Below are positions 1-64,000 of a DNA stretch of 64,000 nt, piece by piece. Position numbers and translations under genes: made by a program. The notes beneath the pieces are model-generated. The model was not told where the DNA came from. It worked only from the letters and a program-made list of their open reading frames with translations, and made no database searches. The stretch is from Candidatus Poribacteria bacterium (GTDB lineage: Bacteria; Poribacteria; WGA-4E; WGA-3G): NCBI GenBank assembly GCA_964291315.2, contig OZ219753.1, forward strand, positions 2,912,001-2,976,000. Direction: 5' to 3'. Every line of letters starts with the position of its first letter. Positions within the stretch are counted from its first letter, which is position 1.

Positions 1-85
1 ATTCTCCTTTATTGAAAAATGGATATTTTAGCAGATCAAAAATTTCGCTGTATATAGAATACAATGATATAGGAGAGATGTCAAG

Positions 86-1030
86 ATGAAAATTTTAATT
101 AATACAGGTACTACGTCAGAACAACGCCGGCGGATCGAATCGGTATCCGACAAACTTATGCTTGTCCAACCGCGGAATCCAGAAGAGGCATTGCGCGAGG
201 TTGTGGATACCAATATTGTGTTCGGTGGGTTTAACCGTTCGCTTTTTGAAAATGCGGATCAGTTAAAGTGGGTGCAAGTGCTTTCGGCAGGGGTCGATGG
301 GCTGCTATTCCCGGAATTTGTTAAAAGCGATATCATTTTGACAAGTGCTAAAGGCTTTGTCGGAACGCATCTTGCAGATCAGGCGTGGGCTTTACTGTTA
401 GGTCTTCTGCGAGGTATCGGACGCTCTGTCCGTGAACGGACGTGGGATAACCGGATGTCAATCCGTCTGGCCGCATGGGAATTGAGCGATCGGACGCTTG
501 GTATTGTTGGACTCGGCGGTACCGGCATCGAGGTCGCCCGTCGAGCACAAGGGTTTGATATGCGTGTCATCGCAGTTGATCCGGAGAAGGTGGAGGCACC
601 GTCATTTGTTCATGATGTCTGGGAAATGGGTCGTTTCTATGAACTCCTTGCGGAATCTGATGTTGTTGCGATATGCTCACCGCTGACTCCAGAAACCCAC
701 AGTATGTTTGACGGTGCGGCATTTGAACAGATGAAATCACATGCGCTGCTTATTAACGTCACACGCGGTAAGATTATAGAGGGACCGGCCCTGCTTCGCG
801 CACTTACATCGGGGGATATTGGCGGGGCTGGATTGGATGTCACCCCCGAAGAACCTTTGCCTGATGACAGCCCGCTATGGGATATGCCGAACGTGATTAT
901 TACGCCCCACGTTGCTGGTGGTTCTCCGATTCGTTTGGACCGCTCGGTCGGTCTTTTCTGTGATAATCTGGGACGATTTCTGGTTGGCAAACCGCTCCTG
1001 AGTGTGATTGACAAAGAAAAGGGATATTAG
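86..1030 (+). CDS. D-2-hydroxyacid dehydrogenase (NAD-binding)
   Basis: Rossmann GIVGLGGTG, LINVTRG, GAGLDV..EEP and ITPHVAG motifs; GGAG RBS upstream. Confidence 0.9.
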   Translation: MKILINTGTTSEQRRRIESVSDKLMLVQPRNPEEALREVVDTNIVFGGFNRSLFENADQLKWVQVLSAGVDGLLFPEFVKSDIILTSAKGFVGTHLADQAWALLLGLLRGIGRSVRERTWDNRMSIRLAAWELSDRTLGIVGLGGTGIEVARRAQGFDMRVIAVDPEKVEAPSFVHDVWEMGRFYELLAESDVVAICSPLTPETHSMFDGAAFEQMKSHALLINVTRGKIIEGPALLRALTSGDIGGAGLDVTPEEPLPDDSPLWDMPNVIITPHVAGGSPIRLDRSVGLFCDNLGRFLVGKPLLSVIDKEKGY

Positions 1031-1131
1031 ATCGGCTTGAAAGGTTGGCAGATTGGTAGAGTACGGCTTCTGCCTTCCGATCCATCCAAACGGCTCCATC
1101 TAATTTATCTCGTTTGAGAGAATAAAACGGC

Positions 1132-2148
1132 TCATTGTGAATTCACATCAGCGATTTTGACGAGCTGCTTCCCAATATTGCCACCTTTCATCATGCTAAT
1201 GAATGCTGCGGGAGCTTTTTCTATCCCCCCTTCCTCAATCGTTTCGCGGTATTTCAATTTACCTTTTTGCAGCCATTCTGCCAGCTCGATGAGAGCTTTG
1301 GGATGTTGATCAGCGAAATCGGAGACGAGGAAGCCTTCGATGCGAGCGCGCTTACTAATCATGAACCAGAGGAACCGGGGTCCGGTCTCTGGTTTCTCTA
1401 GGTTATATTGTGAAATTTGTCCACAGATAACGATGCGTCCTTTAACGTTTAAGTTGGGGAAAACTGCATCGGTGATGGGGCCGCCGACGTTATCGAAATA
1501 GACATCAATACCGTCAGGGAGATATTTCTCGAGTTCCGCGTAATAGTCATCAACTTTCTTATAATTAAAGGCGGCATCAAACCCGAGTTCATCGATGACA
1601 TAAGCGACTTTTTCGTCGGTTCCAGTAGATCCGACGACCCGGCATCCTTTCATTTTTGCGATCTGTCCTACAACCGAACCGACTGCCCCGGCGGCGCCAG
1701 AGACGAACACGGTTTCCTGATCTTGAAGTTTTCCGACTTCAAGCAGGCCGAAGTAAGCTGTTAGCCCGGGCATTCCAATAATTCCGCAGCCTGTTGAGAT
1801 AGGGGCGATTGTCGGATCAATTTTCCGCAGTCCATTACCGGCAACGACCCCGTATTCCTGCCACCCGATGGCAGTGTTGACGATATCACCGATCTCAACA
1901 TCTGGGTGTTTTGTCTCAATAACCTCGGCAATAACACTACCGACTATTACTTCACCAATTTTGACATTGGCGGCGTAAGATTTCGCGGCATTAATCCGTC
2001 CGCGCATGTAGGGATCAACTGAGAGATAGATGGTCTTTACCAATACTTCTCCGTCTTTGGGAGTCGGAATGGGTGTCTCTACTAAATTAAAATCTGATTC
2101 TTTTGGGTAGCCTACAGGCCGAGATGCCAAGGTAATTTGGCGATTCAC
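1132..2148 (-). CDS. NADP-dependent oxidoreductase (CurA/prostaglandin reductase-like MDR)
   Basis: YLSVDPYMRGR, GMPGLTAYFGL, VSGAAGAVGSVVGQIAK, YFDNVGG, CGQISQYN. Confidence 0.92.
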   Translation of the reverse strand: MNRQITLASRPVGYPKESDFNLVETPIPTPKDGEVLVKTIYLSVDPYMRGRINAAKSYAANVKIGEVIVGSVIAEVIETKHPDVEIGDIVNTAIGWQEYGVVAGNGLRKIDPTIAPISTGCGIIGMPGLTAYFGLLEVGKLQDQETVFVSGAAGAVGSVVGQIAKMKGCRVVGSTGTDEKVAYVIDELGFDAAFNYKKVDDYYAELEKYLPDGIDVYFDNVGGPITDAVFPNLNVKGRIVICGQISQYNLEKPETGPRFLWFMISKRARIEGFLVSDFADQHPKALIELAEWLQKGKLKYRETIEEGGIEKAPAAFISMMKGGNIGKQLVKIADVNSQ

Positions 2149-2253
2149 TTTAATGTTCTCCTTTTTTCTGTAGATTTTCCAACTGTTTGGGCCTTGTGAA
2201 CCGGCGGTGTTAGAAAACCTCGTTTCCGACTCCGAGGGGAGTCGGTTAAATGC

Positions 2254-2979
2254 TTAGTTCCTATTATTAAATTGCATAGGATCTTCGCCCTGAATGACAA
2301 TGAGTTCGTGACGTGGGGCATCCCAGTCCAAAACTTTAACAATAGGAAGAATGACACGGACAGCCAAACCGATACGGCGTTTTTCTGAGCGGTTGGGCTC
2401 TGAGTGGTGGAGCGTGCGTTCATTAAAGATAACAAACTCACCGGGTTGCATTTCTAAGTTGATAATATTGCTGGTATCAATGAAACTGGGGTCCCCCATT
2501 TGTCCGAATGCCATGTTCGAAGTTGCTTTGACATGCGGTATCACTTTGCGATGAGAGCTAGGTACGATTTGGAGGCAGCTATTTTCCAAGGTTGCTGAAT
2601 CCACTGCAATCCATGCTGAAATAATAATAGGGGGCTCAAGGGGCCAGTAGTTAAAATCTTGGTGCCATGGGATCTCCTTTGCCCCTGGCTCTTTAATGAA
2701 GAAATTTGTTCGCCAGAGGAGGAGATCGGGTCCATAGAGAGATGCCATCCGTTTAACGATAGATGGATGTGTGGCGAGATCATGAATTAATGGGGCATCA
2801 AGATGGCGATTATGCTCGAATTGCTTGTGATCCGGCGGTTCGGTTTCAAGAACCCTTTCAATTTCTGGGTGCATGTTGAGCATCTCTTGAGGACTACAGC
2901 GTGCGTAAGGGCCGAGATAGCCGTGCTGCCAAAACTGTTCCCTTTCTTTGCTGTTTAGGGTATATTTCCGGTTTTGCAT
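2254..2979 (-). CDS. Phytanoyl-CoA dioxygenase family Fe(II)/2-oxoglutarate oxygenase
   Basis: PWHQD iron-binding motif, AWIAVD...ENSCL, distal LHHS..N.S..RR. Confidence 0.88.
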   Translation of the reverse strand: MQNRKYTLNSKEREQFWQHGYLGPYARCSPQEMLNMHPEIERVLETEPPDHKQFEHNRHLDAPLIHDLATHPSIVKRMASLYGPDLLLWRTNFFIKEPGAKEIPWHQDFNYWPLEPPIIISAWIAVDSATLENSCLQIVPSSHRKVIPHVKATSNMAFGQMGDPSFIDTSNIINLEMQPGEFVIFNERTLHHSEPNRSEKRRIGLAVRVILPIVKVLDWDAPRHELIVIQGEDPMQFNNRN

Positions 2980-3068
2980 TGTGTCAAAAATCCTTTTATA
3001 GTTGGTTTTACAGTTCCCGAGGTGCCCTGCCCGGCAGGTTAGGGACCGCGGCGATTGAAGGTGAGAGA

Positions 3069-4106
3069 TTACTCCTGATAGACATGCACCTTAACTGCGC
3101 CCGATATCTTATCAGCCGAAACCCGGAACGCTTCGGCAATCTCTTGAAACGGATAGTAGTGCGTCACTAATTTTGTGGCATCAACTTTTCCAGAGGTGAT
3201 CAATTCAATTGCCGCCTCAAAATCTGTTTCCATACCGCTATAGCCGTAGCAGTTAGAGCCTGTAACGATAGCTTCTGACCAGACAATACGAGAGAGGTCT
3301 ACCTCAAGAGGTTTGTAGTATCCTGCGACGAGGACAACAGATCCCTGTTTTCGAACAATATTCATAGCGGTATCGAAATTTTCACCTCCGCCGACTGTTT
3401 CGACCACAGCATCAAAACCGTTACCGTTCGTGATATCTCTAGCGTATTCCGGTACATCAGTGTCAGCGATATTGACAACATAATCTGCGCCAAGCGTTTT
3501 TGCCAGTTCTGCTTGTTGTTTGTATTTAACGGTAATTAATGTCTCTTTAACCCCTGCTGCAACTGCATCTGCCAAGCAGAATTGACCGATAGTTCCACCA
3601 CCGATAATTGCGACCGTGTTTCTGGCATTGGCTCTTGTGCGCGTTACCGCGCGGTGGGAGACAGCGAGCGGTTCAACGAGTGCGCCCTGCTCAAACGTCA
3701 TGTGTTTCGGCAATTTGAACAAGCCAGATTGGTGGGTTGAAGTGTATTCGGCAAAGCCTCCGTGCATATTCGCGGATATCCATGCTCTATTCAGGCAGAG
3801 GTTGTACTGCCCTGTTTCACAATACTTGCAGGTCCCACAATGTGAGAAGCATTCCACAGCGACCTTGTCTCCGATATCGAACGATGTTACGCCTTCGCCG
3901 AGACCTGCAATGATACCGCATGTCTCATGCCCTGCTGCGTATTCTTGGGATTGGCTCCAATGCCCAAAATAACTGTGCAAATCACTTCCACAGATCCCGG
4001 TCTGCTTCGTGTCAACAAGTACAAAACCGGGAGGCGGTTCGTTGCGTTCAACTTCTCGAATTGCGATCTGTTCAATCCCGGTATAGATAGCAGCTTTCAT
4101 TTTCAT
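3069..4106 (-). CDS. Zinc-binding alcohol dehydrogenase (threonine/sorbitol dehydrogenase-like)
   Basis: GICGSDLH, GHE, structural zinc C..C..C.......C, GALVEPLA, IIGGGTIG. Confidence 0.9.
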   Translation of the reverse strand: MKMKAAIYTGIEQIAIREVERNEPPPGFVLVDTKQTGICGSDLHSYFGHWSQSQEYAAGHETCGIIAGLGEGVTSFDIGDKVAVECFSHCGTCKYCETGQYNLCLNRAWISANMHGGFAEYTSTHQSGLFKLPKHMTFEQGALVEPLAVSHRAVTRTRANARNTVAIIGGGTIGQFCLADAVAAGVKETLITVKYKQQAELAKTLGADYVVNIADTDVPEYARDITNGNGFDAVVETVGGGENFDTAMNIVRKQGSVVLVAGYYKPLEVDLSRIVWSEAIVTGSNCYGYSGMETDFEAAIELITSGKVDATKLVTHYYPFQEIAEAFRVSADKISGAVKVHVYQE

Positions 4107-4200
4107 GGAACTTCTCCTTTGATGTGTGAGGTTTTAGTACCTCGGGCTACCGTTTTACCGCTGGCTGCGAATATTTCTGCTTTTTTGAAGCAGCTGACCG

Positions 4201-5823
4201 CTATGCAGTAAAGGACGGGTGCTCTGGCATTGTGAGCCGCGCCAAAAGGGCGCGCTTGTCAGATTTTCCAACACTCGTTTTTGGGATTTCATCAACAAAA
4301 ATAAACCTGTCAGGGATCCAAAACTTAGGGAATTCTGTAGCGAGGTGCCGTTTGAGAGCGTCCGAGATATCTTCGTGGCTCGGCTGAGCAAGGACAACAA
4401 CGGCGATTGGACGTTCCCCCCACTTCTCGTGAGGCACACCAATAACCGCAGCCTCAAGCACTTGTGGATACTTCAACAAGGCAGTCTCTAAAGCGACGCT
4501 TGAGATAGACTCGCCGCCACTCCGAATCAGGTTCTTGGCGCGGTCAACAATCTGCATATAACCTTCAGCGTCAACGGTGGCAAGGTCGCCTGTGCGCAAC
4601 CACCCATCCGCAGTAAAATTTTCTGTTGTTGGTTCGCGTTTGTAGTAGCGGCTTGCTGTCCATGGACTCCGTACCTGGACTTCCCCAACGGTCTTACCGT
4701 CCCAAGGAAGTGGGGTGAAGTTGGTAGATGTACCACCTGTGAGTCGAAGTTCAACGCCCGGGACAGGTTTGCCCTGCTTGGCTTTAATTTTCCATTTTTC
4801 AGCGTCTGGTAGGTTCTGATGCCGACGGCGCAGTTTTGAGATCGTCCCTGTTGGTGACATCTCTGTCATTCCCCAAGCGTGGCAGATCTCAACGCCGAGG
4901 TTCTTTTCGTATGCCTCAATAAGTGTAGGTGCCATTGCTTCTCCACCGACTATCAATCGCCGCAAAGCGGAAATATCCTGTCGTCTTTTCCGTAATTCGG
5001 GGTAAATCTTTGTCCAAACCGTTGGTACCCCCGCAGCAACAGTAACTCCGGTTTTAGCGATAAGATCTGTGATGTCCTTAGGTTTTGGTCCCGGTAATAC
5101 GATATCAGCCCCGACGAACATAGCAGCATAAGGTAGTCCCCAGGCCATGGCGTGAAACATCGGAACGAGTGGAAGAAGGACATCCATTTCTGTTAATCCG
5201 AACACATCTGCTTGGTTGACAGCTAATGCGTGAAGAAACGTAGAACGGTGTGTGTAGAGGACGCCGCGCGGTTCTCCTTGGGTGCCACTGGTGTAACATA
5301 GTCCCATTGCCCAGTTTTCGTCTCGGATGTTCCATGTATACGTTGGGTTAGCTGCGCGGAGGAGCTGCTCATAAAGTGCATCGGTATCGGTAGGGCTTAG
5401 GTTAAAACGGACGATTTGCCTACGCTCAATTTTATTTTGAAGTTCCGCAAACTGCTCATCGAATGCGGCATCGAGAAAAATAAGTTTATCCTCTGCTTCA
5501 TAGACAATTTCTGCCAATTGTGTAGCAGAAAGTCGAACATTAAGTGGATGGAGCACAGCACCTATGCATGGAATTGCATAGTAAAGTTCAAGATGTTGAT
5601 AGGTATTTGAGGCATATGTAGCGACCCTATCACCATGTTGGATGCCCAATTCCGCGATGACGTTTGCAAGCTTCTTCACGCGCTTATACAGTGCAGTATA
5701 GGTATAGGTATGAATTTCGTCATTGGGCAGTGCCGTTTGAATAAACTTGTCTCCATGGATCTGGCCTGCATGCTCCAAAATCTGCTCAAGTGTCAAGGGG
5801 TAGTTCATCATCAGACCGTGCAT
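4201..5823 (-). CDS. Medium/long-chain fatty acid-CoA ligase (AlkK/DmdB-like)
   Basis: YTSGTQGEPRGV AMP-binding motif, PMFHAMAWGLPY, AWGMTE, RTGD, PKTSVGK. Confidence 0.9.
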   Translation of the reverse strand: MHGLMMNYPLTLEQILEHAGQIHGDKFIQTALPNDEIHTYTYTALYKRVKKLANVIAELGIQHGDRVATYASNTYQHLELYYAIPCIGAVLHPLNVRLSATQLAEIVYEAEDKLIFLDAAFDEQFAELQNKIERRQIVRFNLSPTDTDALYEQLLRAANPTYTWNIRDENWAMGLCYTSGTQGEPRGVLYTHRSTFLHALAVNQADVFGLTEMDVLLPLVPMFHAMAWGLPYAAMFVGADIVLPGPKPKDITDLIAKTGVTVAAGVPTVWTKIYPELRKRRQDISALRRLIVGGEAMAPTLIEAYEKNLGVEICHAWGMTEMSPTGTISKLRRRHQNLPDAEKWKIKAKQGKPVPGVELRLTGGTSTNFTPLPWDGKTVGEVQVRSPWTASRYYKREPTTENFTADGWLRTGDLATVDAEGYMQIVDRAKNLIRSGGESISSVALETALLKYPQVLEAAVIGVPHEKWGERPIAVVVLAQPSHEDISDALKRHLATEFPKFWIPDRFIFVDEIPKTSVGKSDKRALLARLTMPEHPSFTA

Positions 5824-6270
5824 CTTTTACTATAACTCGGTCTCCATTTCATTTTTGGAAACGGAGACATAGATTTCCTTTCTTAACCTTTTTATGCATT
5901 TTAGCATAAAAAAAGAGTTTGTTGTAAAGAAAGTTAGATGTATTAGGTTCCCTTGCTTTAATTTGCTTTTGATGATGAATACAAAGTACACTGCAGGCCC
6001 GTCTTTTCTAATACATGAGAAAAAATGCATCTATTCTGAAGATAAAGTGATGTAATGCACATTGGATCACTCTTTTCTGTAAGCATATAATATCTTTATT
6101 ATATCAGAGGGGTTCTCTTTAGACAAAACACTGCTATCGACACTAATAACGATTTGAGAAATATCTGTGATGTCTTTTATTAATGACATCTCACAACACC
6201 GCTTATGTCTAACTTCGCTTGTCAATTGCGGTTTTTGGGTTGTCAATTACAACAATTTGTAGCTAATAAT

Positions 6271-6299
6271 TTGCTTAATCATTCAGTGTCTAGTATAAT
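6271..6299 (+). promoter_or_regulatory. Sigma70-type promoter for the TonB receptor genes
   Basis: TTGCTT-17 nt-TATAAT in AT-rich divergent intergenic region. Confidence 0.55.
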
Positions 6300-6446
6300 T
6301 AAAATGGCATTTTATAGAGTAAGGTATAAATAATTTGCTGTGTTTGCTGATATTTTTAATAATTGATAAGCAGTTCTATTAAGGCTTCGTCGGTTGTGGA
6401 ATTCGTAGGAGAATCTGGTGTTTACGCCAAAATCTAAGGAGGCTTT

Positions 6447-9026
6447 ATGCTCTACAACACTTATGTTAGGTTGACTGTTTTTGTGCTCGGTATTGTTATG
6501 TGTATTTTTGTGTGTGCGTCTGCTGCAGTTCTAGCGCAAGAGGAATCTAGCGGTTCTGAAGCGGCAGAAGCTACTAGCGAAGCCCCTAGGGTGTCAGAAT
6601 CAGATACACCGGTGCGGCTTGAGAGTCTTGTAGTGGTAGGAACCCGTTCCGCACCGCGATCGGTTCTTGAATCTCCTGTTCCGATTGATATTGTATCCAA
6701 TGAAGATTTTGTGAAACAGGGTGGTGCGGATCTGAATAACTTGTTAAGAACCTTAGTTCCATCTTATAATATCAATACACAGCCGATTAGCGATGCTGGT
6801 ACTGTGGTGCGTCCTGCCAACTTGCGTGGATTGGCCCCCGATCAAACGCTTGTGTTAGTGAATAATAAGCGTCGCCATCGCGCAGCTGTGATACACTGGC
6901 TTGGGAACGGATTGTCGGATGGGGCCCAAGGTCCCGATCTCTCGCCGATACCGTCAATTGCTCTGAAACAGGTAGAGGTACTGCGAGATGGTGCCTCTGC
7001 TCAGTATGGGTCTGATGCTATTGCTGGTGTGTTAAACTTCCGACTTAAAGACGACTATCAGGGTGGAAGTTTTGAATTCAAACCGGGCATCTACCAGTAC
7101 GGTGACGGTAGGCGGTTTGCTGTTGCTGGGAACGTAGGCTTAGGGAGTCCGAAGGCATGGGCAAATCTCAGCATAGAGTATGGTGGTGCTGATCCGACTG
7201 TTCGCTCTGTACAGCGCGATGATGCCCTGGTGTTGATAGAGGCAGGCAATCTTGATGTCAAAGATCCTGCCCAGATCTGGGGGCAACCGATTGTAGAGAA
7301 CGATTTGAAATTTTTTGCTAACTACGGCAGCGCGCTCACTGATAGCATCGATTTCTATGGCCATGCTAATTATGCGAGTAAACGGGTTGAAGGTGGATTC
7401 TATTTCCGTAACCCTAACAAACGTAGCGGGGTCTTTAGTAGCGACAGTGGTAAGACACTGCTTGTGGGTAATTTACGGGGGCTGCCAGTCGGTGTGCCGC
7501 AAGAGGCTGACGATATCCCAATAATTAACGGGGTCCCAGATCCTGACATGTTACAAAGGGTTTTTTCGGATCCGAACCTGTTTACCTTCCAGGAAATGTT
7601 TCCTGGTGGATTCACGCCCAGATTCGGGGCTTATGCTACCGATAGTTCTGTGTTAGTTGGTCTTAAAGGTAGCGTTTTGGAGGAGGTTTCAGGCAAACCC
7701 GTCACTTGGGATCTCAGTGGTTATTTTGGCAGACACCATGCCGATTTCTTTATCTTTAACACTGTCAATGCTTCGCTCGGTCCAGATACGCCGACAGAAT
7801 TTGATCCGGGTGACTACATCCAGACAGATTATAACCTTAATTTTGATGTAGCCTATCCGCTTCACGATATGGTATTCCTTGCGTCTGGTTTGGAATATCG
7901 GAATGAGGGGTTTGAAGTTATTGCAGGTCAAAGAGAGTCATATCAGATTGGGCCTTTAGCAGGCCAAGGTTTCAGTGCTGCTTCTAACGGTTTCTCAGGT
8001 TTTAGTCCGATTGGAGCGGGAACGTGGAATCGTTATAACGTTGCTGCTTATTTGGAGGGCGAAATTAGGCCGCTCGATAGATGGCTTTTTGCGCTTGCTG
8101 TGCGTGGCGAAAATTTTGAGGATTTTGGTACTACTGTTAACTACAAGGTCGCTACGAACTACCGGATTACTGAAATGATGAAGATTCGTGGTAGTTATAG
8201 CAGCGGGTTTCGTGCTCCGACCCCCGGGCAGCAAAACACATTTAATGTTACCACAGAATTCAATTTTGAAAAGAATGACTTGGTGAATAACGGGACGATT
8301 CCGTCGACGAACGAAGCTGCATCGCTTGTAGGTGGGAAGCCCCTCGATCCTGAAACATCAAATAATTTCACTGGTGGGTTTACTCTTGAGCTTCTCGACG
8401 TAAACTTTACATTGGACTTTTTTGATATTCGGATGAAGGACCGGTTGGCACTCTCTCAGGACTTTGCCCTTACGGAAGACCAGAAACAGAATCTTATTGC
8501 TGCGGGGGTGACTAGTGCTGCGAATCTTCAGGAATTTCGCTTTTTCACTAACGATTTTGATACAACAACCCAGGGCATTGATGCAGTTGTTACAGTGCCC
8601 CTCTTGGATGGTACCCTGACGGGTGTGTATAACTTCACGCAAACCACAGTTACTGGTTTCAATGCTCAGACTTTAGATGAGAATCGGATCAGGGAATTGG
8701 AAGAAAACCTACCTAAACACCGTGGAAGTTTGACAGTTGTGCAACCTGTCGTGGATAGTTTATGGGTTCTTGGGCGTGCTGGTTACTTTAGCGGTTGGTA
8801 TGATTCTGAAGATGATGCAGATTATACGGGCAAGGTTATTTTTGACTTAGAATCTACCTATACTGCTGATTCAGGATTATCGATAACTTTGGGCGGTAAC
8901 AATATCCTCAACACCTACCCAGATGAAAATCCGAATGCTGGTAATATTGGTAACAAGTACGGTCAATTCAGTCCGTTTGGTTTTGACGGTGCTTTTTGGT
9001 ATGCTAGATTTGGATACAGTTTCTAA
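6447..9026 (+). CDS. TonB-dependent receptor (copy 1)
   Basis: Signal peptide, TonB-box-like LVVVGTR, plug motif VEVLRDGASAQYGSDAIAGV, C-terminal ARFGYSF; AAGGAGG RBS. Confidence 0.95.
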   Translation: MLYNTYVRLTVFVLGIVMCIFVCASAAVLAQEESSGSEAAEATSEAPRVSESDTPVRLESLVVVGTRSAPRSVLESPVPIDIVSNEDFVKQGGADLNNLLRTLVPSYNINTQPISDAGTVVRPANLRGLAPDQTLVLVNNKRRHRAAVIHWLGNGLSDGAQGPDLSPIPSIALKQVEVLRDGASAQYGSDAIAGVLNFRLKDDYQGGSFEFKPGIYQYGDGRRFAVAGNVGLGSPKAWANLSIEYGGADPTVRSVQRDDALVLIEAGNLDVKDPAQIWGQPIVENDLKFFANYGSALTDSIDFYGHANYASKRVEGGFYFRNPNKRSGVFSSDSGKTLLVGNLRGLPVGVPQEADDIPIINGVPDPDMLQRVFSDPNLFTFQEMFPGGFTPRFGAYATDSSVLVGLKGSVLEEVSGKPVTWDLSGYFGRHHADFFIFNTVNASLGPDTPTEFDPGDYIQTDYNLNFDVAYPLHDMVFLASGLEYRNEGFEVIAGQRESYQIGPLAGQGFSAASNGFSGFSPIGAGTWNRYNVAAYLEGEIRPLDRWLFALAVRGENFEDFGTTVNYKVATNYRITEMMKIRGSYSSGFRAPTPGQQNTFNVTTEFNFEKNDLVNNGTIPSTNEAASLVGGKPLDPETSNNFTGGFTLELLDVNFTLDFFDIRMKDRLALSQDFALTEDQKQNLIAAGVTSAANLQEFRFFTNDFDTTTQGIDAVVTVPLLDGTLTGVYNFTQTTVTGFNAQTLDENRIRELEENLPKHRGSLTVVQPVVDSLWVLGRAGYFSGWYDSEDDADYTGKVIFDLESTYTADSGLSITLGGNNILNTYPDENPNAGNIGNKYGQFSPFGFDGAFWYARFGYSF

Positions 9027-9036
9027 AACGTGTCTT

Positions 9037-9067
9037 GTAGAAGGGATTAGATACACTTCCCTTCTAC
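9037..9067 (+). terminator. Perfect 10-bp hairpin between the TonB genes (terminator or GTAG-type REP)
   Basis: GTAGAAGGGA (9037-9046) / TCCCTTCTAC (9058-9067) followed by TTT. Confidence 0.5.
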
Positions 9068-9287
9068 TTTGGCAAAAGTGCAGTTTTCGACGGGGCTGCT
9101 TCAACCGAACATAAGTCAAGTTTGGTTGGAGATATTAATTAATTAACTAGGGCTTACACTATTTTGTTGTATGATCAGTTAGGAAACTTCGTATATGGAA
9201 AGGTAAGAATCCTATGATTTTGTGCAAGTCCTATTATTTTTGGAAAACATGTTTAACTTTAGAAAAAGGAGACTTATTTTGGTAACT

Positions 9288-11975
9288 ATGTTTAATTTAA
9301 AAAAGATGATATTTCTGACACAGATAGTTTTATCGGTTTTTATAGTTTTAACGTTTGTGGTAGTAGCGCAGGACAGTGATGAGGACGCGCTGGCCACACA
9401 AACTGCATCAAGCGATGTGTCCTCTGAAGGTGAGACAGTAACGCTTGAGGGTATGGTAGTTGTAGGGACCCGTGCGAACCCGCGTTCGGTTCTTGAATCT
9501 GCAGTGCCTATTGATGTTTTGCCGAGTGATGAGTTTGTCAAACAAGGTGGGTCAGATTTACCTGATTTATTGAGAAATCTTGTTCCATCTTACAATGTCA
9601 ATGCGCAGCCTATCGCTGATGCAGCGACTGTCGTGCGTCCTGCAAATCTGCGAGGATTGGCGCCTGATCATACATTGCTGCTAGTTAACGGTAAGCGTCG
9701 GCATCGTGCTTCGGTAATTGCGTGGCTTGGCAATGGTTTGTCTGATGGTGCGCAGGGTGCTGATCTCTCGCCTATTCCGTCTATTGCTCTGAAGCAGGTA
9801 GAGGTGCTGCGAGATGGTGCTTCGGCGCAATATGGTTCCGATGCTATCGCGGGGGTTGTGAATTTACAGCTCCGGGATAGTTATCAAGGCGGTTTTCTTG
9901 AGATTAAACCTGGTATTTACCAAGCGGGCGATGGTCTCACGTACGCGGTGGCTGGTAATATTGGTTTGGGAGGTGAGGACCTCTGGACGAATCTGAGTGT
10001 AGAGTATGGCGGGATGAATGAGACGGATCGCTCTATTCAACGTGATGATGCGGCTGCTCTCATCAGTAGTGGCAATACAGATGTGGCGGACCCGGCTCAG
10101 CCTTGGGGGCATCCTATTCTTAGTAACGACATCAAACTTTTTGCGAACTACGGTGCAAGCATTACTGAATCGGTTAGCTTCTACGGTCATGCGAACTATG
10201 CTCAGAAAGAGGTTGAGGGTGGTTTCTACTTTCGGAATCCGAATACCCGCTCGGCTGTTTTTAGTAATAGTGGTGGTGAAACTTTGTTGGTTGGGGATTT
10301 ACGAGGGCTGGAAACAGAGATGGCGGCATGGGAGTCCCGGAAGCAAGCAGCAGAAGCTGCTGGCCAAGAGTTTACCGAGATGTCACCTCACGATGTTGAC
10401 GATATTCCAATAACTGATAATGTGCCGGATCCTGCTCGGTTGCAAGCGGTCAAGGATGACCCGAATCTATTTACGTTCCAAGAGCTATTTCCTGGTGGCT
10501 TCACTCCGCGTTTCGGTGCTGATACAGGAGATGCCTCTCTTCTCGTGGGGTTCAAAGGCACGGTCGTCGGAGATTTGGGATGGGATTTAAGTGCTTCTTA
10601 TGGACGGCATGCTTCCGATTTCTTTATTAGAAATACAGTCAATGCGTCACTTGGGCCGGATACACCCACTGAATTTGATCCGGGCAATTATATTCAAGCG
10701 GATACCAACGTTAATTTCGACCTGACCTATCCTTTGCATGACAGGATCTTCCTCGCGTCTGGATTAGAATATCGGACAGAGACTTTTGAGATTATACAAG
10801 GACAGGTTGAGTCTTGGGAGATCGGCCCGTTGGCAAGCCAAGGGTTTAGTTCGGGTTCCAACGGTTTTCCCGGTTTCAGCGATGTTGCTGAGGGAAGTTG
10901 GACTCGGTCTAACTTTGCTGGCTATTTAGAGGGCCAATTGAATCTATTAGACTTTTGGACGCTTAATGCTGCTGTGCGCGGTGAATACTTTGATGATTTT
11001 GGCAGCACGGTCAATTACAAAGTCGCAACGAATTACGGCATTTCTGATACGTTTAGAGAATTGCTTTATGTTGATCCGATAGTTGATTTAAGAGTTCGCG
11101 GCAGTTACAGCACCGGTTTTCGGGCACCGACACCGGGGCAGCAAAACGCCTTTAATGTCACAACAGAATTCGGTGAAAACAACACGTTAGTCAACAAAGG
11201 TACGATTCCTTCTACGCATGCTGCTGCAGGTTTAGTGGGCGGTAAGCAACTTGAACCGGAGATGTCAAAGAATTTCACGGTTGGAACGGTTGTTGATCAT
11301 GCGATTGCGAGTATCACTATTGACTATTTCAATATCAAGGTTGAGGATCGGTTGGCTCCTTCAAAGGATTTCAATCGTGGCGAAGATATTACGGAAGAAC
11401 AGATTCAGCAGTTGGTTGCTGAGGGCATTACAAGTGCTGGGAACCTGCAAGAATTCCGCTTTTTTACCAACGAGTTTGAAACGAGTACTCAAGGGATCGA
11501 TGTGATTCTGACAGCTCCGATATTGAACGGTGCCCTAAGCGTCGCTTACAATTGGTCGTCCACAGAAGTAACCGACTATAATCCGGATATTCTCAATGAT
11601 GTCCGTGTGAGACTCTTGCAGGAAGGTGTTCCTCGCCGTCGTGGCAATGTGACACTCACACAAGGTATTGGAGATAATTTAGGCGTATTGGGACGCGTTA
11701 ATTACTACGGGCCTTGGTATGAAAATGCCGTAGGAGCACAAACTTACGGTGAGGCGGTCTTGGTAGACTTTGAAGCTAGTTACGCGATTGTTGAAAACCT
11801 AGGGATCACAGTTGGTGTCAACAATGTTCTCAATGTTGAACCAGACAACGTAACTTGGTCGGACCCTGATAATGAGAACTATACGGGCGAGAATGTTGGT
11901 AGACCCTTCGGCGAATATAGTCCTTATGGATTTGGCGGAGCGTTCTGGTATACTAAGGTTGGTTATAGTTTCTAA
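9288..11975 (+). CDS. TonB-dependent receptor (copy 2, paralog of 6447..9026)
   Basis: Same plug and barrel motifs, C-terminal TKVGYSF; ORF opens at 9222 but AGGAG at 9267-9271 favours TTG 9279 or ATG 9288. Confidence 0.93.
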   Translation: MFNLKKMIFLTQIVLSVFIVLTFVVVAQDSDEDALATQTASSDVSSEGETVTLEGMVVVGTRANPRSVLESAVPIDVLPSDEFVKQGGSDLPDLLRNLVPSYNVNAQPIADAATVVRPANLRGLAPDHTLLLVNGKRRHRASVIAWLGNGLSDGAQGADLSPIPSIALKQVEVLRDGASAQYGSDAIAGVVNLQLRDSYQGGFLEIKPGIYQAGDGLTYAVAGNIGLGGEDLWTNLSVEYGGMNETDRSIQRDDAAALISSGNTDVADPAQPWGHPILSNDIKLFANYGASITESVSFYGHANYAQKEVEGGFYFRNPNTRSAVFSNSGGETLLVGDLRGLETEMAAWESRKQAAEAAGQEFTEMSPHDVDDIPITDNVPDPARLQAVKDDPNLFTFQELFPGGFTPRFGADTGDASLLVGFKGTVVGDLGWDLSASYGRHASDFFIRNTVNASLGPDTPTEFDPGNYIQADTNVNFDLTYPLHDRIFLASGLEYRTETFEIIQGQVESWEIGPLASQGFSSGSNGFPGFSDVAEGSWTRSNFAGYLEGQLNLLDFWTLNAAVRGEYFDDFGSTVNYKVATNYGISDTFRELLYVDPIVDLRVRGSYSTGFRAPTPGQQNAFNVTTEFGENNTLVNKGTIPSTHAAAGLVGGKQLEPEMSKNFTVGTVVDHAIASITIDYFNIKVEDRLAPSKDFNRGEDITEEQIQQLVAEGITSAGNLQEFRFFTNEFETSTQGIDVILTAPILNGALSVAYNWSSTEVTDYNPDILNDVRVRLLQEGVPRRRGNVTLTQGIGDNLGVLGRVNYYGPWYENAVGAQTYGEAVLVDFEASYAIVENLGITVGVNNVLNVEPDNVTWSDPDNENYTGENVGRPFGEYSPYGFGGAFWYTKVGYSF

Positions 11976-12015
11976 GAAGCACAACGTTTTTTAGCTTATA
12001 TGAGGTCTATATCAA

Positions 12016-12849
12016 ATGAGCAACCGAAACAAGGATGCAGAGTACACAATGGGGCGCAGTGAGAGCGAGACACAGCGTCTAATGGAGCAATCGCAGCTTT
12101 ATGATGACATAACACGTCGCTTTTTCCTTAGAAGCGGCATCGACAAAGGCATGAAAGTTCTTGATGTTGGAAGTGGTGCTGGCGATGTCGCTTTGACTCT
12201 TGCTGAATGTGTCGCCTCCGGTGGAACTGTAGTCAGCGTAGATGTCAACCCTGATGTCGTCAAAACTGCACAGGGGCGAGCGGAGGCAGCGGGTTATTCG
12301 AACATAGAGTTTATTGTGGGCGATATCCGAACCCTTGAACTCCCCAATGACTTCGATGCGGTTGTAGGAAGACTCGTTCTGATGTATATAGCAGATCCGT
12401 CGGAGCTCCTCAGGCATTTGGCAACACGGTTGAAACCCGGTGGAATTCTCGGCTTTCAGGAAGGCGATTTTAGACTTCATGCAGGGATGGCGCATCCTGA
12501 TACACCGTTCGCAAATCAATTGATTGAATGGGGAAGGGCTGTATTTGAACGCTCAGGGGCACATATGGAGATGGGTATAGACCTTTATAAGGCGTTCGTT
12601 AATGCTGGTCTACCTGAACCTGCCTTACATTTTGAGGCACTGATGGGTGGCCCCAACGACTGGCCCGGGTACGAGTATCTTGCTAACACCTTTAGAAGTC
12701 TTGTTCCACTGATAGAGGCGTATGGTATTGCTACCGCTGATGAGGTGGATGTAGATACGATTACTGAACGTCTGCAAGCAGAAGTTGCTGTAACGAAACG
12801 CCCGTTTGTATTACCTCCGCATGTCACTGCCCATACGTCAGTGGGATAA
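12016..12849 (+). CDS. Class I SAM-dependent methyltransferase (copy 1)
   Basis: VLDVGSGAGDV, FDAVVGRLVLMY, LKPGG. Confidence 0.9.
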   Translation: MSNRNKDAEYTMGRSESETQRLMEQSQLYDDITRRFFLRSGIDKGMKVLDVGSGAGDVALTLAECVASGGTVVSVDVNPDVVKTAQGRAEAAGYSNIEFIVGDIRTLELPNDFDAVVGRLVLMYIADPSELLRHLATRLKPGGILGFQEGDFRLHAGMAHPDTPFANQLIEWGRAVFERSGAHMEMGIDLYKAFVNAGLPEPALHFEALMGGPNDWPGYEYLANTFRSLVPLIEAYGIATADEVDVDTITERLQAEVAVTKRPFVLPPHVTAHTSVG

Positions 12850-12885
12850 ACAGAAAAGAGCGTTCTAAAAGAGAAGGCTGCGTGC

Positions 12886-13746
12886 ATGACGAAGCATAGG
12901 TCAAAAAACTTAAGCCTATTTAATCGAGATGCTACCTATACATTAGGTCGCACCTCACATGAAACGACACGCCTCATTGAGCAATCCAGGATTTATGGAG
13001 AGTCAACATGGCGTTTCTGTAAACGGGCGGGTATTACTGCGGGGATGCATGTGCTTGAGATCGGCAGTGGTGCCGGTGACGTTGCTCTTGCCCTCGCTGA
13101 ACTCGTTGGGTCGACCGGGCGTGTCGTTGGTGTAGATGTGAATGCGAGCATTCTCGACACGGCTCGGCGGCGTGCTGCTGCTGCTGACATGCAAAACGTT
13201 GAATTTGTTGCTGGTGATGCCCGGACGGTTGATTTTTCGAACAAGTTTGATGCAGTTGTTGGACGGTTTGTCCTGATGTACTTGGCTGATCCTCGGAAGG
13301 CGTTGGCGAGTTTCATAACACAGGTAAAGCCTGGTGGTATTGTCGCGTTCCAGGAGCCGGAGTATACGCTCTATCCTGCTTTTTTTCACCGGGATACGCC
13401 GCTCATGAACCAACTGATTGAATGGATCGTAAACGTATTTGAACGGTCAAGGGCACATCTTGACACAGGGATTGGGCTTTATCGGATTTTCGTGGATGCA
13501 GGTTTGCCTGCTCCGTCGATGCACCTTCAGTCTCCGATAGGTGCTGGGGAAGAATGGGTAGGGTACCGGTATATGGTAACCATTTTCCAAAGTCTTCTTC
13601 CGCTCCTTGAGAAATATGGGCTTGCAACGGCGGAGCAGGTTGATGTAGATACGTTAGGAGAACGCCTCCGTCAAGAGTCTCTGACATCAAAGCGCCCTTT
13701 CTTCTTACCGCTACATGTAACAGCACACGCTGTGCTTCCAACCTAA
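12886..13746 (+). CDS. Class I SAM-dependent methyltransferase (copy 2, paralog)
   Basis: VLEIGSGAGDV, FDAVVGRFVLMY, VKPGG; colinear with the upstream gene. Confidence 0.9.
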   Translation: MTKHRSKNLSLFNRDATYTLGRTSHETTRLIEQSRIYGESTWRFCKRAGITAGMHVLEIGSGAGDVALALAELVGSTGRVVGVDVNASILDTARRRAAAADMQNVEFVAGDARTVDFSNKFDAVVGRFVLMYLADPRKALASFITQVKPGGIVAFQEPEYTLYPAFFHRDTPLMNQLIEWIVNVFERSRAHLDTGIGLYRIFVDAGLPAPSMHLQSPIGAGEEWVGYRYMVTIFQSLLPLLEKYGLATAEQVDVDTLGERLRQESLTSKRPFFLPLHVTAHAVLPT

Positions 13747-13786
13747 ATTACCTAGAGTTTGATAGATACTTCTGTGTTCACTCTGC

Positions 13787-16760
13787 CTATAGAGAATGCC
13801 TTGGGTCTGCCAAACTATGCAGGCTCATCACCTCATTGCCGCGCGGGTCGATGACTTTGACTGCGACCTGTTTATACGGTCCAGAACGGAACGGAAACGA
13901 CGTTGTACCACTGAACCGCTCAAACTGCTCTTCGTCAATAACGCCTTTCAAGGCACGGGCGATCTTCTGCCACGCCGTCTTGTCCGGGAAGAAGGCTTGC
14001 GTGATGCAGAACGTGCGTCCATCGTAGTCGGTATCCACAAACCACGCCGCCACCTTATCCGCACCCGCAGAACGCACGGTGTTGTCTGACGGGTCGTAGA
14101 TGTCCACGCCCTCCATCTTGACAATATATTCCTCTTCGCCGGCTTCCTCAAGGGTCGTGCGCGGCATTCCGAAGACGGTAAAGAGTTGCGTTGAGGGTGT
14201 CTGCTTGAGGAGTCCGCCCATTGCGACGTCGGGGTTGATGTGTGCCATGTGGATACGGACCCTGGGGTTCGGATCGTCTTGGATAACTGCTTGTGCCGCG
14301 CCGTCAAAACTGAACCCTGCGAAGACGAGTTCATCGTAGCCGCGGCGGGAGGCGATGGGCAGACACGCCTCGACTTGCATTGCGGTGATGGGGCCGTGCT
14401 GTGGTCCAAATGCGACAGCGACGGAGGATTCGGTATCGTAGTGTTTCCAAGTGCCTTCTGCGTGGAGGATATCGGCTTCGAGCGGGTCGAGGGTGTCGAA
14501 TTTCAAGGTGTTGTTATTAGTGAATCGCACGCCGTCGTGTCGGAGGTGATGTATCATCTGTTCGAGGTATGCCTCGGCATTGATCAGTTCGTGCGTGTCA
14601 GTTTGTGTGTCAAAAGTGTCTTCGCTTTCTGTGGGTTGTGCTGCGCTGGGCGGATCAAGGTCAAGTGATTCCTCTGCGGGTTGCACTGCCTCTACGGTGA
14701 AGGGACCGGTGACGCGCACTCGTTTTCTGTCGATGTGTGGCTGATCGACAAGTTCTTCGGTTTCAGATGCTGCGGCGATGCATGCGTTGATGTCGTGCAT
14801 CTTTGCTTGCCACGCTTTGCGGTAGTCTACGAGAGCGTGTTGTAGTGTTTTTGGCCAGTCGGGGTCTGTATCGAAGGGTACTTGCCAGTCGTTCCAGCGT
14901 GTATCTGGTAGCTGCCAGCGTCTTTTATCTGCGTCTGTGATAGCAGTTTTGCCGTGTTTTTTCTGTTTATCGGTGAGTTTTGCAAGGAGTTTTATGCGAA
15001 GCGGGGGGGGTAATCTGTGATAAGTTGTTGTTCAAAGCATCTAACTTCTCTTTCAATATCGGCTCATGCTTGGCAAATATCGGATCCAGGGCAGTGTTTT
15101 GAGCGATACTTTTGAGGGTGATATGTGGAACCTGTTTATTGATGAAACCACCCACGATGCCTTTTGACTCATCCTTGAGTTTGTAGTAATCAAAGGCTCC
15201 TGTCAATAAGCGTTGTCGGGCTAAGGCGACAGCCACGCGGCTGGTATCAATTGTTATCCAGCGCCTGCCCCACTGCTCGGCAACATAGGCGGTGCTGCCG
15301 CTTCCACAAGTTGGATCGAGGACAAGATCTCCAGGATCTGTGGTCATGAGAAGGCAGCGTTCAATGACTTTTGTTGAGGTTTGAACAACATAGTTAGGTC
15401 TAGCTTCACCAGTTGTGTCACTCCAAAAATTATTTATTCTTCTTCGTGGTACATCTTCCCAAAAAACAAACGCCCGTAACCGTCCGCTATCTGGCAAATG
15501 TAACCTTTGGGACTTCTCCAATCTCGGGATGGCAGATTCAGGATCAAATGACCATTGAGCGTTTTGACCTGGTAATATTTTACGATTGCGCAGAATTATT
15601 TCTCCACTTCTTACATCGCTCGGATGTTGACTTATTACGCGATCCGCCGACGTACACCATTTTCCGCCTTGTTCTAACAACTCAATTTCCTCAGCCTCAC
15701 TTATGGGTTTCACGAGTTCTCCGTATTGTGTCAAAATTCGGTTATAAGTTTTATCATCGGGTCGCTGGTTACTGTGTGTCAATGTTCCGTAAAGGTTATG
15801 TAATTTGGATTCGCTTTTATTTTTCGCGTAATGCAATATATAATCGTTAATTGCTTGTCCAGGGTTTGTGAAGTTTTTCTTTTTAAAAACAATAGCAGCA
15901 AAAGAATTTTCGTTTCCAAATACCTCGTCCATAATACACCGCACCCGATGCACGTTCTCATCTCCTATCTGCACAAAAATACTGCCGCTATCTGTCAACA
16001 ATTCCTTCGCAACAATCAACCGATCCCGCAGATACGCAAGATATGAGTGGATACCCAAACGCCACGTATCCCGATACGCCTTGATCTGCTCACGCTCACG
16101 CGTCAAGTCCTGCGGACGCTCTCTTACATCCCGCTGAAAAGTACTCGGTTGAAAGTTAGACGCAAACTTGATGCCATACGGCGGGTCTATGTAGATCATC
16201 TGCACCTTGCCACCGAGATTTTCACGTTGTGCAAGGGAACTCATCACCGTGAGACTATCCCCAAGAATGAGACGATTTGCCCAATCCACATCGTGCTGGT
16301 AAAAGTCAACGGCTGTGCTATAATCCTGCTGCGGGTCAGCGAAGAGTTCACGTTGGACGTTTTGGCGCTTTGCGGTTTTCAAGATTGCCTTGCTGCTGAT
16401 GCGTTCGTGGATGTGGAGTGCCACGGGGTCGACGCTGAAGGTTGCGTTCTCCTGTTTGCCTGTCCATTCAAGCCAGGGGGCGTGGTGTCGGAGTGCCTCG
16501 GCGAGCGTCTTGGCCTCCTCTGCGGAGAGGGCGCGTTGCTGTGCAATATGGAGAAATTCGGGGAGTTTGTCTGCATGTGCGTCTGGGTCGGATCGGAGAC
16601 TCGGTGGCAGGTGTGGGTTGTAGGCGTATTGTCGTTTCGGGGGCTCTTGGAGCTTCCCTTGTGCGGCGATGCCTGCGGGCGGGTTATTCTTTCGGGTAGC
16701 GCTGCCGTGTCGGTAGTCTCGGACCTCTTTTGGCTTAGCAGTGCGTTTCTTTTTTGACAT
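13787..16760 (-). pseudogene. Type III Mod-like amino (N6-adenine) DNA methyltransferase, frameshifted at a C8 tract (ORF halves 14967..16760 and 13787..14800)
   Basis: NRLILGDSL, YIDPPYG (motif IV), VLDPTCGSG (motif I), C-terminal VKVIDPRGNE; deleting one G from 15003-15010 joins the halves into a 990-aa frame. Confidence 0.85.
15003..15010. repeat. G8/C8 homopolymer at the methyltransferase frameshift
   Basis: Sequence gc-gggggggg-taat at 15001-15014. Confidence 0.9.
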
Positions 16761-16962
16761 TCTAGGACCTCTTTATGGAAATTCAATGGGTAAGTTGGTA
16801 ATGAGCCCTCTCGTTTTTTAAACACAAAACACAAATCCGTAGTATAATAATATATGATACCAAATTCTTGAAATAGGAATCAAGGATAAAGTAATCGCGC
16901 CCTTCCCGTTTGTGGTCGTGGATGCGTATAATAAATTTAAGGAAAAATAAAGGGATTTTTGT

Positions 16963-18009
16963 ATGGCTGATTTGAGAAATACTATTGCACACATCCTCGA
17001 ACACGAACAACGCTTGGAGAACGCCAATGAAGCAACCACCCAACAATACGTCGTTTTACCAATCCTACGGGCTTTGGGGTGGAACGATGCGAACTTAGTA
17101 TCTATGGAAATTCTACCAGAATGGACGATTGAAAGTAGAAGAGCTGATTACGCTTTACGTCTCCCAAAAGAAGAGAACCTTGTTGGACTGATCGAATGCA
17201 AACGGTGGGATCAAACAATCGGAAAGGACGGAGAACAAATTTACTGTTACGCCTGTATTGGAAATGTCCCGCTGGCGATAATTACAAACGGCAAACTTTG
17301 GCAGTTTTACCTCTCTCGGTGGGAAGGCTCAAGTTTGAGCGATAGAATTTTTTGTGAAACGAACATTGAAAACCGAGAAGAGGCTATTTCCGATTTGGAG
17401 AAATATCTCCTGAAATCGAATGTGGCATCAGGTGCCGCGGAGTTAGAGGCCGAAATAGCTTTGGAAGAAAGGCAGCAACCCGCTTCTTACGAGTCTAAAC
17501 CGGTTGATTCTAAAATTGACCTTACTCCCGGCCTGCTTGACAGGACATCAGCAACAAAGCAACCTCAGGTGTCTGCTAACCCTAGCCAAGAGTGGACAAT
17601 GGAACAGATTAGAAATTCAGTACCCAAAGAGGTAAGGGGCTACCAGGAAAAATACTGTGAAAAAAGGCAGCAACTGTTTTATAGAGCGGTTGCTGATGTA
17701 TTGAATTTGATTAAAGAGGAATGGGAATTAGAGCTAAAGTTCAGGAAAAGCTACTGTGGTTTTTTTCTTGAAAATCATAGAAGAGCTACGCGAATAAGTA
17801 GAATATTTGGTATTACTTTTACTGTGCAGCCGAGGCTCTTTGTCCGAATAATGAAAGAAGAGGCAGAGAAATTGGAACGTCAGTATGGATGTGAATTTTG
17901 TCCTGTTGATAAGCCTGAAGTAGACTACATTGATTACGATATCCCCGATAACATCACAATCCTTCGACCTGTACTTGAATTTGCTTACAAAAAACATAGG
18001 AAAGATTGA
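16963..18009 (+). CDS. HsdR N-terminal-like PD-(D/E)xK nuclease with DUF5655-like C-terminal domain (copy 1)
   Basis: NEATT...VLPILRALGW, PE...RADYAL, LIECK, Q...Y, ITNGKLW; no helicase motifs. Confidence 0.8.
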   Translation: MADLRNTIAHILEHEQRLENANEATTQQYVVLPILRALGWNDANLVSMEILPEWTIESRRADYALRLPKEENLVGLIECKRWDQTIGKDGEQIYCYACIGNVPLAIITNGKLWQFYLSRWEGSSLSDRIFCETNIENREEAISDLEKYLLKSNVASGAAELEAEIALEERQQPASYESKPVDSKIDLTPGLLDRTSATKQPQVSANPSQEWTMEQIRNSVPKEVRGYQEKYCEKRQQLFYRAVADVLNLIKEEWELELKFRKSYCGFFLENHRRATRISRIFGITFTVQPRLFVRIMKEEAEKLERQYGCEFCPVDKPEVDYIDYDIPDNITILRPVLEFAYKKHRKD

Positions 18010-19439
18010 TTTCGATACGTCTCCGCTCAAGCACTTCTCTGCCAACCTATTCAAAAGCATAGACATCAGTTCTTGATTTCTTATGCTATCTGCATAAATT
18101 AACATAGGAGAGGCGCTGATGAAACTGGCTAAATTGTCTGTGCTGATTGCATTGTTTGGTGCTGTCAGTTTTTATTTTTCAATAGGTATTGCTACAGCAG
18201 TAGTGGCTGATTTGAGAAACACTATTGCCCACATTCTCGAACACGAACAACATTTGGAGAAAGCCAATGAGGCAACCACCCAACAATACGTCGTTTTACC
18301 AATCCTACGGGCTCTGGGGTGGAACGATACAAACTTAGTATCTATGGAAATTCTACCAGAATGGAAGATTGAAAGTAAAAGAGCTGATTATGCCTTACGC
18401 CCCCAACGCGAGCGGAACCTTGTTGTACTGATCGAATGCAAACGGTGGGATCAAGCAATCGGAAAGAACGAAGAACAAATTTGCTTTTACGCCTATAGCG
18501 GAAATGTCCCGCTGGCGATAATTACAAACGGCAAACTTTGGCGGTTTTACCTCTCTCGGTGGGAGGCTCCAAGTTTGAGCGATAGAATTTTTTGTGAAAC
18601 GAACATTGAAAACCGAGAGAGTGCCATTTCCGATTTGGAGAAATATCTCCTGAAAACGAATGTGGCATCCGGGGCCGCGGAGTTAGAGGCCGAAACAGCG
18701 TTGGAAGAAAGTCAGAAATCTGCTTCTTACGAGTCTAAACCGGTTGATTCTAAAATTGACCTTACTCCCGGCCTGCTTGACAGGACATCAGCAACAAAGC
18801 AACCTCAGGTGTCTGCTAACCCTAGCCAAGGATGGACAATGGAACGGATTAGAAATTCAGTACCTAAAGAGGTAAGGGGCTACTACCAAGAAAAATACAA
18901 TAAACAAAGGCGGGACCTGTTTTATAAAAGGGTTGCCGATGTATCGAATTTGATTGAAGAGGAATGGGAATTAGAGCTAAAGTTCAGACAAAACTACTGT
19001 GGTTTTTTTCTTAAAAATCATAGAAGAGCTACGCGAATAAGTAGAATATTTGGTATTACTTTTACTGTGCAGCCGAGACTCTCTGTCCGAATAAGCAAGG
19101 GAGAAGCAGAGCAAATGGAGCGTCAGCATGGGTGTAAATTTTATGCGGTTAGAAAAGACCACATTTATTACGATATCTCTGATAATCCCGCATCCCTTCG
19201 ACCTGTACTTGAATTCGCTTATAAAAAACATAGCAAACCTTAACGCCGATATGTCTCCGCTCAAGCACTTCTCTGCTAGCCTGCCGAAATGCATGGACAT
19301 CAGTTCTTAATTCTGTTATACTATCTGCACAAATTAACATAGGGAGAGATGCTAATGAAATTGGCTAAATTGTTTGTGCTGATTGCATTGTTTGGTGCTG
19401 TCAGTTTTTGCTTTACAACAGGCATCGCTGCAGCAGTAG
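16964..19439 (+). repeat. Tandem duplication, unit ~1.24 kb (nuclease gene + intergenic + first ~28 codons of next gene)
   Basis: 16964-18202 aligns with 18204-19439; 17482-17590 identical to 18722-18830. Confidence 0.9.
18119..19243 (+). CDS. HsdR N-terminal-like nuclease (copy 2) with N-terminal signal peptide
   Basis: Paralog of 16963..18009 preceded in frame by MKLAKLSVLIALFGAVSFYFSIGIATAV; AGGAG RBS. Confidence 0.8.
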   Translation: MKLAKLSVLIALFGAVSFYFSIGIATAVVADLRNTIAHILEHEQHLEKANEATTQQYVVLPILRALGWNDTNLVSMEILPEWKIESKRADYALRPQRERNLVVLIECKRWDQAIGKNEEQICFYAYSGNVPLAIITNGKLWRFYLSRWEAPSLSDRIFCETNIENRESAISDLEKYLLKTNVASGAAELEAETALEESQKSASYESKPVDSKIDLTPGLLDRTSATKQPQVSANPSQGWTMERIRNSVPKEVRGYYQEKYNKQRRDLFYKRVADVSNLIEEEWELELKFRQNYCGFFLKNHRRATRISRIFGITFTVQPRLSVRISKGEAEQMERQHGCKFYAVRKDHIYYDISDNPASLRPVLEFAYKKHSKP

Positions 19440-20086
19440 ACGAATGGATATTTGTTGAGTTAGAAGAAAAGTCAAACACAAAATTGGTTGATCATGAGTG
19501 GTGGACGAAGGCTAAGGGTGACAGTACCCTCTCTCGGCTGCCTATCGGTGAAACGGCAGATTTTGAGGGGCCTGATGGGAAAGTCAAATTCCGGATTATA
19601 GATGGTGCGATCGTGGTTTTCGGTACCAATGCTGCGGAATGGCCCAAGGCAGTCGAAGGCGTAGTTGTTGAAGGCAAAGCACAATTCATCTATTTTCTTC
19701 ACGCAACCGGATGGGAACAGGACGGCGTTCCGAGCTATCTGTTCGTGATGAACTACCGAGATGGGAAAAAGGAAGAACTTGAGATGATTTCGGGCTTCAA
19801 CTCTGATGATTGGTGCCACGATGATACACCGCTCCAAGACGATAACTCTGTCTGGGGATGGGTGATGAAAGAGGGTCCCCCTTGTGGACATGCAGGATTG
19901 ATTACGACGAAATGGGAAAACCCGCGCCCGGATATCTGGATCGATACCATAGATGTCGTTTCCCTGGAATTGGGGCCAGTCCCTGTCATCCCAGCTATTA
20001 CGCTGGGCGAAGCGACCCTTGATGTAGAACCGACGAGGAAATTGTCGGTTACTTGGGGGAGTTTGAAGGATGCACGTGGATTTTAA
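19349..20086 (+). CDS. Secreted hypothetical beta-sandwich protein with Poribacteria-type C-terminal tail
   Basis: Signal peptide, IYFLHATGW, KWENPRPD..I..I, tail VEPTRKLSVTWGSLK; start 19349 or 19355. Confidence 0.75.
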   Translation: MLMKLAKLFVLIALFGAVSFCFTTGIAAAVDEWIFVELEEKSNTKLVDHEWWTKAKGDSTLSRLPIGETADFEGPDGKVKFRIIDGAIVVFGTNAAEWPKAVEGVVVEGKAQFIYFLHATGWEQDGVPSYLFVMNYRDGKKEELEMISGFNSDDWCHDDTPLQDDNSVWGWVMKEGPPCGHAGLITTKWENPRPDIWIDTIDVVSLELGPVPVIPAITLGEATLDVEPTRKLSVTWGSLKDARGF

Positions 20087-20119
20087 GGGCAGGTGTTTGG
20101 TGATTGATTTACTAAAAAA

Positions 20120-20148
20120 TTGACTTTGTGTATTGGACATGCTATAAT
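20120..20148 (+). promoter_or_regulatory. Sigma70-type promoter of groEL
   Basis: TTGACT-17 nt-TATAAT with extended -10 TG. Confidence 0.65.
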
Positions 20149-20183
20149 TATAACAGCGATTTTTAAGTGCAATATCTTGCTTT

Positions 20184-20296
20184 ATAACTTGAGCTTGATA
20201 AATATTTGGTTCATCTTTGGGCAAAGAGAGCTCTTGCGCAGACTAACGGTCTATGCTATAAACAGAGGTTATCCAATCTTTTTAAGCTTAAGTTAT
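20184..20296. mobile_element. MITE-like element with terminal inverted repeats
   Basis: ATAACTTGAGCTTGA / TTAAGCTTAAGTTAT (13/15); related to 30467-30653. Confidence 0.55.
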
Positions 20297-20342
20297 TTTA
20301 TATTTAACATTACAACATTAAAACAGATATAGGAGGAATTCG

Positions 20343-21980
20343 ATGCCAGCAAAGCAAATTATTTTCGATGAAGAAGCGAGGGCGGCGCTCAAACGCGGTG
20401 CAGACACCCTCGCTGGTGCGGTGAAGGTAACTCTTGGCCCTCGCGGAAGAAATGTCGTGATTCAAAAATCTTTCGGTGCCCCGCTGGTAACTTGTGATGG
20501 TGTTACCGTCGCAAAAGAAATTGAACTCTCGGACCCATACGAAAATATGGGTGCTCAACTGCTTGAATCCATCGCAACGAAAACAAACGATGTGGCTGGA
20601 GATGGAACGACAACTGCAACCGTGTTGGGTCAGGAAATTCTTCATGAGGGGCTCAAGAATGTCACAGCCGGTGCTGATCCGATGCAGCTAAAAATCGGTA
20701 TAGACAAAGCTGTAACAGCTGCAGTTGACGCAATTGCTTCCCAGAGTCGTGCTGTTAGCACCCACGACGAAATCCTACAGGTCGCTTCAATAGCTGCAAA
20801 CGATCCTGCAAACGACAGCGACATTGGGACTATCGTTGCTGAAGCGATTGAAAAGGTTGGAAAAGATGGGGCGATTACTATTGAAGAGGGCAGAACTTCA
20901 GAAACTACAGTTGATATTGTGGAAGGAATGCAGTTTGACCGCGGTTTCCTGTCGCCAAACTTCGTAACGGATGTCCAGGAACAGGTTGTTGAATTTGAGA
21001 ATCCATATATTCTCATTAACACCGAGAAGATTAGTTCCGTCACGAACCTACTGCCGATTATGGAAAAGGCGATGCAGCTGGGTAGGCCTCTTTTCATTAT
21101 TGCCGAAGATGTTGAAGGAGAAGCACTCTCTACATTGGTAGTGAACAAACTTCGCGGAACGCTTCAGGTAGCTGCAGTGAAAGCCCCTGGCTTTGGGGAT
21201 CGACGGAAAGAGATCTTGGAGGACATCGCGATCCTTACAGATGGACAGGTCATATCCGAGGAAGCCGGCATCCGCTTGGAAAACATCGTTGTAGGTATGC
21301 TGGGTACAGCACGGCGTGTGGTCGTAGACAAGGACAACACCACGATTGTCGGCGGTAGTGGTGCCAAAGAGAATGTTGAGGGACGGGTAGCCCAGATTCG
21401 TAGACAAATAGAAGAGACAACTTCCGAATACGATCGCGAGAAGTTAGAAGAACGTCTCGCTAAGCTTGCTGGCGGTGTTGCTGTTGTTAATGTAGGAGCT
21501 GCTACGGAAGTGGAGATGAAAGAGAAAAAGGCGAGATTTGAAGACGCTCTGGCTGCAACGCGCGCCGCTATTGAGGAAGGGATCGTTCCGGGTGGCGGTA
21601 CGGCGCTTCTGCGAGCATCTGCAGCTCTCGGTTCCCTAGAATTAGAGGATGATCAAAATATCGGACTCAATATTATCCGGAGGAGTCTCCTCTCACCTGT
21701 GCGTGCGATTGCAGAGAATGCGGGATGGGAAGGGGCAGTGGTTCTCGCCAAGGTCCAAGAAGGCGAAGGTAGTTACGGCTTTGATGCATCAACATCTGAA
21801 TATGCAGACATGCTTGAATCAGGAATAGTAGATCCAACAAAAGTGGTCCGGTCGGCGCTACAGAACGCCTCTAGTATTGCCGGTTTGCTTCTGACTACCG
21901 AGACGCTCGTCACAGAGGTCGAGGAGCCGCCGGTTCCTGCTTCTGCTGCAGCTGATCCGCATGCGGGACACTTCCATTAG
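20343..21980 (+). CDS. groL: Chaperonin GroEL (Cpn60) with His-rich tail
   Basis: [48 protein letters not shown]; AGGAGG RBS. Confidence 0.97.
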
Positions 21981-22005
21981 AGCTATTCATCGATAGGTGT
22001 GCTTC

Positions 22006-22551
22006 TCAGGTGCACCTATCACTTTCCACGCTTTGTATCTGATAGCGCGGTTCCATCCCGCTGTCCCAATCACAATCGAGGCAGAACATTACCTTCGGGC
22101 TCAGATACTGAATGTTTTTTCCGTTGCACTCCGGACACACCTTTATCGGTTTTTCTACATTGCTATCATCTTCTTCAAAAATATTCAGATAATACACTTT
22201 CAACTGGCCGCGATAACGGTGCCCCATTGGGCAACGAACAGACTGAGAGCTAGCCTTCTCAAAACGTTCAATTGTCTCGCGAAGAAAGGTTAGACGGTGG
22301 TGGCAAATTGGACACGGATTCGGGATCAGCTCTTTTAGAATGAGCAAATCCGTATTCGCTTGTCCGACAGAGATTGGTAAGGCAAAGTGATGTGACATTT
22401 GCAAATGCGATACCCTTGGAGAACCGAGTTTTTCAGAAAGTTCTAAAATAACTTGGGCGTAGCTATCGGAACTTAGCACAATCTTTGCCGGTACCATCGT
22501 TCCACCTTTTAAACTGGAAAGAAGTCGATAAATACGTTTTAAAATGAGCAT
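22006..22551 (-). CDS. Hypothetical protein with two putative zinc ribbons
   Basis: CPICHH...CPMGH and CPECNG...CLDCDW; likely start MVPAK at ~22497 after AAAGGTGG. Confidence 0.65.
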   Translation of the reverse strand: MLILKRIYRLLSSLKGGTMVPAKIVLSSDSYAQVILELSEKLGSPRVSHLQMSHHFALPISVGQANTDLLILKELIPNPCPICHHRLTFLRETIERFEKASSQSVRCPMGHRYRGQLKVYYLNIFEEDDSNVEKPIKVCPECNGKNIQYLSPKVMFCLDCDWDSGMEPRYQIQSVESDRCT

Positions 22552-22577
22552 CGTCCACTATGCCTTTCTACGTAAAG

Positions 22578-23000
22578 TTAGACCCGCTTCTCCTCGCCTA
22601 TGGGGTCAGATGCAAGCGTTTGCCTCCCGCTTCCGGAGAGGGAGGATACCCCGCGTTGCGAACGGTATGCGTCTGTCGATTGCTTACGAAGCAAAATCAG
22701 GTCATTTCCGTCCCGCTCAATAACATCGTTTTTCACCAATGTTGTTTCGTACTTCCGCATACTTGACATGAACGTGATAGTGATTCGCGCTGTTGCTTCT
22801 AACTGTATTTTCCAACCTGTTGCCGTTTTTATCCGAGTAAACCGTTCACTAATATCGAGCGAGTGCATTTGCACAGCGTTGATGATAACGCCGCTCTCTG
22901 CTTGTGTCGAATTCTGGACCTCAACTGCACTTTCGTCCATAGTTTTCACTGCTATGTTTTGCTCCTTGTCTATAGAATTGAATTGAACATATTTTATCAT
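22578..23000 (-). CDS. Hypothetical protein
   Basis: Open frame with AAGGAG at ~22963-22968 and TTGACA-17-TAAAAT overlapping the listed ATG, so the true start is probably downstream (~22940). Confidence 0.55.
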   Translation of the reverse strand: MIKYVQFNSIDKEQNIAVKTMDESAVEVQNSTQAESGVIINAVQMHSLDISERFTRIKTATGWKIQLEATARITITFMSSMRKYETTLVKNDVIERDGNDLILLRKQSTDAYRSQRGVSSLSGSGRQTLASDPIGEEKRV

Positions 23001-23974
23001 AGCAGCTGCAGGCTGTCAAGATGACTTACGGGACCACAAATAAAAACTATTGACATTTCTCAGAGTAATGTTTACCGTACGAACAGTATTTTCTGAGAAG
23101 GTGCTGTCTCGTGAAAATGTGATCTTTTTACAAAAAGGGCTTGATTTTTAGGATACGAGATAGCGTTCTAAGCGTTAAATAAATTTCTTAGGAGGTCGTC
23201 TCGTACAAGCACACGTTATCAGATATGCGAAGACAATTTCTTATTGCTATAAGTGGTGGTCAAAGCGGCAGGAGCGTGCTATCCGATGCCGAAATAGAGC
23301 GGCAATCACTTTGAAGGGGACAGATGTGATCCTCCCGCTGAACATCATTTGCAGATTAACAGTTTTTTTGCCTGAATTGCGGATGACACGAATAACGCAG
23401 ATGATACGGAGTTTAAGAAGGCCTATCCGTACATCCGCATCAATACTTGATTCATGTGTTCCTTGCATTTTAGCGTGAAAAAGCAATATAATATAGGTAG
23501 GTGGGATGGAAGCTAAGTGATTACAGATATTAGGGTGAAAAATTGCAAATTGTGGAAATATAGTCGTGAAGTTAAATGCTAATACGAAAATGACAGGAAA
23601 CGAGCGATTCAAGATTGACTACGAGGATAAGCTGACCGAGAAGATCCTCGAATTTGAAGATTGGTTCTGGCAAAAATTGGTAAAAAGAATAGGATAAGAA
23701 AGAGTGGAAGAAAGGGGCATCAAGGTAGCTGTGACACCGTTGGTGAAGAATGGTGCCGGTTCTGAAATGTTTTGATCTATCTCTAAAAGATTTTGAGAAA
23801 AAGACTAGAAAACTTGTTGCCGTAGCTCTTGGCCACTAACACGATGTTGGATAAGAAACCCTAATCCTAAAAGTGGAAAATACTGGTTGGGAAAAATTTA
23901 GAACAGCACCTGCAAGTCATGGCAGCTGTGTTGCTTCCATCTGTGATGACAAAAGTTAGTGTTTGTGAAGGAAT

Positions 23975-24826
23975 ATGCGTCGTAATTACCACCTCCTTAT
24001 TCTTCTCTTTCCTGTCGTCTTTTGGCTTTTCTGTTTTTTTCTGGTTCCGCTCGTTTCAGTGCTCATTTACAGTTTCATAGAGCGCGGGACGTACGGTGGC
24101 GTGCGATGGATTTTTACCCTCGAAAACTACCAACGCCTGTTTGATGGACTGTATCTCGGTATCCTCTGGCGTTCAGTGTCGACAGCACTCGTCTGTACTG
24201 CAATTTGTCTGGTGCTGGGTTATCCATTTGCTTACTACTTGGCCTGCTATAAACCGAAACTTCGAAGTCTTTTATTATTCCTCGTTGTTGTTCCGTTCTG
24301 GACGAACTTCCTCATCCGCACGTACGCATGGATACTCATCCTACGCACAGAAGGGCTTCTGAATAGTCTTTTGGGGGTTGTGTTCCCTAATTGGGTCCCG
24401 TTGGAGCTACTGAATACCCCCTTGGCCGTACAGATAGGACTCGTCTATGGCTATCTTCCGTTCATGATACTCCCGTTGTATGCGGCCCTAGAGCAATTAG
24501 ATATGTCCTTGTTAGAAGCGGCGCAAGATCTAGGGGCATCACCACGCCATGCTTTTTGGCACGTAACCGTTCCGCTCAGCCTCCCCGGTATTCTAGCAGG
24601 ATCGATGCTGGTTTTTATTCCGACAGTAGGCGCGTTCCTGACCCCGGATTTACTCGGTGGTGGCAAAGTCAGTTATATCGGTAACGTAATCGAGCGCCAG
24701 TTCAAAACAGCCCGAGATTGGCCCTTCGGTTCTGCCCTTTCATTTATGTTGATGGGTATCGTGTTGGGTGGCACCGTGCTTTACTTCCGCGCTTTGCAGG
24801 GCAGTGAGGAATCGCGTGCGTCATAG
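23975..24826 (+). CDS. potB: Spermidine/putrescine ABC transporter permease
   Basis: PFWTNFLIRTYAW, YLPFMILPLY, EAAQDLGA loop, RDWPFGSAL. Confidence 0.9.
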   Translation: MRRNYHLLILLFPVVFWLFCFFLVPLVSVLIYSFIERGTYGGVRWIFTLENYQRLFDGLYLGILWRSVSTALVCTAICLVLGYPFAYYLACYKPKLRSLLLFLVVVPFWTNFLIRTYAWILILRTEGLLNSLLGVVFPNWVPLELLNTPLAVQIGLVYGYLPFMILPLYAALEQLDMSLLEAAQDLGASPRHAFWHVTVPLSLPGILAGSMLVFIPTVGAFLTPDLLGGGKVSYIGNVIERQFKTARDWPFGSALSFMLMGIVLGGTVLYFRALQGSEESRAS

Positions 24827-24832
24827 AATAAG

Positions 24833-25657
24833 GTGCGGTCCGGAAGTTGCTCCTATAGAGAAATTGCTATGAAACGGATTCTCGAAGCTAACATAAGTAT
24901 AGTGTATCTGTTCCTTTACGTTCCGATTGTGGCAATCGTTGTGTTTTCGTTCAACAGCGGCACACAGATTTCTGTCTGGCGTGGTTTTACATTGGGTTGG
25001 TATGCGAAACTATTTGAAAACGCAGCGTTATGGCGTGCCTGTCGGAACAGTCTAATTGTAGCGGGCATCGCGACAGGCATCGCGACAGGCATCGGAACAA
25101 CAACCGCCCTTGCTATAGAACGCCACCGTTTTCGTTTTCGAACCGCTCTCATACGCTGCCTCTACCTGCCTATCATCATTCCTGACATCGTCTTAGCAAT
25201 TGCGTTATTGACCTTTTACGTGCAAGTCCGTGTCCCGCTCGGTTTAATTACGGTGATTATCGCCCACGGTGTTTTCAATATCGCGTACGTTACCATCGTC
25301 GTCCGCGCACGCTTACAAGGCTATGACCAGACACTAGAGGAGGCGGCACATGATCTTGGTGCAAACGAGTGGCAGACGTTTTGGCGGATAACCCTTCCTC
25401 TCATCGCTCCCGGAATTATTGGCGGTGCGTTGCTTGCCTTCACGCTCTCTATTGATGACTTTGTTATCACTTTTTTCACCGCTGGCGTTGGTTACACAAC
25501 GTTATCTGTCTATATCTATTCGTTGCTCAAGTTCGGTATCACTCCTGAGATTAATGGCATTTCAACAATGCTGTTGGCACACTCTATTATGCTTATCATG
25601 CTTTTTTTGTGGTTTCAAGGACATACTGCTGCCAACAGTCAGAACACCCGATCATGA
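24833..25657 (+). CDS. potC: Spermidine/putrescine ABC transporter permease
   Basis: FLYVPI...FSFN, EEAAHDLGA, AFTLSIDDF, GITPEIN; likely start ATG 24869. Confidence 0.9.
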   Translation: MRSGSCSYREIAMKRILEANISIVYLFLYVPIVAIVVFSFNSGTQISVWRGFTLGWYAKLFENAALWRACRNSLIVAGIATGIATGIGTTTALAIERHRFRFRTALIRCLYLPIIIPDIVLAIALLTFYVQVRVPLGLITVIIAHGVFNIAYVTIVVRARLQGYDQTLEEAAHDLGANEWQTFWRITLPLIAPGIIGGALLAFTLSIDDFVITFFTAGVGYTTLSVYIYSLLKFGITPEINGISTMLLAHSIMLIMLFLWFQGHTAANSQNTRS

Positions 25658-25751
25658 AAACCGGTAGACTTATCTGTATGACCTACGAAATAATTAGGAA
25701 ATTTACGGAAGCTATGATATAATTGCTCCGTCTATACAACAGATCTAAAAG

Positions 25752-26834
25752 ATGATGCACTATTTCCGAACACACACAGAAATCAATCTGGGGGCAATTC
25801 GGCGGAACGCGGAAGCGCTAAAGGCGTATACCGGCAAACAACTTATCGCTGTTATAAAAGCGGATGCTTACGGACACGGGATGGTTCCCGTCGCGGAAAC
25901 ATTGTCTGCCGTTGCTGATATGTTTGCAGTCTCAACGACGGAAGAAGGGGTTGCACTTCGTCAGTCGGGTATCTCCAAACCTATTCTTATCCTGTTTAGC
26001 TCGTTCCCGGAAGAAATAGCGCGAATAGTTGAACATCAGTTGACACCAACAGTAGCTGATTGGGAATTCGCGAGTAGATTAAATAGGGCAGCACTGAGAA
26101 CTATAAATGTTCATGTTAATATCAACACTGGCATGAACCGGAGCGGTGTTCTCTGGACAGAGGCGGCGCAATTTCTGAGCAGACTCAAAACACTAGAACG
26201 GCTTGAAATTGAAGGACTGTTTACACACATGGCAACTGCGGGCGAAGCCGATAAAAGTTTTGTTTTCGTGCAGCTAAAACGTTTTTCAGCGATGTCTTCA
26301 AGCAGCAGAAAAATGTGTCATGTGGCCAACAGTGCCGCGGCCCTTGCAGTTTCGGCGTCGTATTTCGATGCGATCCGTCCAGGTTTGAGTTTATACGGCA
26401 TTTATCCTGCATCCGAAAAACCAATTGTGTTGGAACCCGCGCTTACATGGAAGACACGGATTGGATGGATAGGCACTGTTTCGCAAACAGAAGGCATAAG
26501 CTATGGTTTGACGTACAGAGCCTCGCGTCAGACCCGGGTCGCAATGGTAGAGGTAGGGTACGCGGATGGCTTTCCACGTGCGCTCTCTGTGAGCGGTCAG
26601 GTTTTAATCGATGGCCTCCGGTGCCCTATCGCCGGACGAGTCTGTATGGATGTAAGTGTGGTGGAACTCAGTGATGCGGCCGACGTATCTGTGGGTGATG
26701 AAGTGATCCTCATCGGCAAACACGGGAATGCAGAAATCACAGTTGATGAGTTTGCTCACCGTGCAGGAACGATTTCTTATGAGATACTGACACAGATAGG
26801 GCCGCGCGTGAAACGAGTTTTTAAAACATGTTAA
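25752..26834 (+). CDS. alr: Alanine racemase
   Basis: AVIKADAYGHG PLP lysine motif, NTGMNRSG, RPGLSLYG, GYADG, GRVCMD. Confidence 0.95.
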   Translation: MMHYFRTHTEINLGAIRRNAEALKAYTGKQLIAVIKADAYGHGMVPVAETLSAVADMFAVSTTEEGVALRQSGISKPILILFSSFPEEIARIVEHQLTPTVADWEFASRLNRAALRTINVHVNINTGMNRSGVLWTEAAQFLSRLKTLERLEIEGLFTHMATAGEADKSFVFVQLKRFSAMSSSSRKMCHVANSAAALAVSASYFDAIRPGLSLYGIYPASEKPIVLEPALTWKTRIGWIGTVSQTEGISYGLTYRASRQTRVAMVEVGYADGFPRALSVSGQVLIDGLRCPIAGRVCMDVSVVELSDAADVSVGDEVILIGKHGNAEITVDEFAHRAGTISYEILTQIGPRVKRVFKTC

Positions 26835-27763
26835 TCGCCCTGAAAAATATATCACTCTTTTTTGGTACAACGGCTGCGTTAGACAATCTCTCGTTAGAAG
26901 TGCAAGGCGGAGCTGTGGGTCTGCTCGGGCCGAACGGGGCTGGGAAAAGCACCTTGATTAAAGTACTACTCGGTTTCCTCAAGCCGAATCGGGGCACGGC
27001 AGAAGTATTTGGAATGGACATAGAGAAGCGTCCCTTGGAAATACGCAAGCAGATCGGATATATGCCAGAAGACGAATGCTTAATTCCGGGCATGACTGCT
27101 GTCCAGTTCGTCTCTTATGCAGGTGAACTCTGTGGAATGCCGAGACGTGACGCACTACAACGGGCACACGAAGTGCTTTATTACGTTGGGTTAGACGAGG
27201 AACGTTACCGAACGGTGGATGAATACTCAGCTGGAATGAAGCAACGTGTGAAATTAGCACAGACGTTGATACACGATCCAAAATTGCTGCTGCTTGACGA
27301 ACCGACGAACGGGATGGATACCACGGGTAGAGAGGAGATGCTAGAACTCGTTAAAGACATCGCTACAAACAAAGGCATCAATGTGGTTTTGTCCTCACAT
27401 CTGCTACCTGATGTAGAGTTCGCATGTGAGGAGATTATCACGCTTTCACACGGGAGCCTTGTTGCTCAAGGGCAGATAGACACACTTAAAAAGAACAAAG
27501 GGCACGCTTACGATTTGAAGATCATTGGGGACGTTGATACGTATATTGCTTCGCTAAAACGTCATAATTGCGGGATTGAAATGCTCCCGGGCAAACGTCT
27601 CCGGGTTACAGCCCAAAACGGTGAAAAGAGAGATACAAGATTTTTCTTTAAACTCGCTTATGAGACGGGGGTACAACTCCGCCAGCTGCGTGAGGTGAAG
27701 CATTCGTTGGAAGATATTTTCGCTGAGGTGATGAGTGTGGATTCACAACTCTTTAACGATTAA
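26828..27763 (+). CDS. ABC transporter ATP-binding protein (ABC-2 type)
   Basis: GPNGAGKST, YSAGMKQR, LLLDEPT, SSH. Confidence 0.92.
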   Translation: MLIALKNISLFFGTTAALDNLSLEVQGGAVGLLGPNGAGKSTLIKVLLGFLKPNRGTAEVFGMDIEKRPLEIRKQIGYMPEDECLIPGMTAVQFVSYAGELCGMPRRDALQRAHEVLYYVGLDEERYRTVDEYSAGMKQRVKLAQTLIHDPKLLLLDEPTNGMDTTGREEMLELVKDIATNKGINVVLSSHLLPDVEFACEEIITLSHGSLVAQGQIDTLKKNKGHAYDLKIIGDVDTYIASLKRHNCGIEMLPGKRLRVTAQNGEKRDTRFFFKLAYETGVQLRQLREVKHSLEDIFAEVMSVDSQLFND

Positions 27764-27830
27764 ATCTCACACGACATGCCGTTCCCCGCGGATGTTTTTT
27801 AAAGTGTAGCCAGAGGGATTTATTGAAGTT

Positions 27831-28976
27831 TTGAGCGCCCGAAATTTTACGTCTCTCTTAATGCCTTGGTTTTTAGCGGCAGCTATAACCGCTGCCAGCG
27901 AGGCAAACGAGATGCTCCGCATCGCTAGTATGGGGGGGACTCGTATTGCAACATCTGCTGAGGATGCAGGTATATTCGGAAATCCTGCATCGCTTGCGTC
28001 TGTTAAACACCATAACTTTGCCATTGGCATTGCTTTTGAAGGCCTCGGCTGGACAGAACTGCCCAAACAGGGTAGAGATCAATTCGCTGCTGAAGTTAAT
28101 ACAGTTTTATATCCGTCAGTCTATTATTCACATGCGTTTGGAGGGTGGGGAATCAGCGCCGGATACACGACTCGATTAACTAGCCTTGCAAATTTCACTA
28201 TCTCTGCGACCCGTGCTGACTACAACATTAACGCCCGTCTATTTTCTGCCAAAACCGACCTTATTACAGATTATTCGATGTTCCGTGAAGATAATTGGGT
28301 GCTCGGACTCAGTCGCAAGGTCGCCGGATCTATAGCCGGTGCCCGATTAAAATGGGTCGTCCAAGATGTAAAGACCGGGACAGTTGTTTCTACCCTGAAC
28401 CTTGCGGCACGGCATGGGCCTGATGTGGATGTGCATGCGCCGGAGCAACTGATTGAGGCAATTACGGAAGAATTGCAGTTCGGTGATCGGGTTCGGGATG
28501 TTGTCCATGAACATCAACCGACATTTGATAGGACAGTCAACCGATTGGAATTAGATATCGGTTGGCAACATGAGGTGTGGTTCGATGCACACAGCGTACA
28601 CCCGCCGCTACATGTAGGCATTCTCTTTGAAAATCTACTGCGGGCAGATTTAATAAAAAATGTGCCGTTCCGATTTGGTATGGGGTTCGCTTATGAACCT
28701 CTGAAATGGATTGCAGTGGGAGCGGATCTCTGGCCGGATGTCGGACAGAGCGGGCCCAGTTTCGCTATTGGTACCGAATTACACAAAACTTGGGACGGTG
28801 GAACGCCAACAACAGGTGCGCTCCGCATTGGTGTGGGACGTGCGAATTCGGCACTGCATTTTTCAGCTGGCGCGGGGTTAAGGCTTGGCACTACCTATTT
28901 GGAATACACAGTAGAATTCGGAAATTTCACTTTTGAATCAAACCGACATCTAATTGCGTTCACCCTACGATCCTAA
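27831..28976 (+). CDS. Putative outer-membrane beta-barrel protein (PorV/FadL/TraF-like)
   Basis: SMGGT..A...DA..IFGNPA N-terminal motif, alternating amphipathic strands; start uncertain. Confidence 0.55.
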   Translation: MSARNFTSLLMPWFLAAAITAASEANEMLRIASMGGTRIATSAEDAGIFGNPASLASVKHHNFAIGIAFEGLGWTELPKQGRDQFAAEVNTVLYPSVYYSHAFGGWGISAGYTTRLTSLANFTISATRADYNINARLFSAKTDLITDYSMFREDNWVLGLSRKVAGSIAGARLKWVVQDVKTGTVVSTLNLAARHGPDVDVHAPEQLIEAITEELQFGDRVRDVVHEHQPTFDRTVNRLELDIGWQHEVWFDAHSVHPPLHVGILFENLLRADLIKNVPFRFGMGFAYEPLKWIAVGADLWPDVGQSGPSFAIGTELHKTWDGGTPTTGALRIGVGRANSALHFSAGAGLRLGTTYLEYTVEFGNFTFESNRHLIAFTLRS

Positions 28977-28997
28977 CTCACGGAGGTAATCTCTGGT

Positions 28998-49325: not shown

Positions 49326-49354
49326 AGTATACGAATTTACGGTGAGATTGTCAA
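49326..49354 (-). promoter_or_regulatory. Sigma70-type promoter
   Basis: TTGACA-17 nt-TATACT on minus strand. Confidence 0.6.
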
Positions 49355-49561
49355 GCGAGTCCTTATGTATTATTAGAATCAGGATTTTAGAATTTACAGA
49401 CTACTTGCCCCACTTGATTGAAAACAGTCTTATATAGATGGAATGCTCAAGATATTTGACTAAGTGCAAGTTTTCTCAACGGAAAATTGACTTTTTTTTC
49501 GACTTCGAAATGCCTCTTACAGAAAACAGCGAAATGTTGTAATCTGGGAACGTCCCCTATC

Positions 49562-50626
49562 CTACGGTCGCAGCGTTAAACGCCGGATGACATAAATCCA
49601 TGCACGCATCCCACGTACGTCCACCGTCAACTGTCGGATCACCTTAAGAGAACGTTGTTGTTTCAGTTCTTTGTTAAATATTTCGCGCTGCGATGTAAGT
49701 AGTACTATTTTGCCCTTCGGTTTCAAGGCGCGTTCATATTCTTTGAGACATCGCCGATATAGATTTGCTAGCTGTCGGACATTCTCGATTGTTTCACCAA
49801 ACGGAAGATTACAGACAATCTTATCAACAGTATTCGACTGCAACGGTAGGGTCCGGGCATCCCAACGGAAGAACTGACGCGGTTGATGTTGTCTACCGAA
49901 ATTCGTCGCAGTAGCATCTAATGCCGTCGTAGAAATATCACCACCGATGAGGTAACGGTAACGACCGATGTGTGCACGTTCTAAAAGAATGGTAGCAGCA
50001 CCACACATTGGGTCTAAGAAGACATCATCTGGATGCGGTCGTGAGAGCCGCACCATGCCGTAAGCTAGAGTCGGTTTGAGAGATGCGGGGATATGTGCCT
50101 GTTTATAGGGGCGCTGTGCCATGTGGTTTGGTGACAGCCTCACACTAATGTAACCGTCGTTTCCATGTATCTCCGCCCAGATATCTAGTGCTGCAACACT
50201 CTTCCCGAGATACCATCCGCGATCCAATAAAGTGCGTTCCATAACGCGCTGGAGATCAAGTCTCCGAAAATTCCGTTTTCCGGACAACCGACTCGTTAGT
50301 CGAAAGGGTGGGCGTTTCCGGACGTTGATACCCACCTGCCGACAACACGCAAACGTCTTCTCGAAGTTGAAGCGCGCCAATGAGCCGCTCAATGCCGCCA
50401 GAGAGCTCCGGGATCGTGTCATTTTCGGTATCTGTTTAAGGACGAGAAAAAGATGTTCTGCTGTTCGGAGTGATAACAGGTTGCGCGGGTTACCCGTATA
50501 CTGAAAAAGCAGACGTTGCGGTTTGCGTTCCAGGATCTTCAGGTGTCCTGTCTCGGCAAAGCGTTCGCTCAGCTCCTCGCGTGCAATGGTTTCTAACCCG
50601 GCGCTTACGATAATTGAATAAAGCAT
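49562..50626 (-). CDS. THUMP-domain RNA methyltransferase (RlmL/Trm14-like)
   Basis: ASLKPTLAYGM, LDPMCGAATI, GGDI, NLPFG; ATG 50626 preferred over TTG 50680. Confidence 0.8.
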   Translation of the reverse strand: MLYSIIVSAGLETIAREELSERFAETGHLKILERKPQRLLFQYTGNPRNLLSLRTAEHLFLVLKQIPKMTRSRSSLAALSGSLARFNFEKTFACCRQVGINVRKRPPFRLTSRLSGKRNFRRLDLQRVMERTLLDRGWYLGKSVAALDIWAEIHGNDGYISVRLSPNHMAQRPYKQAHIPASLKPTLAYGMVRLSRPHPDDVFLDPMCGAATILLERAHIGRYRYLIGGDISTTALDATATNFGRQHQPRQFFRWDARTLPLQSNTVDKIVCNLPFGETIENVRQLANLYRRCLKEYERALKPKGKIVLLTSQREIFNKELKQQRSLKVIRQLTVDVRGMRAWIYVIRRLTLRP

Positions 50627-50664
50627 GTTTTGGATTTGCAGCACACAATGTGCGCTTCCTGATT

Positions 50665-50817
50665 TTACGGTTCGGGCCAATCCAGATAGCGATGGAGAAA
50701 ACGAAACGTAGTTTCGGTAACGGACCTGTCAAGGGCTTCGACCACTTCTACAGCAAGGTCTCTGTCTAATGTTAGCGGTTCAGTTCCAAGTAACACTTGT
50801 GCAGTTTCACTTGCCAT
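50665..50817 (-). CDS. 50-aa small protein (not in ORF track)
   Basis: GAAAGGAG RBS then MASETAQVLLGTEPLTLDRDLAVEVVEALDRSVTETTFRFLHRYLDWPEP*. Confidence 0.55.
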   Translation of the reverse strand: MASETAQVLLGTEPLTLDRDLAVEVVEALDRSVTETTFRFLHRYLDWPEP

Positions 50818-50908
50818 GTAAGCTCCTTTCACACAGTTGTGAGTTATCCATTATCAGGTGTGTGAAGTCGGGATTCTCGGTTCTCATCCTACAAGCAGTT
50901 CATCCGTG

Positions 50909-52096
50909 CTAAATGATTCCATCCCGCTTTAACTTATTTATCTCATGAGAAGACATTCCCAACACACTTGTCAGGGTCTCAGTCGTATGTTCGCTGAGAT
51001 TCGGTGCAGGTGTGTCCACACTTCCGGGGGTTTCTGATAGTTTAATCGGAATTCCCGGTATCTTGACCTCACCTGTAATTTTGTGTGAGATACGTGTAAT
51101 CATCTCCCGCGCCTGCACCTGCGGATGCGTGACAACCTTGTCCATTGCGTTGATGGGGCCACATGGAACACCGATTTTTCCGAGGGCATCGATCCAATTG
51201 GCTGTAGTGCGTTGCGACATGAGCTCTGAAAGGATAGGAAACAGTTGACTGTGATTTTCTGTCCTGTCAGCATTCGTCTGAAATCGCTTGTCCGAGACGA
51301 GTTCCTGTCGATCGACATGCTCACAGAACTTTTCCCAGAGTGTATCGTTTCCGAGAGCAATAATAACGTATCCATCTGCAGATGCGAAGGCCTCAAATGG
51401 TGTAATTGCTGGATGTCTAGCCCCGAGTGGCTTCGGGGCTTCACCCGTTGCAAAATAACGGACAACCGCGTTTTCTAAAACAGCCACGAGACTATCTAAC
51501 ATTGCAACATCGACAAACTGTCCGTTCCCGGTTTGGTTGCGGTGGTGCAGTGCGGTGAGAATGCCTATTGTCGTGAAGAGAGCAGCGGTAATGTCACTGA
51601 TAGAGGTACCAACCCGTATCGGTGCCCCATCAGGTTCGCCGGTAATGCTGATAATGCCCCCCATACCTTGGATGATCATATCGTATGCCCCGTGATGTGC
51701 ATAGGGCCCCTTCTGCCCAAAGCCGGAGCATGCCGCATAGATGAGCAAGGGGTACTCAGATTTGAGTGCCTCATAATCCAAGCCCAATTTCTTCATTGTT
51801 CCGGGTCGAAAATTCTCCACAAGGATGTCGGTCCGTTTCAACAACTGCTTAAATATTTCTCGTCCGCGCTGGGTCTTAAGGTTGAGTGTTACGCTCTGCT
51901 TCCCACGATTCACACTCATGAAATAGAGACTGAACCCGTTTTTGAAGGGGCCAAAATTGCGAGATTCGTCTCCTGTACCGGGTTGTTCAATCTTGATGAC
52001 CTCTGCACCGAGGTCACAGAGAAGCATAGTCGCATAAGGCCCAGCGAGAACTCGTGTCAGATCCAAAACCTTTATACCGCTGAGGGGACTTGTCAT
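50909..52096 (-). CDS. CoA-transferase family III (CaiB/BaiF)
   Basis: VLDLTRVLAGP, NRGKQS, ENFRPG, GAYD. Confidence 0.93.
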   Translation of the reverse strand: MTSPLSGIKVLDLTRVLAGPYATMLLCDLGAEVIKIEQPGTGDESRNFGPFKNGFSLYFMSVNRGKQSVTLNLKTQRGREIFKQLLKRTDILVENFRPGTMKKLGLDYEALKSEYPLLIYAACSGFGQKGPYAHHGAYDMIIQGMGGIISITGEPDGAPIRVGTSISDITAALFTTIGILTALHHRNQTGNGQFVDVAMLDSLVAVLENAVVRYFATGEAPKPLGARHPAITPFEAFASADGYVIIALGNDTLWEKFCEHVDRQELVSDKRFQTNADRTENHSQLFPILSELMSQRTTANWIDALGKIGVPCGPINAMDKVVTHPQVQAREMITRISHKITGEVKIPGIPIKLSETPGSVDTPAPNLSEHTTETLTSVLGMSSHEINKLKRDGII

Positions 52097-52130
52097 TGTT
52101 CCTCTTTCCTAGTAACTGTGAAAACCGATT

Positions 52131-53045
52131 TTACAGTTCTTTGCCGACAATAAGACGATACGCTTCGCGATATTTTTCACTCGTTTTAGAAATAACAGAC
52201 TCCGGCAACTCAGGCGCAGGCGGCTTTTTGTTCCAACCGATCTCGGAGAGGTAATCTCTGACGAACTGTTTATCGAAACTTTGCTGAGGTTTACCGGGGG
52301 TGTAGAGGTCTGCAGACCAGAAACGCGATGAGTCAGGTGTGAAAACTTCATCGATAACAATAAGTGCGCCGTTGCATTGACCGAATTCAAACTTGGTATC
52401 ACAGAGGATGATTCCAGCACTCTCGGTGTGTCGGCTTGCGGTTCTGAAAAGTTCAAAACTGGTGTCGATCAACCGATCTGTCAGTTCACTGCCGATCTGA
52501 TTCCGCATCTCTTGAATCGAGATGGGTTCATCGTGTTCACCTTGTTCTGCTTTGGTTGTTGGCGTGAAGAGGAGTTCTGGAAGTCGATCGGACTCTCGGA
52601 GTCCATCAGGGAGTTTCTGTCCACAGATCTCGCCTGTCTTCTGGTAGGAAGACCAGCCAGACCCAGCGAGATAACCGCGTACGACACATTCAACGTCCAC
52701 GCGATCGGCTTTTCTGACGAGCATGGAGCGCCCGTTTAAAAGGTCAGCATCTGCCTGTAGAATGTCCGGATAATCTGCGACTTCTGTTGTAATCAGGTGA
52801 TTGTCAGCGACAGGTTTGGTGTAGTTGAACCAAAATTTGGACAAACCCGTTAGAATTTTGCCCTTATCAGGGATGCCGTTTGGTAAAACGACATCGAAGG
52901 CGGAGAGTCGATCGGTGGATACAATCAGGAGTTCATCTCCGAGATCATAGAGATCCCGAACCTTGCCACTGTGAATTGGCGATAAGTTGGTTAATTGTGT
53001 AGAGGTAATAATGTCTTGAGACATATTTTTCTCCTTCAGAAACAA
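52131..53045 (-). CDS. purC: SAICAR synthase
   Basis: GKVRDLY, DRLSAFD, ECVVRGY, DTKFEFG, TPDSSRFW, DKQFVRD; likely start ATG 53024. Confidence 0.97.
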   Translation of the reverse strand: MFLKEKNMSQDIITSTQLTNLSPIHSGKVRDLYDLGDELLIVSTDRLSAFDVVLPNGIPDKGKILTGLSKFWFNYTKPVADNHLITTEVADYPDILQADADLLNGRSMLVRKADRVDVECVVRGYLAGSGWSSYQKTGEICGQKLPDGLRESDRLPELLFTPTTKAEQGEHDEPISIQEMRNQIGSELTDRLIDTSFELFRTASRHTESAGIILCDTKFEFGQCNGALIVIDEVFTPDSSRFWSADLYTPGKPQQSFDKQFVRDYLSEIGWNKKPPAPELPESVISKTSEKYREAYRLIVGKEL

Positions 53046-53076
53046 TCATGAGCAGCTGGTGCTCTTTTGTCTGGCT

Positions 53077-53679
53077 TTATTCTTTCAGTAAATTTTGTAG
53101 GACTGCTGCGGTCCTATGAGTTCTATCTATTTGGAGCGCCTTGTTGGTTTCCTGCTTGGCAGACTGCATCTCGCTGAGATAGTAGTAACATGATGCCCTC
53201 AAGGCATACAGGTCGGCTTTGGTATGATAGTCATGCCGAAACAGGTATTCGGTATCCGCTTGTAAGGCGTTATCTATTGCAAGGATGGCTGACCTGAAAT
53301 CGGAGAGATCTTTATTCCGCAGGTAAAGTGTGTTTGCAAGCCCAACCCATGCGTCAGCATTGGATGCATCGAGCTGCACAGCGTTCTGGAATGCTTCTTG
53401 TGCAAGTTTTGGGTCCAAGGATAGACTAAGATGGCTCCAGGCTACGCCGTTGTGTGCATCGGCGAGTCCATCGTCGAAATTGAGAGCTCGCTCAAAACTC
53501 AGCAAGGCTTCTGCATAGTTCCCTGCCCTATAAGAACGCCATCCCGATTCTGTATAATTGACCGCATTCGGAGTGTCTGTTTCAGAGTCGCTTGAGCAAC
53601 CGCTCTGCATGAGAAGACAAATGCAGAATACAGTCATAGATATCATGTGTAGTGTCGTTCTCAATTTAATAGAAGTCAT
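53077..53679 (-). CDS. TPR-repeat lipoprotein
   Basis: Lipobox-like QSGC and TPR helices (AEALLSFERAL, ADAWVGLA). Confidence 0.75.
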   Translation of the reverse strand: MTSIKLRTTLHMISMTVFCICLLMQSGCSSDSETDTPNAVNYTESGWRSYRAGNYAEALLSFERALNFDDGLADAHNGVAWSHLSLSLDPKLAQEAFQNAVQLDASNADAWVGLANTLYLRNKDLSDFRSAILAIDNALQADTEYLFRHDYHTKADLYALRASCYYYLSEMQSAKQETNKALQIDRTHRTAAVLQNLLKE

Positions 53680-53819
53680 AATAGTTGTTAGCAGTCAGTA
53701 AGCTGATACATCTATCCGATGTGTTTCTCTTTTCTTTTTTCCTATGGGAACGAGTTCCACTTGCGACTTCTTATAAAGTCCAGCTCGACCTCCTGCCTAT
53801 CATTCATTCGCAGCTATCA

Positions 53820-56800
53820 TTAGTCAGATTTGAGCGTTTTCAAGAGAGGACTTCGCAGTGCCACAGCAACCGAAGCAGCATTTGCAATTATACCAAAACT
53901 GAAGATCAGAAGCAAGGTAATTGTGAGCGAGATCCACGGAAAAGAGGGGAAATGTGCTTGGGAAGCAAGTACTGCAGTAAGTCCAGCTGCAATCCCGATC
54001 GACATACCTACAACCAGCAGAAAGCAGCTTTCGAGGAACAACATCCACGAGAGGAATTGTCGGCGGAAACCGAAGGCACGGAGGGTCGCGAGTTCACCAC
54101 GCCGTTCAATAATGTTCCTAAATAGGATGAGGGCGACTCCGAAGGTGCCTAGTAGCACACCTAACCCACCCAAGCTCTGAAAAGTGGAGATGTAAGTATT
54201 CTCAACCGATCGATAACTTGCGAGTCTCGCCGATGCCGATGTCAGGTCAAATCCGTAGTCACTGAGCGTTTTCTCTAAGATTTGTGCTGTTTTTTCGCGC
54301 AATTCGGAAGGCGTTTTGACGAGGAAAAACTGATAACCACTTTGGTTTGGAAAGTACTTCGTGAAATTGGACTCCGAGATAATCAATTGGCTTTGAAAAA
54401 GACTTCCTTGAACCGTTTCCAGATTTAAAAGAAGTGGTTTCCCAAATGCATCTTGGACGAGAAAATCGTCATCAGGGTTGTGGTGTAAGATCCAACGAAG
54501 TGAGTTGTCATCACCGATAGCAGCTATTCTTCCCTCTCCGAGGTCACTTAATTCTAATCGATTCCATGGGGGTTTTGCCAACATAGCATTGGAAGCCCCC
54601 AAAATTTGAGGACTCTGAGGCCTGTAGAGATTCAGACAACTAACATCTTCACCGGGAAGCACACGAAAGGGAATGATTTCTGATGCCCTGAGAAATTCGG
54701 AATCCCTTTCGGAGAAACCGATTTCAAATCTACCTTCAGCGGTATTAAGGTTATGGTGTAAAGGGAGCGCTGACTCAGCAACAAAGGCATATTCTGTGTC
54801 AGGCGGTGCATCGTGCCGATTTACACCGACTGCTACTATGATGCAACACGCCAAGCTAACGGTTTGGACGCAAGCTGTGCTGCGTCGAGGGTGACGTGCG
54901 GCATTTTTGAGGGCAAATCGTAGTCTATTCAACCGTTTTGGAATCCGTTGTGACTTTAGCCAGCTCTCAAAAGCAGTCCGTCCGACACCAATAATACCCA
55001 AAGTCAGTAGTAAGAAATCGATGATCGGGTTTTCTATCCAGATACCGAAGGTATCGGAAAACCGATTGTCAAAAAAGAGAAAAAAGACTACTAGCATACC
55101 GAGGAACGCAATAGCGCTGCTCTTCGCGATTGCTAGCCCCGGAAGCGCTTTAACCTTTTTTTTCTCTAGGCTGGGAGCTGTCCTAGTGAAATTGCTTTGA
55201 CCGGCAAGCAGTGCAGTTATAGATGCCTGCCCTAAGTCCCGGACGGTTAAGCAAATAGAGATCATTATAACAGCTAGTGCGATGAATACACCTATCAGCA
55301 GACTCCACGGGTTGACATAGAGTTCCATAAAAGGCGTACCAATAGCAGGTAACCACCATGTCTGTACTCCGAATATCATTAATTGTGCGTATCCAATCGC
55401 CAACAGACACCCCAGCAGGCTACCGATACCGGCGATAGCGGCTCCCTCAAAAAGAAAACGGCGGCGGATTTTGGCAATAGGGTAACCAACCGCTTGTAAA
55501 ATACCGATTTCACGTGATCTCTGCTCCACGCCGATTCGGAAGAGCATCGCTATTAATAATGCAACCGCGATAATGATAAAACTACTGAGACTGCTAAACA
55601 GCATTCCAAAATCTGTTGCACCGATAGCGGCTTGTAGCCCGTCCTCTTGAAGAGATAAGAATTGGAATCCGACCTGTTCGGGGCGAATCCTTTTCAGCAA
55701 TTCGGTTTCAAAAAGCCTGCGTGTCGCTTGAATATCCGAATTTTGCAGAGGGCTCATCCGAATCGCAGTCAGATCGCCAAACCGATTTTTCCAGAGTCGC
55801 TTGCCCATTTCCAGCGAGATAAATGCCTTCGGGAGGGGTCCGTATTTGTCCCAATACATTTCATCCTGATCACGAATAAGTGTGTAATCAATCGGAAAAG
55901 GAGACTTCCATTCGGACATATCCGTAGTGTCGTGAATCCCCGGAAAATCAGGAATGATGTTTTTATCCGCAGCGATGCCCTCGATGGGCAGGATTCCCTT
56001 TAAAAGAAAGGACGCTGTTTCGATAGTATATGCTTCATCTGCACCGACCCTATAATATGTAATCGTGATGTTGTCGCCGACTTTTACTCCAAGGTCATTC
56101 GCTGTCCACGTATTCAGGAGAATCTCATTTTCCTGTAGGGCGGTTTTCCAAATCCGGACATTGTCTGCCAGTGGAACAGAAAGCCCACTCCGGTCGGTCA
56201 AGAGTGCAACAATCGTGGAATATGGAACGCTCTTTTCGTGAGCAGCTATTGTATTCGCGAGGTACGTCAGGGTCGGAAGTGCCGGGATCCCATGTTCAGT
56301 TGCAACCTTCAACGCTGTTTCCGCGAATACAGGTTTGAGGAGGTATTGCTGACTTTGGAGATCAAAGTGATTCTCATGAACCTGAATGCTCAATCCGAGT
56401 GCCTCAAGCGTCAGTATGAATTGACGAGGTGAGATCGGATCCGGTTCAGCTGTAAATAGGACGTTTACTTTCTCCGCTTGCCCAAGTACCTTTTGCAAGG
56501 CCGGAAGAGCGATGAAGGCATTGAAAGGCAGCCTCTGGTGTGCTTGTAGATTGAACCTCCCTGCATTCTGAGTCGGAACGATATCGCTCACGACTAAACG
56601 GAGACTCCGAATAGCCTCGGCAGCGTCCCGTTCGCCTAAGAGAAATTCCGGATGAATGTCGGCAATTTGTGGTATATTGACAAGAAGCGTCTCACCGACT
56701 TGCACATCTAACTCAGTTTGAAGTGCCTCGTTGATGATGATCGCGTTGAAAGGTTGATTAGAGGCTTTGTTTAGACTTGGAATCGGATCCTCTTTCCAAA

Positions 56801-57119
56801 AAGTGAAGAAACTTTCTGTCACGCCGAGGATGTTAACCTTTGATGCCCGGGTTTGTGCATGTGGCGCGGTGACTGCGCCGTTTAACAAAATCGCTGGCAC
56901 GTTGTTTTGTGTATTCAAAAGGTCCTGCTGGAAAAAGTGATCTGCGAGCACGGCATGCTGAATCGTGCCGAGCCGCTCTGCTGTGAGACTACGGAGACTT
57001 CCACGTACAGAATCCCCGACAATCAAAGCACCAGCGAGCACACCGGTCGCCACGGCAGTGCAAAGCGAGACGATGAGGTGTATCTGCCAAAAGTGTTGAA
57101 TGGAGGAAAATTTACGCAT
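53820..57119 (-). CDS. FtsX/MacB-like ABC transporter permease
   Basis: GALIVGDSVRGSL, EQRSREIGILQAVG and ERRGELATLRAFG duplicated FtsX domains. Confidence 0.88.
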   Translation of the reverse strand: MRKFSSIQHFWQIHLIVSLCTAVATGVLAGALIVGDSVRGSLRSLTAERLGTIQHAVLADHFFQQDLLNTQNNVPAILLNGAVTAPHAQTRASKVNILGVTESFFTFWKEDPIPSLNKASNQPFNAIIINEALQTELDVQVGETLLVNIPQIADIHPEFLLGERDAAEAIRSLRLVVSDIVPTQNAGRFNLQAHQRLPFNAFIALPALQKVLGQAEKVNVLFTAEPDPISPRQFILTLEALGLSIQVHENHFDLQSQQYLLKPVFAETALKVATEHGIPALPTLTYLANTIAAHEKSVPYSTIVALLTDRSGLSVPLADNVRIWKTALQENEILLNTWTANDLGVKVGDNITITYYRVGADEAYTIETASFLLKGILPIEGIAADKNIIPDFPGIHDTTDMSEWKSPFPIDYTLIRDQDEMYWDKYGPLPKAFISLEMGKRLWKNRFGDLTAIRMSPLQNSDIQATRRLFETELLKRIRPEQVGFQFLSLQEDGLQAAIGATDFGMLFSSLSSFIIIAVALLIAMLFRIGVEQRSREIGILQAVGYPIAKIRRRFLFEGAAIAGIGSLLGCLLAIGYAQLMIFGVQTWWLPAIGTPFMELYVNPWSLLIGVFIALAVIMISICLTVRDLGQASITALLAGQSNFTRTAPSLEKKKVKALPGLAIAKSSAIAFLGMLVVFFLFFDNRFSDTFGIWIENPIIDFLLLTLGIIGVGRTAFESWLKSQRIPKRLNRLRFALKNAARHPRRSTACVQTVSLACCIIVAVGVNRHDAPPDTEYAFVAESALPLHHNLNTAEGRFEIGFSERDSEFLRASEIIPFRVLPGEDVSCLNLYRPQSPQILGASNAMLAKPPWNRLELSDLGEGRIAAIGDDNSLRWILHHNPDDDFLVQDAFGKPLLLNLETVQGSLFQSQLIISESNFTKYFPNQSGYQFFLVKTPSELREKTAQILEKTLSDYGFDLTSASARLASYRSVENTYISTFQSLGGLGVLLGTFGVALILFRNIIERRGELATLRAFGFRRQFLSWMLFLESCFLLVVGMSIGIAAGLTAVLASQAHFPSFPWISLTITLLLIFSFGIIANAASVAVALRSPLLKTLKSD

Positions 57120-57139
57120 GTGCTGCTGGGCCAGAATCT

Positions 57140-57829
57140 TTACTTGACACTGCCAGTACCGTCCGCGAGTTGCAAATGCTGTTGAAAACGCGAGGCGATC
57201 TCAAGGTTATGTGTAACGACTATCAATATATTCTGCGCCGCGCCGTGCAGTTCAAAAATCAGATCTGCAATCGTTTCGGAAGTCGCCCTATCCAGGTTAC
57301 CCGTGGGTTCATCGCAAAGCAGAATACGGGGTTGATTGATAAGGGCCCGAGCAACAGCAGCACGTTGGCGCTCACCCCCGGACAGCTCGGCGGGACGATG
57401 CGATATGCGGTGCGTGAGTTCAACGCGTCTGAGGAGTTCCTGAGCACGCTTCGCCGCATTTTGCTGTCCCTTGGAGACAAGTGTCGGAATCAGAACGTTC
57501 TCAAGCACGGAGTACTGCGGCAGCAAATGGTGATCCTGAAATACGAACCCAATCACGGCGTTTCGATACCGGGCAAGTGCGGGCTCAGGAAGTGCGAATG
57601 GGTCCGTGTTGTTAATATTAACCCGCCCGCGACTCGGTTGCTCTAATGTACCGATGATATGTAGGAGTGTACTCTTACCGGAGCCAGAGGGGCCAGTAAT
57701 AGCAAGGGAATTTCCATGGGTAAGGCTAAATGAGATGTCGCGCAAGACTTGAAGGGATCCGAAATCTTTTGACAGATCGGTCACTTCAAGCATCGGGGCA
57801 GTGGTGTTCGACTCTTTCGTGGTCTGCAT
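57140..57829 (-). CDS. ABC ATP-binding protein (LolD-like)
   Basis: GPSGSGKST, GFVFQDHHL, LSGGERQR, DEPTGNLD. Confidence 0.92.
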   Translation of the reverse strand: MQTTKESNTTAPMLEVTDLSKDFGSLQVLRDISFSLTHGNSLAITGPSGSGKSTLLHIIGTLEQPSRGRVNINNTDPFALPEPALARYRNAVIGFVFQDHHLLPQYSVLENVLIPTLVSKGQQNAAKRAQELLRRVELTHRISHRPAELSGGERQRAAVARALINQPRILLCDEPTGNLDRATSETIADLIFELHGAAQNILIVVTHNLEIASRFQQHLQLADGTGSVK

Positions 57830-57891
57830 AAACTAAGATCCTAATGGATGATGTTATAGACTGCATAAGTAGGGAAGATGTTAATAAATAC

Positions 57892-58305
57892 TTATGGACA
57901 GCAAATCTGATCAGCAATAAAATCCGGAATAGGGATTGCCCGCAGTTTTTCACCGGGGTTGGTTACACAACAGACAGCGGTGATTTCTCCTCGTGCGATG
58001 TCTGTTCCTTGACGTGTAAAGTGAAATTGATAGGTGAGCGATTTGGTCCTTTTTTTGGAGATCCACAGCCGGATGTCAACCTCATCTTCAAATCGAAGCG
58101 GGCGCAAATATTCACACGAAGCTGCGAGTCGGGGCCATCCGATTTTATCGCCGTTCCATTCGGTTGCGACACTCGTCCCCAAACCCCGCAGGAATTCGTG
58201 TTCTGCGGCTTCCATAAAAACAAAAAATCGCGTGAAATGGACAATTCCGGCCATATCGGTGTCAGCAAACTCAATTTTCCGTTTGGTTCGGTACTCAGTT
58301 GTCAT
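57892..58305 (-). CDS. Acyl-CoA thioesterase (4HBT/YbgC family)
   Basis: FADTDMAGIVHF motif. Confidence 0.88.
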   Translation of the reverse strand: MTTEYRTKRKIEFADTDMAGIVHFTRFFVFMEAAEHEFLRGLGTSVATEWNGDKIGWPRLAASCEYLRPLRFEDEVDIRLWISKKRTKSLTYQFHFTRQGTDIARGEITAVCCVTNPGEKLRAIPIPDFIADQICCP

Positions 58306-58330
58306 TTTTTTGCGGTCGATTATCGGGTAT

Positions 58331-58433
58331 CAGTTGTCAGTTAGGTAAGAAGAGATCTCGTAACTTTCCACAACTCTCTGGCACTGTCAGAGAGTTGTGG
58401 AAATTTTACGAAACTGCTTTTAACTGACAATTG
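58331..58433. repeat. Nested long palindrome (MITE-like or terminator)
   Basis: Inner TTTCCACAACTCTCTG/CAGAGAGTTGTGGAAA; outer CAGTTGTCAGTTA/TAACTGACAATTG. Confidence 0.75.
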
Positions 58434-58445
58434 ACAGTTGTTCCT

Positions 58446-59849
58446 CTACATTTTTGGAAATTCCGGAACATCCTCGTAACGGCTCCAAGTCTCGGAGTGG
58501 ATACGCCAGTGTCCATCCGTCGGGTCCACCATAAGATTCAGTCGTTTTGTCCCGTAATCTGAATAAGCGGGGCGACTGCCGCTGGCCCGCACGCCAGTGA
58601 ATTTTTGTAAGAATTGGACATCTGCGACCGCTCGGTCCCCGTTGATTTGCAAATTAGAGATAGAGACCTGAACTTCGGCATATATGTTGTTGAGTTTCTC
58701 CATCTTCGTCCGGAGTTGTTCTTTTGTAAGGTGGGACGAAGTCTCCTTTCCCCCGCGTATGGTGACGCGTGTAATCCGAGCCCTTTCTGAGTAGATAGAC
58801 ATGTAGGTTCCCAGGTCTTTATCTTCCCAAGCTTTCTGCCACTTTCCCAAAACCTGTCTCACCTTGAGCTGCGTATCGAGCGGTGCGTTACCGTCAAAGG
58901 TGTTGTCGGATGTTTCACTCGGAACGTTATCCGTGTCGGGTGGGACCTCTGGTGCAAGGGCAATCGCATCAGACATTTCGCCGATCTGATCGTTAATGAT
59001 TTTCCATTTACGTCTGAAAAATCCTTTTTTTTCAATAGTGAGGGTCCGGACGTGCGTCTCAATGATGTTATCGCCACTCTCTAAGGTTACATTGATGTTG
59101 TCAACTATGTGGCGGTTTTTCTGGCGAGGCGCGGCGGTATAGAGGGCCTCTGCAAGAGTGACGACATGGATTTGGGACAGGAGTTCAGTGGCTCGCCGAA
59201 AACTGGCGGCTCGCTTTTTACGAGAAGACTTGTCCCACAGATCAGTGTACGCCTTCACATTCTGTGATTCCAAAGCGGCTTTCCAACTGAGGACGACCGG
59301 CATTACCGGGCTGTTGGGTTGTGTCGTTGTCTGCTCCACCGAATCAGGTACTGGCACGGTGGTGATAAGATCACTACCGACGATTTCGTCCTTAATAAGT
59401 TTCCAGCGTTGTTGAACGAACCCGTGTTTTTCGATAACCAGATTGCGCACCTGTTCTTGGGGTTCACCAGAATGGTAAGCGATGAGTGAGAGCCCTTCGA
59501 TTCGGTAGCGGTTGGAATATCGAGGTTCCCGAAATGTTTGTGTAGCACCTCCAAGCTTAACTTCCAATCTCACGCCGCCGCTGAGGAGGCTTGCTGTTTC
59601 GTGATAACCTGCCTCAGCGGATTGACGTTCACTTTTTACCCAGAGTGCGTCATACTTTCTGACACTACCAGATTCGAGGGCGTTTTTCCACTTTGCTAAG
59701 AAAGCAGTAGGTGTTTCACTGGAACTCATCAATATCACTAGCAGCGCAACGAAAGCGATAACGACCGCGGCAATACCGCCCCCCCATATTAGCCCCCGGG
59801 ATATAGCAGGTTTCTTTGATTGGTTTTGTCGGTTCTGTGTGTCGTTCAC
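58446..59849 (-). CDS. Membrane-anchored protein with three NTF2/SnoaL-like domains
   Basis: Single N-terminal TM helix; three W..A(L/W)E.....Y...(W/Y) units each ending W(K/R)(L/I). Confidence 0.7.
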   Translation of the reverse strand: MNDTQNRQNQSKKPAISRGLIWGGGIAAVVIAFVALLVILMSSSETPTAFLAKWKNALESGSVRKYDALWVKSERQSAEAGYHETASLLSGGVRLEVKLGGATQTFREPRYSNRYRIEGLSLIAYHSGEPQEQVRNLVIEKHGFVQQRWKLIKDEIVGSDLITTVPVPDSVEQTTTQPNSPVMPVVLSWKAALESQNVKAYTDLWDKSSRKKRAASFRRATELLSQIHVVTLAEALYTAAPRQKNRHIVDNINVTLESGDNIIETHVRTLTIEKKGFFRRKWKIINDQIGEMSDAIALAPEVPPDTDNVPSETSDNTFDGNAPLDTQLKVRQVLGKWQKAWEDKDLGTYMSIYSERARITRVTIRGGKETSSHLTKEQLRTKMEKLNNIYAEVQVSISNLQINGDRAVADVQFLQKFTGVRASGSRPAYSDYGTKRLNLMVDPTDGHWRIHSETWSRYEDVPEFPKM

Positions 59850-60006
59850 AATTTAACCTCCGTGTTTTTTACCGATTGCGCCTGGGCGGTCCTTCTGGTG
59901 TCGCGGCAGTATTTCTATGTGTTAACAAACCATTCATAGCCGAAAACAGGCACTTTAATGAATGTGGACCGATGCCGAAACAGGGGCATCGCCCAAGCAT
60001 ACAGAG

Positions 60007-61335
60007 CTAAAAATTAGGCACGTTCTCATAGATTTGCCAGATCTCGTGATGAATTTTCCAGCTGCTCCCCACTTGATGCATCCATACTTCGCGAATCCAG
60101 ATATTGTGAAGTGCAGTGGCATCCTCGTCTACTGCGGGGGCAACCAGTCGGGTGAGTCGATGTATACCGATAACACTCTCGCCTTCAACCTGGGTCTCCA
60201 TTTTGACTTTGCTCCAGGCGTGGGTGTTCATCTCACGAAGGTCCAACTGAAGTTGATGTCGGTCGATTTTATTTCGATGCTCTTTGCTTTCATGAATCAC
60301 CACTTTGTCTGCGACAATGTCGCGGGCATAGTATGAAAGATGCGCGTTAAGGTTTTTACTGTGCCAGGCCTGTTCCCAATTAGTGAGGGCGGATTTACCT
60401 GCCTCAATCTGCTCCGTTGAGAGCGAGGTCCGCCCTGTTTTCAGGGGGTGTAGTACAGGTTGACTGTCAACATAGGCGCGTGCTGCTGCTGCTTTCTGGT
60501 TCAAATACTCCTCGTGCTCCCTATCAGCGGTTTGCTGACTTGCCTGTGTGAGTTTCTCGGTATAGATTGCTGCCTGTTCGCGGAGTTGCTTTCTCAGCAT
60601 ATTTATTTCAGCGATAACAGCGCGTTTCTGATGTCCTTCTTCCTTAGCCATTCTTTCGGCGACTTCCAGTTTCCGGCGCAGCTCTGAGACATCTTTCCCG
60701 TAGCTGCGGATTTTGGCTTCCGCGCGCTGGGATCTTACTTGTATATCTTCTAAGGTCTTGGAGAGTTCAGCAACTTGTGCGCTATAGGTCTTCCGTTTAT
60801 TGCTCAATTCAAGGTTCTTCTTCTGAAATTCGCTGAGCGTCTGTTTCAGGCGTTCCTTATCGCCCCGCACGCCCTGAATTTCTTTTTGGGCTTCGGCGAT
60901 TTCACTCTCCTTCACGCTTAGCGCCTGGCGAAGCTCATCCGCACCTGCTTCTTTTTCCAATAAAGCTGCATTCAACGCAGCGCTTTTAGCGACGCTAATT
61001 GCCTCTTTTTCTGCAACTGTCGCATGCATAACTGCCCGATACGCAAGATGGAGCGCCTCGTTGCCTTTTTTTTCATCGAGGGCACTCTTCGCTGCCTCAA
61101 GATTCGACGCTGCAGATTCAAACGACTCCGCTGCGAGTGATACAGCGTCAGCCTCTCGCGCAGCGGCAATTGCTGCTGACGCGTCCACTATGGCAGTATC
61201 GACTGCTGAGGGTTCAATTTTCCCGAGTTGACCACCACATCCTGCTAAACCAAACAAAATGAGGAGCAAACCGATAAATAAATTTCCGTGCCAGGCCGAG
61301 TTACCCCTCCGCGATAAAGCAATGAATTGTTTCAT
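60007..61335 (-). CDS. Lipoprotein: DUF4398-like helical domain, coiled coil, C-terminal NTF2-like domain
   Basis: AAGGAG before ATG 61335, lipobox LAGC, Ala-rich helices, WEQAWHSKNLNAHLSYY...WKIHHEIW. Confidence 0.7.
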   Translation of the reverse strand: MKQFIALSRRGNSAWHGNLFIGLLLILFGLAGCGGQLGKIEPSAVDTAIVDASAAIAAAREADAVSLAAESFESAASNLEAAKSALDEKKGNEALHLAYRAVMHATVAEKEAISVAKSAALNAALLEKEAGADELRQALSVKESEIAEAQKEIQGVRGDKERLKQTLSEFQKKNLELSNKRKTYSAQVAELSKTLEDIQVRSQRAEAKIRSYGKDVSELRRKLEVAERMAKEEGHQKRAVIAEINMLRKQLREQAAIYTEKLTQASQQTADREHEEYLNQKAAAARAYVDSQPVLHPLKTGRTSLSTEQIEAGKSALTNWEQAWHSKNLNAHLSYYARDIVADKVVIHESKEHRNKIDRHQLQLDLREMNTHAWSKVKMETQVEGESVIGIHRLTRLVAPAVDEDATALHNIWIREVWMHQVGSSWKIHHEIWQIYENVPNF

Positions 61336-61464
61336 TGATCTGACTCCTTTTATTTTAAATGTTTTTGTCCACAGTTCAATTGTTAGTTTCATCCACATAA
61401 AATTTCTGCTATTCTGTGATTCATAATAGGCGTGGTGAATTCGGTACTTCTTCACTGAATTAAT

Positions 61465-61493
61465 AGAATATCATGTCTAACGGGTAGTGTCAA
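61465..61493 (-). promoter_or_regulatory. Sigma70-type promoter (leftward)
   Basis: TTGACA-17 nt-TATTCT on minus strand. Confidence 0.55.
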
Positions 61494-61629
61494 GGCAACG
61501 TTTCGAAATGCAGACAAAGTGGGGGATCAGCATTCGCTCTTAACAGATGAAATGGCACTGATAGGTGTAGCGTCTTGGCATGATTTCCACAAATACACAC
61601 CCCAAAACCCGATAGTTCCAAAATTGTAT

Positions 61630-61658
61630 TTGACATCGCTCGTAAATGCATGTATAAT
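61630..61658 (+). promoter_or_regulatory. Consensus sigma70 promoter (rightward)
   Basis: TTGACA-17 nt-TATAAT. Confidence 0.75.
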
Positions 61659-61818
61659 GTGTATTAATGCGTTATTTTCATAAATATCGGATATTGTGCT
61701 GCATAAATCGGTATCCGTTTGAAACTTCTTAACAGGCCTGGTATAGAATTTACGCTTATAGCCGCAAATCGAGCGGATCCTGCGTAAATCCTATAGGTAT
61801 AACAAAAAAGAAAAGGAT

Positions 61819-62385
61819 TTGTGGAAATTTCTGAATTTTCACACAAAAACTATGCGATTTGGCTTACTCAGTGCACTTTTAGCGACAGTTATTTCCTGCA
61901 ACAGCGAACAGCTGCCTCATGTAACGATTGAAACCGAAAAAGGCAACATTATTATTGAACTTTATCCCGCGGCCGCCCCCGCTACAGTAGCAAATTTCGC
62001 ACAACTCATCGAATCTGGGTTCTACAACGGCTTAACTTTTCACAGATTTGTTCAAGGTTTTGTCATCCAAGGAGGCGATCCAAAGGGAACAGGTAGAGGC
62101 GGCCCCGGCTGGACAATCCCTGGAGAATTCCAAGACCCTAACCTTCGCGAGAAGATGCCGCCCCATGAAAAGGGCGTAGTTGCGATGGCAAGGACACAGG
62201 ACCCTGATTCTGCCGGAAGTCAATTCTATATTTGTCTCAGCTCAGACGCGACCCGCTACGCGCATCTAAACGGCAACTACACCACCTTTGGAAAAGTTAT
62301 AGATGGAATAGAGGTCACAGACTTACTCCGAGAAGGGGACATCATGAATAAGGTGACAATTGAAAACTATACAGCAATGCGCTAA
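61819..62385 (+). CDS. Cyclophilin-type peptidyl-prolyl isomerase (lipoprotein)
   Basis: FHRFVQGFVIQGGDP, AMART..PDSAGSQFYI, YTTFGKV; lipobox VISC; likely start ATG 61852. Confidence 0.92.
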   Translation: MWKFLNFHTKTMRFGLLSALLATVISCNSEQLPHVTIETEKGNIIIELYPAAAPATVANFAQLIESGFYNGLTFHRFVQGFVIQGGDPKGTGRGGPGWTIPGEFQDPNLREKMPPHEKGVVAMARTQDPDSAGSQFYICLSSDATRYAHLNGNYTTFGKVIDGIEVTDLLREGDIMNKVTIENYTAMR

Positions 62386-62418
62386 TTTCAATATTCGAAA
62401 GGATGGACAGAAATAGAA

Positions 62419-63474
62419 ATGGAAGAATGGAAACGTCTTGTTAGAGACACAGTCAACACCCCCGAAAAACTTGCTGCTCTCTTCGATGTGGATGTAGAGG
62501 AAATGCGGCGCATTCACAAAGAATTCCCGATCCGTATTAATCCGTATTATTTGGGTCTTATTGAAGAACCAGGCGACCCGATTTGGAAACAGGTCGTACC
62601 TGATCCCAAAGAATTAATCAGCACCGGTGTAGAAGACCCGCTCCACGAAGAAGACGATAGCGAGGTACCAAATGTCACGCACCGCTATCCAGATCGCGCC
62701 CTGTTTTACGTTAACTACATGTGTCCAATTTATTGCCGCTTCTGCACTCGTAAACGGAAGGTCGGCGACCCGCATTCAATCTCTGAAGATAACATCGAGA
62801 GGGGGCTTGCCTACATCCAAGCGCACCCTGAAATTCGTGATGTTATCATTTCCGGCGGTGATCCGCTCATGCTCACAGACAAAAAAATTGATATGATTGT
62901 CGGTGGATTACGGGCGATTGAACATTTAGAGATTATTCGGATCGGTTCGCGCGTTCCTGTGACACTGCCACAGCGGATCACGCCAGAGTTGTGTGCAATT
63001 TTGAAACAGTATCACCCGTTTTACATCAATACCCACTTCAACCACCCGCGCGAGATCACACCTGAAACTGAAAAGGCGTGTGGTATGTTAGCCGATGCCG
63101 GTATACCCCTCGGAAACCAGGCAGTCCTCCTCAGGGGCGTGAACGACGATCCGGCCGTGATGGTAGATCTCATGAAGGGCTTGTTGCGCATCCGGGTCAA
63201 GCCTTACTATATTTACCAAGCTGACCTTGTCGTTGGAACAGACCATTTCCGAACAGCGGTGCAAATAGGCTTAGACATTATCGCGGCCTTACGCGGACAT
63301 ATCTCTGGACTCGGTGTACCACATTACGTCATTGATGCCCCAGGCGGCGGTGGAAAAATCGCGCTAATGCCCGACCCTGTTGTCACCTTCGATGACCACA
63401 ATATCCAACTCCAAAATTACGCAGGCAATGTCTACAGCTACCCCAGCACCCCGTTTTTTGATGCAGATTGGTAG
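62419..63474 (+). CDS. KamA-family radical SAM enzyme (lysine 2,3-aminomutase-like)
   Basis: THRYPDR, CPIYCRFCTRKR, SGGDPL, HFNHPRE, DAPGGGGKI. Confidence 0.93.
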   Translation: MEEWKRLVRDTVNTPEKLAALFDVDVEEMRRIHKEFPIRINPYYLGLIEEPGDPIWKQVVPDPKELISTGVEDPLHEEDDSEVPNVTHRYPDRALFYVNYMCPIYCRFCTRKRKVGDPHSISEDNIERGLAYIQAHPEIRDVIISGGDPLMLTDKKIDMIVGGLRAIEHLEIIRIGSRVPVTLPQRITPELCAILKQYHPFYINTHFNHPREITPETEKACGMLADAGIPLGNQAVLLRGVNDDPAVMVDLMKGLLRIRVKPYYIYQADLVVGTDHFRTAVQIGLDIIAALRGHISGLGVPHYVIDAPGGGGKIALMPDPVVTFDDHNIQLQNYAGNVYSYPSTPFFDADW

Positions 63475-63513
63475 GTTCTGTAGATTACACACAATCATTA
63501 GCCTAATATTTGC

Positions 63514-63726
63514 ACGGATTTGATGCTGTTGCTGGTTAATCTCCCACCACTCCGTGAGCAATATGCCAACACTGACGTATTATCGGATATGGATGCGGAG
63601 ATTGCTGCGTTGGAGAAACGTCTGGAGACGACCAGCGACATCAAACACTGCATGGCGCAGGATCTACTAACAGGATAGGGGCGGTTGCTTAAATCCGAAC
63701 CAGTCCTATCAAAAATTGAGAGGTAA
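63514..63726 (+). pseudogene. hsdS remnant (end of TRD1 joined to C-terminal conserved helix)
   Basis: Translates TDLMLLLVNLPPLREQYANTDVLSDMDAEIAALEKRLETTSDIKHCMAQDLLTG*GRLLKSEPVLSKIER*, matching HsdS at 38775..40028. Confidence 0.85.
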
Positions 63727-63728
63727 AC

Positions 63729-64000
63729 ATGAAACGTCTAAGCATTTTGAGCAAATACTTTTTGTTAGCACTCGGACCCCTTATTCTACTTATTATCTGT
63801 AGTTGCGACACCCTTCAGGACATAGTCCTTTCCGAGCCACCCAGTGAAACAGAGTCTGCACCGCTTCGCGTAACGATGATATATCCTAACGATTGTGTGG
63901 GTTCCACTGCCTACTGTGATGCCTTCCATATCGGCGTAAACACAGCGCAGAGAGAACACAGAATTATACTAACCGAAGTAAACGCTATGGAAAACGATCC
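63729..64000 (+). CDS. Probable BMP-family substrate-binding lipoprotein (5' part, cut by window end)
   Basis: GAGAGG RBS, signal peptide with ICSC lipobox, LRVTMIY...G...Y.DAFHIGV..A. Confidence 0.55.
   Translation, partial: MKRLSILSKYFLLALGPLILLIICSCDTLQDIVLSEPPSETESAPLRVTMIYPNDCVGSTAYCDAFHIGVNTAQREHRIILTEVNAMEND

Follow-up and report, generated by a model that had tools for sequence, protein, structure and literature searches.

A signal peptide joined in frame to a restriction-type nuclease by tandem duplication in a Poribacteria genome

A tandem duplication in a Poribacteria genome has joined the signal peptide of a secreted protein, in frame, to the second copy of a restriction-type nuclease. 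The locus lies in a window of 64,000 nucleotides, the whole stretch of DNA analysed, and its features are on the forward strand unless stated otherwise. Two units of 1240 nt (16964-18203) and 1236 nt (18204-19439) abut head to tail with a 0-nt gap and are 88.4% identical over 1247 columns. Unit 1 runs from the second base of the nuclease ATG through intergenic DNA, a promoter and a ribosome site into 85 nt of the secreted gene. The chimera arises at the joint, where 28 codons from the 5' end of the secreted gene are followed by nuclease codon 1 at the GTG 18203-18205. This codon stands at the place of the ancestral nuclease Met1 and is a possible weak internal start. The resulting open reading frame (18119-19243, 374 aa) consists of the signal peptide plus nuc2, and has an intact catalytic motif. 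Both parent genes are still there, the unfused nuclease nuc1 (16963-18009, 348 aa) and the conserved donor gene (19355-20086, 243 aa). This agrees with the sequence-only reading, which described a ~1.24-kb tandem unit holding the nuclease, the intergenic DNA, the ribosome-binding site and the first ~28 codons of the secreted gene, with the signal peptide fused in frame to the second nuclease. Its proposal that the peptide was captured by the duplication is likewise borne out by the donor's 28 codons at the join.

What might such a fusion be for? The explanation that we tentatively prefer is expression capture across a short junction. The duplication copied an accessory stand-alone nuclease along with the next gene's promoter, ribosome site and 28 codons, giving the in-frame chimera that is seen. 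Afterwards the nuclease domain of the fused copy would have been under purifying selection while the original drifted or lost its domain, a step supported by statistics of moderate strength. The selected function would still be modification-dependent restriction, most likely the ancestral attack on foreign DNA inside the cytoplasm, with expression now driven by the neighbour's signals. Active enzyme could come from precursor that folds before Sec export, from native-length translation starting at the junction GTG, or from both. The signal peptide would be a tolerated passenger, directing a share of the enzyme to the periplasm.

The duplication, its junction and strain variation

The junction has no microhomology in its own register (0 bp), and nearby GTA and ATGG matches (3-4 bp) lead to out-of-frame joins. 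A later indel could hide a short direct repeat. Breakpoints cluster where the nuclease starts, but an integron-like site there was rejected, neither repeat nor recombinase being seen. The genome holds 40 tandem-duplication loci of at least 300 nt, 27 of them with at least 80% identity, and a crude geometric estimate puts a neat, in-frame, signal-complete join at ~1e-3 per duplication. Such a join is to be expected among many windows. What is informative is that the fusion has persisted.

Could the duplication be an assembly artefact, with two strain haplotypes placed end to end? This had been named beforehand as fatal to the claim. Four short-read runs (X1-X4), all from one study, bear on it, and X1 may be the source sample. 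The evidence taken from them is confined to contig joints; zero cover of 17005-17568 in X3 and X4, and near-zero cover of the junction in X4, a run of low depth, were left aside. X1 does carry at least two haplotypes at the locus, with depths of ~590 and ~430. However, an X1 contig (record 4) spans the junction (18153-18301) with 0 differences and a depth of 997, approximately the sum of both haplotypes. A 936-nt contig from another sample, X3 (record 17), also spans it (17829-18459); it shows 40 differences and a single gap, which is intergenic. In addition, the assembly consists of 4 contigs, and the one that includes the window is 3.26 Mb long. Junction-bridging contigs from two samples thus rule out haplotype mis-assembly. 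The artefact reading is largely refuted already, and the chance that it is right is minute.

The fusion had also been described as a gene caught being born. It is not newborn, because the junction is shared with the strain in the second sample, which is ~6% diverged, because the copies contain conversion tracts, and because copy-to-copy dS is ~0.2, gene conversion notwithstanding. The probable gene-conversion tract is a run of 109 identical nt (17482-17590). When differences are placed at random the longest identical run has a median of 41, and 0 of 5000 shuffles reach 109. A second identical run (64 nt, 17771-17834) spans a site with a longer copy-1 allele in other strains (contig joint 17817-17829).

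One strain has lost the nuclease half of nuc1. In an X2 contig the stretch 16940-17592 is replaced by 96 other letters, which strips nuc1 of its start and its catalytic domain; weaker joints in X1 and X3, with a 30-nt side, are compatible with the same haplotype. Among the variants listed in 4/4 runs, no indel falls within 18119-19243, and several fall in copy 1 and nearby intergenic DNA. The 20 listed variants inside the fused frame, applied unphased, make no stop codon. A cluster of 10 changes at 18401-18426 sets the window apart from the other strains.

The nuclease family and the fate of the two copies

HsdR_N/PD-(D/E)xK nucleases are normally cytoplasmic. That both copies are of this kind, as first proposed, is upheld by profile, fold and catalytic residues. 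The HSDR_N profile PF04313, found in 79/79 aligned family members, scores the copies at 25.9 and 33.2 bits (cut-off 25.1). The domain resembles HsdR 3h1t of V. vulnificus in fold (Z 10.1, rmsd 3.4, 119 residues); Foldseek returned no match with E <= 0.001, and its best (1.5e-3) was HsdR. E23, D62, E78, K80, Q92 and Y96 (nuc1 numbering) are invariant in 79 aligned proteins and kept in both copies. We take these to be the catalytic D...ExK and QxxxY residues of the nuclease family.

The nuclease domain (~residues 1-170) is followed by a disordered linker and a C-terminal domain (~208-348) with a MotCF/YjbR/CyaY-like fold (Z 7.2-7.9, middling). This second domain matches no Pfam family and has a weak match to PADLOC PDC-S18 (E 4e-8). 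In 13/60 distant homologues its place is taken by SRA, RAMA/DUF4357, SeqA, Mrr_N or DUF5655. Profile and fold show a family that combines an HsdR_N PD-(D/E)xK domain with a DNA reader that can be exchanged, and the C-terminal domain here is a candidate modification reader. The parent nuclease is most likely type IV-like, a modification-dependent anti-phage enzyme.

Two other assignments were rejected. A type I HsdR subunit does not fit proteins of 346-348 aa with two domains, no motor and a score of 15-17 bits where the cut-off is 550. Nor is the nuclease the partner of the adjacent type III methyltransferase (Mod) element (13787-16760, reverse strand), which is split, is 1 of 6 copies in the genome and is not beside the nuclease in other species. 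Across 50 regions no methyltransferase ORF clusters alongside the nuclease. The Mod element occupies the spot held by the NFACT operon in other species; the nuclease-secreted gene block has moved in this genome from its usual place downstream of that operon.

Recurrence in relatives was a check called for at the outset, and the fusion does not recur. It was found in 0/64 other genomes of the genus, 0/34 further loci and none of 44 short matches; the only instance among 253 homologues with the nuclease N-part is the fusion itself. The other family members compared have no signal peptide. Metagenome contigs, searched by protein or by a degenerate junction pattern, gave no match, which says little, as the set may lack near relatives. 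Viral contigs held no relative, and word searches of the open-access literature, several of them unspecific, yielded no case of a signal peptide on an HsdR_N nuclease. By these sequence comparisons the fusion is lineage-specific. In-frame N-terminal fusions at codons 1-3 do recur in the family, with non-export partners: HicB-like (3 proteins) and Swt1-HEPN/coiled coil (1).

Which of the two nucleases has been kept? Changes were polarised against 58 orthologues, a conserved column being one kept in at least 90% of them, and it is apparently the fused copy that has been kept better. Its nuclease domain has 6 derived changes, 1 of them at a conserved column, versus 17 and 8 in nuc1. Over the whole protein, 3/28 changes of the fused copy fall at conserved columns (P=0.0004 under random placement) versus 9/28 in nuc1 (P=0.21), and a quick tree of the nuclease gives branches of 0.09 and 0.20, respectively. 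In the C-terminal domain the fused copy has 21 derived changes and nuc1 10; 2/21 fall at conserved columns, and they include F293S at a mostly-Phe column. The domain-by-copy Fisher test gives P=0.005. Compared directly, the copies do not differ significantly in their share of changes at conserved columns (8/17 vs 1/6, P=0.34; 9/28 vs 3/28, P=0.10), and the conserved-column and domain tests were picked after the data had been seen. Six of the nuc1 changes cluster at residues 89-99 and may be one event. A working pair of cytoplasmic and exported nucleases, as originally suggested, is not supported, nuc1 having the more damaged nuclease domain and none at all in X2. The pattern looks like replacement of the unfused copy, because the fused copy's nuclease domain is nearer to consensus and one strain has deleted that half of nuc1.

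Perhaps, on the other hand, the fusion is a neutral relic with a useless exported product. It would then look intact through gene conversion and allele exchange with other strains, or through arrival of an intact foreign unit 2. We regard this as rather unlikely, if worth serious consideration. The nuclease is dispensable at its slot: in 50 regions from 48 genomes it is intact in 19, broken in 13 and not found in 18 (3 of these 18 with too little upstream DNA). Conversion tracts and the 10-change cluster also suit a relic, as do the decayed promoter copy (see below) and the raised dN/dS between the copies (0.38 over the first 165 codons, versus a median of 0.10 for orthologue pairs, which are mostly at much higher dS). 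The absence of stops is weak evidence of function, with ~2.6 expected (0.048 per substitution, ~54 substitutions per lineage) and P(0) ~0.07. However, changes in the fused copy avoid conserved columns, and its frame is without a listed indel in all four runs. The fused copy is cleanest in its 5' nuclease domain, the region most distant from the conserved 3' flank that would anchor allele exchange. Refreshment from nuc1 is impossible, nuc1 being more damaged there.

The signal peptide and what may have been selected

The captured peptide (18119-18202, 28 codons) is of Sec/SPI type, with predicted cleavage after A-T-A at residue 27, a site placed with the AxA rule and the N-termini of 44 orthologues of the donor. 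Heuristically, it has the n-h-c layout, an AxA site and an export-compatible mature N-terminus (charge -2), and a signal peptidase I gene is present in the genome. The breakpoint lies one codon past the predicted cleavage site, at nuclease codon 1. Peptide and donor N-terminus are 82% identical, with 5 amino-acid differences. S7 and T26 of the fusion are also the states of close relatives, so those two changes are assigned to the donor, not the fusion. The dN/dS of the peptide is 0.40 (5 N, 4 S), from a sample too small to use. The sequence-only reading made much of a fusion that is intact although the copies have diverged. This is a weak test of the peptide, whose integrity has been little tried because few mutations have occurred since the duplication.

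Translation probably starts mainly at ATG 18119 rather than GTG 18203, as had been supposed. A Shine-Dalgarno sequence copied from the secreted gene (18106-18113) precedes the ATG, and anti-Shine-Dalgarno pairing is -8.1 kcal/mol there versus -3.8 at the GTG, with 15-nt spacing. The donor has an intact promoter-like site (19294-19322; -35 TGGACA, 17 nt, TG-extended -10 TATACT), present in ~37/44 orthologous upstream regions by eye. The copy before the fusion (18060-18087, by consensus match) has decayed: its spacer is 16 not 17, the extended -10 TG is lost and the -10 is TATGCT not TATACT.

Would the product leave the cell? The donor protein, with a match in 45/64 other genomes of the genus and none in Pfam or NCBIfam, ends in a Poribacteria-type C-terminal motif. 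A pattern search finds the motif in 75/3293 ORFs of the genome, which also has 4 PorV-family genes over cut-off, and the motif has been tied to sorting of the Por (T9SS-like) type (PMC3909097). Because this motif is missing from the fusion, release outside the cell is unlikely and was set aside. The product, first described as periplasmic or secreted, would reach the periplasm at most.

Several observations point to expression capture: the junction geometry, like that of S. aureus nusG'-'sigH; the derived-change counts and the indel-free frame; the X2 replacement; the non-export fusions at the same codons; the moved gene block; and the swapped reader domains. Other observations do not fit so well. 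The peptide keeps all its export features and the mature N-terminus is export-compatible, when cytoplasmic selection might be expected to have broken the signal. The ribosome site of GTG 18203 is poor. A need for capture is not demonstrated, given the decay of the captured promoter and the promoter-like site that nuc1 itself possesses (16819-16848, by consensus match). nuc1 also retains all catalytic residues, with 0 copy-specific departures at 58 columns invariant in 18 orthologues. The non-significant conserved-column contrast and a dN/dS above the orthologue median count against capture too.

What if export itself was selected? Here a modification-sensing nuclease would have been relocated to the periplasm by Sec export and cleavage after A-T-A, replacing its cytoplasmic parent and cutting phage, plasmid or free DNA there. 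The reader domain would be drifting to looser specificity, and the GTG may give both forms. We consider this doubtful. The tripartite signal, the breakpoint one codon past the cleavage site, the charge of the mature N-terminus, the strong ribosome site at the ATG and the signal peptidase I gene are all in its favour. So are the conserved nuclease domain and the accumulation of C-terminal changes, including F293S. As the join lacks in-register microhomology, it may at first have been out of frame and have regained the frame through an indel. There is also a precedent in Mpr of M. smegmatis, described as an envelope-located nuclease that can give phage resistance (PMC9262609). However, no second origin was found among the relatives searched, the peptide has met few mutations, the sorting motif is absent, the promoter has decayed and the C-terminal changes mostly miss conserved columns. 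A further difficulty is that a protected conduit usually carries phage DNA across the periplasm.

Relation to known systems and significance

Expression capture has its closest parallel in the nusG'-'sigH and rplK'-'sigH chimeras of S. aureus, in-frame products of ~1.2-kb tandem duplications (1210 bp for nusG'-'sigH) that, as described, left both parents intact and captured a downstream promoter, ribosome site and start codon (PMC3486894). By analogy, the junction here may have done the same. The S. aureus chimeras are reported as transient and laboratory-selected, with 7-8 bp junction repeats and cytoplasmic N-termini (PMC3486894), whereas this fusion shows no microhomology in register, has become fixed in diverged strains and carries a whole signal peptide. 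Such a peptide alone is reported to export fast-folding cytoplasmic thioredoxin poorly (PMC3646739).

Stand-alone HSDR_N nucleases with a reader (DUF5655, DUF4268, SRA, RAMA/DUF4357, SeqA, Mrr_N) share the nuclease domain and two-domain layout. In contrast to them, the C-terminal domain here has no Pfam match, and among members compared only the fusion has a signal peptide. JGI annotates some of these nucleases as 'predicted type IV restriction endonuclease'. Going by their description, MdgA and MdgB, single-gene nucleases with a candidate DUF4268 reader that act on modified phage DNA, are a functional model for the parent gene; that description mentions no signal peptide for them (PMC12366544). 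Type I HsdR and type IIG enzymes (EcoR124I HsdR, V. vulnificus HsdR 3h1t, BpuSI, DrdV) share the nuclease fold and motif, but the nuclease here lacks their helicase motor, methyltransferase and specificity subunit and falls far below the NCBIfam cut-offs.

Gains of signal peptides are known from comparative studies, in which donor and event are rarely visible. In Enterobacterales a whole N-terminal peptide was acquired in 34 of the classified gain events; the account describes gains as mostly ancient and names no donor or mechanism, transposons having been sought and not found (PMC5952966). In the present case the donor is the adjacent gene, and the gain lies at species level or below it. Donor and junction can both be seen, together with the parent copy and strain variants, and it is apparently the fused copy rather than the parent that has been kept. 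If the signal is only a passenger, this would be a fixed natural case of expression capture of a defence gene by short-junction duplication, useful but not surprising. If relocation is true, it would be a natural extracytoplasmic restriction enzyme whose origin can be read base by base. Either way it is a natural construct for asking whether a restriction-type nuclease can protect a Gram-negative cell from the periplasm.

A tandem duplication and its in-frame junction

Two units, 16964-18203 and 18204-19439, abut in the window and are 88.4% identical, each comprising a nuclease gene, an intergenic region and 85 nt from the start of the gene downstream. Together with the ORF at 18119-19243, they bear out the sequence-only reading of a tandem duplication with an in-frame signal peptide fusion. 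In this ORF the N-terminal 28 codons of the downstream gene (the donor, a secreted-protein gene at 19355-20086) are fused in frame, via a GTG, to the second nuclease at its codon 1. The first nuclease (nuc1, 16963-18009) is unfused. The fusion also has the basic-hydrophobic-AxA peptide claimed for it, with a net charge of -2 over the first 18 mature residues (both heuristic readings). The main product is likely to be the fusion from ATG 18119, because that start pairs better with the anti-Shine-Dalgarno sequence (-8.1 kcal/mol) than does GTG 18203 (-3.8, with poor spacing). The donor's promoter-like site is conserved in about 37 of 44 orthologues (counted by eye). Its copy in front of the fusion lacks the TG, is one base shorter in the spacer and has one changed base in the -10 element.

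How did the join arise? There is no in-register microhomology, and adjacent 3-4-bp matches would join out of frame. The join was either blunt, or made by microhomology and followed by a frame-restoring indel.

One concern was that two strain haplotypes had been assembled as a duplication. Contigs from four short-read runs (X1-X4; four samples, single study) were aligned to 16300-20500 at 88% likeness. In X1, possibly the source sample, the junction is bridged with 0 differences at a depth of 997, roughly equal to both its haplotypes combined. One X3 contig (17829-18459) bridges it with 40 differences and one gap, which is intergenic; this run has a 17-nt spacer in the promoter copy before the fusion. 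No bridging piece is among those listed for X2 and X4. The bridging contigs all but rule out the artefact: the tandem fusion is real. No indels are listed inside the fused ORF in any of the four runs; intergenic DNA, by contrast, has several and copy 1 has two. In one X2 contig, 96 other letters stand between 16939 and 17593, so that nuc1 lacks its start and catalytic domain. X1 and X3 also have joints compatible with this deletion haplotype, but they are weak, one side being only 30 letters long. Nuclease remnants with only the C-terminal domain turn up in several lineages (loci L040, L044 and L078, and copy 1 in the X2 haplotype). These could be expressed reader domains or plain deletion products.

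The window's contig is 3.26 Mb long, within a 4.4-Mb genome (G000) assembled in 4 contigs, where tandem duplications are common (40 loci). Tandem SAM-dependent methyltransferase genes (277 and 286 aa; window 12016-13746) reflect an older duplication. A 320-359-aa protein family forms three separate tandem arrays, each with 2-3 copies that are 93-96% identical (contig C1 130369-132559; C4 841646-845220 and 946384-948666). C4 also carries a 97% identical 370-aa gene pair (2845764-2848206), resembling DNA polymerase III beta clamp genes, and a triplet of ~400-aa DNA methyltransferase-like genes (1975995-1979619).

The genomic slot and its chimeras

Close homologues of the window are labeled Candidatus Poribacteria. 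The donor gene is present in 45 of the 64 other genomes of the genus. Across 50 regions (48 genomes), 19 have an intact nuclease and 13 a broken one, and in the other 18 (3 of these with little upstream DNA) none was found; no region has a duplicated or signal-fused copy. Recurrence of the fusion in relatives was not borne out: no match crosses the junction in the 64 genomes or in 34 further loci (largely overlapping the earlier set). Of 253 proteins with the nuclease N-terminal part, the query alone carries a signal-like extension, and none of 44 short matches shows one.

Other N-terminal additions do occur. A HicB-like domain (PF05534) is fused in frame at nuclease codons 1-3 in three proteins with two junction types, and a Swt1-HEPN-like/coiled-coil part at codons 1-3 in one. 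The slot between the NFACT gene, upstream in 42 of the 50 regions, and the secreted-protein gene holds HicA/HicB, Uma2, IS605-type and nuclease genes, varying by species. It repeatedly gives nuclease chimeras, with breakpoints at codons 1-3 or in the linker (L035:5454-6722 in genome G007; proteins P0011, P0022, P0089 and P0034; L039 and L044).

In G000, NFACT lies 857 kb away, and behind it stands a further copy of the element found upstream of nuc1, a split type III Mod methyltransferase gene. One copy after NFACT and another before nuc1 suggest that this element mediated a rearrangement, and recombination between copies of Mod has therefore probably relocated the nuclease-donor block. The six copies (C4 near 460 k, 1872 k, 2072-2075 k, 2573-2576 k, 2926-2929 k and 2992-2995 k; in the window 13787-16760, minus strand) are 90-94% identical with a variable middle, and are split into two ORFs in the window and at 2072 k. 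The copies may undergo target-domain shuffling or phase variation.

Divergence of the two copies

In a quick tree of 59 rows the two copies group as a clade (SH-aLRT 98), and the branch to nuc1 (0.20) is longer than that to the fused copy (0.09). Overall dS between them is 0.19 and dN/dS 0.49. A 109-nt identical run, matched in 0 of 5000 shuffles, shows gene conversion, so dS understates the age of the duplication. Perhaps the fusion is a relic refreshed by recombination; this ranks second among the readings and we consider it rather unlikely.

Derived changes were polarized against 58 orthologues, with conserved columns defined at 90% or more. The nuclease domain has 17 in nuc1 (8 at conserved columns) versus 6 (1) in the fused copy, and the C-terminal domain 10 versus 21 (domain-by-copy contrast, P = 0.005). 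Changes in the fused copy avoid conserved columns (3/28, P = 0.0004), whereas those in nuc1 do not clearly do so (9/28, P = 0.21); the direct contrast of conserved-column hits between the copies is non-significant (P = 0.10-0.34). Several observations count against reading the fused copy as the better kept. The tests are post hoc. nuc1 retains its catalytic residues, and at 58 strictly invariant columns it shows no change of its own. Six of its amino acid changes cluster in residues 89-99 (17227-17259), in the helix after ExK; they are produced by 7 base changes, all of them nonsynonymous, and may reflect either decay or altered specificity. Finally, dN/dS between copies (0.38, in the first 165 codons) exceeds that of orthologue pairs (median 0.10; 141 pairs, mostly with dS above 1).

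The parent family and readings of the fusion

Both copies and 79 of 79 aligned homologues match the HSDR_N profile, and D, ExK and QxxxY residues, which we take to be the catalytic motif, are invariant. In a structure model (pLDDT 74) the N-terminal domain is closest to the nuclease domains of HsdR, BpuSI and DrdV (Z 9.1-10.1), and the C-terminal domain resembles YdhG/frataxin, the T4 MotA C-terminal domain and YjbR (Z 7.2-7.9, middling). SRA, RAMA/DUF4357, SeqA, Mrr_N or DUF5655 occurs in 13 of 60 more distant homologues, and an atlas lists HSDR_N clusters paired with DUF5655 or DUF4268. Two reports place DUF4268 with type IV enzymes (PMC4619093) and in the modification-dependent nucleases MdgA/B (PMC12366544). 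This architecture, with its swapped domains and DUF4268 company, suggests that the parent may have a type IV-like anti-phage role.

What would a signal peptide do for such a protein? The likeliest reading, held tentatively, is that the nuclease runs on captured expression signals and may keep its ancestral cytoplasmic function. It is favored because adding a signal peptide to a cytoplasmic protein can leave most of it unexported (PMC3646739; PMC5468347), the junction GTG would keep a translation start possible at the nuclease's native position, and N-terminal additions of unrelated origin are tolerated in the family. Selected export ranks third and seems improbable. All its requirements are present, including a signal peptidase I gene, and nucleases of the envelope are able to block phage (PMC9262609). 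However, the fusion arose once and there is no sign here of selection on the signal peptide, whose integrity has been put to little mutational test: of the five positions where it differs from the donor, two keep the ancestral state. Any export would stop at the periplasm, because the fusion lacks the C-terminal motif shared by the donor and 75 ORFs of G000, 63 of them with a signal-like N-terminus. The motif resembles Por-type sorting domains (PMC3909097), and the genome has 15 PorV family matches (4 over the cut-off); a Por/T9SS-like sorting system in Poribacteria is possible.

Signal gain by acquisition of a whole peptide is already documented (PMC5952966), and open-access word searches, several of them unspecific, did not turn up an HsdR_N nuclease with a signal peptide. 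The novelty here lies in the cargo, a full-length defense-type nuclease, and in the sign of a fused copy displacing its parent.
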